From positions 1 through 64,000 of IMG/VR virus record IMGVR_UViG_3300037462_000487: a stretch of DNA of 64,000 nt; one strand, 5' to 3'. The notes beneath the pieces are model-generated. The model was not told the origin of the DNA and ran no database searches. It saw nothing but the letters and a program-made list of their open reading frames with translations. Shown piece after piece: positions 1 through 64,000 of this stretch. Source of the DNA: a virus (Duplodnaviria; Caudoviricetes). The position numbers and the translations under genes are program-made. Numbering within the stretch: position 1 is the first letter of the stretch; every line of letters starts with the position of its first letter.

Positions 1-982
1 TTCTCTTTCTATTCAAAAGAATGTTTTGCACAAAGTTCAGCAGCGTGTTCTGCAATACCGCGTTATCGGTTTGTGAAAAGACTTGCATTTCACTTACATC
101 GTCATACTCCGGGTGTGGCATTTCCAGCACCATCACCCAGGTGTTCTGTTCGGTTACAGCGTGACAATGCCGACAATTGTACATAGTGGTTTTGAAAAAG
201 TCAAACGGGTTCTCTGCCAGCACCACGTTATCACCAAAAATACAGCTATCGAGTCCTGCGTATTGAAACGAAACTTTGTCAGCAAACCGAACATTGCGTA
301 AATCGCAGCTTAGCAAAATAGCATAGTTAAACGCAACTTCATCCAGCTTCGCTGCCCGAAAATTGCAGTCAACAAAGCGAGTTTCAAAGCCATTAACTGC
401 TCTAAACTGAGTCGTCGCAAACTGACACTTGAAGAACTGGCTGCCTGTCAGATCACACAGATACAGATTAACATTGTTGAAAGTCAGGTTTTGAAACTGC
501 CGGTAGTGAAATACCCACCCACACAGCAGATTGCGACTCCAAACGATGTGGTTATCTTCTGTAATCCAGAAAGCGCCGTCGTCTGCCAGATTCAGAATTT
601 CCTGCACATAGTATTCATTCGGGCTGGCGGGAAAGGGTGTCATTTTTGTTGGCAGCCAGTTATCCTGAATTTTATCACGAGTAACGGAACTGAACTGCCA
701 GACATTGACAGGCATACCTGCTGCCTGCCGGCACTGCGACGGCAAAGCTTCCTTGAGCAGCAGCAGTGAACATTTAGGTACGCCTGCCAGTTGACAGACT
801 TCATCAGCATTTAGCGCTCCGCCGGCAAGAAAAATCAGGTACCGCCCGTCATCACTGACGATAAACGGATACCCGCGCTGCAACCAGCGAACTTCTTCCT
901 TTTCCAGCAGCGACTCTTTGACGTTGACGGTGTTATCCCACCGCGTGGTACGAAATACCTCAATTAAATTATCCGACTGCAT
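1..982 (-). CDS. Pentapeptide-repeat protein (3'-truncated by window edge), paralogue of 8041..8946
   Basis: Manually translated from ATG at 982; open to base 2 with no stop. ILNLADDGAFWITED-NHIVWSRNLLCG aligns with VLDLAEDDAFWIDDRTSSIIYASDLLTG of 8041..8946; degenerate 5-residue repeats follow (CDLTG SQFFK CQFAT TQFRA ... CNFRA AKLDE). Absent from the ORF track because it runs off the edge. Confidence 0.75.
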   Translation of the reverse strand, partial: MQSDNLIEVFRTTRWDNTVNVKESLLEKEEVRWLQRGYPFIVSDDGRYLIFLAGGALNADEVCQLAGVPKCSLLLLKEALPSQCRQAAGMPVNVWQFSSVTRDKIQDNWLPTKMTPFPASPNEYYVQEILNLADDGAFWITEDNHIVWSRNLLCGWVFHYRQFQNLTFNNVNLYLCDLTGSQFFKCQFATTQFRAVNGFETRFVDCNFRAAKLDEVAFNYAILLSCDLRNVRFADKVSFQYAGLDSCIFGDNVVLAENPFDFFKTTMYNCRHCHAVTEQNTWVMVLEMPHPEYDDVSEMQVFSQTDNAVLQNTLLNFVQNILLNRKR

Positions 983-983
983 A

Positions 984-1673
984 TCACTCTCCTTTGTCTA
1001 CCCGGTTAAGCGCTGCCAGCGTTTCCGTTAACCACTGCCGCAGTTCGTCCGCTGTCAGGTTTTCTGTTGTCTGAAAACGCAATACGCTGCCTCTGGTGTG
1101 TGTCGGCAGCGACTTAGACAGCGCAGTAACTGTTTCACCTGCTTTAACAACACTCAAGTTACCGGTAGCGCTGATTTCAATCGCATAGCCAGGAAATTCT
1201 CCTTCCCACCCCCACTTTTTCCAGCTTGCTTTTTCCGGCACATACCGGAGTTTCATCAAGTCGCTGATAGTGACTCGCAGCGACGTTTTTTCAGGATACT
1301 GCCGTACTCGATAATCACGGTTAGAGAGGCGTTCTTCGATCACCAGCAGGTGTTGAGTGTCGGCAAACGCGGTACCGACTTCTTCCGACAGCCAGAAACC
1401 CAATCCGTCTTCCTGTTCGTAAGCCAGGTCTACCGCGTCATCGTCGTCGTCATCAAAATAGATAGCAACTTCATAATAAGCGCCAAAGTCATGCGGATTG
1501 CTTTTAACTCGATACTGGATAGTACTGTCGGCAGGCGATACATTATAATGTCGCTGCAAGTGGCGAATGTAGTTTGCACATTCATTACGCGCAGCAGTAG
1601 GATTACTGTAAGGCACCTGCTCACACGGTTCTTCCGCCGGTGTCGGGCCAATACTGAGGTAGTCGCGTGTCAT
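984..1673 (-). CDS. Hypothetical phage protein
   Basis: 229-aa ORF with AAGGAG RBS, in the minus-strand gene chain; acidic N-terminal domain (DYLSIGPTP..E..CEQV, KSNPHDFGAYYEV). Confidence 0.8.
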   Translation of the reverse strand: MTRDYLSIGPTPAEEPCEQVPYSNPTAARNECANYIRHLQRHYNVSPADSTIQYRVKSNPHDFGAYYEVAIYFDDDDDDAVDLAYEQEDGLGFWLSEEVGTAFADTQHLLVIEERLSNRDYRVRQYPEKTSLRVTISDLMKLRYVPEKASWKKWGWEGEFPGYAIEISATGNLSVVKAGETVTALSKSLPTHTRGSVLRFQTTENLTADELRQWLTETLAALNRVDKGE

Positions 1674-1807
1674 TTTAATCTTCTCCTTACGAACAATTCA
1701 TCAGCAATTACTGCTATCGTGTCTTTAAACTGGTTTAACGCTTTCAGCATGTTAGCTGTGGCTGCGTTGGCAGCTAAAAGCAGTTCGTACCGAATTTTTT
1801 AACTCAT
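1670..1807 (-). pseudogene. 45-codon ORF with premature TAA at codon 3
   Basis: ATG AGT TAA AAA ATT CGG TAC ... TTA AAA TGA exactly fills the gap between flanking genes, with ATGA overlaps at both ends. Confidence 0.35.
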
Positions 1808-2598
1808 GCCAGCATCTCCTGCTCGACGCGCTCAATAGTTTGCAAAGCCAGTGCCAGACGATCCGGGTGAGCGCGGTATTCGTGCTGTGCCCATTTTTGC
1901 GCTTGCTCTACGGTGCCGTTAAACCAGCTTTGATTCAACATCAACCTGCCACGCTCTGCGACACGCCCGTTACTATCAACGAGCCAGGCGTAAATTTTGC
2001 TACCGGTACGGTCGTGAGGGGCATCAAACTGTCGCAGCAGCGTGTTCTCTACCAGAGAACCTTTCAAGTCCACGCTACGCAGGTTTGCGCCAGCAAAGTT
2101 CGCGCCAGTCGCGTCTGCGCCACGCAGAGTCGCGCCAGCGAAGTTCGCGCCAGCGAAGTTCGCGCCACGCAGGTTTGCGTTAGTCAGGATTGCGTTAGTC
2201 AGGTTTGCGTCAGCGCAGTTCGCGCCAGTCATGTTTGCGCCATACAGCTTTGCGGCAGTCATGTTTGCGCCAGCAAAGTTCGCGCCACACAGTTTTACGC
2301 AAATCGTCAAGTCCGCGCCATACAGGTCTGCGCCAGTAAAGTTCGCGTCAACAAAGTTCGCGGCACGCAAGCTCGCGCTACGCAGGTTCGCGTAACAAAA
2401 AACTGAACGAGAAAAATCGCAGCAGTGAATCGGGATACCTGTCAAATCTAGCCGGGACAAGTCTAACTCCCACAGATCACAATCCGCCAGCGGCGGATTG
2501 TTGTAGCTGCGTTTTTCCGGGTCGGCAAACTTGCTGCCGAAAAAAGCGATAATTTGACGAACCTCAGCGGAGGTTAGGAATAGCAAACTGTTAGTCAT
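1804..2598 (-). CDS. Pentapeptide-repeat protein with conserved N- and C-terminal domains
   Basis: Long A(N/D)(L/F)xx tract (ANFVD ANFTG ADLYG ... ANLTN AILTN ANLRG ANFAG); N-cap DPEKRSYNNPPLA; C-domain RQFDAPHDRTG. Confidence 0.92.
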   Translation of the reverse strand: MTNSLLFLTSAEVRQIIAFFGSKFADPEKRSYNNPPLADCDLWELDLSRLDLTGIPIHCCDFSRSVFCYANLRSASLRAANFVDANFTGADLYGADLTICVKLCGANFAGANMTAAKLYGANMTGANCADANLTNAILTNANLRGANFAGANFAGATLRGADATGANFAGANLRSVDLKGSLVENTLLRQFDAPHDRTGSKIYAWLVDSNGRVAERGRLMLNQSWFNGTVEQAQKWAQHEYRAHPDRLALALQTIERVEQEMLA

Positions 2599-3290
2599 GC
2601 CAGCATCTCTTTCTCAACTTTTTCCAGCGTTTTGAGCGCCAGTGCCTGCCGCTGCGGGTTGTTGTATTCCCGCACAGACATTCTCTGCGCTTCTAGCAGG
2701 GTGCCGGTGAAGCAGCCCTGATTAATCATCAGGGTGCCTGACTCAGCCAGGCAACCATATTCGTCAACATACCAGGCATTGATTGGGTTATTGTTGCGAG
2801 AGTGTGGCGCGTCAAACTGCCGGATTCCGATAACCTTATTTAAGTCTGTTATATCAAACTTCACGTTTTTTAGATAAGCGCCGTAAAAGTTGACGGTGTT
2901 TAACGTGGCACGATAGAACCAGACATCTCTCAGCACGGCACCGTAAAACGAGACACGTTCCAGCACAGCACTGCGGAACCCGACACCTCGTAGCTCAGTG
3001 TGGTAAAAAGACACATCTCTCAACACCGCGGTGCGAAACATAACTCCATTCAGCAGCATATTTTTAAAGATAATTCGTTCCAGAATCGAGTCACTGAAAC
3101 TGCGGTAATCCCAAAGCAGCGCAGACAAATCTAAATCTGACAGGTCGGCCCAGTCTTCGTCAGAGTCGGGTGTGATGTGTATCTCCGCCAGTGGCGGCGG
3201 ATATTCGGGGAATTTAAGCGCAAACTGACTGAAAAAAGCTACTACGCTTCCTACCTGAGAAGCCGTCAGATGCTGCCGATTAGCAATCAT
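2595..3290 (-). CDS. Pentapeptide-repeat protein (AVLRD VSFYH type repeats)
   Basis: Start reassigned to ATG at 3290 (MIANRQH), overlapping the upstream gene end. Repeats AVLRD VSFYH, AVLER VSFYG; same C-domain IRQFDAPHSRN...NQGCFTGT. Confidence 0.85.
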   Translation of the reverse strand: MIANRQHLTASQVGSVVAFFSQFALKFPEYPPPLAEIHITPDSDEDWADLSDLDLSALLWDYRSFSDSILERIIFKNMLLNGVMFRTAVLRDVSFYHTELRGVGFRSAVLERVSFYGAVLRDVWFYRATLNTVNFYGAYLKNVKFDITDLNKVIGIRQFDAPHSRNNNPINAWYVDEYGCLAESGTLMINQGCFTGTLLEAQRMSVREYNNPQRQALALKTLEKVEKEMLA

Positions 3291-3810
3291 TGTCAACTCT
3301 TTCGTAAACTTTAAAATCAAATTTGCCGCGGTAGGTAGCGTAAAAACGTGGTCGCAGCCAGACTGTCGATTCGACATCCCACGCACAAAAATCACGGTAA
3401 TACTCTACGTCGGTGGGGTAACTTGCGTACCGATACGGCAGCCAGACAGCATCATAATCCTGAGCTAACGCTTCCCAATCCAGCAGATGATAGCGTTGCT
3501 GCCAGAAAGTGTATTTTTCCCGGAAGGAGTCGGTAAAGACTTTTTCTGCCAACTTTAAAACTCTGGCGGTGCGGTGCGGGAAAATCAGCCAGGCTTGATT
3601 GGCATAGAGGCAAAAATCGCTGTCGTAGCAAAATTGTGCCCAGGCTGAGCCACCGCGGGTGTCCAGTGAAGATGTCCAGAAGCAGTTAGCGGGTTTGTTG
3701 ATGATATTTAACCGCACCGGATTTCGGTTGGCAAACTGCTGCTGTTGTTTGAGTTGGACTGACAGCGGGTGAGCTGCCGCTGTCAGATGTAGCTGCACCG
3801 GCAAAGACAT
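3280..3810 (-). CDS. Hypothetical phage protein
   Basis: 176-aa ORF with AGGAG RBS; Trp/Tyr-rich (WDVESTVWL). Confidence 0.75.
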   Translation of the reverse strand: MSLPVQLHLTAAAHPLSVQLKQQQQFANRNPVRLNIINKPANCFWTSSLDTRGGSAWAQFCYDSDFCLYANQAWLIFPHRTARVLKLAEKVFTDSFREKYTFWQQRYHLLDWEALAQDYDAVWLPYRYASYPTDVEYYRDFCAWDVESTVWLRPRFYATYRGKFDFKVYERVDNDC

Positions 3811-3823
3811 TGAACTTTTCTCC

Positions 3824-3985
3824 TTAAGTTACCAGAGTGAGCAAAAGCTGCCAGCACATCCACAGCAGAATCAGCACCACAAACACGATCAGACACCCTG
3901 CTGCCAGCGGCGGCGCAAACACCAGCGTCGCCGCGGTGGCAATAATACCTAGCATAGTCAGACAGTTCAAACATCCAGATTGCAT
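3824..3985 (-). CDS. Small membrane protein (53 aa)
   Basis: Manual translation MQSGCLNCLTMLGIIATAATLVFAPPLAAGCLIVFVVLILLWMCWQLLLTLVT; two hydrophobic segments; fills the gap between neighbours. Confidence 0.6.
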   Translation of the reverse strand: MQSGCLNCLTMLGIIATAATLVFAPPLAAGCLIVFVVLILLWMCWQLLLTLVT

Positions 3986-3988
3986 AAC

Positions 3989-4378
3989 TTACTCTTTCTG
4001 GCTTAACGCCGCTTTAACCCATTGTTCTTTGAGCCATTCATTGTAAGCTGGAAAGGCGGAATCAAACGTATACCATTCTGCATCCGGGAAATACCCACCG
4101 GGCTGCCGGGGGAAGGCTTCGCCACGCTCAATCGCCGCAAATACGTCGGCTGTAGTAGTCGCGGTGCCGGTGTACGGGATCAGGCAGCTACTTTCGACCC
4201 ACCGGAAGATGTGGTACGTCAGCGTGGTTTCGGCGGAATACTTCAAAAACGGTATTTTGTACTGACTGTGGATGAGTGTTAGCTGGTGACGATACGAGTG
4301 TTCCAGCGTCAGCAACTGCGTCAGCAAACCTTTCAGGTAAGCGATTTTTTCGGGAAAACTTTTGTTGAAGTTTGTCAC
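3989..4378 (-). CDS. Hypothetical protein
   Basis: 129-aa ORF, GAGGAG RBS, GTGA-coupled to the upstream gene. Confidence 0.7.
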   Translation of the reverse strand: MTNFNKSFPEKIAYLKGLLTQLLTLEHSYRHQLTLIHSQYKIPFLKYSAETTLTYHIFRWVESSCLIPYTGTATTTADVFAAIERGEAFPRQPGGYFPDAEWYTFDSAFPAYNEWLKEQWVKAALSQKE

Positions 4379-4653
4379 TTTGCTCCCTCATATAGCTGAT
4401 TAACTCGCAGCGCCCAGATGTAGACATACTCCTGCCGACACCATTTATGCAGCAATTGGCGGGTACTCTTTTTCTCCGCACGCTGAATATAGTACTCAAA
4501 CTGGCGGGAATAGCCGGTGATGGGATCGTCGAGCTGCACGATCCCCAGAACAGTGGCTTTGACGCTGCCGGTGACAACTACATCTGCCGGCAAACGCGAT
4601 TTACTGAGAGTTAATCCACCGGGAAAAAGCCATTGATCGTTATTGTCTGACAT
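4375..4653 (-). CDS. Hypothetical protein
   Basis: 92-aa ORF with GGAG RBS. Confidence 0.7.
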   Translation of the reverse strand: MSDNNDQWLFPGGLTLSKSRLPADVVVTGSVKATVLGIVQLDDPITGYSRQFEYYIQRAEKKSTRQLLHKWCRQEYVYIWALRVNQLYEGAK

Positions 4654-4698
4654 TTGATTACTCTCCGTGACTTCTTGATGACAATTTTAGCATACCAG

Positions 4699-5133
4699 TT
4701 AGCTGCCGGCAATCCTCTCTTTCAACTGCCGCGAAGCAAAAATAACCGCCAGATGTAGTGCAAAGTCGGCGGGAGTGAAACGGGGGTCAATCGCGGTAAC
4801 AGGAGTCTGCGCAGACGCTGCCTGCGCGATCTCCCGCAGCCGATCCTGCGCAGCCGCCGGCAGTGCAAGCTGCACTGTTTTTGCCGGGTGCGGGAATGCC
4901 TGCCAGGCAGCTTCCCACTGCCGAAACAGCGTCTGCCAGTCGTTTTCCGTCAGTCGCGGCTGCGCATCGTGTAGAATTTGCACCGCAGCTTGCAGAATGA
5001 GAGATACTTTAACGTTGTTGTCGGTGGTAAGCCACACCCGCAGCGGCGGTGGCAGCAGCAGCAGACTTTGCTTCACAGCGTTACCCAGGCGAGTAAAATC
5101 AGGCAACATGACTTCAAACAGAAACAGGTTCAT
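4699..5133 (-). CDS. Hypothetical protein
   Basis: 144-aa ORF, CGGAG RBS, tight packing. Confidence 0.7.
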   Translation of the reverse strand: MNLFLFEVMLPDFTRLGNAVKQSLLLLPPPLRVWLTTDNNVKVSLILQAAVQILHDAQPRLTENDWQTLFRQWEAAWQAFPHPAKTVQLALPAAAQDRLREIAQAASAQTPVTAIDPRFTPADFALHLAVIFASRQLKERIAGS

Positions 5134-5135
5134 CG

Positions 5136-5339
5136 TTAGACTCCGTCTTCACCAAACAACCAGTCACCAATAACTTTCGTTACCAGATCGGTATACACGT
5201 AGCCGTGTTTGTGTTCCATAATCTGCCCGACAACCGTTTGAAAGACAGTTGTCTGCGGGGTTTTGGTTGAATAATAGATCGTGACGCTATCTTCATCAAT
5301 CTTCACCAGCATCTCGCTGTCGGTAGCGATAAAAATCAC
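5136..5339 (-). CDS. Hypothetical protein (67 aa)
   Basis: GTG start overlaps the TGA of the upstream mini-ORF. Confidence 0.55.
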   Translation of the reverse strand: MIFIATDSEMLVKIDEDSVTIYYSTKTPQTTVFQTVVGQIMEHKHGYVYTDLVTKVIGDWLFGEDGV

Positions 5340-5437
5340 TTTATGCTGCGGCTTTCCGGGTCAGTGAACTTACCACTGAAAAGATCGACGATTTTATGAA
5401 CCTCATAGTCGGTTAGAGGCAGCAAGTTGTCAGTCAT
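5336..5437 (-). CDS. 33-aa stand-alone copy of the pentapeptide-protein N-terminal module
   Basis: MTDNLLPLTDYEVHKIVDLFSGKFTDPESRSIK with AAGGAG RBS; matches MTDNLQRLTATEVREIAAAFSEDTFTDPENRS of 9429..10205. Confidence 0.55.
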   Translation of the reverse strand: MTDNLLPLTDYEVHKIVDLFSGKFTDPESRSIK

Positions 5438-5508
5438 GCGTTTTGCTCCTTAAAAGCTGCGCGACGTAAAGCACCGCTGCATACGCTGCCGGGGCGGTAG
5501 AGTTTCAT
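5434..5508 (-). CDS. 24-aa mini-ORF
   Basis: MKLYRPGSVCSGALRRAAFKEQNA; GGAGG RBS and ATGA overlaps at both ends. Confidence 0.35.
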   Translation of the reverse strand: MKLYRPGSVCSGALRRAAFKEQNA

Positions 5509-5891
5509 TTTCCTCCGTACTTTTTGAAGGGAAAAGTTCCGGTGCTGATAAGAATATCCAGCACTTCTTCCAGAGTTTTTGGGTTATTCTCACAATCAAA
5601 TTCACCAAGTACCTCATCCCCGCGATACGCTCGCCAGCGTTCCCACCCAAACCCGTACCCGGTCACAAACTGTAACCGATACTCTCCTTTACTTTTATTA
5701 AGTGGGTCATTAGACTTAAACACCGGAGGCGGTTTTCCGTAGGCAGTCAGATATTTACGTACCCTACTGACAATTTCCTGCGCGTTGCCATATTCCATGG
5801 TACGCATGGTTGCCTCAACGTGTTCCAGATGATATTTTACATCATCCGGGATGTCCTGACGTTCACGCCAATGTTGGTCAAAATTTTTCAC
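5505..5891 (-). CDS. Hypothetical protein
   Basis: Start reassigned to GTG at 5891 (AGGAG 8 nt upstream); MKNFDQHWRE... Confidence 0.7.
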   Translation of the reverse strand: MKNFDQHWRERQDIPDDVKYHLEHVEATMRTMEYGNAQEIVSRVRKYLTAYGKPPPVFKSNDPLNKSKGEYRLQFVTGYGFGWERWRAYRGDEVLGEFDCENNPKTLEEVLDILISTGTFPFKKYGGK

Positions 5892-5954
5892 CGTAACATC
5901 TCCTGTTCGATATGCGCCAGCGGCTGTTATACACCGCAATGGTGTAAAGGGAAG

Positions 5955-6341
5955 TTATTGGACAGACTCCTTAATAAGCTGCGCCGTGTACAGAATAGCG
6001 ACATACGGCACAATCTCGTCAATTAACCGCAGATAGACACCGATACGAACCAGCTTAAGCCAAAGCCGATCCGATTCGTCTAAAAAGACGAATGATCGAC
6101 TCTCCCACGAGTCAGCCAGCGGCTTACGCCGGTAGGTGTCGGCGATGTACGCAGTCCAATCGACTTCGTAGCAGCCGTCGGGAGCTTCTATCACCCGCAG
6201 TACATTGCTTACCGCTACCCGTAACTGCGGCAGTGACTCGCTAGACGGGTCCAGCAAAACGGGGGCGGCGTTATAACGCTGCCACATATAGTCGCTGATA
6301 ATACGCCACTCTGCCGCCACCGCGGCAACGTTAATCTTCAT
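5955..6341 (-). CDS. Hypothetical protein
   Basis: Start reassigned to ATG at 6341 (GGAGG RBS); MKINVAAVAAEW... Confidence 0.7.
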   Translation of the reverse strand: MKINVAAVAAEWRIISDYMWQRYNAAPVLLDPSSESLPQLRVAVSNVLRVIEAPDGCYEVDWTAYIADTYRRKPLADSWESRSFVFLDESDRLWLKLVRIGVYLRLIDEIVPYVAILYTAQLIKESVQ

Positions 6342-6978
6342 CGTTTTCCTCCGGCGGATACTGCTGCTGCAAAGCCGACACCAGCCGTGTAAACTGCGGC
6401 GCTGACCGCAGCAGCCGGGAGGCATCCCGGTACAGATGATAGGTTTTTTCCTGCCACACCAGATACGTGTTACTGCGCTGGTCGGCAGTCGTTATCAAGT
6501 CATCGACAGTGACATGATACAGATGCAAACCGTAAGCAACCGTCGTCAGCAGGCAGCCGACAAAATTGGTGTCCCTACCGATAGTCAGAGACTGCGCAGG
6601 TACGCCGCCAAAGTCGCAGTCGTAGAGTGTAGCAGCCCCCGAAAAGACGAGTCGCTGCAACCGGCTGAAACGAAAGTCAACTCCTTTAAGCAGACAGTCA
6701 CGCAGCACCAGACTGCCAGTAGCATAGCGAAAGTTGCAGCTTTCCAGAGTTGTTGCCTGCACTTCGGTCGGCTCACCAAAAATCATGCCTGGCCAGTCTA
6801 ACTTTACCAGCCGACACCGATAAAAAGCCAGGTTTTTTGCCGGCCAACTCAGATTCAGAAACGGCTGCGACGCAGTGTAGCACAGTTCTTCACCCCGGAA
6901 CAGCGGCTCACGCAGCCGGGGAGGGAATTGCAGGCGCTTTGCCACTTGCGTATCGGTTAAAGAAGCGTAAGAAGTCAT
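6331..6978 (-). CDS. Degenerate pentapeptide-repeat protein
   Basis: TTLES CNFRY ... CLLKG VDFRF SRLQR ... ATLYD CDFGG, i.e. L/F periodicity of five. Confidence 0.65.
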   Translation of the reverse strand: MTSYASLTDTQVAKRLQFPPRLREPLFRGEELCYTASQPFLNLSWPAKNLAFYRCRLVKLDWPGMIFGEPTEVQATTLESCNFRYATGSLVLRDCLLKGVDFRFSRLQRLVFSGAATLYDCDFGGVPAQSLTIGRDTNFVGCLLTTVAYGLHLYHVTVDDLITTADQRSNTYLVWQEKTYHLYRDASRLLRSAPQFTRLVSALQQQYPPEENDED

Positions 6979-7187
6979 TGTGAGTCACCCCCGGAAGTCA
7001 GTTTTTCTTCAGTTACAGCCAGGTCGGCCAAAATGCCTGCCAGCAGCGTCGGATTGTCGGCGTAGAGACGCTGCGCCTGCTCGCGGGCAGACTGCACCAT
7101 CACGCGCAGCAGGTTCACGGGTGGGTTAGGAATACTACCAAATGCGACACTGGTTAATTCCGGCTTTCCAAATTCGTTGCGGTTCAT
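6975..7187 (-). CDS. Hypothetical protein (70 aa)
   Basis: AGGAGATGCTGCAATG start context; ATGA-coupled to the next gene. Confidence 0.65.
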   Translation of the reverse strand: MNRNEFGKPELTSVAFGSIPNPPVNLLRVMVQSAREQAQRLYADNPTLLAGILADLAVTEEKLTSGGDSQ

Positions 7188-7208
7188 TGCAGCATCTCCT
7201 ATTTGATC

Positions 7209-7790
7209 TTAATTATGCGCGTTTTGCTCTTGATGAATGGTGTAACCCAACTTCTTGATGATGCTTACTGCCAATTCGACATCGGCAGCCGCTACGAAGA
7301 CGCTGCTGGCGGCATTGTGCCGCAGGTAGCAATCATCTACGCCGGCATCGCCGACACCGGCTTCCGCCAGCGCGACTTGAACGAAATACATATCGTCCGG
7401 GGCGATATTATGTAAAACAATTTCATACGAGTTTTGGCTGGTAGGCACTTCCGACGGCGGTTCATAGCTGCTTTTCAGTCCGATGCAGCCGATGACTCGG
7501 CCGGCTTCGTCCCGGATGAGTTCTCCGGGAGAAAAAACGTCGGGGCGGTGCGGCACACGCGATGCCACCAGCATCGACACGATGTAAATCGTGTCTGGCT
7601 GCGGTTCCGGCAGGTCAGTCACTGCCCCATACTGCGCCACCACGGCTGCCACGCCGGGGATCGGCGAAGCCGCAGGTTTTGTGGTGACTTCGCAGCGGGC
7701 GGCCGGAGCCGTGGGTTGAATAATCAGAAAAGTGCCGTCCTCGCGCTGGATGTTCAGCGCGTGAGGAGTGAGATTAATGGCATCAGTCAT
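7209..7790 (-). CDS. Hypothetical phage protein, two-domain (INLTPH ... YIVS ... RDEAGRVIGC)
   Basis: 193-aa ORF with AGGAG RBS, starting ~30 nt after the tmRNA-like RNA. Confidence 0.8.
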   Translation of the reverse strand: MTDAINLTPHALNIQREDGTFLIIQPTAPAARCEVTTKPAASPIPGVAAVVAQYGAVTDLPEPQPDTIYIVSMLVASRVPHRPDVFSPGELIRDEAGRVIGCIGLKSSYEPPSEVPTSQNSYEIVLHNIAPDDMYFVQVALAEAGVGDAGVDDCYLRHNAASSVFVAAADVELAVSIIKKLGYTIHQEQNAHN

Positions 7791-7821
7791 GGCAGTACTC
7801 CTATAGCTAGATTGTTAACAG

Positions 7822-7941
7822 TGGACGTGCAGGGAATCGAACCCTGATCCACACCGCCGGTTGGGAAAAAGCCAGACCCCTGTACGTGCGCCTTCGCGGG
7901 GAATTAGTGGCACCGGCAGCGTGTCGAAGCCAGTCACGCCC
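7822..7941 (-). ncRNA. Mini tmRNA-like RNA: tRNA-like domain only (~120 nt)
   Basis: 5' GGGCGUG-ACUGGCUUCGAC; 11-bp helix ACGCUGCCGGU/ACCGGCGGUGU; GGAU linker; T-arm CAGGG-UUCGAUU-CCCUG; 3' CACGUCC-A. 7-bp acceptor stem with G3-U70, stemless D-loop, A discriminator, all tmRNA hallmarks. Interior is only ~50 nt. Confidence 0.85.
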
Positions 7942-7950
7942 GTATCTGGA

Positions 7951-7979
7951 ATTGTAGCAAAAAAAATAAGCGGTGTCAA
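7951..7979 (-). promoter_or_regulatory. Sigma70-type promoter of the mini-tmRNA
   Basis: TTGACA-17 bp-TACAAT with TG extended -10; the -10 box ends 9 nt before the RNA 5' G. Confidence 0.85.
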
Positions 7980-7990
7980 GCGATGGAATC

Positions 7991-8022
7991 AAAAAACCCG
8001 TCAGCCGGATAGCTGACGGGTT
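7991..8022 (-). terminator. Rho-independent terminator (copy 1)
   Basis: AACCCGTCAGC-TATCCG-GCTGACGGGTT followed by a U-tract on the minus strand. Confidence 0.85.
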
Positions 8023-8040
8023 CGAGTCAGAATTGACAGG

Positions 8041-8946
8041 TTACAGGTCGGGGTTCTGCCGCAGGAAAGCCAGAAGCTGCTCCCCGGCGTTATCTGCGGA
8101 GCAGGCTTCACACCCGCCAAAAGAACGCGGCGTTGACAGCAGTGCCCAACTCTCAGCCAGCGTCAGCAGGGAGAAGTTGCAGTGCCACGCCGAAGCACGG
8201 TGGAACAGCGTATCATCGGCAAAGTCAGTGCCGCGAAAGTGACAGCGCTGAAAAAAGCCGCCTGAGAAGCTGGTGGCACGCACGGTACACTGTGCCAGTG
8301 TACATTCGTACCAGCCGGTATTCCAGGCGCGGCTGTGGTCAAACAAACACGAGAAAAAGCGGCACTTGTGGAAGGATTTGTTATCGAAGTTGCATTGCAG
8401 CAGCTTCAGATTGACAAAATCAAAGTCACTCAGGTAGCCTTTCCAGGCGGTGAAATCTGCTCCGGTGAGCAGATCGCTGGCGTAGATGATAGATGAGGTG
8501 CGGTCATCAATCCAAAAAGCATCGTCTTCGGCTAGATCGAGTACCGCTTGAAGCCATTCCTTTTCCTCAGGGAAGGCAAAAGACTGGCTGACAACCAGTG
8601 GCCGATCCGTCAGCCGGGGTTCCCACAGCCGGCCGCAGGAACGATACTGCGGAAAAGCTTCCGCAAGGTACCGCAGCAGATTGCTATCCGCCATTGGCAC
8701 TTCGTCTGCGTCAAAATTGAGCAGCTTGAAAAAGACTTCCAGCGGCACGCTGCTACCGCTGGCGGCTCGCACCCGACCATCATCAGGGGTGTAGATGAAC
8801 TTTTCGCGGCGCTGCATGGCGGCACGAAACAAATCTAGCCTGGTTTGGTTCGGGAACTGCCAGGGTGCCACAAACCCCTCCCACTTGGTGGCGCTGACGG
8901 CTTCAATGAGATCGGTCAAAAACCTGTTGAACTGGTGCAGTGACAT
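8041..8946 (-). CDS. Pentapeptide-repeat protein with distinct N-terminal domain
   Basis: C-terminal degenerate repeats (CNFDN KSFHK CRFFS CLFDH ... CTLAQ ... TSFSG GFFQR CHFRG TDFAD); GGAGGAG RBS; paralogue of 1..982. Confidence 0.82.
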   Translation of the reverse strand: MSLHQFNRFLTDLIEAVSATKWEGFVAPWQFPNQTRLDLFRAAMQRREKFIYTPDDGRVRAASGSSVPLEVFFKLLNFDADEVPMADSNLLRYLAEAFPQYRSCGRLWEPRLTDRPLVVSQSFAFPEEKEWLQAVLDLAEDDAFWIDDRTSSIIYASDLLTGADFTAWKGYLSDFDFVNLKLLQCNFDNKSFHKCRFFSCLFDHSRAWNTGWYECTLAQCTVRATSFSGGFFQRCHFRGTDFADDTLFHRASAWHCNFSLLTLAESWALLSTPRSFGGCEACSADNAGEQLLAFLRQNPDL

Positions 8947-8966
8947 GGTAGACTCCTCCGGGGATC

Positions 8967-9001
8967 AAAAAAAAACCCGTCAGCCAGATAGCTGACGGGT
9001 T
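8967..9001 (-). terminator. Rho-independent terminator (copy 2)
   Basis: Same hairpin as 7991..8022 except one loop base, with a longer U-tract. Confidence 0.85.
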
Positions 9002-9015
9002 AGTGGTTGAAAATG

Positions 9016-9432
9016 TTAGAAACCGTACAGATCAGCACCGTACAGATCAGCACCGTCCAGATCGGCACCTTTCAGATTGGCACTGTCTAGTTTGACACCG
9101 CCCAGGTTGGCACCCGCCAGACGGCAGCCCGCCATTTCTACACGGCGCATTAACGAGCCGGAAAAATTGGTACGGGCGAAATTGATGTATTCAAACACAG
9201 ACCCGGACAAATCCCGGTACTGCTCCGGGATGCCGGACAAATCCAGCCCGGAGAGGTCGGCCCAGACTTCCCAGGGCTTTTCTCCGGGCGGAATTTCCCG
9301 CACCAGCCGAATCCCTGCCAGCGGCGGATCGTTGTAGCTGCGTTTTTCCGGGTCAGTGGAATCATCGTCACTGAAAAAAGCGACAATTTGACGAAACTCG
9401 TGAGCGGTGAGGCTTTGCAGGTCATTAGTCAT
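9016..9432 (-). CDS. Short pentapeptide-repeat protein lacking the C-terminal domain
   Basis: N-cap DPEKRSYNDPPLA, WADLSGLDLSG, ANLGG VKLDS ANLKG ADLDG ADLYG ADLYG; ends immediately after the repeats. Confidence 0.85.
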   Translation of the reverse strand: MTNDLQSLTAHEFRQIVAFFSDDDSTDPEKRSYNDPPLAGIRLVREIPPGEKPWEVWADLSGLDLSGIPEQYRDLSGSVFEYINFARTNFSGSLMRRVEMAGCRLAGANLGGVKLDSANLKGADLDGADLYGADLYGF

Positions 9433-10205
9433 TGCATCATCTCCTGTTCGATACTGTCAATGATTTGCAGTGCCTGCGTCAGGCGCTCCGGGACATCGTA
9501 CTCCCGCTGTGCCCGTTCCCGCGCCTGATCGGCGGTGCCGGTGAAACATCCCTGATTGATAACGATGGTGCCGTCCTCGGACAGTCGCCCATCAGCATCG
9601 ACCAGCCAGGCAAACACCTGATTACCATTGCGGGAATACGGCGCGTCAAACTGCCGGATCAGGTCGTTCTCTATCAGAGCGCCACTCAGGTTCGCGTCGC
9701 GCAGGTTCGCACCACGCAGGTTCGCACCACGCAGAGTCGCGCCAGTAAAGTTCGCGCCATCTAGAATCGCGCTGGCGAAGTTCGCGCCAGCGCAGTTCGC
9801 GTCGCGCAAAATTGCGCCAGTCATATCTGCGCCACGCATGTTTGCGCGACGCAGCTTTGCGCCAGCAAAGTTCGCGTCACGCAGGATTGTGCCAGTCATA
9901 TCTGCGCCACGCATGTTTGCGCGACGCAGCTTTGCGCCACGCAGGTTCGCACCAGTAAAGTTCGCGTCGCGCAACTTTGCGCCACGCAGGTTTGAGTAAC
10001 ACAAAACTGAACAAGAAAAATCGCGGCAGTGGATCGGCATACCTGTCAGATTTAGATTAGACAAGTCTAACCTCCACAGAATACAATCCGCCAGCGGCGG
10101 GTTCGAGCTGCTGCGGTTTTCCGGGTCAGTGAACGTATCTTCACTGAACGCGGCGGCGATTTCACGAACTTCAGTCGCGGTGAGGCGTTGCAGATTGTCA
10201 GTCAT
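9429..10205 (-). CDS. Pentapeptide-repeat protein
   Basis: ANFTG ANLRG AKLRR ANMRG ADMTG tract with internal duplication; N-cap DPENRSSSNPPLA; C-domain IRQFDAPYSRNG...NQGCFTGT. Confidence 0.92.
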   Translation of the reverse strand: MTDNLQRLTATEVREIAAAFSEDTFTDPENRSSSNPPLADCILWRLDLSNLNLTGMPIHCRDFSCSVLCYSNLRGAKLRDANFTGANLRGAKLRRANMRGADMTGTILRDANFAGAKLRRANMRGADMTGAILRDANCAGANFASAILDGANFTGATLRGANLRGANLRDANLSGALIENDLIRQFDAPYSRNGNQVFAWLVDADGRLSEDGTIVINQGCFTGTADQARERAQREYDVPERLTQALQIIDSIEQEMMQ

Positions 10206-10229
10206 TGCATCATCTCCATGGGTTTCTTT

Positions 10230-10964
10230 TTAAAGGTTAGTCGATGAGTTCGGCTTTGTCAAGGCGAAAACGAATTTGCCACCCTGACCGGGCTGCGCGG
10301 CAATAACGCGCAGGTTGCGTGAAGGAATACGCCAGCGCGGCGTTTCCGGGAACTGGAAGAAAACACTGCTGGTTAAAGTATCGGCAGCGTCTTGTGGATT
10401 GGTGCGGGTGACGGATTTGTACAAGTCGTACAGCGACAGACTCCGTCCCCAGAACGTAAACCAGCGGCGGCCTGCCAGCCGGGCCAGCGCATCTTCCCGC
10501 GATTTGCCGGCAGCGGCAAATCGCTGTGGCAGAACGGGAAACAACACCGGAGTCGCACCAGCAGCAGGGCGAAAACCGTACCACGCCAAAAAGTGCCGCT
10601 GGCGCAGTTCCGCCACGACAAAGTAAATCGGGCGGTTGAATGGCAGACACAGCGGGTTAGCCAGCCACACCCGCACCACCTGACTGGCATTGTCTAACCC
10701 CGGAATAAAAGCCAGTTCCGGGATGACTTCAGTAAAATTTAATACAAGGGGGTATCGCTGCGATTCAAAAGACAGACTCCGCTGCACAGCAGCGGTATGC
10801 AGCACCTTGTCCTGAAAATTCCGGCGGCGCAGCCGCCGCGTGTTGCGCGAGGAATTACCGGCACGGGGATGCATTCCACGCGCCCACCGGGGGTTTCCCC
10901 GGTCGGGGTTACGAAAGGCATAGGCGTTTTCATGGATGTAGTTATTGTTGTGGTCAAATGGCAT
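10230..10964 (-). CDS. Hypothetical protein, basic/aromatic
   Basis: 244-aa ORF with GAGGG RBS, continuing the minus-strand chain. Confidence 0.65.
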   Translation of the reverse strand: MPFDHNNNYIHENAYAFRNPDRGNPRWARGMHPRAGNSSRNTRRLRRRNFQDKVLHTAAVQRSLSFESQRYPLVLNFTEVIPELAFIPGLDNASQVVRVWLANPLCLPFNRPIYFVVAELRQRHFLAWYGFRPAAGATPVLFPVLPQRFAAAGKSREDALARLAGRRWFTFWGRSLSLYDLYKSVTRTNPQDAADTLTSSVFFQFPETPRWRIPSRNLRVIAAQPGQGGKFVFALTKPNSSTNL

Positions 10965-11013
10965 GGGGTTCCCTCAGGAACGCTAAATAAACCCTGTAAA
11001 AAAGGGGGTATAA

Positions 11014-11163
11014 GTGCTGTGCAAAATGCACAAAAGGCAAGGCAGGTACGAGGCAGGTGCTGTGCAAAATGCACAAAAGGCAAGGCAGGTACGAGGCAGG
11101 TGCTGTGCAAAATGCACAAAAGGCAAGGCAGGTACGAGGCAGGTGCTGTGCAAAATGCACAAA
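11014..11163. repeat. Tandem 43-bp repeat (3 full copies plus 21-bp partial)
   Basis: GTGCTGTGCAAAATGCACAAAAGGCAAGGCAGGTACGAGGCAG at 11014, 11057 and 11100, partial at 11143; each contains the dyad TGTGCA-AAA-TGCACA. Confidence 0.95.
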
Positions 11164-11283
11164 GCGGGGTACTATGTGGGACGCGGGCACGTAGTTTAGA
11201 CGCGCCTAAACTTTGTCGATTTATCACATTTTATCGCAAATTATCCCAAATTAACGGGGTTTTTTGTGCAAATGTGACAAAAA

Positions 11284-11317
11284 GGAGCACTACCTGTTAC
11301 TTACCAGGTAGTGCTCC
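11284..11317. terminator. 13-bp hairpin, bidirectional terminator-like
   Basis: GGAGCACTACCTG-8 nt-CAGGTAGTGCTCC flanked by A-runs on both sides. Confidence 0.6.
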
Positions 11318-11395
11318 AAAAAACGTGTGACAGGGGGAAATACAGGGGGTTAAAAAGCGGCATAATAATAAGTAAGGCTTGTAATAAAGCAAATA

Positions 11396-11421
11396 AACCC
11401 GGCAGCGTAAGCTGCCGGGTT
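11396..11421 (-). terminator. 11-bp hairpin, terminator-like
   Basis: AACCCGGCAGC-GTAA-GCTGCCGGGTT, U-rich downstream on the minus strand. Confidence 0.6.
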
Positions 11422-11523
11422 AAGGTAAGGGTTACAATAAAACACGCGTCGGTCAAGCCAGCAGGCGGTAATACAACAGGCTAGAGAAGTGTGGTAGTCA
11501 CCTTAAGCGAGAGAGAGGGCGAA

Positions 11524-11547
11524 ACCCCGCCCGGTAAGGGGCGGGGT
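11524..11547 (-). terminator. Hairpin after gene 11557..12204
   Basis: ACCCCGCCC-GGTAAG-GGGCGGGGT, 9 nt after the stop codon. Confidence 0.6.
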
Positions 11548-11556
11548 ACTGTGAAC

Positions 11557-12204
11557 TTATTCGGCGGTGGCGGCGGCTTCAGTGGTGGCGGCGGGCGTTT
11601 CGGCCGGCGCTTCGGCTAACAGCGCCTGCGCTTCTTTTGCCGCCTGCGCGGCAAAAACGTCTAAACGTTTTGCCAGGGCGCTCTTGCCCGCCGGAGTCAG
11701 GGTCGGAGCTTTCGCATTGCTCCACTGCGCCACCGGGCGGTCACGCCCGATGAGGCTTTTGAACAACCCTCGGAGGAAAACTTCATTAAGTCCTGTGTCT
11801 TCAGGGTATTCCCATCCCGTAACAGTACGGTAGATACGATACTCGACCGATGTAATACCGGTGCGAGTTACTTCATTCAGTCGCCCGTTTCCATCCTCCC
11901 CCAGGGCAACCGGGGTGGAGACGGTAAGGGTAAAGAGAATGTCATCTTCAGGGTCTTCCGTGAGGATAGCCACAGGTTTGACTTTCCCGCCGCGCGTGAC
12001 CACTGCGCTGCTGAACCTCCGTCCTTTTGCGTCCGATCCAGCGTAAATTGAGTCTTTCGGCAGGGCAGGCAGTGCGAAGGACACATATTCAATGGGGGCA
12101 TTCTCTGCTTGAAGGAAAATGGCGCGAGCTGGCGCTTCCCGGATAGCGCCCAGGATGGCACGGGTATCGGCATAGAACCGAGTCATTGCATTGTCGATAG
12201 TCAT
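11557..12204 (-). CDS. Hypothetical protein, first gene of the leftward transcription unit
   Basis: 215-aa ORF, AGGAG RBS, Ala/Glu/Thr-rich tail, followed by hairpins. Confidence 0.8.
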   Translation of the reverse strand: MTIDNAMTRFYADTRAILGAIREAPARAIFLQAENAPIEYVSFALPALPKDSIYAGSDAKGRRFSSAVVTRGGKVKPVAILTEDPEDDILFTLTVSTPVALGEDGNGRLNEVTRTGITSVEYRIYRTVTGWEYPEDTGLNEVFLRGLFKSLIGRDRPVAQWSNAKAPTLTPAGKSALAKRLDVFAAQAAKEAQALLAEAPAETPAATTEAAATAE

Positions 12205-12457
12205 GGTAGGACTCCTGTAGGGTTAGCCGGGTACCCGGCAATGAGTAGGTTTGTTACGCGCCGGGCAACCCTGCCGGGGCGCGTGATTTACGATTGTCGC
12301 ATAATGCTTAATAGGCATGATGCGACCATCGAAAATTTCATAGTAATATACGCCAAACAATGGAGTCTGTCGGCAAAATAGGCGGCAAGACACAATCCGG
12401 GCTAAAAAGCCTAGCGGCATTGTTAAGCTAAGTGTTAAGGTGCACCTGCGCCAGCGT

Positions 12458-12491
12458 GGGCGCGGGGGGCGCGGGGGCGCGGGGGCGCGGG
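12458..12491 (+). repeat. G-run repeat (G3-CGC-G6-CGC-G5-CGC-G5-CGC-G3)
   Basis: GGGCGCGGGGGGCGCGGGGGCGCGGGGGCGCGGG in the divergent intergenic region. Confidence 0.9.
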
Positions 12492-12782
12492 CTGAGCAGG
12501 TCTTACACTCTTATAGTAAGCTATTTAGATTAATGGTTTATGAGTAACCGCTTAGCGCCAGCTAAGAGAAATCAGTAAGATACCTGGCTAATGACCGGGT
12601 AAGGTGCAATGCTAATAGCCCTGTCACTATGCCATGTCGCCCGGCGCGGTAAGACAAGGCGCTAATAGCCAGGTAAGCGATATATTTCAGAAAAGCGGGT
12701 TAAAGTTGTAGTTAAGCCCATTCAGACACAGACACCAATTTTGAATTTAAGTCCCGTTTTGAATTAGACGAGAAAAACTGTG

Positions 12783-12810
12783 AATCTACAAAAATCTACA
12801 AAAATCTACA
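12783..12810. repeat. 10-bp tandem repeat AAAATCTACA (~3 copies)
   Basis: AATCTACA AAAATCTACA AAAATCTACA read directly. Confidence 0.85.
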
Positions 12811-12857
12811 TCGAAGATGAGAAATTCTCATAAAAGTGGGGTGTGCGCCGAATCTGT

Positions 12858-12901
12858 GTTACAAAACTTCTATAATATATATATAATAGAAGTTTTGTAA
12901 C
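12858..12901. promoter_or_regulatory. 44-bp near-perfect palindrome (copy 1)
   Basis: GTTACAAAACTTCTAT-AATATATATATA-ATAGAAGTTTTGTAAC; exact reverse complement at 56102..56145. Confidence 0.85.
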
Positions 12902-12955
12902 GCGCAAACGTGCACGCTGTAAACATGCCTATTACCAGACTCATAGTTTACCTTC

Positions 12956-12984
12956 TTGACAATTCCCGGTTTGTATGTTATAAT
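12956..12984 (+). promoter_or_regulatory. Sigma70-type promoter of the packaging operon
   Basis: TTGACA-17-TATAAT with TG extension. Confidence 0.85.
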
Positions 12985-13013
12985 GTTACGTCAGATAAAT
13001 CAGGATTTTAACT

Positions 13014-13421
13014 ATGGGAAAACCACGGCTTTCTCGCATTGATTATCTTGCTCTGGGTAAGCAGCGCCATCTGACGCTGGTGTCTCTTGTGACTCCGACA
13101 GATCGGGAAGAAAAAGTGGAGTGGCGCTGTAATCTGTGCCAAAAAATTTCGCGTCGCAGTTTTCGCGGCGTTAAAGAGAGTCAGTACTCCTGTACCTGTC
13201 AGGAGCCGCGACTGCACAATCCGCAGCAGTATCGGGATGCCGGGCTGGCTGTCGGGTTAGAACTGGTCGCTGCGCAGCTACCTGCCAGTGTTGCTCATAA
13301 GACGCGCTGGCGCACGGCTGCCGGCACTGAAATTGAACTCAGCTACAACCAGGTCAAAAATCTTACCCCGGCAAAGTTGTTAGTGCTGTTAAATCGGAGT
13401 CGTCATGGCAAAACTGGCTAA
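13014..13421 (+). CDS. Zinc-ribbon-like hypothetical protein
   Basis: WRCNLC...SCTC cysteine pattern; first gene after the promoter. Confidence 0.65.
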   Translation: MGKPRLSRIDYLALGKQRHLTLVSLVTPTDREEKVEWRCNLCQKISRRSFRGVKESQYSCTCQEPRLHNPQQYRDAGLAVGLELVAAQLPASVAHKTRWRTAAGTEIELSYNQVKNLTPAKLLVLLNRSRHGKTG

Positions 13422-14055
13422 CTCACTCGTCAACATGCTGGAACTCAGTACCGCCGACAAAATCATTGACCTGGCTTCGCAGGGGTTAACACTCCATCAG
13501 ATTGCTACGCTGTTGAAGCTGGATCGGCGGCGCGTCAGCGAAGCCATTCAAACCTGGATGGCAGAAGTTCATACCGAATTACTCGACAAAGTAGAGACGC
13601 TGCATACCGTCGAACTGCAACGACTGGATTACATGTACAGCAAAGTAGCCCCTTATGCGTTTCCGCGTATTGATCCAGAGTTCCCGGAAGTTGAAATTCC
13701 GCCGGATCGCGGTATGCTGCAACTGCTCCTGAACATCATCAAAGAAAAACGTGAGTGGATCAAGCAGTTGCAGGAAGCGGAACGCAAAGCCAGAGAGCGC
13801 GGCACCATTTCCTTCGACAGCTTTGAAATTACCATGCACGGACATAATCCGCTGTATGAACGCGCCCGTGTAGAAATTGCCAGCGAAGCAGAAGCTAAGT
13901 CTTCGGCAGAACCGTCGGCTGCGGCGGATATGCCGGTAACTGATCTCTACACATCGTCAAAAGCGCAGTCTTTGCTGGCGGAAACTGAGAAAGAAATTAA
14001 ACGAATTGGCTCCTATTACCCGGACAAACGGACGGGGGCAGACGATGACGACTAA
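13405..14055 (+). CDS. Putative terminase small subunit (HTH)
   Basis: N-terminal HTH-like LASQGLTLHQIATLLKLDRRRVSEAIQ, helical centre, directly upstream of terL. Confidence 0.65.
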   Translation: MAKLANSLVNMLELSTADKIIDLASQGLTLHQIATLLKLDRRRVSEAIQTWMAEVHTELLDKVETLHTVELQRLDYMYSKVAPYAFPRIDPEFPEVEIPPDRGMLQLLLNIIKEKREWIKQLQEAERKARERGTISFDSFEITMHGHNPLYERARVEIASEAEAKSSAEPSAAADMPVTDLYTSSKAQSLLAETEKEIKRIGSYYPDKRTGADDDD

Positions 14056-15649
14056 ACCTAAAACCGGCGGCAAGGGCCGCCCTAAAAATTATAATTACCT
14101 GGCGCAGGTACCCGTTACGCCCGAACAAAAAGAAGAACTGGCTGCCGCTGCTGCCGCTAAAAAGCAGTCGCTGCCTGCCGATGAAACTGCGCCGAAGGGG
14201 TTTGTCACGGTTGCCCGCGCGGAGCAGTGGCTGGTAGAAAAATCGCGGGAAGACTGCGCTACGTTTATTGAGTATGTCAGCGGCCGGACGCTGGCCCGTC
14301 ATCACCGCATCTGGCTGGCAAACATCTTCCACCCGGAGCGCTCGCGCCTGAACTTTATTGCGCCGCGTGAATCGGCTAAATCTACCATCATGATCTATGC
14401 TCTGGCCTGGGTGATTGCTAAAGCGCCGCTGCTGACTCATGCGGTAATTTCCGTTAGCGCGTCGCAGGCGGAAGATCGCTTACGCATGGTGCGCAGCATC
14501 CTGACTAGCGTCCGCTTCAAGAACGTCTTTCCCTGGATTGCTATCGACACTGCTTTTCCCGATACCCAGACACAACTCACGGTGTTGTCGCGGGAAAACA
14601 ACATGCCGTACAACGTCTGGCGCTCGCAGGTGGCCCGTCTGGGTTCCCTCAAAGACCCGACGCTGCTGGTGAGTGGCAACGGTGGGCGAGGCATTATCGG
14701 TCGGCGTTTTAGCGGTCTTTTACTGCTGGATGACATCATTGACGAAACCTACCTGAAAGACGAATTGCAGGAAAAAGTCATGAAGTACATCGTTCAGACG
14801 CTGCTCCCCTGCGTGCAGTCAACCGGCAAAGTCATCAACATTGGCACGCGCTGGATGTTGAACGATGTCCCGGAACGTCTCATCAACAATCCTGCCTGGC
14901 ACAGTGTCGTGATCCGGGCGCTGGAAACTGATCCGACGACTGGCGAATTATGTTCTTACTGGCCGGAATACTGGCCGGTAGACACGCTGCTCAAAAAGAA
15001 AGCTGAAATGGCAAATGATGCCCTCTTTCAGATTATGTACCAGAACGATCCGTCGGCGCTGACGGCTTCGCTGTTTACGCCGCAGTCGTTGAATCGTGAT
15101 CTGCCGGAAGTGCTGCCGCCTCTCAAAGAAGTTTATATTTCAACCGACTTTGCCATTTCCCAGAAAACTTCCGCCGACTACACCGTCTACGCGGCTCTGG
15201 GTACCGATACCGCCGGCAATCTGTATCTGCTGGATATGCTGCGTCTGAAGGCCAGCCCGGAAACGCTGGTCGAAGAACTGGGGCGTTTTTGTGATCGCAT
15301 TGGAGCTACGTATCACCGCCTGACAGCAGTCTTAATCGAACAGGTAGGCTTTCAATCGCTGCTGCAATCTTATATTGGCAACTCACGCCCGGATTTGCCG
15401 CTGGTGCCTCACGTCCCCAAAGGCGATAAAATGCACCGGGCTAAATACCTCTCCGGTTTAGCGCAGGCGGGTAAGTTGTTCATTAACCAGAAAATCACTC
15501 TGATTGACTACCTCAAGTCGGAGTGGCTGAACTTTCCGCTGCATCGCCATGACGATACGCTGGATGCAGTCAGTCTGTTCTGTCAGTATCATGGCGCAGG
15601 CGTTTCGGTACGCAGCGTCCGCCAGATCAAAAGTCCGTTTTTAATCTAG
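14045..15649 (+). CDS. terL: Terminase large subunit
   Basis: Walker A-like FIAPRESAKST, Walker B LLLLDD, coupling motif IGTRW, RNase H-like nuclease ISTDFAIS...ADYTV and HDDTLDA. Start reassigned to ATG 14045. Confidence 0.93.
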   Translation: MTTKPKTGGKGRPKNYNYLAQVPVTPEQKEELAAAAAAKKQSLPADETAPKGFVTVARAEQWLVEKSREDCATFIEYVSGRTLARHHRIWLANIFHPERSRLNFIAPRESAKSTIMIYALAWVIAKAPLLTHAVISVSASQAEDRLRMVRSILTSVRFKNVFPWIAIDTAFPDTQTQLTVLSRENNMPYNVWRSQVARLGSLKDPTLLVSGNGGRGIIGRRFSGLLLLDDIIDETYLKDELQEKVMKYIVQTLLPCVQSTGKVINIGTRWMLNDVPERLINNPAWHSVVIRALETDPTTGELCSYWPEYWPVDTLLKKKAEMANDALFQIMYQNDPSALTASLFTPQSLNRDLPEVLPPLKEVYISTDFAISQKTSADYTVYAALGTDTAGNLYLLDMLRLKASPETLVEELGRFCDRIGATYHRLTAVLIEQVGFQSLLQSYIGNSRPDLPLVPHVPKGDKMHRAKYLSGLAQAGKLFINQKITLIDYLKSEWLNFPLHRHDDTLDAVSLFCQYHGAGVSVRSVRQIKSPFLI

Positions 15650-15657
15650 GAGTACAC

Positions 15658-16632
15658 ATGTTCATTCTTCCGACTCACTTACCCGACTGGATTCGCACCA
15701 CCTACCACAACTATCTCAAACAGCCGCTGCCAGTCGAGCTGAACCCCGATCCCTATCAGGAACGGGCGGATTACGTTTCGTGCAGCAGCCTGGCACGCTG
15801 CCCGAAAGCGTATGCCATGACCAAGAAAAAAATCACACCACACCTGCCGGAACTGCTCGATGAACATAATCTGCCGGCGCTGATGCGGATGTCGGGTGGC
15901 ACCGAAGCCGGCAAAATTTTTGCCAGCGCTTTTCGCCTGGCTTATCCTGCCCATGCTCGTGCGGAAATGTATCTGGATCACCCGGAGCTTAAACTTCACG
16001 GGTTTTGCGATGTTGTCGTGACTGACGATGCCGGGCAGACGCTGGTGATCGAAGTCAAAAAACGCCCCGGCTATTTCAACACCCCGGCGCAGCCGCGGCT
16101 GAGTGACTGCTACCAGTTGCTGGCGTATGCCTGTATTCTGCGTCATCGGGGTATTACTCCGCGGCTGGCGCTGGTGCTGCTGGATGGTTCTGACTCGCTG
16201 CCGGTGCAGACACTGGAACTGTGTCCGGTAGACGGGGGTTATGAATTACGTAACTACTCGGTGCCGATCATTGACGACTTCTCCGGGGCAGTCATTTCCA
16301 GCTATACCCGGTGGGATTTTCCCCAAAATCACCCCGGACATCTGAACGAATATACCATTCAAGAAAAAATTCGCCTGGCTCATGACTGGCTTTCCCGTAC
16401 TGACTACAGCGACACCCCGGTCGCTGATCCGCTGAATGATCGTTCCGGCATTGCCTATCAGTGTGTGCAGTGGCGTGATGGTCGCCGCCCGAAACCCAAT
16501 AAAGTTAAACCCGTCGTGACAGCGGTGTGCGCTAACTGCCCCTTTTCCTGTCATTTTAATAATTCAATTACCAGTTATCCGGTAGTGATTACGGCTGACG
16601 GTCACGCACAGTATCTTGACAAACCGAATTAA
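15658..16632 (+). CDS. Cas4/RecB-like PD-(D/E)xK nuclease
   Basis: HGFCDVVV...VIEVKK and YQLLAY motifs; N-terminal ARCP and C-terminal CANCPFSC cysteines. Confidence 0.8.
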   Translation: MFILPTHLPDWIRTTYHNYLKQPLPVELNPDPYQERADYVSCSSLARCPKAYAMTKKKITPHLPELLDEHNLPALMRMSGGTEAGKIFASAFRLAYPAHARAEMYLDHPELKLHGFCDVVVTDDAGQTLVIEVKKRPGYFNTPAQPRLSDCYQLLAYACILRHRGITPRLALVLLDGSDSLPVQTLELCPVDGGYELRNYSVPIIDDFSGAVISSYTRWDFPQNHPGHLNEYTIQEKIRLAHDWLSRTDYSDTPVADPLNDRSGIAYQCVQWRDGRRPKPNKVKPVVTAVCANCPFSCHFNNSITSYPVVITADGHAQYLDKPN

Positions 16633-16644
16633 GTATGTTATAAT
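16616..16644 (+). promoter_or_regulatory. Sigma70-type promoter
   Basis: TTGACA-17-TATAAT with TG; shares GTATGTTATAAT with the 12956 promoter. Confidence 0.85.
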
Positions 16645-16670
16645 TAACTCTGAAGTCAAAGGCATACTAC

Positions 16671-17531
16671 ATGGTCTCCGACGGCAGCACAATTTCCCTG
16701 ATCGAAACACTGGCAGCCATTGAGCAAGTCAGCACCTGGGGCTTGCTGGTGTTTGTTGTTGTTGGTGGATTGATGCTCGCGCGTCTCTATTTTACTTCCC
16801 GCCGACAGGATGCGCAGGTGATCGGACAGTTTACCAGTCTGCAAACCGGGCTGGTGACTGCGTTGAACAACCAGTCGCAGCTAACCACCCACACGGCACA
16901 GCAAATTAACGCTTCTGTCGCGGCGACGCAGGCATTGACGACGCAGATCACCGGCTTAACCGGGCAAATGGGAATGGTCAGCGAGAACTTGCAGGCAATT
17001 AAAGATAAAATGGCGCTGGATCGTAAAATGATGGCTGTTCAGTTAGAGCAGCTTCCGGCAGAATTAAACCGCGCGCTGATCGAAACTTTTGAACGTCACG
17101 ACGAAGCGCAGACAAAACGCTTTATCGACGGTATTACGCATGTTATTAACAAAATTCCGCAGCACCTGACAGTCGGGGTAATGAGTGTTTCCCCGGAAGG
17201 TACGGTGTCCGCAGTCAATAACGAACTGCTGGCACTTACCGGCTTAACTCCCGATGTTGTTGGTCGCAATTTGTTCACCGACGGCGTGGTGCGAGTTGTA
17301 GACGAAGGGGGTAAACCGTTATTAGTCGCGCAATCCCCTTTTTCCGATTTACTTTCTGGCGACAAAAGCTCTTTGCAGCTTATTGCCGGCATCATTCCAC
17401 CCCACTCCGTCACGCAGGAGAAACGCTGGTTTCTGCTCAAAGCCGCTCCCGCCGTCACCATTCGTCCTTCTACCAATTCGCAAATTCTTATCACTTTTAC
17501 CGATATAGGTAAACTTATTCATGCCATCTAA
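16671..17531 (+). CDS. Membrane-anchored protein with coiled coil and C-terminal PAS/PAC domain
   Basis: TM segment WGLLVFVVVGGLMLA; Q-rich helix; PAS signature GVMSVSPEGTVSAVNNELLALTGL...VVGR and PAC-like RWFLLKAAP...ITFTDI. Confidence 0.78.
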   Translation: MVSDGSTISLIETLAAIEQVSTWGLLVFVVVGGLMLARLYFTSRRQDAQVIGQFTSLQTGLVTALNNQSQLTTHTAQQINASVAATQALTTQITGLTGQMGMVSENLQAIKDKMALDRKMMAVQLEQLPAELNRALIETFERHDEAQTKRFIDGITHVINKIPQHLTVGVMSVSPEGTVSAVNNELLALTGLTPDVVGRNLFTDGVVRVVDEGGKPLLVAQSPFSDLLSGDKSSLQLIAGIIPPHSVTQEKRWFLLKAAPAVTIRPSTNSQILITFTDIGKLIHAI

Positions 17532-19278
17532 TACCAGCACTTACGCCGCCGATTACCTGAAGACTGCCGGATTAACCCCCGGCAGCAGCGTTGTTCGCCC
17601 TGCCGGCCCCGGTCAGGTGACGATTAACAACGTGCTGGAAACCGGGCGGCAAATCCGCGATCAGCAGCTCTGGCAGTTTAACATTCTGCCAGAAGCGGTA
17701 CTGCTGTTTCAACAGTTGTCGTCGTCGCGGGAGTGGGCAGTTTCCGGTCGGCCGCGGCAGGCTGCTCGCACGGTAGAATGGCTTAACTCTGCTCGCTCGG
17801 TTGATCCGCAAAACGGTCAGACGTTTTACGGTTTTCAGCAGTATTTGCAGCGGCGGGCGCTCGATGCTGTTGTTGTTGGACGCACTGCCTTTTACTGCCC
17901 GCTTGGTGACGGTTATCTGGAATACCTTGATCCGACGGCTTTGCGTTTTGTCCGCGACAAACTCAGTTACGGCGCTAAAATTGAGTCACCCTCTCCCCGT
18001 GAATTTGTCTGGCAGTATTTTAATCACCGGGCTTTGCGGGCAGGTGAGGTTTTTCTGGATCATATGCTGCCGATTGGCACCAGCTACTTTCTACCGCCAA
18101 TTGTCTCAGTGTTGAAGATAGCCCGGCTGGCCTGGCTGCTCACCGAACACGACAGCGCCAAACTGGATGGTCGTAAAATTCGGGAAATTTTCATTGTCTC
18201 TAACGAAGCTCTGGGCAGCGGCATTGAAGATGCTATTCTCAAGCAAGCCGCGATCTGGGCAGGAGCCGATGCTTCGCAGCTTGGCATTCCGGTTGTCAGC
18301 ATCAACAATCCGTCGGGAACCAGTGTCGCTAATCTCATTCACACGATGGGTATCTCCAATCTGCCAGAAAACTTTGATCGGCAGGGTTTCATTGATGCCT
18401 ACGTTAACCAGATCGCGGCGGCTCTGGGTATGGCGCTGCGGCAGTTCTGGAACAACGAAAAGACGACTAACCGCGCTCTGGAAGAAGTGCAGGAGCAGCG
18501 TCAGCAGCAAAAAGGCCCCAACCTGTTTGTTAAGACGGAAGAAAAACTAATTAACAACTCTGGCATTCTGGATCGGTTTGGTACCGGGCGTTATCGGGTG
18601 CGGTTTGGGTTCATTGAAGAAACCGATCTGACCAGTCGTATTGCGAATGCCGATGTGCTGAAGAAAACCGCCGAAGCGCTGGCAACCGTCAACGCCGTCT
18701 TCAAGCAGACTATTTCGCTGGAATCGTACCTGGCCTGGATGCAAAATCTGAACATTCTCCCGTATGAACTGGAACTTAACGCGGTTGATACGTCTAACTC
18801 CCCACATATTGTTCCTGAAGCCAGCACCGAAACCACGCCCGATGAAACCCGTGAAACCGGCAGCCCGGCGCTGTCGTCTTTTGACAATCTGGAAAAAATG
18901 ATACGGGAACTGGAAGATGGCAACGTAGTTTTAAATCAACACGGTGAAGTATTGGATCGTCGCCGTAAACACTTCTCCGTTTTGCATATCCTGACGCAGA
19001 TCGAAACCCTCGAACAAAGCCAGATTGAAGCTTTACCGGCTGACGAAGAAGCCTTTCAGGCGGCTTTAAAAGTGGCGAATGCCGCGGTTCGCGCTGCGTT
19101 TCGCGTCAATTATGAAGCTGCGCAGACTCAAATCACAGAATGGCGGCAGCACCAGATTCTGGTTTCTCCGACGACAATTGACAGCGCAATCCGTAAGGCT
19201 CTGGCCGATGAAGAACTGCTGCCGGTAGAGCAGGATGTACTAGATGCTATGATGCGTTATTTGGAGTTAAACGTATGA
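17521..19278 (+). CDS. Putative portal protein
   Basis: 585 aa, located between terL and the prohead protease, with helical content; synteny-based call. Confidence 0.72.
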   Translation: MPSNTSTYAADYLKTAGLTPGSSVVRPAGPGQVTINNVLETGRQIRDQQLWQFNILPEAVLLFQQLSSSREWAVSGRPRQAARTVEWLNSARSVDPQNGQTFYGFQQYLQRRALDAVVVGRTAFYCPLGDGYLEYLDPTALRFVRDKLSYGAKIESPSPREFVWQYFNHRALRAGEVFLDHMLPIGTSYFLPPIVSVLKIARLAWLLTEHDSAKLDGRKIREIFIVSNEALGSGIEDAILKQAAIWAGADASQLGIPVVSINNPSGTSVANLIHTMGISNLPENFDRQGFIDAYVNQIAAALGMALRQFWNNEKTTNRALEEVQEQRQQQKGPNLFVKTEEKLINNSGILDRFGTGRYRVRFGFIEETDLTSRIANADVLKKTAEALATVNAVFKQTISLESYLAWMQNLNILPYELELNAVDTSNSPHIVPEASTETTPDETRETGSPALSSFDNLEKMIRELEDGNVVLNQHGEVLDRRRKHFSVLHILTQIETLEQSQIEALPADEEAFQAALKVANAAVRAAFRVNYEAAQTQITEWRQHQILVSPTTIDSAIRKALADEELLPVEQDVLDAMMRYLELNV

Positions 19279-20285
19279 ACCTGACAACTCATCTGATTGA
19301 AGCTAAAAATATGCAGCTTTACGCTTATTCGCTGCCTGCCAGAGAAGATCGGCTGTATTTTGTTGTTAAAGCCGCTTCGGTGGGGGCACCGGATAAGAAA
19401 GATTTGGGAGGCGACTATTACACCCCGGAAACGGATTGGGGAGATCGTTATGTCAAATCGGTTAATGTGTTTATCGACCACCTGCATAACGATGAAACCA
19501 ATCCGTACATCATGCCGGAACGTCAGCTTATCGGTGCCGCCCATTTGTTGGAAAAGGATGCCGCCTTTACTGCGTGGCTTCAGGAAATGGGTCTGTCGGA
19601 ATCGGAAGCGCTGCATCGCTGGTATCTGGTTGAACTGGATAAAGCCAATCAGTATACGCTTTATCTGCAAAGACTGGCGAATGAAAAAAAGCTAGGGCTG
19701 AGTACGCAGGCTTATTTTAACTCAGTCAAACGTCAGGAAGATGGCCGGCTGGATAGCTGGTATATTAACGAGATTACGTTTACGGTGTCGCCTATGGATG
19801 CGACGACGGTAGGGCATGTCTATCAGATTGCTAAATCACTGGGTATTGAGTTTCAAAAGAAAGGGCATCTTATGGCAGATGAACAGAACGTTGAAGTGGC
19901 GGTGGCAGCGGAAGTGACGACTGTTGTGCCGCCGTCGCTGGAAGCGGAAATTACCGAAATTCTGGCGGCTCCGCCGGAACCGACTCTGGAAAGTACTATT
20001 GCCAACGCGGCTGAGCTGCGAGCGCAGATTGAAGCGCTGCGCGCAGAACTGAAAACCAGCGTTAACGCGCTGAGTGAAGCCCTGACGGCAATCAGCGTGT
20101 CTACCAATGACATTCGTAAGGGTGTGACGCTGTTTGCTGAGCAGGTTGCCAAACGCCTGCAAGTGAAAACCATTGAAGCTGCCAAAGAAGCTGCTCTGGT
20201 TGAAAAAGAAGCCGTTCAGGAAGTTAAAAGCACTGCTAAAGGGTTTACTGCCACTTATTTTCCGCCTAACGCCCCCGGCGCTTAA
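19275..20285 (+). CDS. Prohead protease with C-terminal scaffolding region
   Basis: HK97-type motifs DLGGDYY, IDH, GLST, EITFTVSPM; Ala/Glu coiled-coil C-terminus. Confidence 0.85.
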   Translation: MNLTTHLIEAKNMQLYAYSLPAREDRLYFVVKAASVGAPDKKDLGGDYYTPETDWGDRYVKSVNVFIDHLHNDETNPYIMPERQLIGAAHLLEKDAAFTAWLQEMGLSESEALHRWYLVELDKANQYTLYLQRLANEKKLGLSTQAYFNSVKRQEDGRLDSWYINEITFTVSPMDATTVGHVYQIAKSLGIEFQKKGHLMADEQNVEVAVAAEVTTVVPPSLEAEITEILAAPPEPTLESTIANAAELRAQIEALRAELKTSVNALSEALTAISVSTNDIRKGVTLFAEQVAKRLQVKTIEAAKEAALVEKEAVQEVKSTAKGFTATYFPPNAPGA

Positions 20286-20302
20286 CTCAAAAGGATACTG
20301 CT

Positions 20303-21733
20303 ATGGTTGGAAAGCTGATTCACGAACTCAATACGCAAACCGGGGGTGATGCGGTTAACAATGACGCAATTGCCCGCTATCTGAAAGACACCATGCCGGC
20401 AGGCGGTCGCGCTGCCAGCGGGTACCTGTACGACGGTAACTCGCCGTTTGGAATTTACCCTAACGATCCGATCTCGCTGGTTGTCAGCGGTGGTTCCCCG
20501 CTGATGAACTGGATTCCTACGCGCTACATCAATGATCGGTTTGAGTATATCTCCCATCTGGAATGGGTTGCTCCCGAAGGTTTTGACGGTTCCCAGACGT
20601 ATGCTGAGTATCTGGCTTCAGTCGATATGGATGACTGCGGCGGCGGCCCGGCGACGGATTGGAACGGCTTTACCTACCGGGTAAGCGGCGGACGTTTCCG
20701 CTGGCAGACTAAGATGATGAAGCCGTACCTGGACGGCGGTATGAAATACTATGAACAGCAGCCGATCTACACGATCCGCGGTTCCAACATCGGGCAGCCG
20801 CTGGCTTCAGATCGGGAATGGGCGATTGCCCGGCTGTTTATGGTGATGCAGTCTCACTATGACTATGTGCTGAAAAGCGGTGAACGCGCCAACAGCAACA
20901 TGGAGTGGGATGGCATTAAGACGGTGCTGGTGCCGGGTTATGTGCAGAACAATCTGGTTGGGCGTGGTACCCCCCACTGGGCCGACCCGATGATTATCAA
21001 CGGGCTGGCGATTAACAATGTGGCGGCGCTGCTTCAGGCGATCCGTCGGCTGGTGCGTCGCGCGATCAAGCGGCTGCGGATGCGTCAGTGGATCGTGCTG
21101 CCGGGAGACATTGCTATCTGGATGCCGGCGACGATGTGGGATCAGCTTGCCGAACACGTGGCTGCCGGTGGTATGTACAAGTACACCAATGCTTACGGCT
21201 TCAACGGCGATATGTCGGCTGGCGACTTTATGCGGGCGCTCGAACAGACTCGCAGCGGTGGCTTTGGGTTTGGCAACATCGTAGTCGATGGTATTACGGT
21301 GCCGGTGATTGCTGACGACACGATTGGTATGAACGTCACGATTGATCCGTCAGGTACGCCGAAACCCGGTATTGCCGGCGATGTGTCGGTGCTGGTGCGG
21401 CGGGCTAACGGTATGACGCTGCTCGAACAGCAGATCGTTGACTGGACGAAGCTCACTTACCCGACGAATGGCCTGGAAAACATCGTGCAGATGCCGCAGG
21501 GTCATGTTCGCGCCGGGTGGGTCACAGAAGCCAACAACTGCTACTACTACTATGCGGAAATGGCCGGGCGGTTTGTCAGCTACATGCAGCCGCTTCAGGG
21601 TGTGATCCGTAACGTGGTGATCGAAACGCTGGATGCGGCTGAAAATGAAGCCGGCACCTTCACCAGCCCTGACTTCTACCCGTATCGTGGTGTGGGTGGT
21701 GGTCGTGGTACTTCCCTGTTGACGGGCAGCTAA
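20303..21733 (+). CDS. Major capsid protein
   Basis: 476 aa directly after protease/scaffold, strong codon bias, AAAGGA RBS; synteny-based. Confidence 0.78.
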   Translation: MVGKLIHELNTQTGGDAVNNDAIARYLKDTMPAGGRAASGYLYDGNSPFGIYPNDPISLVVSGGSPLMNWIPTRYINDRFEYISHLEWVAPEGFDGSQTYAEYLASVDMDDCGGGPATDWNGFTYRVSGGRFRWQTKMMKPYLDGGMKYYEQQPIYTIRGSNIGQPLASDREWAIARLFMVMQSHYDYVLKSGERANSNMEWDGIKTVLVPGYVQNNLVGRGTPHWADPMIINGLAINNVAALLQAIRRLVRRAIKRLRMRQWIVLPGDIAIWMPATMWDQLAEHVAAGGMYKYTNAYGFNGDMSAGDFMRALEQTRSGGFGFGNIVVDGITVPVIADDTIGMNVTIDPSGTPKPGIAGDVSVLVRRANGMTLLEQQIVDWTKLTYPTNGLENIVQMPQGHVRAGWVTEANNCYYYYAEMAGRFVSYMQPLQGVIRNVVIETLDAAENEAGTFTSPDFYPYRGVGGGRGTSLLTGS

Positions 21734-21773
21734 AGATACAGTATAATGGGGAAAGTTAACTTTCCCCATTATA
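21719..21773 (+). promoter_or_regulatory. Promoter whose -10 box is the arm of a perfect 32-bp palindrome
   Basis: TTGACG(21719)-17-TATAAT(21742); 21742..21773 TATAATGGGGAAAGTTAACTTTCCCCATTATA is its own reverse complement. Confidence 0.75.
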
Positions 21774-21786
21774 TCTACCTAAAGGA

Positions 21787-22299
21787 TTGTCTATGACTAC
21801 TCGGAACAACGTACCGGTGGTGGGCTTTGGTGAAGATGATAACCCGGCAGCCCGCACAACTCGTGGCAAAACGATGATTTATTTTATTGGCTATAAACTT
21901 GGTCTGGACGCTGAGGGTCGGCTGGCGGTGCCGCTGCTGGTGCAAGGACGTGAATATCATATGCCGCCGATTGGGCAGGGTATGGAAGTAGACAGCCTGG
22001 TCGCTTCCCATATCGCCAGCTACCTGCGGGTGTATGACCCCAAAGTTGGGTTTATCGACGGGGTAACGACGGATGCTACGCTGGCTGCGTCAGTTGCGGC
22101 AGCTTTCTTCCGCGGTGCGCTGACGGTTGACGACAACTACCAGCATTTTACTGAACTGGTGCGTGATAATGCGCTGCGTAATCTGACTGATGAACAGTTG
22201 CAGGCAGAGATTGCGCGGCGGCAGAACACACCTGCCGAAGATACTGAGAAGAAACCGGCTGCCACTCGTAAGCAGGCAGCACAGAAAGAACAGGAGTAA
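21787..22299 (+). CDS. Hypothetical head-associated protein
   Basis: 170 aa after MCP, charged C-terminal tail, AAAGGA RBS. Confidence 0.7.
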   Translation: MSMTTRNNVPVVGFGEDDNPAARTTRGKTMIYFIGYKLGLDAEGRLAVPLLVQGREYHMPPIGQGMEVDSLVASHIASYLRVYDPKVGFIDGVTTDATLAASVAAAFFRGALTVDDNYQHFTELVRDNALRNLTDEQLQAEIARRQNTPAEDTEKKPAATRKQAAQKEQE

Positions 22300-22302
22300 G
22301 CT

Positions 22303-22959
22303 ATGCCTCTTGCGACGATCACTAACAGCAATTTTGACACTCAGTGTGCCGCGGTTCCGGCTCCCTATGGGCCGCTGACTCGCGTCGATGCGGTTGCGGC
22401 GATTGGCCCGAACTCGGCTCAGCCGGTGAAAGTCACGTCGGCTCTCAGCACGACTTTCTTTATCTCGTATGATGAACTGGTAGATGTCGCTACCCGTAAT
22501 CTGATCCTGGCGCAGGTGCATTCGGCGGATAACAAGCTTGATCCGGCGTACCGTCTGCATCTGCTGGCTCAGGCGGCTGTGGCTCATTTTGCGCCGATGG
22601 ACGATGCTGGCTGGTACAGTCCGGCAGAATATAAGAAAATCATGCGTCTTTTCGGGTTTGCTAAACCGCTGGTAGCGCTGCTGCCGATTACTTCCGCGCT
22701 GGATTATGATGCTCAGCCGGTGCAGGCTGACTTCACTGCGTCGGTGGCAGTTAAAACGGTGACGTTTACTAACACCAGCACCAACGGGGCGGAGTTTTTC
22801 CTGTGGGAGTTTGGCAACGGCAATACCAGCATTTTGCCGGGGTTTGCTCCTACGCCGGTTACACATGTTTATGCTACCGCAGCGACGTTCTCGGTGCGCC
22901 TGATTGCCGTGGGGCCGGGCGGTGTCAGCGTGCAGACTAAATCGGTGACGACAACCTAA
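22303..22959 (+). CDS. PKD (Ig-like) domain virion protein, possible head decoration
   Basis: ADFTAS...VTFTNTSTN...FLWEFGNG...THVY...FSVRLIAVGPGG is a typical PKD pattern. Confidence 0.8.
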   Translation: MPLATITNSNFDTQCAAVPAPYGPLTRVDAVAAIGPNSAQPVKVTSALSTTFFISYDELVDVATRNLILAQVHSADNKLDPAYRLHLLAQAAVAHFAPMDDAGWYSPAEYKKIMRLFGFAKPLVALLPITSALDYDAQPVQADFTASVAVKTVTFTNTSTNGAEFFLWEFGNGNTSILPGFAPTPVTHVYATAATFSVRLIAVGPGGVSVQTKSVTTT

Positions 22960-23240
22960 TGCCCTGTACTAAATGCAGAACGTCGGTGCGGCGCGAAACT
23001 GTGCCGACGTTCATCGTTAACGACTCCGGCGACAACGATACACTAAGTCGCAAATATGCTGAAGTGCAGTTCAATCGAACTGTGGCAGTAAATTATTGTG
23101 GTGTGTACCGTCTCTTTCAGTCGTCGGAAGTTGTTAATCTACCTTACCCGTTGATTCGCACGCTGCTAGATATGCCGACCAGCCCGATTATGTTTCGCTC
23201 AATCAATGAACGCTTTGTGTTTGAGGCGGCGTATGCTTGA
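22959..23240 (+). CDS. Hypothetical protein (N-terminal CxxC)
   Basis: MPCTKC start, TAATG-coupled. Confidence 0.65.
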   Translation: MPCTKCRTSVRRETVPTFIVNDSGDNDTLSRKYAEVQFNRTVAVNYCGVYRLFQSSEVVNLPYPLIRTLLDMPTSPIMFRSINERFVFEAAYA

Positions 23241-23655
23241 ACTGGCATTTTTTGCCAATGTCTTGACTGTTTATTATCTGGTTGCCTGCCTGCGATTTGA
23301 TGCAGCGATGACGCAGCCGTTTGTTAATTATCGGCGTGAAGTGCAGCAATTTTTAGTGTCTACTAACGATGCTGGTGATGTTATTACTGAAGTTATCACC
23401 TATCACCCCGGATTGTTTGATCGTATTCGTTTTCTCTTTGGCTTATATCGTGTTTCTCCCGACAATTCCCACGTCTGGGTAGTAAGGAATGAACGTTTAC
23501 CGGTCTGGGAATGCCCTAAATGCCTGTCTTTCTGGGTAGCTGTCGTGACGGCGGCTTTAACCGCTTCGCTGCTTAATAACCTGGTGTTTCTGCTGTTAAT
23601 TATCCCGATTGCCGGTGGCAGCACCCTCTTACACGCAATTGACTATTCGGATTAA
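23233..23655 (+). CDS. Membrane protein, DUF1360-like
   Basis: CPKCLSFWVA motif plus hydrophobic segments; start reassigned to ATG 23233 (GAGG RBS). Confidence 0.6.
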   Translation: MLELAFFANVLTVYYLVACLRFDAAMTQPFVNYRREVQQFLVSTNDAGDVITEVITYHPGLFDRIRFLFGLYRVSPDNSHVWVVRNERLPVWECPKCLSFWVAVVTAALTASLLNNLVFLLLIIPIAGGSTLLHAIDYSD

Positions 23656-23667
23656 ATATGGTATAAT
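23639..23667 (+). promoter_or_regulatory. Sigma70-type promoter
   Basis: TTGACT-17-TATAAT with TG, 6 nt before the 23674 start (possibly leaderless). Confidence 0.75.
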
Positions 23668-23673
23668 TAAGTT

Positions 23674-24987
23674 ATGAAAATTACGCCGGAACTACTTCGT
23701 TCTCCCCAAACGCAAACCGAACTTGATCTTATCAGCAATACTTTGCTGGTTGATCTGAATCGTTTTGCTGCGGTTGCCTGCGCAGATGGGCGGTTTCACG
23801 GGGTAGAAACGCTGTGTGATAGCTGTAGTCAGGAATTTAATGCCTGTTTGCGTCGCCACGCATTAACCGGACTGCTGCAAGCGCAGATTATGGTCGAAAA
23901 AAATCTTAACTATGCCGTAACACCGCGTTTTTATGCTGAAACGCAGCCCTGGGACGGCGTTTCCCGGCTGGTTCTGAAACACCCTGGCTTAAAAACTTTT
24001 GGGGTACGCGAGTCGATTGCGTCGGCACCTGGTACGACGGTATTCCCCGTCACCCCTTACCTCATCAACAACCTGTCCCTCGTTGATACAGGAGAAGGCT
24101 ACTGCGTAGCACAGCTTCCACGGAATTTAGTTGCTAACCCTGACCAGGTGCAGCTAAGAACCAGCGGGGGGTTAAACGTCGAACAGGATATACGCTTTGG
24201 TTATCCGCGACGCACGTCTTCGCATTGGGAGTTAGCTATCCCCTACGCAGTCGGCACGTCTTCCTGTAGTGGACCACTTAACGTGCAGCATTGCCGCTAT
24301 CTGGTGGTGACTACCGACACCAAAACAGTAACTACTGGCGAAGTTCTACCCGTTTACACAGGAACGCTGCAAAAAATTCCGGTAGTTAAAAAAGTAGTTG
24401 ACGGCACCAACACTCACTGGTGGTTTAACGTCTGGGATTTGTTTGACCCTGAATTTTTTGAACAGGGTATGAATTGGGGGCAGTTTGAAACGTACAAACT
24501 GCTGGACAGCATTGAATTAAAACACTTTACCACTATTGCTGCCGAAGCTGTAATTACGTATCGAGAAAGAGGGAAAGACACCTATAACACCATTGCGGCT
24601 CCCGATTTTAAAATACATGATTACCGCAACAGCGTTGTTGAAATTATGCTGCCGCCAGCTTTAACTGGTAGCTGCTATGATCGGGAAATTGTCAGCGTGG
24701 CGTATCATTATCACACTACCCCGGAACTACTGCTTGGCAACTCCGGTGAGTCGCTGGCGACGGCAATCAGTTATTTAGTTGCCGCTGAACTACCGCTCGA
24801 AGTTTGTAAATGCGATGTCGATCACGGTTTTATCAAAACTGCGCAGTCGGCTTACAGTAAAGTAGTGATTAATCCGGTTACAGGAATGCAATATGAAAAT
24901 TTTGAATACGGCTCCCTGTACGGACAGGTGACATTTAAAGAAATACTCAGTCGCATTCCGCATTATGTAAAGGTGGTTAAACTATGA
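23674..24987 (+). CDS. Putative head-tail adaptor/neck protein
   Basis: 437-aa ORF between head and tail-tube genes; synteny only. Confidence 0.5.
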   Translation: MKITPELLRSPQTQTELDLISNTLLVDLNRFAAVACADGRFHGVETLCDSCSQEFNACLRRHALTGLLQAQIMVEKNLNYAVTPRFYAETQPWDGVSRLVLKHPGLKTFGVRESIASAPGTTVFPVTPYLINNLSLVDTGEGYCVAQLPRNLVANPDQVQLRTSGGLNVEQDIRFGYPRRTSSHWELAIPYAVGTSSCSGPLNVQHCRYLVVTTDTKTVTTGEVLPVYTGTLQKIPVVKKVVDGTNTHWWFNVWDLFDPEFFEQGMNWGQFETYKLLDSIELKHFTTIAAEAVITYRERGKDTYNTIAAPDFKIHDYRNSVVEIMLPPALTGSCYDREIVSVAYHYHTTPELLLGNSGESLATAISYLVAAELPLEVCKCDVDHGFIKTAQSAYSKVVINPVTGMQYENFEYGSLYGQVTFKEILSRIPHYVKVVKL

Positions 24988-25259
24988 CTGAAGACAAGAC
25001 ACTGCTGCCTGATGCTCTCCCCATTGTCAAAGAAAAGCCGCAGCCGCCGGCAAAAATTACCGTGCGTTTGCTGGTGAAGAACTACCAGAAGCGTGGACGT
25101 GTTTATCAGAATGTGAATGATGCGCAGGATGTTCGCATTCTGGCAGATGCGCCTTACACCTGTGTTCCTTTCTCGGTTTCTGCCAGTGATTGGAAACAAA
25201 GTGAACTGGTTGTCAACGACCCCGCTATTCAAATTGCTATTAATCTAGTCAGTCGCTAA
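24984..25259 (+). CDS. Hypothetical protein (possible tail completion)
   Basis: 91 aa, overlapping start, immediately before tail tube. Confidence 0.55.
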   Translation: MTEDKTLLPDALPIVKEKPQPPAKITVRLLVKNYQKRGRVYQNVNDAQDVRILADAPYTCVPFSVSASDWKQSELVVNDPAIQIAINLVSR

Positions 25260-25268
25260 GGAGTCGCT

Positions 25269-26771
25269 ATGAGTGGTAAGCCTGTGTCCTGGGGACAAAA
25301 ACTTACGTCGAAAGATTATGAACTGATGATGCAGGGGGACACCCCCATTAGTGCGCCGATCAGCCTGGCAGGCGAACACGCGCTGACCGGGTTGAATCAG
25401 AACCTGTCTGAAATGGTGACGCAGCGGATCACGGTTAAGATTAACGGGCGGATGGTTGATCGTGAAATCGTGGTGCGTCCTGCCGATCAGATGTCGCTGA
25501 CGGCGACGCTGTTTTTCAATAACAACTTTGAAACGCCGGCGCTGGCCCGCGCTCGCAGTAGTCGCCGGGCAGTTGGCACGACGCTGTATGCGGTTAACCT
25601 GTGCCCGACTGATCCCAAGACGAAGCACGCTTACATCTTCCCGGACGGGATTATGAACCCGCCGGCGCGTGTCAACGACGCGGTGACGATTAACGAAACC
25701 ACGATGGCGGAATGGCAGACTGAAATCCGTTTCTCGGAAGAAGTTCTGCTGCGTGAAATCGGCGCGTTTAAGAACAAAGGCACCGGCAGCGCTCTGTACG
25801 CAGTGGCGTACATGTCGGAAGAATGCCAGACGGCTACCAGCAGCACGATGTACAGCGATGCGGTGGCAGTGGGTGGCGCTGGTGGTGTTGGGGATGAAGT
25901 GCTGGTGCTGGTTACGTCAAACCGCTTCGCAACTACGACTGCCAAAACCTCACTCCCGTCTCCGGCAGGAACGGTGGGTACGTCGGTTTACACCAATGGT
26001 AATGTCGTGCTGATTGGTTTCTCGGATAAAGCTAAATCGACTTATGGTTCGGGTGCTTCCAGCGATCCCGCGACGGGTGGTGTGTTGTTCAGCGCCGATG
26101 CGCTGGAAACTACGCCGGCAGTTGATGCCAATATCACGCCGTCGATCATGGCGGTTGGCGAGTTTGGCGGGCAGTACCTGGCGGCTGGTGGTGCGGGTCT
26201 GGGTGCGGCGTATCTGGCTCGCAGCACTGACGGCGTTAACTGGACGCAGGTTACTTCCGGTGCGCTGCCGGCTGACGAAGCGATTACCGATTTTGCGGTA
26301 GACGCGCTGGCAGGTAAGCTGTACCTGGTGACGGAAGCCGGCAGTCTGCTGCTCGGTCAGGAAAGCGGCGGCACGCTGGTGATTACCGACATCACCGCTT
26401 CGCTGCCGGCAGGAGCCACCGCGCTGTACACCGCCAAAGCCTTTGGCAAAAATCACATTGCCGTAGGTGGCGCAGGCAACTACTACGCCGAAACTGTCGA
26501 TGGCGTGACCTGGACTTCGCCGGCTGTTCCCGGCAGCGCGGCAATCTTCGACATCGAAGGTACTGCGCATCGCAGCGTGCTGGCGACGGGTTCGCGGGTG
26601 TACGTGCGGGATGTGATGACGGGCTTCAACTACACTGCGGTAGCTAACCAGAATGGCGCTACGTTTGGCACCTTTAGCGGGCTGGCTATGGCGGAATACA
26701 ATCACTACCTGGCTGTCACCGCAACGGGTGAGGCTGCCAGCGTGACTCACTTCAGCCCCTACGATATTTAA
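25269..26771 (+). CDS. Putative major tail (tube) protein with C-terminal beta-propeller
   Basis: AAGGAG RBS, strong codon bias, followed by a terminator and chaperone/TMP genes; Asp-box-like repeats RSTDGVNWT and ETVDGVTWT. Confidence 0.65.
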   Translation: MSGKPVSWGQKLTSKDYELMMQGDTPISAPISLAGEHALTGLNQNLSEMVTQRITVKINGRMVDREIVVRPADQMSLTATLFFNNNFETPALARARSSRRAVGTTLYAVNLCPTDPKTKHAYIFPDGIMNPPARVNDAVTINETTMAEWQTEIRFSEEVLLREIGAFKNKGTGSALYAVAYMSEECQTATSSTMYSDAVAVGGAGGVGDEVLVLVTSNRFATTTAKTSLPSPAGTVGTSVYTNGNVVLIGFSDKAKSTYGSGASSDPATGGVLFSADALETTPAVDANITPSIMAVGEFGGQYLAAGGAGLGAAYLARSTDGVNWTQVTSGALPADEAITDFAVDALAGKLYLVTEAGSLLLGQESGGTLVITDITASLPAGATALYTAKAFGKNHIAVGGAGNYYAETVDGVTWTSPAVPGSAAIFDIEGTAHRSVLATGSRVYVRDVMTGFNYTAVANQNGATFGTFSGLAMAEYNHYLAVTATGEAASVTHFSPYDI

Positions 26772-26793
26772 GTTAGTTCAGTAAGACAAAAGT

Positions 26794-26832
26794 AAAGGCA
26801 CTCTTGACAGAGTGCCTTTTTTGTGTTATACT
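26794..26832 (+). terminator. Terminator hairpin overlapping a sigma70 promoter
   Basis: AAAGGCACTC-TTGACA-GAGTGCCTTT-TTT; TTGACA(26804)-17-TATACT(26827). Confidence 0.8.
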
Positions 26833-26871
26833 TTGTTGTAGTGAATCGTGACAATCAATGAGAGACGGGCT

Positions 26872-27489
26872 ATGGCTAAAAAAGATATGGATTACCCGAA
26901 CACTTCGACGGTGATTATTGATCGGGAACTGCAACACCCGGAAAACCCGGAAGTGACGCTGCGTTTTACTGGCGATCTGGAATTTCTGCTGTCAGATGTG
27001 GAAGACTATGCTGCCAAGCTGCGTGAAGGTCGGCGTATTCCGCAAAATACTGACACCATTATGCCCGATGACTGGATTCTGGAAGCGATTGAAAGTCTGC
27101 CGGAAATCCAGAAACTGCCTAAAATCACCCGTACCGAAGCCACCGCTCGCAATAAAACCATTCTGGAGCTTGCCCGCAGCTACTATACACAGCAGGAGCG
27201 CGTGGTGATGTCAGATGCGCTTATTCTGGCGCTGACGATTGACAACGATCTAACCGAAGAACCGTCGCCGTATGAAAAGTCTAAAATGCGGGCGCGTCCA
27301 GGGCTGCCGACGCTGCCGGAAATTCAGCGTGATCTGACTAATCCGGTAGAACGCCGTCTGAAGCAGGTAATGGATCGGCTGCTGCAAATTCCGGGAGCGC
27401 TCGGTCAGGTGCGCGACATGACGGATACGCTGACGGTGGAAATGAGGTCGCTGATGCAGCGCGACCGCGACGGCTTTCGCAACCGATGA
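26872..27489 (+). CDS. Putative tail assembly chaperone (gpG-like)
   Basis: Position between tail tube and TMP; start set at ATG 26872. Confidence 0.6.
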   Translation: MAKKDMDYPNTSTVIIDRELQHPENPEVTLRFTGDLEFLLSDVEDYAAKLREGRRIPQNTDTIMPDDWILEAIESLPEIQKLPKITRTEATARNKTILELARSYYTQQERVVMSDALILALTIDNDLTEEPSPYEKSKMRARPGLPTLPEIQRDLTNPVERRLKQVMDRLLQIPGALGQVRDMTDTLTVEMRSLMQRDRDGFRNR

Positions 27490-27553
27490 TTTAACTGAGA
27501 TTGCCATTAAGCAGTACAGCCCGACGGTTTTTTCGCGCAAACACGAGCGTGAC

Positions 27554-27883
27554 TTGCCGGTGTGGTTTGTTTATAACGAATTAATGACATTTCTCAAACA
27601 GGCGGCAAAATCCAGTCAGGTCTGGGAGCAGTATTTAGTTGAGCTTCAGGGGCCAGATACCATTCAATCTGCGCCCCGACGCTACAATGATTTAAACATG
27701 ATTTTAGAGTTACGTATTCCGCTGCATGAATGGGACAATCCACATCTTTACACTCCGCGTCGGCAGGCTGAAATTCGAGCGCAGCGCTACCTCAAAGCAA
27801 TGGTCGATTTTGTCGAGCGCCATTACGAAAAACAGGATAAAGCCTTAAAAGACGCAGCAGCAAAGGGTTCCGCTAATGGCTAA
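27554..27883 (+). CDS. Putative tail chaperone extension (gpT-like)
   Basis: Frame open from 27455, overlapping the previous gene end; no clear RBS. Confidence 0.55.
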   Translation: MPVWFVYNELMTFLKQAAKSSQVWEQYLVELQGPDTIQSAPRRYNDLNMILELRIPLHEWDNPHLYTPRRQAEIRAQRYLKAMVDFVERHYEKQDKALKDAAAKGSANG

Positions 27884-28598
27884 TCGGTTTATTCAATTTA
27901 AAGGTAGAACTTTCAGTAAAGACGAGTTTGAAAACCTGATTGGCGACTCTTTACGGCAAGACATCGAAGCTCACGTCGATGCTGCCGTTGATGCGGTTGT
28001 AGATGCTTTTGCTCAGCTTAAAAAAGACATGATTGCCGGCAGCGCCGCCGGCCGTGCACCCGGAGCCAAAACACAACGCGAACCGGGATTTAAGCATCTG
28101 GGATTGGCCCTTACTCCCCGACAGGAAACTATTAAAATCGGGCGGTATCGTGGGCGTATTCGCTCGGTAGTTGAAGTAGAGATTACATCACTGAAAACTG
28201 ATGAAAATAACGCCTTTAACGCTATGGATCGCGGAATACCCGGCCGCCAGGGGAAAAGATCGGTTATTGGAACCCATCAAAACTATATGCGTTTTCCGCG
28301 TTATGAAGGTACTACTCTGACTCGCACCGGCACCAGTCTGACGGTTACTCCAATTAAAATGGGAAAAGATCGAGTCAAAGCGAAAACTAACCGTCAAGGT
28401 CGTGTTATTGACGATTGGGTGACGGTGCGTACCGTGCAGCCAGTTGCTCCGTTCAGACTATTTGAACGGCTGCGTCACGCTGCCCGCAAACAATTACGGG
28501 AAGTGTTTGCCGGTACGTCTTCCGCGCAATGGCTGCCAGAACGTTTAAAAACAGGGGTAGCTGATGTTAAAATAACTGTTCAGGATCGTGAGGATTAA
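27876..28598 (+). CDS. Hypothetical basic tail-associated protein
   Basis: 240-aa ORF overlapping the previous gene, directly before TMP. Confidence 0.65.
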   Translation: MANRFIQFKGRTFSKDEFENLIGDSLRQDIEAHVDAAVDAVVDAFAQLKKDMIAGSAAGRAPGAKTQREPGFKHLGLALTPRQETIKIGRYRGRIRSVVEVEITSLKTDENNAFNAMDRGIPGRQGKRSVIGTHQNYMRFPRYEGTTLTRTGTSLTVTPIKMGKDRVKAKTNRQGRVIDDWVTVRTVQPVAPFRLFERLRHAARKQLREVFAGTSSAQWLPERLKTGVADVKITVQDRED

Positions 28599-28600
28599 CT

Positions 28601-31600
28601 ATGGCGGATGTTAGAATTGCCACCGGCTTACCCGACGATCTGGTTAACAGTTTAAATGCGCTGTCAACTACTCTGACGGCAATTGATTCACAGCTTACGA
28701 AAAACATTGCGCATATGAAGGCAGTCAACGCTGCCTTTACCAACAGCAATTCAGTTAAAAACTTAATTGACAGCCTGAAACAATTTACTAAAGTTGAAAC
28801 TGATCCGATTAAAACCGTCAGTGCAGTTTTACTGGAATTATTTGAATCGCTGAAGAAAGTCAATGCTCTTTCCGGGCCAGTCAAAAACAGCATTAACGCA
28901 ATGGCTTCCTTTATGCGGGCGCTGGCGCTGGTTGCCAAGCATCTCGAACAGCTAAAAACAACCGATGCAGCCGGATCACTGACAGTTGTGTCTACCATTG
29001 TTACCGGCTTGTCGCAGTTTATTAGAGGTATTGAAGCGCTGGATTTTAGCAAAATAAAACCGCTGCGCTCTACCATTAATGCTGTTTCGGATATTGTCAA
29101 TGCGATTGTTCGGGTAATGGTAACGCAGGTAACTGAATTAAAAACAAACAATCTGCCGCTTTTAATTGAATCTTTTGGTGCACTTATTCAGGCGTTTTCT
29201 AATAAAATAACCATTGATAAACGTGTTTTTAATGCGTTTGCCGGACTTAAAAAATTACAAGACATTGACTTTAGCAAAACAATTGACTCAATAAATCGTA
29301 TGGTAACTCAGTTGTTAACACTGGATCAAAAAATTCCTGCAACGCTAGATACAAAAAACTTAAAAAACAAGTTAAAAAGTATTATTCCGACTATTATTTG
29401 GGTCTCGCGCAGCTTTTTTAATTTTAGTAAACAGTTGACTGGTTCTCGCTTATCTATAAAAACACAGGAAATTTTAAAGAATTTTTTTGAAATAACTAAA
29501 GCAGTTACAAGGGTGTTTAGCACTATTGCAAATTTACAAAATGTAATGAATAGTCTTAAAAGTGTAACTAAAGTAAATACCTACGGTTTGTCTGATTTTA
29601 TCAAATCGCTGGCAGACAATAAAGATACCAGTTTACTCGGTATTTTTAAAAATGCTGGAAAAAGTTTTGCTTCTTTTTCACTTTCCAGTTTAAACAAAAT
29701 TTTTACGTCAAAATTTGTTGAGCTTGTGCCTATTTTTGAGGCTTTAAAATATATTTTTAACGAAATAGGTAAATTGATGGGGGGTGTAACTAACTTTAAA
29801 GGCATAGAAAAGTTACATGAAATTGCAACAGCAGTTGCCTCTCTGGTAAAAACAGTACCTTTATATTTACAATTATCACGATCTAAAGAAATTACCCCCG
29901 GTATCCTGGCTCAATTGTCACGTCGATTTAGGATTTTGCCGCGACTTTTTGGCGTTATTCGGCAAATTGTGTTTTCATTTGCCCGTATGACAGGTCGAGC
30001 TATCGACATACGTGGTATGGAAAATTTACCTAAAATTGCCGAAGCTATTCAAGCGCTGGTAAAAGCGGTTCCCGTGTTGTTAAAAACCATAAAATCAGAT
30101 ATAGGCCCTGGCCCAATTAACTTTGCAGTTAGATCAATGCTTTTAATTCCCCGACTTATGGGTGTTATCCGCCAGGTTGTGCGGGGTATTGCTCGCATTG
30201 TTGGTAAAAGCCTTGACATTGAAGGCATTAAAAGCTTACCCGCTATTGCGCAGGCTGTAGCCAGGGTGGTAAGAACAGTACCGCTGGTGATTTCGGCTGC
30301 TCGACAGCTAAACCCAGGCCCTATTGGATACGCCAAAAGAACGTTGTTGCAAATACCACGTTTTTTTGGAGTTTTTTCTCAGATAACTAAATCTTTAAAC
30401 AAAGTAACCGGGCGAGTGACTGATCTAGAAAAAACCAAAGCTGTTGTTAATTTGGTAAAAGATATTGTTGCTTTAACTCGTCTGGCTTCGGTAGAAAACG
30501 CGACTATCGGGGATTTTCGTAATTTTCAGAGAGCCACTAAAGAGATAGTTAATTCCCTTGATGCTATTAATCGGGTACGCATAGACCAAAGTACTGCCTT
30601 AACGGTTAAACATATAGAAATTTTACAACAAAAACTTAAACAAACTGAACACAGTCAAATTAGCCTGGCCGAAACTTCTGAAGTATCAATGACACGACTC
30701 AACAGAGCATTTGTAGTGCTGGCAGACAATTCTCCCCTTTTAGCGGTGCTGGCAACGTATAGTTTAAAACTAGTTGGCTTAAAAAAGCAAGTTTTAGAAA
30801 CAATGCGAGTTGTTGGCAACTCGCTGCGTCAGATGGGTGAAGATATTGTTACAGCCTCTCAAACCATTTTTAATAACTTTTCTATTAACAAAATTATCAA
30901 TTCTAGCGGAGCAGCCGAAGCCTTAGAATTTGACGATATTCGGCAACAAATTAAAGTATTTGCATCCGAACTGACAACTCAACTTCCAGCGGTAGAAGAA
31001 TTTGCTAATTTTATTGGGCAAAAATACCCTCTGTCTTCTAACGAAGCGTTGCAGGCTACACTTGAACTGGCAAAAGCCGGACAAAGCTTTGCGGCTATTA
31101 AGAATATTTTACCCAATGCGGCAGACTTAGCTGGATTGAGCGAAACCAAAGATTTAAAAACCAGCACCAACTTCTTAATTGCCGCCGCCGGGCAATACAA
31201 ACAGTTTAGTGAAACAGTTGCCGGTGGCTTTCAAAATTCAGCGTTTGCGGCTGATGCTGTGTTTAATGCAGCTAACATGTCTACCGCGGGGATTAACTCC
31301 CTGATGGAAGGTTTGACGCGAGTTGGGCCGGCAGCTAACAACTTCGGAGCGTCTTTGGATGAAGTTGTTATTACCCTGAGTCGTTTAGAAGATGCGGGTA
31401 TTCGCGGCAGCGATGCCGGTACCGCTTTACGCGCGGTATTCACCGGAATTAGCAATGCAAAAGGGCAGAAAGAGCTTAAAAGACTAGGCGTAGCTTTCCA
31501 AAACGTCGATGGCTCTATTCGTAACTTAGGCGATATTATTGCCGACGTTCAACGGCGATACAAAGAATTAGGCTATTCACAGGCAGATATTTTAAAGTCT

Positions 31601-34600
31601 ACTTCGCAATTTGGTGACGAACTTGCTCGTACCGGGTTCAATATTTTACGCAACTCTAAAGATATAACGCAGGGAGTAACTGAATTAAACGCAGCTATTG
31701 CTGGTGGCAGCACCGCAAGCATTGCTATGACTAACGTAATGAGTTCGCTTAAAGGCATTATTGAACAAATTCGTGGTTCTGTTTCTACCCTGTTAACTAA
31801 AGTATTTTTGCCAATTTTTGACCGGTTTGTTAAACCCCTTGCTACGGCAGTTCTGGCGCTTGTTAACAGCTTACTGGAACTTCCCGACAGCGTACTGGAA
31901 ACGGTTGGGTTCTTTATTGCCTTTGCTGCGGCAGCGGCAACGTTGCTGGCAACTTTGATGCTAGTCGTCGGTGCAATTACTACGCTTTCAGGCTTTGTAT
32001 TAAGTGCAGCCGGAACAATTGGTTTGTTAATGAGTAATCTTTACTTAATGGCGGGATCATTGTTTGGTTTATTTTCCTCAGTTATCATCTTGATACCTGT
32101 TCTTACTACCTTAATCACTGTGTTTACGGGATTAAGCTATTCTGTAACTCGTGTTTTTCGCTTAATCGAAGACGCAACAACGCATTCAAATAAATCTTTT
32201 ATTGCGTTTCAAACAGCAGTTAGTACGACATTCAGTGAATTACAAAGAATCTTTAAACTGGTACAGGCTGTGTTTATTGCTTTTGTGCGTTCTATGACTG
32301 AATTTAATTCAACAACGCAGGATTTACAGTTAGCCGGAGTTTTTGATCGAGTTACCAACTCAATTACTAACTTAAACAATAATCTTAAAAAAATTGACTT
32401 AAATACTGTTGTTAATGCTGTAAAACAATTATCAATTTATCTTAAACCCCTGTTCTCCGGGGCAGCTAACGCTGGCGCAGGGCTTTTTTCCATTATTCTG
32501 GGTGACTTTGAGGGGGGTGTACAAACATTAGAAAAAGGGCTTTCTTCAATTGGCTTAGCGTTCTCGCGTTTTTTGTCAGACTTTGCCGGATTTGACTTAA
32601 CTAAAGCGTTAATTTACTTTGAAAGTAACGATCTGAACAAGGGTGTACAATTCTTTGTAGAAGAATTTTTAGGGTCTATTCGTAATGCTATTGACAATAA
32701 TGCTGAAGCACTAACAGCAGTTGGTGCCAAAATTCTTAATTTTTTTAATCCGCTGAAAAGTTTTTCCCAGTTAACCGGGCTTCTGGGGTTTAACAATTTA
32801 AGTTTGCAGTTAAATGAACTGGCAGTTAATGTTGAAAACGGATTCCGCGTTATTATCTCTGTAATTATTGAATTTATCCGTGGCACTAAAGATGCCAGCG
32901 AAATTTTAGGCACCTTTTTTGGCAGCATTGGTACCGCTGTTGGTAATCTATTAGAAGCACTGTATGGCATTGCTGTCTCGATTGGCGATGTTTTTACTTC
33001 TATTTTTAGCGTATTCAACCGCGGCATTGCTACCACACCAGAGCAACAGGCAAGTGTAGAAGAAACAGTTAACTGGTATGACGGCATTGTAAAAATTATT
33101 GATAATGTGACTGGTGTTTTAAACACACTTAATACTGACGTTATTCAGGTTTTTGCTCGCAATGTGCCTTTGATTTTAAATAAAGTAGCTACCTTTATTC
33201 AGGGAATATTAGACTACTTTTCTACGGCTATTAACAGTATCCCGGTAATACTGGGTGTTGTTGTTAATTTTTTAAAACAACTTGTTGGGGTGTTTAGCGG
33301 AGAAATTAATATATCGCAGGCTATTAATGACTTTTTGACTAATTTACAAATTTCTTTGTCTTCGATTAGCTTAATTTTAGGTGCGTTTTTCGAGCGACTT
33401 GGGGTAGATATACAAAGCAACACTATTTATATGCTGTCAAAAGCTTTTAATGAACAAGACTTTGGGCAAATAATTCTTAAAGTTCTGCTATTTGTCCCAG
33501 AACTCTTGTACGAAGGATTTAGCAAAGTCTTTGACGAACTGCTTAAATTGTTCCCCAACCGCATTGCCGGAGCAATTGCTATTGCGAGTATTGCAGTGTT
33601 AGCAGGAGCGGTTAGCATCCTTGCCTTCAACACTCTGCCGTTAATCGTTACCAGCGCAGTCGGTATTTTACAATCACTGCTGCTTCCTCCCATCACTGCA
33701 CTCGGTAGACTATTGGGTTTTACTCTGGCGGGGAGTATTCCAACTGGCTTTTTGGTAGCGGCGGCGGCTGTTGTCGGTGTGTTGGGGGTAGCAATTGCTG
33801 CACTTGTCAATTCTGCAATCAGCGGCCCCACCAAAAACATCATCGAAAGGGCCGGAAAAACAGCGGGAACTACTTTTACCAATGCCGCGGAAGCTGAAGC
33901 TAAAAAATTTAAAACCAAATTTACGGGTATTGTTGAAGATGCTATGACTTCAAGCGAAGTTCTTGCTCAACAACGCAATCCGGTAAACATCTTAAACGCA
34001 CTGCTCCCCGCGGATAACATGATAACGCAATTTACCAGCCGCTTAAGCGATGTTATTGCCGTTGTTAAAGGTGTGTTAGAGCAGGTTCTGAATCAAATTT
34101 TTGGAGAAGGTACATTTTTTATTAAACCCTTTATTGCTGTTCTCGAACTCCCTTTTAACGCAATTGCAGCCGCTATATCCTTAATTATTCCTTTAATAAA
34201 AAATCTGATATTGTTTATCGTGCAGGCGTTACAGGTTGTTACCGCAATTGTTAATCAACTCATTAAAATCGGGTTAGGTGTTATTTCGGGTGTTTTTAAA
34301 ACAATTGAAATAGCAATCAAGACTGTTACCGGATTGCTCATTAGTTTACCGCAGCCTGTAAAAGATGCAGCGTTAGCTTTTACGCTGCTGGCTGCTGCCA
34401 TTAAGCTGGTAGGCAAATCAGTCAATACGGCTGGCGGCATGTTTAAAGCAAGCGCAATCTTAATAATTTTCCAGGCGTTTGTGTCGCTGCTGCGTGGCTT
34501 AGATGATATGTTTAAAAATGGGTTAATTAGTGGTATCCTCACTTTCTTTGAAGATTTTACCGGCGCATTACTCAATTTCTTCTCCCCGATTGTGGGTACC

Positions 34601-37264
34601 GACATCGGTAAACAAATCAAAGAAACATTCTTCCAGCTTAAATTCTTAGCGTCGGTTTACCGGGATGAAATTGACCAGTTCTTCACGCAAATGTTCTATA
34701 GACTGCTGTCGATCTTAAATGACATCCGCGCTCGTGCTGAAATTGCAATTAGCGATTTAAAGAGTGCGCTTGGCGATACCGATCCGTCTGCGCAAAGCCT
34801 GGGCAGTTTACAATATTTTGGCTTTCAGGATGCGTTTGCTCAGGTTTCTAAAGACTATTATGAAAACGGCATTGTTGCCGGTAAATCTTTCTGGGAAGGG
34901 CTAAATTCAGTTTACAATAATGCCGAAGACCCTCTGGGGTTGGATATTGTCTTAAAATCCAATCAGGATTTGCTGGAAGCTATGCTCAATGATATGTGGG
35001 GTGGCAGTCTGACTCCGGCAGCCGAAGCGTTTAAAAACGATGCGTTGTTTGTTGAGTCAGTTATTCAAACTTTGAGTCGCGCCGGGCAGATTGACGAATT
35101 TTTCAAACTCGACACGGGTGGCGATATTGAAGCTATCAGTACTCTGCTTAACAGCCCGGAGCTTATTCAGGCACTGGCAACTAATAAAGAATACATCAAC
35201 GACTGGCTGCTCGATATTCAAGCTTTAAAAACAACTTATGCCGAAGGTATTCCACCTGAACTTACCGATGATGTCAAACAACTGGCAACGCAGCTTGACG
35301 TACTGCGCTTAGAGGGAGTAATTGAAGAAACTGACAGCCTGACTCAGGCGTTTGATGCGCTAGGTTACGCTATTGTTGAAAATAATCTGGTGCTGAAAGA
35401 AAATGCTGCCGAAGTAATTAATGCCAGCTATTCACTGGAAGAAATCAATGAAGAAGTTCGGGAAACCGCGTTTGAGGAATTTCATCAGACACTCGAAGAG
35501 GGCACCGAAACCATAGATGAATACGCGCAGGCAGTCAATAAACTAATTCAAACGCTGCAAGAAGCTAACAATACTGCCCGCATTGCCCGTATTGCTCAAT
35601 TACAGGAGCAGCTAGAAACCGGGCAGATTACCGATGCGGTTTTCCGGTTGGAAACAACTGAAGTCATCGAAGACAGCTTTGACTTACTGAGTAAAGACTT
35701 AAACATTGCCCGTGAGCAGCTTTTGAGTGACTTAACTCGCGGCGTAATTGACCCCGAACAGTTCAATCAGCAAATTGAACTGCTGGATAAAGCGTTAGCT
35801 GATGCCAGCGTCACCCGCGATCTGGAACTGACTCGCGTTAACCTGCAAATGAAGCTCAATAACGAAGAAATTACTATTGACGAATTTGCTACATTACTTG
35901 GCGAAGCCGAAAAACTGCTAAAAGAGCATCAAGAAGATGTCGCTGACAATGCAGAAAATACTATCGACATCAACTATCTGACTGGCGACAGCGATCAGCC
36001 TTTGCTGGAAGACCCGACTGGCGAAGAAGATACCGACGTAGAAGACTTGACTGCGGCGGCAGCTAAGGCAGCCGAAGATAAAGCGGCTGCGCTGGAAGAT
36101 TTGCAGCAAGCGCAAGACGATCTGGCGGAAAAAGAACGTGATCTACTCGATCAGATCACCGACCTGGCGACAGACTATCGGCAAAAAGAACTGGAAGCGC
36201 AGCAAAATTTTGAACAGGAAACAGCGCGTAATACTGAAGATTTTTACCGTGAGTCACAGCGTAATGCCGCCGATCACCAACGTCAGTTGCTGGAAATTGA
36301 AAAAAGCAGTTCCGAAGCTATTCAGGATGCGATTGCCAATCGAGATTCAGTTGCCGCCCAGAATGCCGTCCGCAGCCGGGAAACCAGTCTGCGCGAGCAA
36401 GAAGACCAGTACACGCTCGAACAACAACGTCGGGCAGAAGACTTTGCCCTGTCTGAACAGCGTCGTCAGGAAGAATACCAGCGCAATCGCACCGCTGCTT
36501 ATAACGAAGCGGTTGCCCGTCGCGCCGAACTAATGGAACAACTGACGCTGGCGCGGACTGAAGGGCAGGAAAAAATTCGGTTGGCGCAGGCAGCAGTTAA
36601 CCAGATGATTCAGGCAGAACGTACCGCCGCTGCCGAAAGACTGCGGGCAATGGGTGTCTTCGGGCAGAATGGTTCGCAGATTGTCAACAGCTTTGTCAGC
36701 ACCGCACTAAATGCCTTAAATGCTCTGGTGCCGGGTTCGGCTTCGGCGTTAAACTCGCTGGCAAATGTGGTTTCAGGAGCAGTTAATTCGCTGCTTGGTC
36801 GCACGCCGGCAATTGGCCCGGCTCCGGCTCCCGTGTCTTTGCCGGGAGTACCGGCTGCGCCGGTTAACCCCTTTGTTAATGCCGGTTTAGCCAGCCCGGC
36901 GCTTACCCGCCCCTCATCCAGCAGCTTCCTGGGCAGCGCGTTAGGCAGCATCACCCGCATTCTTGGCGGACGCGAATCGGGGGGTATGGTGAGTTCAGCC
37001 GGAGCGTATGAAGTCATGGAACGGCAAAAGCCGGAACTGCTGTCAATCAAAGGCAAGCATTATCTCATGTCTCCTGGTTATGGCAAAGTCACTCCGCCGC
37101 GGGTAGCTGCGGCAGGTATGGGAGGCAGCAATCTGGTAGTCAACGTTGACCTGTCCGGGATGCAGTTTAACAATGCCAGCACGGAACCTAAAGAACTGGC
37201 AGCAATGGTAGAACGTCAGGTTGTTAGCGGCTTAACTTCAGCGCTGAAACGGTTACGGGGGTAA
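28601..37264 (+). CDS. Tape measure protein (2887 aa)
   Basis: Very long helical Ala/Leu/Ile-rich ORF, GAGGA RBS, TP901-type core (EALQATLELAKAG...LADLAGL...LEDAGIRGSDAGTALR), hydrophobic centre, C-terminal RESGGMV...YEVMERQKPEL motif. Confidence 0.93.
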   Translation: MADVRIATGLPDDLVNSLNALSTTLTAIDSQLTKNIAHMKAVNAAFTNSNSVKNLIDSLKQFTKVETDPIKTVSAVLLELFESLKKVNALSGPVKNSINAMASFMRALALVAKHLEQLKTTDAAGSLTVVSTIVTGLSQFIRGIEALDFSKIKPLRSTINAVSDIVNAIVRVMVTQVTELKTNNLPLLIESFGALIQAFSNKITIDKRVFNAFAGLKKLQDIDFSKTIDSINRMVTQLLTLDQKIPATLDTKNLKNKLKSIIPTIIWVSRSFFNFSKQLTGSRLSIKTQEILKNFFEITKAVTRVFSTIANLQNVMNSLKSVTKVNTYGLSDFIKSLADNKDTSLLGIFKNAGKSFASFSLSSLNKIFTSKFVELVPIFEALKYIFNEIGKLMGGVTNFKGIEKLHEIATAVASLVKTVPLYLQLSRSKEITPGILAQLSRRFRILPRLFGVIRQIVFSFARMTGRAIDIRGMENLPKIAEAIQALVKAVPVLLKTIKSDIGPGPINFAVRSMLLIPRLMGVIRQVVRGIARIVGKSLDIEGIKSLPAIAQAVARVVRTVPLVISAARQLNPGPIGYAKRTLLQIPRFFGVFSQITKSLNKVTGRVTDLEKTKAVVNLVKDIVALTRLASVENATIGDFRNFQRATKEIVNSLDAINRVRIDQSTALTVKHIEILQQKLKQTEHSQISLAETSEVSMTRLNRAFVVLADNSPLLAVLATYSLKLVGLKKQVLETMRVVGNSLRQMGEDIVTASQTIFNNFSINKIINSSGAAEALEFDDIRQQIKVFASELTTQLPAVEEFANFIGQKYPLSSNEALQATLELAKAGQSFAAIKNILPNAADLAGLSETKDLKTSTNFLIAAAGQYKQFSETVAGGFQNSAFAADAVFNAANMSTAGINSLMEGLTRVGPAANNFGASLDEVVITLSRLEDAGIRGSDAGTALRAVFTGISNAKGQKELKRLGVAFQNVDGSIRNLGDIIADVQRRYKELGYSQADILKSTSQFGDELARTGFNILRNSKDITQGVTELNAAIAGGSTASIAMTNVMSSLKGIIEQIRGSVSTLLTKVFLPIFDRFVKPLATAVLALVNSLLELPDSVLETVGFFIAFAAAAATLLATLMLVVGAITTLSGFVLSAAGTIGLLMSNLYLMAGSLFGLFSSVIILIPVLTTLITVFTGLSYSVTRVFRLIEDATTHSNKSFIAFQTAVSTTFSELQRIFKLVQAVFIAFVRSMTEFNSTTQDLQLAGVFDRVTNSITNLNNNLKKIDLNTVVNAVKQLSIYLKPLFSGAANAGAGLFSIILGDFEGGVQTLEKGLSSIGLAFSRFLSDFAGFDLTKALIYFESNDLNKGVQFFVEEFLGSIRNAIDNNAEALTAVGAKILNFFNPLKSFSQLTGLLGFNNLSLQLNELAVNVENGFRVIISVIIEFIRGTKDASEILGTFFGSIGTAVGNLLEALYGIAVSIGDVFTSIFSVFNRGIATTPEQQASVEETVNWYDGIVKIIDNVTGVLNTLNTDVIQVFARNVPLILNKVATFIQGILDYFSTAINSIPVILGVVVNFLKQLVGVFSGEINISQAINDFLTNLQISLSSISLILGAFFERLGVDIQSNTIYMLSKAFNEQDFGQIILKVLLFVPELLYEGFSKVFDELLKLFPNRIAGAIAIASIAVLAGAVSILAFNTLPLIVTSAVGILQSLLLPPITALGRLLGFTLAGSIPTGFLVAAAAVVGVLGVAIAALVNSAISGPTKNIIERAGKTAGTTFTNAAEAEAKKFKTKFTGIVEDAMTSSEVLAQQRNPVNILNALLPADNMITQFTSRLSDVIAVVKGVLEQVLNQIFGEGTFFIKPFIAVLELPFNAIAAAISLIIPLIKNLILFIVQALQVVTAIVNQLIKIGLGVISGVFKTIEIAIKTVTGLLISLPQPVKDAALAFTLLAAAIKLVGKSVNTAGGMFKASAILIIFQAFVSLLRGLDDMFKNGLISGILTFFEDFTGALLNFFSPIVGTDIGKQIKETFFQLKFLASVYRDEIDQFFTQMFYRLLSILNDIRARAEIAISDLKSALGDTDPSAQSLGSLQYFGFQDAFAQVSKDYYENGIVAGKSFWEGLNSVYNNAEDPLGLDIVLKSNQDLLEAMLNDMWGGSLTPAAEAFKNDALFVESVIQTLSRAGQIDEFFKLDTGGDIEAISTLLNSPELIQALATNKEYINDWLLDIQALKTTYAEGIPPELTDDVKQLATQLDVLRLEGVIEETDSLTQAFDALGYAIVENNLVLKENAAEVINASYSLEEINEEVRETAFEEFHQTLEEGTETIDEYAQAVNKLIQTLQEANNTARIARIAQLQEQLETGQITDAVFRLETTEVIEDSFDLLSKDLNIAREQLLSDLTRGVIDPEQFNQQIELLDKALADASVTRDLELTRVNLQMKLNNEEITIDEFATLLGEAEKLLKEHQEDVADNAENTIDINYLTGDSDQPLLEDPTGEEDTDVEDLTAAAAKAAEDKAAALEDLQQAQDDLAEKERDLLDQITDLATDYRQKELEAQQNFEQETARNTEDFYRESQRNAADHQRQLLEIEKSSSEAIQDAIANRDSVAAQNAVRSRETSLREQEDQYTLEQQRRAEDFALSEQRRQEEYQRNRTAAYNEAVARRAELMEQLTLARTEGQEKIRLAQAAVNQMIQAERTAAAERLRAMGVFGQNGSQIVNSFVSTALNALNALVPGSASALNSLANVVSGAVNSLLGRTPAIGPAPAPVSLPGVPAAPVNPFVNAGLASPALTRPSSSSFLGSALGSITRILGGRESGGMVSSAGAYEVMERQKPELLSIKGKHYLMSPGYGKVTPPRVAAAGMGGSNLVVNVDLSGMQFNNASTEPKELAAMVERQVVSGLTSALKRLRG

Positions 37265-37269
37265 CAACT

Positions 37270-37698
37270 ATGGCAGTAATCAAAGATTATTTTCCAATGC
37301 TGGCTGCCGGTGAAAACAATGCTTTGCAGCTAAAACCGCTGCATCACTGGCAGCCACCAGCATTTGAATTGTATGAAAATTACATTGATGCTGTCTGGTA
37401 TACCAGCGAAACGCAGGAAGAAAGTGGTAAAAAACGCACCGTGCCGGTGGGTTTGCCGTATGTCATCTGGCGCTTTCCGGCGCTGACGCAAAAGGAATTT
37501 CAATTGCTAAAGACTACTCTGGGAATGACTTCGCAGCGAGACGCACTCTGTACGCTGCGAGCGTTTGATCCGTACTCAGCTATCTGGGGCAACTACAACG
37601 CAGTGTTTAAAATGCCTGACGACATCGGGCAAAAGTATAATGGCTATGAATGGCGCGAACTGGAATTTCGGTTTCTTGACTTACGGATCATTCCTTGA
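37270..37698 (+). CDS. Putative distal tail (Dit-like) protein
   Basis: 142 aa immediately after TMP; synteny. Confidence 0.55.
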   Translation: MAVIKDYFPMLAAGENNALQLKPLHHWQPPAFELYENYIDAVWYTSETQEESGKKRTVPVGLPYVIWRFPALTQKEFQLLKTTLGMTSQRDALCTLRAFDPYSAIWGNYNAVFKMPDDIGQKYNGYEWRELEFRFLDLRIIP

Positions 37699-37723
37699 CA
37701 AAAATACCTGGCTGTGCTATAAT
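37695..37723 (+). promoter_or_regulatory. Sigma70-type promoter
   Basis: TTGACA-17-TATAAT with TG. Confidence 0.82.
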
Positions 37724-37753
37724 TTTTAGCTGCTCGCCACTTTGAGGTAATAT

Positions 37754-40700
37754 ATGCCGCAACTGACAACGACTGAAGACACCGCTATTCGCACTTTTCC
37801 GCAGACAACGCGCAAGTATTTGTCGGTGTTCCCGGAAATTGTGTTGTTTAGCGCCCGCATTGATGGCGTGGCAGAAACTACCAGCACCCCTACTGCAACT
37901 GCCGGTATATTTCTGGATAGCATCAGCAGCAGCATTTTTATGTTTCGGTATAAAGACTCTTCCGGCGACCCGGAAAACTGCTATGAAGGGATGCGGATTC
38001 TGGTAGGAACTACTCCCGGCGGCAAAGAAATTGGCACGACAACGCTGCGAGGTCCAATTGACGATGTTAATTTACTTATTCCTATTAATGAAACGCCTTA
38101 CGGTCAGTTAACGGCTGTCGATGAAGCGTATATTACCGTTATTGAAAATTTTTGCCCCGCGCAGCGTACTCTGCGTTTGCAAGCGCTTAGCAAAGGTTCC
38201 AGCGGAATTTTGACTGACTTTATCGAATATCACGACTATGATGAAGTCTATGTCGATCAAAATGTTAACATTGTGCCGATTGCCAATATCAATCGCCCTT
38301 CTACCGAACCTGGGCGAAAACTATACGCGCAAAGTGCTGGCTTTGTCGATGCTACGACTGAAATGCTGCGACTGAAATTTACCGCTATTCACAGTCGGGC
38401 AATGGTTGGCACCAATCCGCTGCAATATGAATGGTCAATTGGCGACGGTACTTACGTCACCGGCAGTGCCACTACCGCCGAAATCGAAGTTGATTTTCCA
38501 GTAGGAGCGCGACATATTCGCCTGATTGTCACCGATACCGTGACGGGCAAAAAATCACCTGCGCGGTACCATCCGGTAATTGCCCACGACCGCACCACCT
38601 TTACCCCCTTTGAAAACAATGATCGTGGCTTCAACTGCGAAAAAGATAGCCGCAAAGAAGGGCGACGGATGTCGTTTCGGATTTTCGGGCAAAACGAAAC
38701 GGCAACCGATGCCGATTTACCGTATGGCGCTCTCATTGTCTATTGGGAAGAACCGTATTTTTATACTTCTGCGCCGCCGGAAACCTACGTCGGGCAGTTC
38801 ACCGGCTGGTTGTTTGTTAAGTCAATTACGCCGGTTAAGAACGCCGGTACCGTGACAATTGATGTTCTGGGAGTCGAAGGCTGGTTGAGTGAAGTCGTCA
38901 ATGGCTTTAACACACAGCTTACTGACTTTAACCGCCTGCCGCGTAAATGGTTTGAAATGGAAGACATTACCTGCAACAAAGTTATTCACTATCTGCTGCG
39001 CGAGTATTCAACAGCTTTGCTCTCCGCTAATCTGTATTTACCGCTAATAGACGGCGCAACAGATCGCGCCGAAACCGCCGCTAAAGACAAATTATTTAAT
39101 CAGCTTACTACCGTAGCTGCCGCGTATGGCAACCTGTGTCGAGCAGACAGCAACAACGGCATCTGGATTGAGCAAGACGTGTATTACCTGACTGACCGCA
39201 GTACAGTACCCGTCATTACGATCTTAACTGCCAGTGACTTAACGCTGGATGGGTTAAGCGTGACTCAACGTGAAGCTCGCAGTGTCGGGCTGGTTATTGG
39301 CAGCGGCAGTTCGTGGGACGGCGTAGCAGCGGAACCGGTGTTAATGAAGTCTCACGCTCCCGGTAACTATGCCGGCGATGGCGACGGGCAGGAAGAATTT
39401 TTCTGGCGAGTCGATTCACAAACAGAACTCAATTACAAAACCGGGCAGCTTTATGCCCGTCGCAACAGTCGCTTTGAAAGCATCTCCGTGACGCTCATTG
39501 GTAACTACGATGTTTTTGAAGCAGCCTGGGGCGAACTGGTACAGCTTGAATATAACGAAGACAACACTGCCGGTTATGTCATTCCATCTTCGCTGACTTT
39601 TGTCATTGAAGATGTGAGTGTCGCTCACAGCAATTCCGAAAAGTCGCCTTCTAAACGTATCACTTTAACGCTGGCAGAATTGACTGACGGGGTTCCGGGG
39701 TTAACTCAGAAAATTGAAAAAGAAGAATGGGTGGCTCCGTCACCGGTCGATACCGGCAACTGGACAGTTGCACCGCTGCCGCCGCTGCCCGACACCGGGT
39801 TCACTATTGCCGATTTTACGCCGCCGGTAACACCGGAAAATCCTACTCCCGATCCGCTGCCAGTCGGGTTCTGTGTGACGGCAACTGGCAACGATCTGTA
39901 CCGTACTTTTGAATTTCTCAGCGATGATGTTGTCTGGCAAAAAGTAACACCGCCGGCAGAAAAAGGTATGCTGCTAGATTACTGCGCGAAACTCAATCCG
40001 GCAACAACCGGTAATGTGGTAGCTTATGCTTTTTACCTGACTTCACCAACAACTTTTACTTTCTGGCGCTGCTCCAATATTAAAGCTCCGACTGTATCCT
40101 GGACAAAAGAGGCTACCCGCTCTTTTTCCGGGGGAGCCTTTAACAATGTCGGCACGATTGATTGCAGCGCTAACGGCGTATTTGCCGCTGCCGCCTGGCT
40201 CTGTGAAAACGGTGTGCGAGTCTTTTTTCGGGATAACGGAGTCTGGTCTGCCAGCGCTACTGCCTGCGGTTCACTCACTACCACCGATGCTAACTTTTCC
40301 AGCAAAGATTTACAGCTACTGGTAGATGGAACTCGCACAGTATGCAGCGGCTTACACACCACCAGCAACAAATATCAATTGTTCACGTCAACTGCCGGCG
40401 GCGCGTTTAGTGTTATCAGCGGCAGCCCGACTTTTGATGCTCCCTGCTGCTCGCTAACTGCCCGCGGCACAACGCTGTATTTATCGTCCTGGGCAGGCGC
40501 TCTGGCAGAAGACGCGAAAGAAGAAGAAGCTCGCTCGATTGAAGGCAGTGAAACACCAGCCGACGGCGGCGTACCCGGCGGTGCTTACGATTGCGGAAGC
40601 TGGTCACGCACATATCGTCTTGATGGCGAAACTCTACCACCCGAAGTCAGTGTCACCAGAGGTACCTTTACCGCAGGTGTGGGGGTGATGGGTAACTTTG

Positions 40701-42802
40701 CCGGTGGTGTAAGCGGTGTTAGCCTCACTATTACCGAAGCGGTAGCGTATACTTTAAGTGGTATTACGTTTGATGCCGATTTAACAATTGCTGTCGGCGG
40801 CACTTCGCGGGGTTTCTATGAAAATGCCGCGTTTAGTCTGGCAGACAATCTGCCGGTGGGTTCCTACAATGGAGCACGATTTTACGGTTTTACCGATATT
40901 CCCGGTGTAACCGTCATCAATCCGGTTGTGCAGTCTGCCACTGTCACGGATAGTGGCTCGTCGGTAGTAAGAGCAATTACCGTTCACGGTAAGGGCTTTG
41001 AACCCGGAATGCCAACAGAAATTATAACTATGGACGCAGCTAACCCCCCAACCGATTTGAGTATTGCACACGGTACAATAGACAGTGGAGGTTTCTTCGA
41101 CTCAGGTATTCGTTTTGCTCCTGGTTATGGCAACGTCTCCTGGATTATCTGCGAAGGCAAATTCCCCGTCAGCGGCTTAACGCAAGTCAAAGTGTTTTAC
41201 GACAGCCCCGATGTCGAAGCAATTGAACTATGGATCGGCGATGACTCGCTGGTAGAAAGCTTTGCGTATCCGGTGCCTGACGGGGGTGAATACTCATTTA
41301 CTTTGCCAACTTTAACTCCACTCTGTGGCGACACTTTTATTTTAAACACCCGTGTCGCTACCGGCCCGTGGGGCGGCGGCGGCAACGTTTCACCGTTTAA
41401 ACTGTTACGAATAGAATTTACACAATACGAATCTAGTATCCCTAATTCCAGCAGCCCATCTAGCAACAACGCGGAAAAAACAGTCACTTCTTCGCCGGAG
41501 TTCACCGACGGCGCAACGTATCCTTTAATCTGGGACACTAAAGACGATGATCCCAAACATTTCAGTGAAACTGATGGTTTTGTCACGTTACGCTGGACGT
41601 TTGATCCTTCACAGCCGGTAGATTTTTCCCAGGTTAACTGGTACACCTACATTAAATACTTAAGTGATGACTCAACTAAACCGGAAAACAACACCCGACT
41701 GGTAGTTAAATGGAATTTAAGCGCCAAGTTTCAGGGGCAAACCGAACTAGTCAAAAAAAGCGGCAGCGTCACGTTTGTCAGAGCAGGTACCAGCGTCTCC
41801 GGTACTGTAGGTAATTATACCCGCGTTGCTCGTTCCAGTGATATGCTCAGTGGCATTACCACTACCGGCAAACGACTGGAATATCTGGAAGCCAGAGCGG
41901 AAATTGTGCCAACTGCCGTTGGGCTGGCAACTCCTTTCCGCGAAACACTGAAAGTGCCGGTAGATGGTACTACCGTAGCTACCAAAGGTAAAACTACGGT
42001 AGGCACCTCTTACCGGGTCAAAGTATCAGGAACCGCAATTTACGGCGATGTACCACCACAACCTTTTGTCGTCTATACTGACGGTGTTTACTCATCAACT
42101 ACGGCTGGCGGAGGTGGGTGGGCGCTGCAACCTGATGTGCGTTTGCAGATGAACGGTGTAGATTTGTCAGCGCCGGCTTACAATCCGGCACATGAATATG
42201 TTTTTACTCTGGCGGGTACGGGTAATGCGATTGAATTTCGTTTTCGAGATGTTGATACTTCACCCGGACTTTACCACACTGACAACACGGGGGAATTAAA
42301 GGTTGAAGTAGAAGAAGTCAGCACTGAAACCAAACGTGAATGGCGCATTGAGTTTGGCCCCTACGGTGCATCTGGCTCCCCCAGAGTAGTCGAGCGAACC
42401 GCCAGCAGCGGCAGTCGTAGCTGTCTGTATCGCGTCGCTAACTACGCCACGACACCTGTTTTCACCAATATTACACCCACTAACAAAAAGGTGTCACAGA
42501 AAAAGCACGGTTTAACTGTCGATAAAATCACCGCCGGAACACTGTACGTGTGTGGACAGCTTGACAGCGAACCTGCCTGGGTTATGAAATCAACAGACAA
42601 TGGTGTGACCTGGCAGGATGTCGATCAGTCAGGTGCAAACTGGATCATTGTCTTTGATGTGGTTAAATTACAGGGTTCCAGCAATCTGCTGCGATTTACT
42701 CCCGACAATACCACGACTCCGGTTTCGCGCATTGGTGATTTGTACCGGGAAAATGCCGGCAGAACTCCCTATATTCGACATTGTACTCTGGCGGTAGACT
42801 GA
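37754..42802 (+). CDS. Large tail tip/baseplate hub-receptor-binding protein (1682 aa)
   Basis: PKD-like YEWSIGDG...IRLIVTDTVTG, Pro-rich linker, propeller-type motifs (KSTDNGVTW), beta-rich C-terminal modules. Confidence 0.75.
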   Translation: MPQLTTTEDTAIRTFPQTTRKYLSVFPEIVLFSARIDGVAETTSTPTATAGIFLDSISSSIFMFRYKDSSGDPENCYEGMRILVGTTPGGKEIGTTTLRGPIDDVNLLIPINETPYGQLTAVDEAYITVIENFCPAQRTLRLQALSKGSSGILTDFIEYHDYDEVYVDQNVNIVPIANINRPSTEPGRKLYAQSAGFVDATTEMLRLKFTAIHSRAMVGTNPLQYEWSIGDGTYVTGSATTAEIEVDFPVGARHIRLIVTDTVTGKKSPARYHPVIAHDRTTFTPFENNDRGFNCEKDSRKEGRRMSFRIFGQNETATDADLPYGALIVYWEEPYFYTSAPPETYVGQFTGWLFVKSITPVKNAGTVTIDVLGVEGWLSEVVNGFNTQLTDFNRLPRKWFEMEDITCNKVIHYLLREYSTALLSANLYLPLIDGATDRAETAAKDKLFNQLTTVAAAYGNLCRADSNNGIWIEQDVYYLTDRSTVPVITILTASDLTLDGLSVTQREARSVGLVIGSGSSWDGVAAEPVLMKSHAPGNYAGDGDGQEEFFWRVDSQTELNYKTGQLYARRNSRFESISVTLIGNYDVFEAAWGELVQLEYNEDNTAGYVIPSSLTFVIEDVSVAHSNSEKSPSKRITLTLAELTDGVPGLTQKIEKEEWVAPSPVDTGNWTVAPLPPLPDTGFTIADFTPPVTPENPTPDPLPVGFCVTATGNDLYRTFEFLSDDVVWQKVTPPAEKGMLLDYCAKLNPATTGNVVAYAFYLTSPTTFTFWRCSNIKAPTVSWTKEATRSFSGGAFNNVGTIDCSANGVFAAAAWLCENGVRVFFRDNGVWSASATACGSLTTTDANFSSKDLQLLVDGTRTVCSGLHTTSNKYQLFTSTAGGAFSVISGSPTFDAPCCSLTARGTTLYLSSWAGALAEDAKEEEARSIEGSETPADGGVPGGAYDCGSWSRTYRLDGETLPPEVSVTRGTFTAGVGVMGNFAGGVSGVSLTITEAVAYTLSGITFDADLTIAVGGTSRGFYENAAFSLADNLPVGSYNGARFYGFTDIPGVTVINPVVQSATVTDSGSSVVRAITVHGKGFEPGMPTEIITMDAANPPTDLSIAHGTIDSGGFFDSGIRFAPGYGNVSWIICEGKFPVSGLTQVKVFYDSPDVEAIELWIGDDSLVESFAYPVPDGGEYSFTLPTLTPLCGDTFILNTRVATGPWGGGGNVSPFKLLRIEFTQYESSIPNSSSPSSNNAEKTVTSSPEFTDGATYPLIWDTKDDDPKHFSETDGFVTLRWTFDPSQPVDFSQVNWYTYIKYLSDDSTKPENNTRLVVKWNLSAKFQGQTELVKKSGSVTFVRAGTSVSGTVGNYTRVARSSDMLSGITTTGKRLEYLEARAEIVPTAVGLATPFRETLKVPVDGTTVATKGKTTVGTSYRVKVSGTAIYGDVPPQPFVVYTDGVYSSTTAGGGGWALQPDVRLQMNGVDLSAPAYNPAHEYVFTLAGTGNAIEFRFRDVDTSPGLYHTDNTGELKVEVEEVSTETKREWRIEFGPYGASGSPRVVERTASSGSRSCLYRVANYATTPVFTNITPTNKKVSQKKHGLTVDKITAGTLYVCGQLDSEPAWVMKSTDNGVTWQDVDQSGANWIIVFDVVKLQGSSNLLRFTPDNTTTPVSRIGDLYRENAGRTPYIRHCTLAVD

Positions 42803-43752
42803 TGTCTAAATTACCTGTCGATACACCGCGTCTGTACGAAGAATTTGAAGAAACGCTGCGTGAAGTTGTTTCGCAGACAGTCAATACGTATCGAGATTTT
42901 GGCTACCTGGGTTACGAAGTTAATGGTGTGTTTTCCGTCATCTCCCCGGATAACCCCGCCAAGTTCTACGTCACCATGAAAGATGGCTCTTTTAAAGAAG
43001 TTTTTCATCGTGGCAAAGTCGCTCCCAATCCGCAAATGCCGGTTGAAATCCGCTACGTTAATGACGATCCGACTCAGGATCGCAGCGGCTACATCTATGG
43101 CGTTAACGAAGACGAAATTCGCAGCTATTCTAACAAGATAACTGCCAGCGCTAACGTCGGTATTCACAGTCATCATCGGGGATCGGGAATGGAGTTCCCG
43201 GTTGACTTGCGACTCATCTACCAGTTGTCAGTACGCCCTTCTCCGGGGACTATGGTCGTCAACGTCAACAGCGGGTTTTATTTCAATGCCAGCAATGCTT
43301 TGCGCTGGTACGCTGGCGGTGCGCTGAATTTAACCAGTTTAAAACCAGTTGCCGCTGCCTACAAGCGATGGGTGTTAATCGGACTTGATCCGGCTACCAG
43401 TACGCTGGTAACAGCCGCCAGTACGCCAGTGCCGGGTTTTGCCACGCTAACCGAAGCAGTCATTGAAACGCTGACGTTAACTCCGGCTGACAGCATCCCA
43501 CTGGCGGCGGTAAAGGTTTTTCAAAACAAAAACAGTCTGTATGAGATGGATTTTGTCGCGTTGTATCGCATTGCGGCAATGGCAGGGGCTGCCGGCAGCG
43601 GCGACAGCAACCTCATTGGTTATCCTAATCCGGTGACTGAGCCATGGCTCATTCCGGCAGGGCGAGAGATGCTGGTAAATGCTATCGAAATTGCCAGCGG
43701 CGGCGAATTTGAAATTATCGGTAATCTGGTTGTAATCGGGGAGTATGATTAA
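42802..43752 (+). CDS. Putative minor tail/baseplate protein
   Basis: TGATG-coupled start at 42802; lies within the tail module. Confidence 0.6.
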   Translation: MSKLPVDTPRLYEEFEETLREVVSQTVNTYRDFGYLGYEVNGVFSVISPDNPAKFYVTMKDGSFKEVFHRGKVAPNPQMPVEIRYVNDDPTQDRSGYIYGVNEDEIRSYSNKITASANVGIHSHHRGSGMEFPVDLRLIYQLSVRPSPGTMVVNVNSGFYFNASNALRWYAGGALNLTSLKPVAAAYKRWVLIGLDPATSTLVTAASTPVPGFATLTEAVIETLTLTPADSIPLAAVKVFQNKNSLYEMDFVALYRIAAMAGAAGSGDSNLIGYPNPVTEPWLIPAGREMLVNAIEIASGGEFEIIGNLVVIGEYD

Positions 43753-45035
43753 TGTCAGCTAACCTTAAAATCTTTCAAACGCATATTCGGTTTCCACACC
43801 GCAGTACCACACCGGCAACGCCGCCGGCAACTACCAGTCTGGTGTACGTCAAAACAGATGGGCGGTTGTATCGTCTGGGTTCTGATGGTATCGAAACTGA
43901 TGTGGCTACTACCCTGGCGGATACCGGCGTAGTACCTGGCAGTTACGAATCAGCCGATGTTACCGTCAACGCTAAAGGGCAAATTACTGCAATCAGTGAT
44001 GCGCCTGACAGCGGTGTGACTCCCGGCAGCTACACAGCCGCCAATATTACCGTTGACCCCAAAGGACGAATTACGGTTGCCAGTTCTAACGTTGCCGTGC
44101 CGGCTTTTCCTACTGGCGTTCCGGGCACCTATATCTGCCCGCTGCTAACGCTAGATACTCACGGCAAAGTAACCGCTATTGAAAGTGGTTATTATGTTAA
44201 TCCGGCTATTAATGATTTACGAATGGATAGCAGTATCAATTATGATCCTAATGCAATGTTGAATACCACCGATAACTCTGTTATGCGCTTAACGTTCTGG
44301 CGTGGCAACACCATTGCCTTAAGTCAGCTTACCGAAACCAACTATAAACTGTATCAGTTATCGACGCAGCCGATTATCAGTCTGGGAACTCTGCCGGTAG
44401 GGGTATACGATGTGTTTGTCTATGCCAGCGGCAGTACTCTGGTAGCTGAATTTATCGCCTGGTCTACGCTGACTTCTCGCGCTACCGCACTGGAATGGTA
44501 CCCGACTCTGGGAATTTACGGTACACCGTCGTCAAATCGTAAAAAATACATTGGTTCTATCTATTTAAATGTCGGTCAAACTCACGGCACCTTTACCCGC
44601 TGGAATTATTTTAATCGCCTGACGCTGCATCAGCGTATTTTAGAAACAACCGCAAGCTGGACTTACGCCACAAGTGCCTGGCGACAGGTGCGAGCAAGTG
44701 GAGCTAACTTAATTAGCCTCTTAATCGGCATGAACAACGTGCCGATCACACTCAATGCCACGCTGTATGCACAGGGGGCGGCAAGTCTGGCAACTAACAT
44801 TGGGTTCTCCACCACCGCACCGCTGTCAGGTTCGCTGGCGCTTCTGGGAGGAACTTCCGGGGCAGCAACTACGCAGGCAAAATGCGAAGTTCAGGGGAAC
44901 TTTCACAGCCATACCAGTACCGACACCGTTGGTTTTCTGACGTTTTACTGGCTGGAACGCGGCAACACCAGTGGTACCTTTTTAGGTACCAGCGTCTTGC
45001 TGCAATCAGGTATGGAGATTACCTATGAAGGTTAA
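43752..45035 (+). CDS. Tail fibre protein
   Basis: Three shaft repeats GV(V/T)PGSY..A.(V/I)TV..KG.IT, plus a beta-rich C-terminal domain. Confidence 0.78.
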   Translation: MSANLKIFQTHIRFPHRSTTPATPPATTSLVYVKTDGRLYRLGSDGIETDVATTLADTGVVPGSYESADVTVNAKGQITAISDAPDSGVTPGSYTAANITVDPKGRITVASSNVAVPAFPTGVPGTYICPLLTLDTHGKVTAIESGYYVNPAINDLRMDSSINYDPNAMLNTTDNSVMRLTFWRGNTIALSQLTETNYKLYQLSTQPIISLGTLPVGVYDVFVYASGSTLVAEFIAWSTLTSRATALEWYPTLGIYGTPSSNRKKYIGSIYLNVGQTHGTFTRWNYFNRLTLHQRILETTASWTYATSAWRQVRASGANLISLLIGMNNVPITLNATLYAQGAASLATNIGFSTTAPLSGSLALLGGTSGAATTQAKCEVQGNFHSHTSTDTVGFLTFYWLERGNTSGTFLGTSVLLQSGMEITYEG

Positions 45036-45561
45036 TGTCAGCAAATTTGAACGCGAGTTACGGGCGGCGGGCATTCCGTTAGAGGGTGTTGACTCTGACG
45101 GTACAGTATGGTATACTAATGAAGTTACCGAAGCACAGCGAGAAACTGCGGCAGCGATTTTACGCGATCACAATCCGCTGACACCTCACCCCGATGATGT
45201 GGTGCTAGCGCAAACCGTACAAGCGCTGCAAACTGCTCTGCAAAGTGCGGAAAACATGATAGGTATGCTGCCGTATTATGATATGTTGCAGCGCGAGCAG
45301 CGCAAAGCCGTGGTTCATCGCAAAGACATCGTAACCCATTATCAGGATTTTTTAAATCAGGTTAATCAGGAACCAAAAGGATATGCTGATTTTCTGCACA
45401 CGTTATATTTGTGTACTGGCCTGCGGGAAGACGATTTAACACCAGAACTGCCAGTAGAAAAAATGCATGAAGTAATTTTTGTTGGAATGCTCTATACCGG
45501 CTTTGGAGCTTTCAGTGCAATTGTACCGGCTTTCCTCATTATGTTAAAAAACAGGAGTTAA
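45025..45561 (+). CDS. Hypothetical protein (possible fibre assembly)
   Basis: 178 aa overlapping the fibre gene end. Confidence 0.55.
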   Translation: MKVNVSKFERELRAAGIPLEGVDSDGTVWYTNEVTEAQRETAAAILRDHNPLTPHPDDVVLAQTVQALQTALQSAENMIGMLPYYDMLQREQRKAVVHRKDIVTHYQDFLNQVNQEPKGYADFLHTLYLCTGLREDDLTPELPVEKMHEVIFVGMLYTGFGAFSAIVPAFLIMLKNRS

Positions 45562-45562
45562 T

Positions 45563-46678
45563 ATGTCACTAACTGATTTAAAAACACAGCTTGACAGCCA
45601 AATCTCGGCTTTGACGACACAACGCAACACTTTGCAGGCTAAAATTACTGAAACAGACGCTTTGCTGGCAACTGCGCAAACGCTGCATACCAGTCTTGAC
45701 GCAGCTATTCCGCTGGAAACCGAAATTAACACGCTAACGGCTGCGCTGGCAGCAGCTAATGCCAATCTGACTGCCTGTGGTATTGCCCGTACCCGGCTGG
45801 AAAGCGAAAAAGCCGAACTGGCAGCGCAGCTTCAGGCTCTCACCAATCCGCCAGAAGTGGAAACGCCGCCGCAGCAGAATTTGCGTCTCCCTCACAGTTA
45901 CAACGCGGCTACCGGTGAACTAACCGGCGTTTTTGCCGTTTATCTGACCGACCAGGCTAGCAGTGGTACTGCTCGCACGAACACCATGAAAAGCTATGTA
46001 GATCGTGTGGCAGCAGCCGGCGGCATCAACGGAGTCATCGTTTTTTGTAACGCTATCGAAGTGCAGGAAAAAACTATTCCTACCTACATTGCCAGCAAAG
46101 GTCTGGCGTGGTGGGCCGACAGCGTGTACTCGGTGTACACCCGTAATCCAGCCGGGTTTAGTGACTATATTACCCGTTGTAAGGCACTCAATGCCGCCGG
46201 TTACATCCTGGACGATGCCAGCAGTCTGAGTATCTTTCCGCTGGCAACGCAGGAAGCTGTCGTGCGAATTATCAAGACTGTCGATGGCGATAAACCGATT
46301 GTAGCCAGCTATGCGGTACTCGCGCCAGTCAATACCTACCGGGCAGCGAACAATGCGATTATCAATGTGCTGACTGCTCGCCAGCTTTATCGCCATGAAC
46401 TGGCAGCTACCAGCAACCCTACCGGCGTTCTGGCTAACTGGATCGCCACACGTCCGATGCAGATTGCCAATCTGGAATGTTTTACTGCCGGTCGGGTGAC
46501 AACTTCCGCCAGGCACCTGCGGGAAATGGTGCAGCACATCCGGGCAGGTGGCATTAAAAATATCATGATGTACGCTGCCGTCGATATTGGTACCTTTAAA
46601 GTTTGGAATCACCCGGCATTGTGGGATGCAGTTCAGGAAGAAGCTGTCCGCTGGACAGATGGAAATCCGGCTAATTAG
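45563..46678 (+). CDS. Coiled-coil plus putative alpha/beta-barrel hydrolase (lysis candidate)
   Basis: N-terminal heptads (~95 aa); alternating beta/alpha segments (GVIVF, GYILDD, KPIVASY, NIMMY); directly before a holin-like gene. Confidence 0.4.
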   Translation: MSLTDLKTQLDSQISALTTQRNTLQAKITETDALLATAQTLHTSLDAAIPLETEINTLTAALAAANANLTACGIARTRLESEKAELAAQLQALTNPPEVETPPQQNLRLPHSYNAATGELTGVFAVYLTDQASSGTARTNTMKSYVDRVAAAGGINGVIVFCNAIEVQEKTIPTYIASKGLAWWADSVYSVYTRNPAGFSDYITRCKALNAAGYILDDASSLSIFPLATQEAVVRIIKTVDGDKPIVASYAVLAPVNTYRAANNAIINVLTARQLYRHELAATSNPTGVLANWIATRPMQIANLECFTAGRVTTSARHLREMVQHIRAGGIKNIMMYAAVDIGTFKVWNHPALWDAVQEEAVRWTDGNPAN

Positions 46679-46696
46679 CTAAATAAGGAGTTAACT

Positions 46697-47068
46697 ATGT
46701 GGGATCAAACGGATTTTGTGGTGCTGGTGGTTGCCGGTGGCGCAATTGTCATGGCAATTATGGCAATCTGGCAGAGTCGGCCGGAAAAGATTGTCGCGGC
46801 AGTGCAGCGAATCACCGAGTCGCCGGAAACAATGGCCCGGCTGGAAAACAGTTATAATCAGCTTACTCCCCGTGAGCAGGCGCTGATTAACACCGTGACT
46901 ACAGCAATGACGTTTCTGTACAACAGTGTGCCCAGTAATTCGACGTATCACAAACCCTTTCAGGAAAGCCTGGAACTGTTGCAAGAAATTACCGATAAAC
47001 TTCCGGCAGTGGAAAAACCGATGCCGGTGTCTGACCCGGTAGTGGAACCCGCTGGCTCAGATAAGTAA
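46697..47068 (+). CDS. Single-TM membrane protein (holin-like)
   Basis: FVVLVVAGGAIVMAIMAIW segment; AAGGAG RBS; last gene of the late operon. Confidence 0.45.
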   Translation: MWDQTDFVVLVVAGGAIVMAIMAIWQSRPEKIVAAVQRITESPETMARLENSYNQLTPREQALINTVTTAMTFLYNSVPSNSTYHKPFQESLELLQEITDKLPAVEKPMPVSDPVVEPAGSDK

Positions 47069-47070
47069 CT

Positions 47071-47103
47071 AAACAAAACCCCGGCACTGCCGGGGTTTTG
47101 TTT
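47071..47103. terminator. Bidirectional terminator at the convergence point
   Basis: AAACAAAACCCCGGC-ACT-GCCGGGGTTTTGTTT. Confidence 0.9.
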
Positions 47104-47479
47104 AGTGCCACCATAAATAGATGATTTGATCCCATACCAGATTAAGTAGCAGAATACGATTATACGGCTGTGCTTCCTTTATTTCAGTGACGTTAACGGT
47201 AAGCCCCAGAAATTTAAATAGCGACTGTGATTCTACAAACAAATCAGGAGTATGTGAAGCCGCCGGCAGCAAAAGAAATTCTGTGCCGGGTGCGTTTACC
47301 CGCTCTAACACCTCCAGGATTGTTGGATCATACGGCACTTCGGCAATCCAGTATCCGGTAGCTTCCATTTTGGCTATCCAGTTACGAACAGACAAATCGT
47401 TCCGATTACCTTCGCAGTAATCAACAATGTTTTGATTAAGAACGGCTACTAAAAGTTCTTTACCCGTCATTGCTGCCAT
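47102..47479 (-). CDS. Hypothetical protein
   Basis: 125-aa ORF with GAGGTG RBS. Confidence 0.7.
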   Translation of the reverse strand: MAAMTGKELLVAVLNQNIVDYCEGNRNDLSVRNWIAKMEATGYWIAEVPYDPTILEVLERVNAPGTEFLLLPAASHTPDLFVESQSLFKFLGLTVNVTEIKEAQPYNRILLLNLVWDQIIYLWWH

Positions 47480-47618
47480 GATACACCTCAGTTATAGGTT
47501 TAAGCCATTGAACGAAAGAATGGTAAACGCACCCGTCTATCCAGAACGAGAACCAGACACAAATCCAACTCCCCTTCTTCGCAAAAATATGGTGACATTT
47601 ACTAAAAATCGCTGTGAG

Positions 47619-48221
47619 TTAGTTTCCATACTTTTTTAAATCCTCTCGAATATCATTGCCGGTAATTTCGTTACCGTAAGACAACCAGCCTTCTCGCGGT
47701 TGCCGGGCAAACAATTCCAGTTTGTCACCTGTTACGTCTCCCATTAACGCTTCAATTCTTTCGTATACCGCTGTCGGTTTTTCACTGTGACGGGTAAACG
47801 GAGCCACAACTAGCTGACGTACATCAAACCGCTGCCGGCTGACTTTCCCGCGGGTGAACAACAAACAAAATTCAGTGTTAGCTCGCGTCCAGTAACCGGT
47901 GCCCATAAACCAGTTGACTTCTGCATCCAGCGTAGTACCTGACGGTTGTTTTTGCCGGCTTTTTGCCCACACAAACGCTACTGTCTTGTAGGTAAACCCC
48001 CAGACTGTCCCGGTAGCCAGCGCCTGCGCCAGCAGCGGCCAGGTACCCCACAAGAACAAAACCGAATTGTCGGCACAAATGGGTTTAATGTAGTCACCCA
48101 GACTGTAAATATCGGCGATACTCATCGTAGAATAGTGCTGCTCCGGCGAGCGATCCTGTCCTTTAGCTGAGTACGTTTTAAACTGCCAGGGAGGATCGGC
48201 GTATAAAATGCTGACTGCCAT
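47619..48221 (-). CDS. MT-A70 family N6-adenine methyltransferase
   Basis: ILYADPPW, LFLW, W-GF-YKT..FVW.K, GYWTRANTEFCL, HSEKP, KLELFAR. Start reassigned to ATG 48221. Confidence 0.92.
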   Translation of the reverse strand: MAVSILYADPPWQFKTYSAKGQDRSPEQHYSTMSIADIYSLGDYIKPICADNSVLFLWGTWPLLAQALATGTVWGFTYKTVAFVWAKSRQKQPSGTTLDAEVNWFMGTGYWTRANTEFCLLFTRGKVSRQRFDVRQLVVAPFTRHSEKPTAVYERIEALMGDVTGDKLELFARQPREGWLSYGNEITGNDIREDLKKYGN

Positions 48222-48223
48222 GC

Positions 48224-48457
48224 TTAACTCCGTTTTTTTACCCTGCACCACCAATCACATGCCACTGTTTCCCGACGATTACTATACCACACGTCAGAGG
48301 CAATTTGCCAGTACCAGTTCTGTCTTTCCGGGCTTTCTAACCAGAACTCAATAAACCCGTCAACAGTCTGACTACAGGCAAGTACCTGCATAGTTGATTG
48401 CTGCCGCTGTAAGAAGTCGGTTAGCCACGGTATAGCGGCGGTAATACCCTGGTTCAT
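48224..48457 (-). CDS. Hypothetical protein (77 aa)
   Basis: ATGA-coupled, Trp-rich. Confidence 0.6.
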   Translation of the reverse strand: MNQGITAAIPWLTDFLQRQQSTMQVLACSQTVDGFIEFWLESPERQNWYWQIASDVWYSNRRETVACDWWCRVKKRS

Positions 48458-49632
48458 AACGGATTGCCGTAATCTTCAGCTACAGTTGCCTTCATGCGGT
48501 ACAGCGACGTTCCGACTCGCGCTTCGTACCAGTCATTGACGCGATAAATCATAACATCAACCAGATGATGCCCGACGTTCCCGGAAGGCGCAAGATACGC
48601 CAGCGTAAACCCGTAGTTATGCCCGGTGTAAGCGTGCTGCCGGTATGCCGGTCGCAGCGTCGCCAGCGTGCCACAAACATTGACAAAATTGCGCCCGCCG
48701 GTATATGGATGTGGCTTCCCCCAGACAGTTTCCTGGCGATGCGTATGCCCGGCAAACACACTTAAATGATTGCCGTACTGCTGCAAATACCCGTTAGCCG
48801 TTGACCCATAATTACCACCCTTAACTGTCCAGCCGTGTACCGCAATCACATTGTTAGTCACCGGCAGTTCTTTGCGGGTGTCGCCTTCAACCCACAACCC
48901 GCCAGCGGTTCGCAGGCGTTCAAAAAAGTGTTTAAAAAAATAACCCGACGCTTCAGGATTATCATGCAAATAGCGCAGCAGCCAAATTTCATGATTACCA
49001 AGCCAGGCTGGTTTAATTGTCTCCGGGCCTGTCACCTGATTAATAGCGTTAAGCCAGTCTAAAGTTGCTTCTTCAAAGGCGATCATCGCCCTTGAAGTTG
49101 AAGATGATTCGTCAAACGTTGACGGTAAATCGACACTCACCTGATAGTAGGAAGTGCCATGCATTTTAGGAGCCAGCAGGGTATTATCTACCATGTCAGC
49201 CATAATCGGTACATAATCCGGGTTAAAATCCTGCATAATCAGCAGCACCAAATCCCACAGCGCCGGATCACTTTGCTCTTTGTGTCCATCCTGAATGTTC
49301 ATCAGTCGCAGCGGCCGCTGCTCTTTCTGACAGCGACGCAGCAGTTCCCGCATTTGTTCGATATACTCATCATACTGTGAATACTTCAACGGCACAATAC
49401 CCGTAGTCGGCATGGCAGTGTAATGCGGCGAACTAAGTTCGGTGCGGTAGCGATTCTGCCGCACCGCCTGTGTCGCTTTGCGCAGAGTACGCTGTGATGT
49501 CTGCGGATGCTGACGGTAAAAATACTGATTGCAGGCTTCTACCTGCTGCGGTGTCGTCGGCAGCCCATGAAGCTGGTAATAGGCTTTAATTTCCTGTGCC
49601 AGCCACGGAGCGACAAAATAATCAGCCATCAA
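48454..49632 (-). CDS. Calcineurin-like metallophosphoesterase
   Basis: Motifs QDGH, ADMVD, LGNHE, VHG, GHTH. Confidence 0.85.
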   Translation of the reverse strand: MMADYFVAPWLAQEIKAYYQLHGLPTTPQQVEACNQYFYRQHPQTSQRTLRKATQAVRQNRYRTELSSPHYTAMPTTGIVPLKYSQYDEYIEQMRELLRRCQKEQRPLRLMNIQDGHKEQSDPALWDLVLLIMQDFNPDYVPIMADMVDNTLLAPKMHGTSYYQVSVDLPSTFDESSSTSRAMIAFEEATLDWLNAINQVTGPETIKPAWLGNHEIWLLRYLHDNPEASGYFFKHFFERLRTAGGLWVEGDTRKELPVTNNVIAVHGWTVKGGNYGSTANGYLQQYGNHLSVFAGHTHRQETVWGKPHPYTGGRNFVNVCGTLATLRPAYRQHAYTGHNYGFTLAYLAPSGNVGHHLVDVMIYRVNDWYEARVGTSLYRMKATVAEDYGNPL

Positions 49633-50191
49633 AGTCTCCTTTACTTAACATCAGCGACAATAAAGATGGTATCGCCGCAGCATCCTGATTTAAACGGTTA
49701 GGCCGCGACTGATAAAACTGCATATATTCGGAAAAATCGCCGGCTGCTGTCTCCCAGAGATAGCAGTAAGCAATCTGGTGCTGACGCGACAACGTTTTAA
49801 CTTCCTGTGCATGAAAAGCGACAATCTGGCGATCATTTTCCAGCGCCACTCCCTGTAACATCTCCTGAATCGTAGTGTACTGATTATCCAGGTCAGCCAG
49901 CGGCACAACGGTTGGATCAGTGACGTATTTATAGACTTCAACCAGTACCGCCACCCGCAGGGGCAGACGAATCAGATCAAACCCCTGCGACTGCCACTGC
50001 GTAGTCAACGCTTTCGTCATAGACTTCACAAAACGCTGCACATCGGCGCTGGCGACAAAGCGTAGCTGCCCGCTGCGCGTGACAATCGGCTCACGCTGAT
50101 TCTTCAAAGCCGGAATTGACTGATTGCGGCTGACTGCGTTAAAAAAACGCAGCAGCGCTGGATTAGTCGGAGTTGGCAGTGGCATTTTCAT
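49622..50191 (-). CDS. rusA: RusA-like Holliday junction resolvase
   Basis: DLDNQYTTIQEMLQGVALENDRQIV matches the RusA DxDN...D...DDxQ pattern. Confidence 0.72.
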   Translation of the reverse strand: MKMPLPTPTNPALLRFFNAVSRNQSIPALKNQREPIVTRSGQLRFVASADVQRFVKSMTKALTTQWQSQGFDLIRLPLRVAVLVEVYKYVTDPTVVPLADLDNQYTTIQEMLQGVALENDRQIVAFHAQEVKTLSRQHQIAYCYLWETAAGDFSEYMQFYQSRPNRLNQDAAAIPSLLSLMLSKGDFDG

Positions 50192-50549
50192 CCTCGATAC
50201 GTTTCAGCAGCAGCACCAGTTCCGACAGCGACATGCCGGCAAGTGCCGCAGCCCCGTCAGCGTAACCTAACGTCTGCATTTCTGAATGCATACTATCCAG
50301 ACAATACAGATACCCGATCATATCAACAAAGTTATCTTCTTTCCAGGTCTGCTGATTGCGAGCCAGTTTCAAATCAACCATCATTAAAGCTACGTCAACC
50401 GGTGTAACTGAGCAGTTAAACGTCAGTTTCTGCTGAAGCAGCAGTGACCAGCGTACTGCAATACGCAGATGATTAAGCAGTGGTGAGCCATAATCACGTC
50501 GTCTGTCGCCGCTGACGACAGCTTCAGCCTGTTCTTTAAACGTTGTCAT
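50163..50549 (-). CDS. DUF6378-like phage protein
   Basis: R..DYG.P..N..RIA..WS...V...DVALMM..LK.AR...DN.VD..GY pattern. Confidence 0.7.
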   Translation of the reverse strand: MTTFKEQAEAVVSGDRRRDYGSPLLNHLRIAVRWSLLLQQKLTFNCSVTPVDVALMMVDLKLARNQQTWKEDNFVDMIGYLYCLDSMHSEMQTLGYADGAAALAGMSLSELVLLLKRIEDENATANSD

Positions 50550-50826
50550 CTAATTCACTCTCCAACCACAATACCAGACAGGCAGCTACCTGCACCAGTT
50601 CTTTCCGCAAATGTTCCCGACGGGTGCTGTCGGCAGTAACTGCCTGAATTTCAGCGCAGACTTCGCCAAGTTCTTCAGTAACAATCACCAGCCAATCCGC
50701 ATGACTGTGACGCTGCAAACCCCATTTGCCATCCTGCCGGCTGCGTTCTTGCAGGATAAGCTCTGCTGCCCGCGTCAGAACCTGCGTCAGCGAGTTCAGT
50801 GTGTGATTGGGAGTTAAGAGTTCCAT
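50536..50826 (-). CDS. MazG-like NTP pyrophosphohydrolase
   Basis: EELGEV...ELVQVAA motif. Confidence 0.75.
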   Translation of the reverse strand: MELLTPNHTLNSLTQVLTRAAELILQERSRQDGKWGLQRHSHADWLVIVTEELGEVCAEIQAVTADSTRREHLRKELVQVAACLVLWLESELDDNV

Positions 50827-51833
50827 GTCAGCTCCTGATAATTAAGATCATGCTTAATCAGCGTAGCAATCTGACAGGCTAACCGCGGCGGTACGGCGTT
50901 ACCTACCTGAAGATACCCGGCTGCCAGATTGTGGTACTTAAACTCAAAAGTATCGGGAAAAGTTTGAATGCGAGCTTGTTCGCGGACTGTCAGCCGCCGA
51001 TAGGTACCACCCGGTACCAGATCAAAACCATAACGTTTGGCGTGAGTACGCAGCACCGGCCGGGGAAACGCATCCGGGTGCAGCGGCACCGTTGTATCGG
51101 CAGTCGTAACCGTGTAACCGGGTTCGTGCCAATCTCGCATCCGCCAGCGCGACAGATACATTTTAGAAAAACTGCGATCTTCGTACTCGTGATTGGCAAC
51201 TGCGGGTACAGCCGTGCCATAAATAACTGCGTTGTAACGCAAATCTTTAATTGTTTCCTGCAAAGTAGGTCGCGGGAAAACCGCAGTCAGTTTGTCAAAA
51301 TCAAAAGTTTTGTTCAAATCTTTGCGATAGCCAATAAAGAAAGTACGAAAACGATCCTGCGGCACGCCGTAACGCGAAGCATCCAGCACCCGATAAACAA
51401 CATTATAACCCGCGGTATCGAATGCCTGCAAAATACCCGCCAGTGCCGCTTGATTAGCGCGAAAGGTAATGCCTTTAACATTCTCTGCCACAAAAAACTC
51501 TGGCTGCTTCCCCTGCAACAGTCGGATGTACTCATAAAACAACTGCCCGCGTGGATCGTCAATGCCGCGTGGTTTCCGGGCATGATTGCCATTCACCGAC
51601 CAGGACTGACAGGGTGGCCCGCCAATCAACCCGGCAGTCGTCGGTACATCTTCCAGCCGCAGTTTCTGAATGCTGCGCGGATCAAGCTTAACTGCCGGAA
51701 AATTATGCCGATAAGTTTCAATTGCCGGTCGGTACTTTTCGTTAGCAAACAGGGTGGTAAAACCTGCCTGATGAAAGCCTAAATCCAGCCCGCCGGCTCC
51801 GGCAAACAATGATACCAGTGTAGACATACTCAA
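50814..51833 (-). CDS. DNA (cytosine-5)-methyltransferase, M.HaeIII-like
   Basis: SLFAGAGGLDLG, GGPPCQSWS, ENVKG, QDR.R, YRRLTVRE.ARIQ.FPD, GNAVPP. Confidence 0.95.
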   Translation of the reverse strand: MSMSTLVSLFAGAGGLDLGFHQAGFTTLFANEKYRPAIETYRHNFPAVKLDPRSIQKLRLEDVPTTAGLIGGPPCQSWSVNGNHARKPRGIDDPRGQLFYEYIRLLQGKQPEFFVAENVKGITFRANQAALAGILQAFDTAGYNVVYRVLDASRYGVPQDRFRTFFIGYRKDLNKTFDFDKLTAVFPRPTLQETIKDLRYNAVIYGTAVPAVANHEYEDRSFSKMYLSRWRMRDWHEPGYTVTTADTTVPLHPDAFPRPVLRTHAKRYGFDLVPGGTYRRLTVREQARIQTFPDTFEFKYHNLAAGYLQVGNAVPPRLACQIATLIKHDLNYQELTWNS

Positions 51834-52525
51834 GACTCCTTTTGCAGATAAAACTGATTAAAAGCTGCCGCAGTAATAGGCACCCGCGCCTGAAACTGTT
51901 CCCACATCACCCGTGCAAAATCCTGAATTTCTTGCTGTGCATCCGGTGCCAGCCGTAATTCAATAAAATGCAAAAAGTTACGGGCATTCACTTTCCAGTA
52001 AAACGATGTTTCGGTAGACTGCGGCAGCAGCATTCGCGCCTGTTCGCGTGCTACGCCAGCGTCCAAAAACTCCTGATACAGCTTCCAGGACGCAGCCAGG
52101 TGCTGTTCATACTTTACCAGCAGTTCAAGCTGGTTCAACTTGCCTTCCGTGTCAAAGGTGCTTTGCTGTTTGTTGTCGGCAGCCGGCACGCGCCACAGAG
52201 ACGGCTTAAAAAAAGTAAGTTGTTCGCTGGTGTAGCGGCGGCTGACTTCGTTAAAACTACCGGTACGGTGGCGCATCCACTGCCGGGCCACAAACAACGG
52301 GCAGGTAATACGCCACTTTAACTCGATCATCTCGAAGGGAGTCCAGTGCTGATGCTGCATTAAGTAAAAAATAAGTTTACGATCTTTCTCAGCGCTAACT
52401 CCGGCAGTTTTATAAAACGAAACTCTGGCGGCATCGACAACAGCCCGATCCGGGTCATCTGCCGGCATCATATCCAGTAACTGCGTGTTGCTGCGAGCGT
52501 ATTCCAGATCAATCATTGGCTTCAT
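51830..52525 (-). CDS. thyX: Flavin-dependent thymidylate synthase
   Basis: H.TPFE, RQWMRHRTGSFNEVSRRY signature, ARMLLP, R....AQ.EI. Confidence 0.96.
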   Translation of the reverse strand: MKPMIDLEYARSNTQLLDMMPADDPDRAVVDAARVSFYKTAGVSAEKDRKLIFYLMQHQHWTPFEMIELKWRITCPLFVARQWMRHRTGSFNEVSRRYTSEQLTFFKPSLWRVPAADNKQQSTFDTEGKLNQLELLVKYEQHLAASWKLYQEFLDAGVAREQARMLLPQSTETSFYWKVNARNFLHFIELRLAPDAQQEIQDFARVMWEQFQARVPITAAAFNQFYLQKES

Positions 52526-52548
52526 CCTGATTTAACTTGAATTGGCGC

Positions 52549-52577
52549 ATTATACCCGATACCGTCATTTTTTGCAA
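52549..52577 (-). promoter_or_regulatory. Sigma70-type promoter upstream of thyX
   Basis: TTGCAA-17-TATAAT on the minus strand. Confidence 0.7.
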
Positions 52578-52579
52578 GG

Positions 52580-52906
52580 CTAAAAATCGTCGTCAACCGG
52601 CTGACTGACGGAAAAATACGTGTAAGCCTGCGCCGAGTACTGATCGCACAAACGATACACCAGATTGTGAGTCATGGTGCCGTACTTTGCCGGTACGAGC
52701 AAAAAGAAAAAACGCAGATTAAACGCCCACCCACCCGTCTGCGCATCTTCATGCAGATACCCTGCCTGAAAGACTACCGCGTCGGAGTACGGTTCAGTTT
52801 TTAAAGCTTTGCTCAATCCGGCTAAAAACGCTTCATACACTTCGTCAGCATTGTGAGTCGGCGGCAAACCCGCCAGTACGATTAAAAAATCACAAACATT
52901 ATCCAT
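52580..52906 (-). CDS. Hypothetical protein
   Basis: 108 aa, AAGGAG RBS, overlapping the polymerase end. Confidence 0.7.
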   Translation of the reverse strand: MDNVCDFLIVLAGLPPTHNADEVYEAFLAGLSKALKTEPYSDAVVFQAGYLHEDAQTGGWAFNLRFFFLLVPAKYGTMTHNLVYRLCDQYSAQAYTYFSVSQPVDDDF

Positions 52907-55730
52907 GTCGATTCTCCTTTTCCTGTCGCTGCTGCTGCATTTCGGCTGCCAGTGTCCAGCCGGTATGTACCGGCCCGATCCAGGTCGGCGCTTCGCGGCG
53001 TTCCGGTGGTTCTGCCAGTTGGCTCTCCGGCAGCAAGTGTACTCCCCACTGATTCACAAAATGATCGAGAGAGAAAGGGTATTCCCGCCCAGGGCGATAA
53101 CCCCATTTACGCGCATTTTCCGGGCCGACTTCGCTCACAAAATGAATCATGGGAACAGTGCGGCGGCAAAAGCGTTCCGGCATCTGCCGACACATGATCC
53201 GAATAATCTCCGGCAGCACGTCGGCATATTCTTCCAGTTTAACCGCTACAATCAGGCTGTCGTGAACGTTAAACGCTACGTAAGTCGCTTTGCCGGCTGC
53301 AAGCAGCCATTCTGTAATCTCAACCGTCGCGCGGGCGATCATCTCCGCGACACCTCCCTGCTGGATGTAATTCCAGGCTTTGTAGCCGACTGCCTGCCGC
53401 TTGCCTTCTTCCCAAAAAGACGGTACCACCACGCGAGCGCCTGTCCAGAGTGTCGTGTAAGTAGGGTACTGCCCCTCCTGCAACCGCCGCTGCGCAACAT
53501 CGGCAGCTTCGCGTTTACGCTGCGTCACTCGCGGGTACGCCGCATCTTTGTTCGCCAGAATACGCCGCGCTTCGTCAATGCTCTGCCGGATCATGATCGA
53601 AATCTTGCCTGCGCCTGCGCCATACGCCGAACCAAACGTCACGCCTTTGCCCATCGTGCGCAACTGCTTCAACCGCTTTTTATCGCCTTCGCGCTGTGCT
53701 TTATGCCACTCATCGGCAAAGTAAATTTCCGCCTGAGCGGCGTGAAAATCGCCACCTTCCGTCGCCATCGCAAATCGGTCATCCGCCGCTACCATTGCGC
53801 CGGTTTTATTTTCGGCGTTGCTGTAGTCTAACTCAACATACCAGTAACCTTCCGGGGCGTGTAACCAGCCGGCAGCTACCGACAGATTAAGATTCTGTAA
53901 GTTGGGAGTCGTTGACGTATAGCGTCCGGTGCGAGTCAGCCGGGAAATCACCGAATGAATGCGTCCGTCACGTTCAGCATGAGCCAGCAGTTCGTCAATG
54001 CGGATCACCAGCGCTTCGTTCTCCTGCGCTTCACGCAGATGCCGCGCTGGATGCTGTGCATAATCCGGGTTCGCAATGACTTCGCCGTCAACTTCGATTT
54101 TAGGGCGTGGCAGATAAAAATCCAGCGCCTTTTTTCCCAGAGACAGCGTGCCAGTCTCTACCGCCAGCGTCTGATAGTTAACTTCGTTGTCTGCCAGCAA
54201 AATAATGCTGTCGTCATCTTCGTAATCATCGCCGTACAGCACTTCCGGGGCCGCGACAATGCGGTTCTGCATCTGTCGCTGAAAAGTCTGCGTCACCAGA
54301 AATGGGTTATACTGAATGTCTTCGGCAGTCGGCAGCAGCACATTGCACAGACAGAAGATGTAGTAATACTTAAACACCTTCTTTCCCATCAGTTCCAGCG
54401 GCGGCGGCAGGGCATCCTGGTCATAGCGGTAACGCAGCCAGTTCCAGGTCAATGTAGCGCGATACGTCTGATTAAGTCTATCGTGAGTTGCGTACAGATG
54501 CTCTGCCAGCCGCCGCGTAATTTGCGTCACATCCAGTACCGGCGGTATCGAGCGTGGAGCAGCTTTCACCAGCGACACGCGCGTATACCGCTGTGTCGGA
54601 TCAAACGCCAGCAAAAACGCTTCCCATTCAGCGCGGGAACTGTCAGGCACCGCCGACCAATCCAGCCAGTGCAGCAGTGCCTGCTTCTCCGCCGTCGTCA
54701 ACACCCCTACTGCCTGTTGCAGTAAGCGCCGAGTCGCGGAGTAAGTTGCCTGCTGTGTTACGGTAGTCAGAATTTTTTCCAGCAGCACCAGATACGCCAG
54801 TGAGGTATCTACCGTGTCTTCGACTTGATTCATCGCCGCAACTGCACTGGCTTCGCGGCTGGCATAAAGCTGACGCTGCTGCCGCAGGTAATCCTGATCG
54901 ACAGGCGAACCCGTCGCTGCCTGCAAGCAGGAAGTCCAGCTAATCCGCTGCTCCCAGGCAATCAACTCCGGGAGAGCCTCCCACTTGCCGATCACCCGGT
55001 TTTTCCCGGTTAGCGCTATCGTTTCCCGACTAATCTGCTGTACAAAATCACGTTCAAATTCATAGAGATAGTACGTCAGTACAGTATCCATCAATACGTA
55101 ACGATCAATCACGCAGGCGGCTGCCGTCGTTACGTCGGTACGTCCGCCGTCTGCCGTCAGATCAGCATACTCCCAGAACAGGCTGTCGGTTTGCAGCAAG
55201 TCAATCTGCACCTGCTCAAAGTCGGCGCGGTAAGCTTTCATCTTAGCGTAAAACTCTCGATCCTGCGGCAGGAAAACATCACGCCAGCAGTATTTCTGCA
55301 CCAGCGCAGTCAGACTGGCTTCGCCTTTTTCCGGTTCCGCCAGCATCGTCCGCAGCGCAATGACCTGCGTATCCCAGACTTTAACTCCTGCCGGCAGCGT
55401 GATCTGCCAGTGCCCGCCGACGCTGCGAAAATCAAAAACAATGTTGTGTCCGATCAGGGTATAGTGCGGGCGCTGCAAGACTTGCCGCAGAAAATCGACA
55501 ACTTCCGGCGAAAAATCGGAGAACACCACCCCCGGAAAACCCGGTGTGTATAGTGCCACTTTCATGATGGGGGCAACAAACGATAACCCGTACTTTTTAT
55601 TTTGCCAGACAGAAGTAGGTGGCGTGGTTTCGGTTTCAATATCCAGCGACAGAGTATCGCAAGTCAGTAAAAAATCCGCTTCCTGCCAGTCTCGAATAAT
55701 TTTCACACTACCCTCCATTTCTTGCCACAA
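52899..55730 (-). CDS. Family A DNA polymerase (3'-5' exonuclease plus polymerase)
   Basis: Exo motifs LDIET, GHNIVFD, DT; polymerase TGRYTSTTPNLQN, motif A LDYSNAE, motif B R..GKGVTFGSAYG, motif C NVHDSL. Confidence 0.95.
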   Translation of the reverse strand: MWQEMEGSVKIIRDWQEADFLLTCDTLSLDIETETTPPTSVWQNKKYGLSFVAPIMKVALYTPGFPGVVFSDFSPEVVDFLRQVLQRPHYTLIGHNIVFDFRSVGGHWQITLPAGVKVWDTQVIALRTMLAEPEKGEASLTALVQKYCWRDVFLPQDREFYAKMKAYRADFEQVQIDLLQTDSLFWEYADLTADGGRTDVTTAAACVIDRYVLMDTVLTYYLYEFERDFVQQISRETIALTGKNRVIGKWEALPELIAWEQRISWTSCLQAATGSPVDQDYLRQQRQLYASREASAVAAMNQVEDTVDTSLAYLVLLEKILTTVTQQATYSATRRLLQQAVGVLTTAEKQALLHWLDWSAVPDSSRAEWEAFLLAFDPTQRYTRVSLVKAAPRSIPPVLDVTQITRRLAEHLYATHDRLNQTYRATLTWNWLRYRYDQDALPPPLELMGKKVFKYYYIFCLCNVLLPTAEDIQYNPFLVTQTFQRQMQNRIVAAPEVLYGDDYEDDDSIILLADNEVNYQTLAVETGTLSLGKKALDFYLPRPKIEVDGEVIANPDYAQHPARHLREAQENEALVIRIDELLAHAERDGRIHSVISRLTRTGRYTSTTPNLQNLNLSVAAGWLHAPEGYWYVELDYSNAENKTGAMVAADDRFAMATEGGDFHAAQAEIYFADEWHKAQREGDKKRLKQLRTMGKGVTFGSAYGAGAGKISIMIRQSIDEARRILANKDAAYPRVTQRKREAADVAQRRLQEGQYPTYTTLWTGARVVVPSFWEEGKRQAVGYKAWNYIQQGGVAEMIARATVEITEWLLAAGKATYVAFNVHDSLIVAVKLEEYADVLPEIIRIMCRQMPERFCRRTVPMIHFVSEVGPENARKWGYRPGREYPFSLDHFVNQWGVHLLPESQLAEPPERREAPTWIGPVHTGWTLAAEMQQQRQEKENRHG

Positions 55731-55756
55731 CGCGCAAGGTGCGTTTTTTCTGTCAT

Positions 55757-56059
55757 TCAGCTACCACCCTGAGCCGGGGGTGTAATTTTCTTTGCCAGCA
55801 TTGTCCTGGTGAGAACGCCTACCAGAACTCGCTGCCCGTTAACCAGAAAATGCGGATCAACGCCATCTGGCACATACCGAACAGTATACTCGATCTTCTG
55901 CGCAGAAGCCAGTGTCACCTGCCAGTGCAGGTGCGGCACAACTTCTTGTACATGCCAGGACAAACGCTGCACGTTAGCTACCAGTTCGGCTGCCTGCACC
56001 GCCAGAATAGCCAGTCGATGCTCTGGTACATGCTGATGATACATCTGAAAAAGTTTCAT
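55757..56059 (-). CDS. Hypothetical protein
   Basis: 100 aa with GGGAGAG RBS, just downstream of palindrome copy 2. Confidence 0.65.
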   Translation of the reverse strand: MKLFQMYHQHVPEHRLAILAVQAAELVANVQRLSWHVQEVVPHLHWQVTLASAQKIEYTVRYVPDGVDPHFLVNGQRVLVGVLTRTMLAKKITPPAQGGS

Positions 56060-56101
56060 CGTTTAACTCTCCCTGAATATACAAACCTGATTCAAACGTC
56101 C

Positions 56102-56145
56102 GTTACAAAACTTCTATTATATATATATTATAGAAGTTTTGTAAC
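56102..56145. promoter_or_regulatory. 44-bp near-perfect palindrome (copy 2, inverted relative to copy 1)
   Basis: GTTACAAAACTTCTATTATATATATATTATAGAAGTTTTGTAAC is the exact reverse complement of 12858..12901. Confidence 0.85.
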
Positions 56146-56156
56146 GGACAGTCAGT

Positions 56157-56420
56157 TTAGTCACTTTTCTGACTAAATTGATAAAGCGTTGAGTTAGTGT
56201 TAATTTCCCAGGTAATTTCTTGCCGCATTGCCTGTAGCTGCCCTAAAACTGCCTTAAGTGTTGATTCATACTGAAAGCTGCGCTGCGCCTGCACCTGCAA
56301 CCGATAGCTGGCTTCCTCCAATTGACTCGCCTGTTCTGCCAGCAGCGTGATGACTGAACTCAGTTCCGGGTGAGTCGGCAGCAGCCGCGTCAATTGAGTT
56401 ATGGCTTCGTCGGTTGTCAT
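56157..56420 (-). CDS. Hypothetical coiled-coil protein
   Basis: 87 aa with AGGAG RBS. Confidence 0.65.
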   Translation of the reverse strand: MTTDEAITQLTRLLPTHPELSSVITLLAEQASQLEEASYRLQVQAQRSFQYESTLKAVLGQLQAMRQEITWEINTNSTLYQFSQKSD

Positions 56421-56480
56421 GCAGTTCTCCTGTGTTATAAAAACACAACCAGCGTGAGGGAAAATTGACTAAAATCACAT

Positions 56481-56921
56481 TCATACTTCACCTGCCAGAG
56501 CGTGTTTAGTCATCAGATCGACATAGTTATTGTAAAAATCATGACTGTGTGCGTCTACTTTGGTAAACGTCACTTGCAGCAGCGGGCGAATAGCATCGTA
56601 ATAGCTAACATACTCTTTGACGACTGGATTTTTGGCTTGCCACACACGAGTTGGCCAGAACTCGATGCCGCTGTAGTCGTAGCACAGCTTCGCCTGTTTA
56701 ACTTGATGATGCACACACCACTGCATCGCCTGCGTTGCTGCCTGCAATTCGCCAGCGACGTTGTTGGTGCCGCGACAATCGTGAATCACACCGGCGCGTT
56801 TATAGACAATATTTGTCTGTGCCGCATCCAGCACCAGAAACGCCCAGGCTCCCCGCTGCAATCGCGCAAGATACGCTCCGTCAACGTAAAGAGTGACGTT
56901 AGTCATCGGTGTCATCTTCAC
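56481..56921 (-). CDS. rnhA: Ribonuclease HI
   Basis: LYVDGAY, NNVAGEL, YDY.GI..W, KVDAHS...YN..VD catalytic pattern. Confidence 0.9.
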   Translation of the reverse strand: MKMTPMTNVTLYVDGAYLARLQRGAWAFLVLDAAQTNIVYKRAGVIHDCRGTNNVAGELQAATQAMQWCVHHQVKQAKLCYDYSGIEFWPTRVWQAKNPVVKEYVSYYDAIRPLLQVTFTKVDAHSHDFYNNYVDLMTKHALAGEV

Positions 56922-57081
56922 CCCCCGTCGCAGTCAATTGTTTAACATACGGCAGCAGCAGCACGCCAGCACTGATCGCCAGAGTAGCGACTTCCAGCCA
57001 GCGCTGCTGCTGCATTAAGTCCAGCGTTGCCATCATCACCAGCGCTAGAATCAGCGCCAACAGCCAGTAATAGAGTGTCAT
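56899..57081 (-). CDS. Small membrane protein
   Basis: 60 aa with two hydrophobic segments. Confidence 0.5.
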   Translation of the reverse strand: MTLYYWLLALILALVMMATLDLMQQQRWLEVATLAISAGVLLLPYVKQLTATGGEDDTDD

Positions 57082-57303
57082 TTAATAATTCAATTTCATT
57101 GTTTCGGGGATCGTCGCCATGCGATAATCGCCGTCAGCCGAGATATTGACCCAGGCCAGCCGGTAATGCTGCTTGACGTAAAATTCAATCTGCATAAAGC
57201 GCATACCCTGCATCAGCCGCACGATCCCGGTAGGGCTGCCGTGTAGAATGCCGGCATCCGCCAGACATTCATCGAGAGTTACAAAAACTTTTTTGTGAGT
57301 CAT
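57082..57303 (-). CDS. Hypothetical protein
   Basis: 73 aa, ATGA-coupled to the helicase end. Confidence 0.6.
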   Translation of the reverse strand: MTHKKVFVTLDECLADAGILHGSPTGIVRLMQGMRFMQIEFYVKQHYRLAWVNISADGDYRMATIPETMKLNY

Positions 57304-59357
57304 GAGTGTTCTCCTAAAATACCTGCCTGAGTCAATTTGGTTTTGAGCAGCGCCAGTTGTTTTTTAACCGGCGGTGTCACTAACAGATGATTTATAATAC
57401 TGCTGGCTTCTCCCATTTTCAAGAGGGAATCGCGGTTTTCATACCCCAGACTGCGCAGCATTTTTAACTGAGCTTCGGTAACTGCCTGTCGTTTCCAACT
57501 GGCTTTCTTGCGGGTGAAGCTGCTCACTAGCTGTTCCTGATCGGCCAGTCGCGCCATGTAGTCGGTAGCATCCAGCAGCAGATCGTCAATACTGCTGTTA
57601 CGCAGCAGATCAACCGGCTTTTCCAGCTTCCAGTTTTTGTCTTGATTGATAACACTCCACAGTGTGTATTGTTGATGCAGCGCCGCCAGATACAGCAAAG
57701 CTTCTTCCCACTCCCGTAGTTTGGCAGTAGGCTGTTGTTGCAGATAAGGATACGCTGCCAGCGCCGCTGCATTGTCGGTATTCAACACGTCACTGATCGC
57801 TTCGGCAGCAGTCTGACAGGCCTGCCCGACAACATAGTTTGGCGCGACAATCACCAGTGACTGCTGACTGGAAACCGCAACGCTGTAGATGTCGTCATTT
57901 TCATCCCGATACCAGTCAGTTGCCTGCTTATTAATAATCTCGGCAACGGTGTAGTGCAGTTTCTCACCGTCATTTTTAGGCGACTTTTTAGTTCGCTTTT
58001 TAGACTCGGTGCTGTCTAGCAGCAAGTCTTCTTCGTTTTCTTCTTCTTCGGGTACATACTGATTGTCAGTGTTAACCTGATAGCCAAACAAAGAGCCAAT
58101 AGGCGAGATACTGAAAGCCCGCCCGGTAAACTCCACAATCAGTGCGTCTGTTTTGCCCGGATGCAGCCGTAAGACGCGACCGACTGCCTGCGTTTTGAGT
58201 ACATCGTTGTCGGTGCTGCGCAGCCAGAACAAACAGTCAGCAACAGGTAAGTCTAACCCTTCCAGGCCGACACCGTATGACCACAGAGCTTGAATTTCGC
58301 CTTTCATGTAGCGGCGGTAGATGTCGCCGCGAGCGCTGACGGGTTTGACGCTGCCGTCAACATCGACACACTTCTCGCCATCGGTGTGAGCCGCCGGTAT
58401 TCCGGCAGCGTTAAAAGCTTCGGTGATGAGAATGCTGGCTTCAACTCCGCCAGTTTCACCCGCTTTGCCGGTAAACCCCATGATGTGACGCTGACTGGCT
58501 TTTTCTTTGGCGGCTTTAACAATCAGCGGCAGCCAGTTACGGGTGTCTTCCAGTTTCAGCGTGTCGCCGGTACCGTCGTCAATGATAACTCGTACCGGCG
58601 TTGCAAATGGTACCAGATACCCTTCCTGCTGCGCCCACCGGTAAGAGCGGGTGATATAAATTGTCTCAAACAGATTGTTTAAGCCGCGACCGTCATACCG
58701 CATAGGTGTCGCGGTGTAACCTACCAGCGCCGGAAATTCCAGATCAAACAGTCGGGCAACGTGACGCAAACGCTGCATCAGCACCAGCGAAGCATCACTA
58801 ACGCTGTGATGACACTCGTCAAACTGAATTAATGACGGCAAACCTCCCTGAGCCAGAATCTGATCGACTCGCTCGCTGACGAAAATTTTACGTGATGTCT
58901 GACTTGCCAGTCGAATGCTGCCATCGCGTTCCAGTCGCAGTTCGCTTTTTTCTGGCAAGGCAAACGGTGCTGCTGTCTTGTCGGCAATCGTGCGATCTAC
59001 CAGCGTCTGAGCAGAAGCGACAATGATGCGGGCAGCCGGTGTGTTGTGACGTTCCATGACGACACCGATGCCGGGGACAAGCTGCTGATAGTTTTTCACC
59101 GCGACATTGCCACGCAGTTCCGGCCACTCGTATTTATAATTTTCGTACATCTGCCAGATCAGACTGCGAGCCGGCGCAATCATCCAGCTACGCGCTTTAT
59201 CCGGCGGCGCAAGCTGCCGGTTAATTTCAATTGCGGTAATTGACTTGCCGCCGCCGGTAAAAAAATGCACTACCCCGGCGCGTTTTCCCTGCGCGATACC
59301 TCCTTTCACTCGCTCTACCGCTTCCTGCTGATACGGGCGTAAAGCCTTAGCTGCCAT
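57300..59357 (-). CDS. Superfamily 2 DNA helicase (DExH/ResIII-like)
   Basis: LRPYQ Q-motif, TGGGKS, FDECHH, TATP, EGLDLP, QAVGRVLR. Confidence 0.92.
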   Translation of the reverse strand: MAAKALRPYQQEAVERVKGGIAQGKRAGVVHFFTGGGKSITAIEINRQLAPPDKARSWMIAPARSLIWQMYENYKYEWPELRGNVAVKNYQQLVPGIGVVMERHNTPAARIIVASAQTLVDRTIADKTAAPFALPEKSELRLERDGSIRLASQTSRKIFVSERVDQILAQGGLPSLIQFDECHHSVSDASLVLMQRLRHVARLFDLEFPALVGYTATPMRYDGRGLNNLFETIYITRSYRWAQQEGYLVPFATPVRVIIDDGTGDTLKLEDTRNWLPLIVKAAKEKASQRHIMGFTGKAGETGGVEASILITEAFNAAGIPAAHTDGEKCVDVDGSVKPVSARGDIYRRYMKGEIQALWSYGVGLEGLDLPVADCLFWLRSTDNDVLKTQAVGRVLRLHPGKTDALIVEFTGRAFSISPIGSLFGYQVNTDNQYVPEEEENEEDLLLDSTESKKRTKKSPKNDGEKLHYTVAEIINKQATDWYRDENDDIYSVAVSSQQSLVIVAPNYVVGQACQTAAEAISDVLNTDNAAALAAYPYLQQQPTAKLREWEEALLYLAALHQQYTLWSVINQDKNWKLEKPVDLLRNSSIDDLLLDATDYMARLADQEQLVSSFTRKKASWKRQAVTEAQLKMLRSLGYENRDSLLKMGEASSIINHLLVTPPVKKQLALLKTKLTQAGILGEHS

Positions 59358-59383
59358 GACATTCTCCGACTTAAATTAATCAG

Positions 59384-59500
59384 AAACGGGGCATTACAAA
59401 ATTTTTCTGGCAGTTCGGTTTCACTTCGTACCTGAACTGCCAGAAAAAGAGTTAAAAAAGAGCGGTGGGGGAGTCGCAAAAATTTTGCAATGCCCCGTTT
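59384..59500 (-). other. Nested-hairpin structured intergenic element (117 nt)
   Basis: Outer inverted repeat 59384-59406/59478-59500 (one mismatch, G-U on the minus strand) and inner perfect 15-bp stem 59402-59416/59434-59448. Confidence 0.75.
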
Positions 59501-59883
59501 TATTTTTTAAGACGCAGCGTTTCCTGCTTCAGCGTCTCTTGCTGCAATGTCGGCAGCGCACTGTCAATGACGTAATGCATCCAATTATGCAGCACCTGAC
59601 TTATCAGTGAGTAATGATCTTCCTCGATGTACGTCGCCAGTTTGTGAAGATTGCCATCGGGAAAAGAACCATACAGCAGCCAGGTGCGGCGGGGATTGTA
59701 AAAAAAGTACGGCACCCCCTGACTGCTGCGCAGCGTGACAATGATAGTCATTTTCAAACTGTGAATGACTCCCGACAGCGTGGCATCTCGCACATTGTTT
59801 TCGGCAGCAACGACATGAAACCGATACCCGGTATCTTCATAGCCGGTATACTTAATTTCTAAAATCTGCATCTCATCTGTCAT
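59500..59883 (-). CDS. Hypothetical protein
   Basis: 127 aa, ATGA-coupled. Confidence 0.65.
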   Translation of the reverse strand: MTDEMQILEIKYTGYEDTGYRFHVVAAENNVRDATLSGVIHSLKMTIIVTLRSSQGVPYFFYNPRRTWLLYGSFPDGNLHKLATYIEEDHYSLISQVLHNWMHYVIDSALPTLQQETLKQETLRLKK

Positions 59884-60317
59884 CGACGGCTCTCTTTTTT
59901 CAGTTCTTGGTACAGCTTTTTGCGTAGTTGATCGCCGCTGTCCAGTTGATCGTTTAAAAGCTGCTCGCGTTCCCGAAACTGCCGTTCTTCGTAAGCAAAA
60001 TAAATCCGGGAATTGTTCTGCCAGGACTCGATAGCGTCAATCAGTGCGGTGGCGCTAAGTCGTGATTCCAGCAGGTTAACCAATTCGTCTTTCAGCGTTT
60101 GCTCATAACTGGCAGCAAGTTCGTAAAAAGGCAATTTGTGTTTATGATTTTCCGACGGGTACGTCAGAAACGAGTCACTTTGAATCCGCCAGACTCGGCC
60201 TTCGTTTTCGTCTAGTCGCAGCGTAAAATAAACCGTAGCCAGCGCCGATTGATGTGACTCTGACAGCGGCAGCACTGCATCGCCGGAGAACTGACTGCCG
60301 TTAAAGTAGATTTTCAT
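59880..60317 (-). CDS. Hypothetical protein
   Basis: Start reassigned to ATG 60317 (GAGG RBS, ATGA overlap with the upstream gene). Confidence 0.65.
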   Translation of the reverse strand: MKIYFNGSQFSGDAVLPLSESHQSALATVYFTLRLDENEGRVWRIQSDSFLTYPSENHKHKLPFYELAASYEQTLKDELVNLLESRLSATALIDAIESWQNNSRIYFAYEERQFREREQLLNDQLDSGDQLRKKLYQELKKESRR

Positions 60318-60634
60318 AACACCTCTCTGGTAAGGATTGTGTAGGTACCGGGTAAATGCCGTTCCAGCGTAGTCCAGGTCATAAAAATCGTACAAAAGTA
60401 AGGTGACTCTTTAACCAGATTGTTGCTGGCAACTTCACTGATCTGCCAGACTAAACGCGGATGGTAAGGCACCTGAAACACTGTTTCCGCTACGGTGCCG
60501 CTGACTTCGCGCCAGGCTTCGACTTCCTGCATTCCGGCGGTAACAATATCTTTGACTTCAGTCGGCCGGCGCTTGGGGGGACGCACTTTTTTACGCTGAC
60601 TGAACCTCTCTCGTAAGTTATTCCATGATTCCAC
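60314..60634 (-). CDS. Hypothetical protein
   Basis: GTG start with GGAG RBS, overlapping the primase end. Confidence 0.55.
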   Translation of the reverse strand: MESWNNLRERFSQRKKVRPPKRRPTEVKDIVTAGMQEVEAWREVSGTVAETVFQVPYHPRLVWQISEVASNNLVKESPYFCTIFMTWTTLERHLPGTYTILTREVL

Positions 60635-63600
60635 CTGCTAACTCCTTTGCTACTTTTTCACGTAAACGTTTGACAACTGAATTAGAACCGCCAAACCGGG
60701 CGACAACTTCCCGGTAAGCGGGGAAATCCCCGTATTGAATATACCACTCACGCAAATATTTTTCAATATCTGACTCCTTGTTGTGGATAAACGCCTTCAT
60801 AAACTCTTTCTTGTGAATTACTCGTGTCACATACGGCAGCGCCGGGCGACTCGCCAGCACGTAAACGTATTTTTTGCTGCCGGTAGCATGAGGACGTATT
60901 CTTTCGGCTGACTGGATCATCTCGCCAGTCTCGATCATGTTGACAAACAAATCACCAAACCAGTGATTAAACGTGCGATAGCCGTGACCGGAAGACTGCG
61001 TATCGTAAACCGCCGGTTTAATCACGGTTTCCGCACTGATGTCGTCTTTGATTTTGAGCAGGTAAGCCCAGGCACTAATACGCCGGTACACCACATCATA
61101 CGGCACCCGAAACGCACCGATCAGACACACTGCCGGATATTCGGCGTAAGTATTGGTACCGCGTAACGCGCCGTAATGCCCCCAGGCGACGCGGGGAAAA
61201 GCCGGATCATCTTTAAACAGTTCTTCAAACAGTTCTCGAATGTTTTTGTGAGTGACTACCAGCAGTTTTTCGTGTTTTTCCAGCAAACCACGAATAATTG
61301 CCAGCGCATCCCGGACGACGCGCCGATGATAGACATTTTCATTCAGCGGTTCCTGAGCCTTTAGCAGCGCTAAATCCTTACCTAATTCGGTATAAATCTG
61401 CGATTTTGTCCAGTCGGAACCGTGGACTACCATCACTTCCGCTGCCGGATTGCGAACTTTTGGCTGATAGACTTTAACTTCGCGTTGAAACATCCCCTGA
61501 TACAGAATCGGCAGCGACGTAGCATCTGCAACAATCATCGGCACCTGCCGCGGAAACAACACCGGGTTCTGTTCGTAAATCTCCAACACACCGTCGATCA
61601 GATGAATTGCGGATGGGCGGTTAAACTCCGGGTCAGCCAGATAATCCGGCAGTTCGTGTAACAAGGCTTGCAGCAGCGGCGGCACGACTCGCTTGCGAAT
61701 AGTGGCAATGTCGCCTCCCATAAAGTACGGCTGATACACCCGTTCCAGTAAATCGTAGTCGATAGCTGCCAGTATTTTTGCCAGCGACCAGTCGGGGTTA
61801 AACCCGGTAATCAGCGTGTCTACCAGTTTAAAAAACCGGTTGCCACTCAGCGTTTCCGCACTGGCAGTACCTAAAGCACCCCTCACCGCGGCAGTCAGCA
61901 GATCAATCAGCAGCACTAGCTGCCGATCTTCAACATCTAAATCCCACCCATCGGTAAACGGATACACATCACTGGCTTTGACTCGCAGCGGATTATTGTC
62001 AATAATCCCGCCAGGATTTTCGTCAATGACGATCAGTTGACGGTAATCGTCACCGCGGTCGCCGGTAAGATGCTGAAAACGAAAAAACGTCAACGGATAC
62101 TGATGACGCTGCCTGTCTTGACTCAGATAGCCACTCTGCTCACACTCCCGCCGGAACGGGCAGACAAGCTGACAGTACCGACCGGTGTCGTGATAGTTGT
62201 TACTAATCGCACTGATCGTACTAAAATTGGCACAGTTGCCTTCGTGTCGGGCTTCAAAGTTAAACCACAGCGCTGGATTTGCACCAGTCGCCAGCAAAGA
62301 ATCATAACCATCTTTATACTGACCATACCAGGCGATGCTGGCATAGGAAAAATCATCTAGCCGCCGTTGCAGTTTGCTGACCAGTTCCAGCAGCGCTTTA
62401 CGTTCTTCCCATTGAGCCGCCGGCAGTGCCGCAATCTCTGCCTGAATACCGGCAATGTTTTCCTGTAGCTTCGCTCGCTCTGCCAGCCGCAGGTCGTACT
62501 GCTGCTGTGCAATTTCTTCTGCCAGTTGAATTAAAGTATGCGTTTTGCCGGCTCCGGGTGGGGCTGCCAGCAGCAGTAACTGCGGCTGTGTGCGATCAGT
62601 TGAGTAAGTTTTTAAAAAATCTCGTACCTGCTGCGCTAAAGAATGCTCACCACTGCCCCGAATTTCATCCAGACTGAAAAAGTCAGACGCTGCTGGCGCA
62701 GGCGGTTCAGGAACACAGTCGATGAACAAGCCACGAGTCACTCCCGCCGGATCATACGTTACTACCTGCAACCGCTGCTGAATAAAAATGCGAGCAAAGT
62801 CTTCTGTGCTGTTTTGCAACAGATCGGTGACATCATACCCGGAAGGGTATTCACTATCGCGCCAGTGCAGATAACCGGCAGTCGGGATACCGCAGTGTTT
62901 AGCCCACTGCGTGACATTCTCCGAGAATTTTTCCCCGGCTGCGTCGCAGTCTCCCATCACCCAGACAGTCTGATACCCTTCTCGCTGAAGCAGCGCGGTT
63001 TTTTCTTTTGACCAGGCAGTCGAACCAAACGACACAAAGATATTCCAGTTGGGGAATAGCTGCGCCAGGGTAATGCCATCTTTTTCGCCTTCCGCAACTA
63101 CCGCAACGGTAGCTGCCGGATCGTTGATAATGCGCCAAAAATACTGCCGCGAACTGCCGGGAGTACGCTTGGGCGGCAATCCGGTTTGCCTCCCGGAAAC
63201 GTAATACAATCCCCTAATACTGGCATTTTCGTCAGCGTCGCTGACGTGTTCTACCTGCATAGGAATGGTATTCACCGGGCCGTCTTGACTGTACAGCGTT
63301 CCCTTTCCCAGACGAAAGCGTTGAATAGTTGCGTCTGTCCAGCCGAACTTACGCCAGTAAGCGTAATCGACTTCTTTCTGACTGCGCTGCACCAGGTCTT
63401 CCGTCCAGAGCATATGCAGCGGATTGTCATCCAGTTGTGTTTGAAATTCCAGATCAAAGCTGTCGGTTAACGTTACGTTGAGCTTGTCTGCCAGATCATC
63501 ATACGTATAAAAACCATTGTTATTGCGTCCACGGCTGTGACGAGCGCAGGAACGGCAGTACAACCCGGCTCCAAACCATACCAGACGATCCCGCCCGTAA

Positions 63601-63740
63601 AAACGCACCTGATTAAAAACTATTTCGTCGCTGGTACCATCCGGCAGGCAAAATGGACACGGGCTGTGATACTCTTTGCGTTCAGTCTTCACCGTTGCCG
63701 GCGGAAATTGTAGAATAAAATCTTGCAGTGAAGACACCAT
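60618..63740 (-). CDS. Primase-helicase fusion (Zn-binding, TOPRIM, SF2-like helicase, C-terminal HTH)
   Basis: CPFC...CRSC; TOPRIM VAEGEKD and GDCDAAG; Walker A APPGAGKT; Walker B IVIDEN; Q..ERIR motif VI-like. Start reassigned to ATG 63740. Confidence 0.85.
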   Translation of the reverse strand: MVSSLQDFILQFPPATVKTERKEYHSPCPFCLPDGTSDEIVFNQVRFYGRDRLVWFGAGLYCRSCARHSRGRNNNGFYTYDDLADKLNVTLTDSFDLEFQTQLDDNPLHMLWTEDLVQRSQKEVDYAYWRKFGWTDATIQRFRLGKGTLYSQDGPVNTIPMQVEHVSDADENASIRGLYYVSGRQTGLPPKRTPGSSRQYFWRIINDPAATVAVVAEGEKDGITLAQLFPNWNIFVSFGSTAWSKEKTALLQREGYQTVWVMGDCDAAGEKFSENVTQWAKHCGIPTAGYLHWRDSEYPSGYDVTDLLQNSTEDFARIFIQQRLQVVTYDPAGVTRGLFIDCVPEPPAPAASDFFSLDEIRGSGEHSLAQQVRDFLKTYSTDRTQPQLLLLAAPPGAGKTHTLIQLAEEIAQQQYDLRLAERAKLQENIAGIQAEIAALPAAQWEERKALLELVSKLQRRLDDFSYASIAWYGQYKDGYDSLLATGANPALWFNFEARHEGNCANFSTISAISNNYHDTGRYCQLVCPFRRECEQSGYLSQDRQRHQYPLTFFRFQHLTGDRGDDYRQLIVIDENPGGIIDNNPLRVKASDVYPFTDGWDLDVEDRQLVLLIDLLTAAVRGALGTASAETLSGNRFFKLVDTLITGFNPDWSLAKILAAIDYDLLERVYQPYFMGGDIATIRKRVVPPLLQALLHELPDYLADPEFNRPSAIHLIDGVLEIYEQNPVLFPRQVPMIVADATSLPILYQGMFQREVKVYQPKVRNPAAEVMVVHGSDWTKSQIYTELGKDLALLKAQEPLNENVYHRRVVRDALAIIRGLLEKHEKLLVVTHKNIRELFEELFKDDPAFPRVAWGHYGALRGTNTYAEYPAVCLIGAFRVPYDVVYRRISAWAYLLKIKDDISAETVIKPAVYDTQSSGHGYRTFNHWFGDLFVNMIETGEMIQSAERIRPHATGSKKYVYVLASRPALPYVTRVIHKKEFMKAFIHNKESDIEKYLREWYIQYGDFPAYREVVARFGGSNSVVKRLREKVAKELAGGIME

Positions 63741-63766
63741 GAATCTTCCTGTAGCAATAAACAAAA

Positions 63767-63794
63767 GATCAGCCTGCCACCGAGCAGGCTGATC
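63767..63794 (-). terminator. Rho-independent terminator
   Basis: GATCAGCCTGC-6 nt-GCAGGCTGATC followed by TTTTGTTT on the minus strand. Confidence 0.75.
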
Positions 63795-63801
63795 CGGTTA
63801 A

Positions 63802-64000
63802 CTAAAGTTGGAGATCGTCAGTAGTAGCAATGTCTTGCACAGGAATAAACTGAGGATTTTGAGTCAGGTATTCATCGACAGCGGTGAGATCAGCAATTCG
63901 CAGCAGTGTTTCCCGTCCATTGGCAGTTTGATAATCACGCAGCGCTTCATAAAACGGCAGCAGGTGTTCCGACGGCACTACCTGACCAAGATTAAAATCC
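63802..64000 (-). CDS. C-terminal 65 aa of a gene entering from the window edge
   Basis: Manual translation DFNLGQVVPSEHLLPFYEALRDY...IATTDDLQL-stop; acidic tail. Confidence 0.6.
   Translation of the reverse strand, partial: DFNLGQVVPSEHLLPFYEALRDYQTANGRETLLRIADLTAVDEYLTQNPQFIPVQDIATTDDLQL

Follow-up and report, generated by a model that had tools for sequence, protein, structure and literature searches.

What is a 120-nt RNA gene in a phage genome that has the tRNA-like domain of a tmRNA and no mRNA-like domain, and what could its product do in an infected cell? Trans-translation is the main ribosome-rescue pathway of bacteria and an antibiotic target, and a viral tag-less tmRNA would be a natural inhibitor or hijacker of it. 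The gene lies in a window of 64,000 nt (the whole stretch of DNA analyzed here), which spans the initial 64 kb of an IMG/VR virus record of 75.5 kb with a CheckV completeness of 92%. The record carries terminase and structural genes, and the TerL of the phage shows at most 25% identity to that of any GenBank phage. The phage originates from a wetland metagenome, and the single sequencing run that holds the locus, a wetland DNA run, may be its source.

We assign a probability of about 95% to the locus being a real phage gene for a tmRNA that consists of the tRNA-like domain only (referred to as a mini-tmRNA). The features on which the analysis is built are given below; the D-loop, the internal loop, and the 3′ strand of helix 2a were assigned by reading the sequence.

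7822–7941, minus strand: tag-less mini-tmRNA, 120 nt, tRNA-like domain plus extended helix 2, CCA not encoded
7935–7941, minus strand: 5′ strand of the acceptor stem, GGGCGUG (nt 1–7), with G3 of G3:U70; seven of seven pairs with 7823–7829
7923–7934, minus strand: stemless D-loop ACUGGCUUCGAC (nt 8–19) with the tmRNA-type motif GGNUUCGAC
7912–7922, minus strand: 5′ strand of helix 2a (nt 20–30), pairing with 7851–7861
7871–7911, minus strand: helix 2 extension, in which the MFE fold forms GCCA/UGGC and CCCC/GGGG
7862–7870, minus strand: unpaired 3′-side internal loop UUUUUCCCA (nt 72–80), 9 nt
7851–7861, minus strand: 3′ strand of helix 2a (nt 81–91), also supported by covariation in the family
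7830–7850, minus strand: GGAU linker (nt 92–95) and T-arm CAGGG-UUCGAUU-CCCUG (nt 96–112), a region to which RF04321 aligns
7822–7829, minus strand: 3′ strand of the acceptor stem, CACGUCC (nt 113–119, with U70), and discriminator A120 (7822)
7951–7979, minus strand: σ70-type promoter, TTGACA-17-TACAAT, −10 box extended by a preceding TG, agreeing with the consensus at 11 of 12 positions
7994–8023, minus strand: intrinsic terminator of the upstream pentapeptide-repeat gene, a 13-bp stem with seven G-C pairs followed by a T run
7209–7802, minus strand: Crn4b-like gene, 193 amino acids, ribosome-binding site AGGAG at 7802–7798, ATG at 7790

The first-pass annotation had described this RNA anatomy together with a fully paired 11-bp helix 2, and all of it was found in place. 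Helix 2 joins nt 20–30 to nt 81–91 through 11 bp that include two G-U pairs, and it is lengthened to 12 bp by C19:G92. All elements of a tRNA-like domain are present, namely G3:U70 in the acceptor stem, A73, the GGNUUCGAC D-loop, the GGAY linker, and the T-arm. The D-loop aligns to the Rfam tmRNA consensus GGaUUCGAC, as seen through the homologous RNA of a second contig (L198). The MFE z-score of the RNA is unremarkable (−1.73).

The mRNA-like domain is missing altogether. The strands of helix 2a are just 50 nt apart, and this stretch folds as a simple extended hairpin with GCCA/UGGC (nt 31–34 with nt 68–71), CCCC/GGGG (nt 41–44 with nt 62–65), and a 17-nt apical loop, GCGAAGGCGCACGUACA (nt 45–61), whereas the pseudoknots PK1–PK4 of full tmRNAs are absent. 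The 120-nt RNA has no resume codon, tag frame, and in-frame stop. It contains two stop codons only, UGA (nt 6) and UAA (nt 36), and any frame starting past nt 38 therefore fails to terminate within the RNA. A73 is followed by CUG, which means that CCA would have to be added post-transcriptionally. The lack of an encoded CCA, of a tag ORF, and of room for pseudoknots had been recognized in the first-pass annotation and stands.

Two conventional identities were tried and rejected. A standard SsrA (RF00023) shares with the 120-nt RNA the tRNA-like domain, the AlaRS identity elements, and the base of helix 2. However, it measures about 350–420 nt and carries pseudoknots, a resume codon, a tag ORF, and a stop, none of which are found here, and the Rfam score of a standard tmRNA is missing as well. 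A tRNA-Ala shares the acceptor stem with G3:U70 and A73 and the T-arm. In contrast to tRNA-Ala, the 120-nt RNA possesses neither a D-stem nor an anticodon arm (and has no Rfam tRNA match at E 10); therefore, it is not a tRNA-Ala.

The gene has a transcription signal of its own. The promoter at 7951–7979 is the sole promoter-like site within 7000–9000, and its −10 box is separated from G1 of the mini-tmRNA by 10 nt, a spacing that suggests a leader of about 2–4 nt before G1. The terminator at 7994–8023 insulates the RNA gene against read-through. Both elements agree with what had been proposed from the sequence at first reading, a TTGACA-17-TG-TACAAT promoter behind an insulating terminator. 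Comparable promoters are found upstream of three other mini-tmRNAs (L387, L340, and L364). A near-identical copy of the terminator is located at 8975–9000.

At the 3′ side of the RNA there is no terminator. Instead, AGGAG and the ATG of the 193-codon gene follow, the ATG 32 nt away. As nothing terminates transcription between them, the mini-tmRNA and the downstream gene are probably co-transcribed. This layout would also suit a tRNA-like leader acting in cis, that is, an element that processes or stabilizes the downstream mRNA, for example by RNase P cleavage defining its 5′ end. A gene with a good ribosome-binding site lies 30–50 nt after the RNA, with no terminator between, not only here but also in L198, L384, L387, and L342. 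We nevertheless regard a role as leader as highly doubtful. Other members of the family reside in tRNA arrays or have no gene behind them, the downstream genes of different loci are not related to one another, and a processing signal would not need G3:U70, A73, the tmRNA D-loop, and GGAY in all members. Clustering of the genomic contexts likewise found no protein family common to all mini-tmRNA loci.

Standard gene finders do not recognize the RNA. ARAGORN called no genes in the window, neither a tmRNA nor a tRNA for the 120-nt RNA, and on L002 and 12 mini-tmRNA loci it called no mini-tmRNA. At gathering level Rfam gave no match, and RF00023 (cut-off 47 bits) gave none even at E 10 with the whole record included. 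At E 10, the permuted-tmRNA model RF04321 alone touches the 3′ part of the RNA, at 22.7 bits and thus below its cut-off. The first-pass annotation had expected ARAGORN and the Rfam tmRNA models to hit both ends of the gene with a large internal deletion. Neither matched 7822–7941; for Rfam, the expectation fails for the 120-nt RNA and holds for several of its relatives, which RF00023 matches above cut-off with the central 300 model positions swapped for about 50 nt. The RNA of L198, for example, aligns to the Rfam tmRNA model end to end with 55.6 bits, 49 nt replacing the central 300 positions.

Searches tailored to the tRNA-like domain, in turn, single out the locus. A strict descriptor (perfect acceptor and T stems, G3:U70, and the D-loop motif) has one match in both strands of the window and two in 1.7 Mb of other loci. 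Both outside matches are real mini-tmRNAs: the RNA of Mycobacterium phage DS6A and a 118-nt RNA of contig L198, which had been fetched only for encoding a homologue of the neighboring protein. We also built a covariance model (R2) without the query from 17 sequences, comprising 15 mini-tmRNAs, the DS6A RNA, and one weak hit. R2 matches 7822–7941 over its full length with 69.2 bits (E 3.6e-14) and no non-standard pair, and neither the window nor the complete 75.5-kb record contains a second match. The same model scores other mini-tmRNAs at 53–97 bits, the DS6A RNA at 56 bits, and a genuine tRNA-Ala at 28.5 bits; model R1 scores the DS6A RNA at 43.9 bits.

Relatives were collected by pattern-based scans, with a pattern derived from the RNA's 3′ end. 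They comprise 15 RNAs of 99–123 nt, 14 of which came from the 3′-end pattern (seven on viral and seven on MAG contigs), at least 125 RNAs of 75–91 nt (among the matches listed, 87 sequences are unique and the most frequent length is 79 nt), and eight RNAs of 130–137 nt. Several other search routes gave no relatives. Loose patterns (TTCGAC...GGGTTCGA and CTGGNTTCGAC...) returned tandem tRNAs only. Patterns with the internal GCGAAGGCGC motif yielded chance matches in GC-rich coding DNA, which holds for the metagenome scan among the matches listed and for all matches in IMG/VR, and none in genomes. No blastn match to 7700–8100 was found in GenBank phages and E. coli genomes, an exact 21-mer scan gave no match, and a search of IMG/VR for related loci with the neighboring protein returned nothing.

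The secondary structure is conserved throughout the family. In an alignment of 16 long mini-tmRNAs (A2), 96.6% of the cells are paired, versus 41–57% for slid controls. The first-pass annotation had identified the locus as a tRNA-like domain without mRNA-like domain and had held that a lack of homologues with compensatory changes would speak against it. Such homologues exist: both sides have changed in 13 of the 20 pairs of the long mini-tmRNAs. The covariation score is 0.70 compared with at most 0.17 for slid controls, and none of 500 shuffles reaches it. Whereas acceptor pairing was a selection criterion for the family, helix 2 played no part in the selection, and here seven of eight pairs show changes on both sides with 91% of the cells paired. 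The two outer pairs of the T stem covary as well. All 16 long mini-tmRNAs, and all 125 others among the matches listed, retain G3:U70 and A73; A3:U70 would also have passed the filter for the latter, and yet all those listed start with GGG. CCA is encoded by four of the 16 long mini-tmRNAs and by 24 of the 125 RNAs of 75–137 nt among the matches listed.

The genomic positions of the relatives show that the family belongs to a phage or mobile-element type that is carried besides the host tmRNA. Two mini-tmRNAs, those of L413 and L403, are embedded in phage tRNA arrays whose strand they share, as is expected for RNAs that are processed like tRNAs. Four bacterial MAGs contain a full-length tmRNA (125–157 bits) plus a mini-tmRNA (60–70 bits). 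Because acceptor stem and helix 2 of these mini-tmRNAs differ from those of the co-resident full-length tmRNA, they are extra, independent genes and no recent deletions of the resident ssrA.

These data bear directly on the idea that the locus is a non-functional relic, be it an ssrA acquired from a host and internally deleted, a piece of ssrA of the attP type, or an artefact of assembly. The ssrA gene is a frequent integration site of phages and islands, which carry its 3′ end (PMC4131195), and the Rfam tmRNA model does miss this copy. However, both ends of the gene are intact behind a dedicated promoter, a domain search of the 92%-complete record found no tyrosine integrase, and the mini-tmRNAs differ from co-resident tmRNAs. 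An assembly collapse of a full-length ssrA, which the first-pass annotation had named as a possible pitfall, is not indicated, because the Logan contig from the sole run holding the locus spans 7600–8200 with zero differences. A large family with compensatory changes largely refutes a relic, and we consider this origin extremely improbable.

A tmRNA reduced to the tRNA-like domain is not a new kind of molecule. Hudson, Lau and Williams list Mycobacterium phage DS6A as “TLD only” (PMC4131195), which makes it a published precedent and contradicts the first-pass view that bacterial and known phage tmRNAs are all full length. We located the DS6A RNA at positions 28478–28557 of JN698994 (80 nt; tmRNA Website tmID 11587). 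Both RNAs are phage-encoded and possess a 7-bp acceptor stem with G3:U70 and A73, a stemless tmRNA-type D-loop, a T-arm, and a helix 2a closed by a short hairpin; both lack a tag frame and an encoded CCA, and both are missed by ARAGORN. In contrast, the DS6A RNA has 80 nt instead of 120 nt, a GCAC linker instead of GGAU, and is followed by CUA instead of CUG. The two extra helix 2 segments, the 9-nt internal loop, and the 17-nt apical loop are found in the 120-nt RNA and not in that of DS6A, and the hosts and phage lineages of the two are unrelated.

CDS-less tmRNAs are also described for the mitochondria of jakobids and oomycetes and the plastids of Mallomonadaceae. According to PMC11915505, which cites Jacob et al. 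2004, these RNAs likewise consist of the tRNA-like domain, lack a tag frame, and presumably act together with SmpB. However, an organelle tmRNA is the only one of its organelle and is often permuted or about 65 nt long, whereas the mini-tmRNA is viral and would act beside or against the complete tmRNA of the host.

The class is much commoner than the record suggests. The 2025 tmRNA database holds nine “standard, no CDS” forms among 97,179 sequences, and its pipeline discards sequences with internal deletions and accepts only those with a CCA tail (PMC11915505). ARAGORN misses the mini-tmRNAs, and filters on CCA and internal deletions would discard most of them. About 150 were recovered here in phage contigs, versus one phage example and the nine CDS-less standard forms in the literature (PMC11915505). 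What is new at this locus is thus not the kind, which has been published once and is widespread, but the long 120-nt form, its extra conserved loop, and a Crn4-like neighbor.

The mini-tmRNA probably interferes with the rescue-and-tagging system of the host. Of the functions suggested in the first-pass annotation, namely sequestration of SmpB, rescue without a tag, and a decoy for nucleases, all three are still plausible. For the way in which it might do so, we give about even odds to competitive inhibition of the host tmRNA. According to the passages of PMC4131195 and PMC11915505 that cite Mao et al. 2009, a DS6A-type molecule strongly inhibits the tmRNA of E. coli whether it is charged or not, maybe by titrating SmpB. 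By this analogy, the RNA would be transcribed from its own σ70-type promoter together with the Crn4-like gene, excised by RNase P and 3′ trimming, and provided with CCA by a host enzyme. It would then show AlaRS (G3:U70 and A73), SmpB (D-loop, T-loop, and helix 2), and EF-Tu the same elements as the host tmRNA. Competition for SmpB, AlaRS, EF-Tu, and stalled ribosomes would cut ssrA tagging and the proteolysis and mRNA decay that depend on it.

Several observations are consistent with such an inhibition. The RNA retains all elements of the tRNA-like domain, with G3:U70 and A73 kept in all mini-tmRNAs listed, and it has its own promoter 10 nt upstream. Relatives sit in tRNA arrays, and in the four MAGs they occur in addition to a full-length tmRNA. 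Domain searches found no SmpB in the phage record (92% complete), so that any SmpB partner would be that of the host. On the other hand, the experiment reported in the passages cited above was done in E. coli with the different, 80-nt DS6A-type RNA, processing and charging are assumed for an RNA that does not encode CCA, and the model assigns no function to the apical loop and the 40 additional nucleotides. Furthermore, if titration of SmpB were the sole role, there would be no need to retain G3:U70 and A73 so strictly, because inhibition is reported to be independent of charging. This retention points to an alanylation-dependent step, such as ribosome entry.

An alanylation-dependent step is central to another, rather unlikely reading, in which the RNA would rescue ribosomes without tagging. 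Alanyl-mini-tmRNA with SmpB and EF-Tu would take over the nascent chain, and a release activity of the host would free the ribosome. Phage proteins from cut mRNAs would thus stay untagged, and RNase R would not be recruited. The invariant AlaRS identity across the mini-tmRNAs found argues that charging matters, and the mitochondria of jakobids and oomycetes as well as some plastids have kept both SmpB and CDS-less tmRNAs (PMC11915505, PMC4131195). However, as there is no stop codon past nt 38, the RNA has no built-in termination, and no RF-1/ArfB-type domain was found in the 92%-complete phage record.

The product of 7209–7790, the gene downstream of the RNA, is a predicted Crn4 ring nuclease, with the Crn4 fold and the T-x-H and arginine residues kept. 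It combines a Crn4b-like ring-nuclease domain (residues 1–105) with an 85-residue C-terminal extension, and its AF2 model reaches a pLDDT of at least about 95 over residues 1–110. Foldseek relates the model to the Crn4 structures 9sma, 9qs9, and 9r7b (E 2e-9, 30–32% identity), and phmmer against the PDB finds Crn4a (5.7e-9) and Crn4b (2.5e-7). Thr-8, His-10, and Arg-93 are invariant in 45 family members and correspond to the catalytic Thr-13, His-15, and Arg-112 of Crn4 (PMC12830947). Phage homologues of Crn4 (Crn4b) have been proposed as anti-CRISPRs (PMC12830947), and the gene is a candidate anti-CRISPR.

RNA and ring nuclease might together form a counter-defence module against type III CRISPR or other cyclic-oligonucleotide immunity. 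The enzyme would remove the cyclic signal, and the RNA would serve as a decoy for nucleases that act on tRNA or tmRNA (e.g. RNase R) or as a buffer against the ribosome stalling brought about by RNases that the signal activates. The RNA is followed at 32 nt by the start of the Crn4b-like gene, no terminator intervenes, and the pairing recurs in L198, an otherwise unrelated contig whose Crn4-family gene is found 385 nt upstream of its mini-tmRNA. A precedent for the decoy is AcrIIIA1, for which fragments of tRNA and tmRNA have been reported as cargo that binds RNase R (PMC11662646). However, no Crn4-like genes were found in the flanks of about 150 other mini-tmRNA loci, and no mini-tmRNA accompanies the Crn4-like genes of five further metagenomic loci and of five GenBank phages (positive controls, four of four). 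Moreover, the two cases may share the module by descent or may both sit in a region of accessory genes. A joint module is distinctly unlikely in our view, and a general linkage between the RNA and Crn4, seen twice only, was rejected. The link still provides a concrete hypothesis for why phages carry such RNAs, and the layout from promoter to RNA to gene can be cloned as it stands.

The shared feature of the two Crn4-linked RNAs is the apical loop. The 12-mer CGCGAAGGCGCA of this loop is identical in L198, and among the mini-tmRNAs it is found in these two only. L198 has GCCAG/CUGGC and CGGU/ACCG at the matching sites of the helix 2 extension, which is a compensatory change. A more specific, similarly improbable version of the counter-defence idea would place RNA and enzyme in one operon against type III CRISPR or CBASS, with the RNA taking over ribosomes without tagging or acting as nuclease decoy and the CGCGAAGGCGCA loop as a specific binding site for a protein.

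Parts of the long form recur beyond this pair. GAAGGCGCA is invariant in five members of the subfamily (among them L391, L338, and L364), and L198 and L391 have 8-nt loops at the position of the internal loop of the 120-nt RNA. The apical-loop motif is similar to the stretch of full tmRNAs in which PK1 ends and the linker to the resume codon follows, a likeness that may or may not reflect homology. The length series of 75, 100–123, and 130–137 nt offers a test of the minimal tmRNA for SmpB binding, charging, and ribosome entry, and related GAAAGCC/GGCC motifs are present in the other length classes.

The mini-tmRNA gene lies inside a series of pentapeptide-repeat paralogues that spans window positions 1-10205. 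Weak matches to Pfam Pentapeptide occur at 8041-8946 and 6331-6978, and PHROG matches within the same run at 9016-9432 and 9429-10205. This stretch is an accessory region, which may represent an anti-defence island. The pentapeptide-repeat gene at 8041-8946 is flanked on both sides by near-identical terminators, as if framed like a cassette:

7994-8023, minus strand, terminator: ACCCGTCAGCTATCYGGCTGACGGGT followed by a T run
8975-9000, minus strand, near-identical terminator copy: ACCCGTCAGCTATCYGGCTGACGGGT followed by a T run

A repeat joint matching these terminators is visible in a Logan contig. An exact 20-nt repeat, ACAATTCCAGATACGGGCGT, covers the start of the RNA gene itself, with its two copies ∼62 kb apart:

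Window 7936-7955, minus strand, copy 1: -10 box, leader, and RNA nt 1-6
G000 70530-70549 (L002 1501-1520), plus strand, copy 2: within a 438-aa ORF

The repeat is too long to be explained by chance (E 9e-5); the ORF holding the second copy has no Pfam match.

Downstream of the RNA lies a phage gene whose product is a candidate anti-CRISPR or a candidate enzyme against cyclic oligonucleotides:

Window 7209-7790, minus strand, Crn4b-like gene: 193-aa product

The N terminus of the product forms a Crn4b-like ring-nuclease domain, in which T8, H10, and R93 are conserved, and is followed by a C-terminal extension of 85 aa (pLDDT 54-85 in the predicted structure). Its family comprises >130 clusters, mostly of ∼107-aa phage proteins, and carries no Pfam or PHROG name. 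In the structure atlas, the fold of the Crn4-like region (P0001 residues 1-110) is also found at one end of actinobacterial proteins of 570-600 aa (TM by query 0.83-0.85), which possess SAVED domains and sometimes TIR. The atlas matches suggest that cyclic-oligonucleotide effectors contain built-in Crn4-like domains.

In L198, an unrelated phage contig, a Crn4-like gene and the mini-tmRNA are separated by a stretch with numerous potential hairpins and no assignable Rfam family (top match, 19 bits):

L198 3334-3717, plus strand, GC-rich non-coding stretch of 385 nt

Further loci were found on four other contigs:

L342 1726-1829, plus strand, 104-nt mini-tmRNA with encoded CCA (93 bits to RF00023, the standard Rfam tmRNA model), in a Caldarchaeales MAG
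L413 ∼10367-10454, minus strand, short mini-tmRNA inside a phage tRNA gene array
L403 3031-3107, plus strand, short mini-tmRNA inside a phage tRNA gene array
L389 9361-9513, plus strand, second, weak match of 153 nt (27.3 bits) to R1, a covariance model of the mini-tmRNA family

No full-length tmRNA was found in the archaeal-labelled MAG holding L342, which is likely a mis-binned or viral contig. The minis of L413 and L403 share the strand of the surrounding tRNAs. The weak match in L389, 320 nt downstream of the mini-tmRNA of that contig, could be a further tRNA-like gene.
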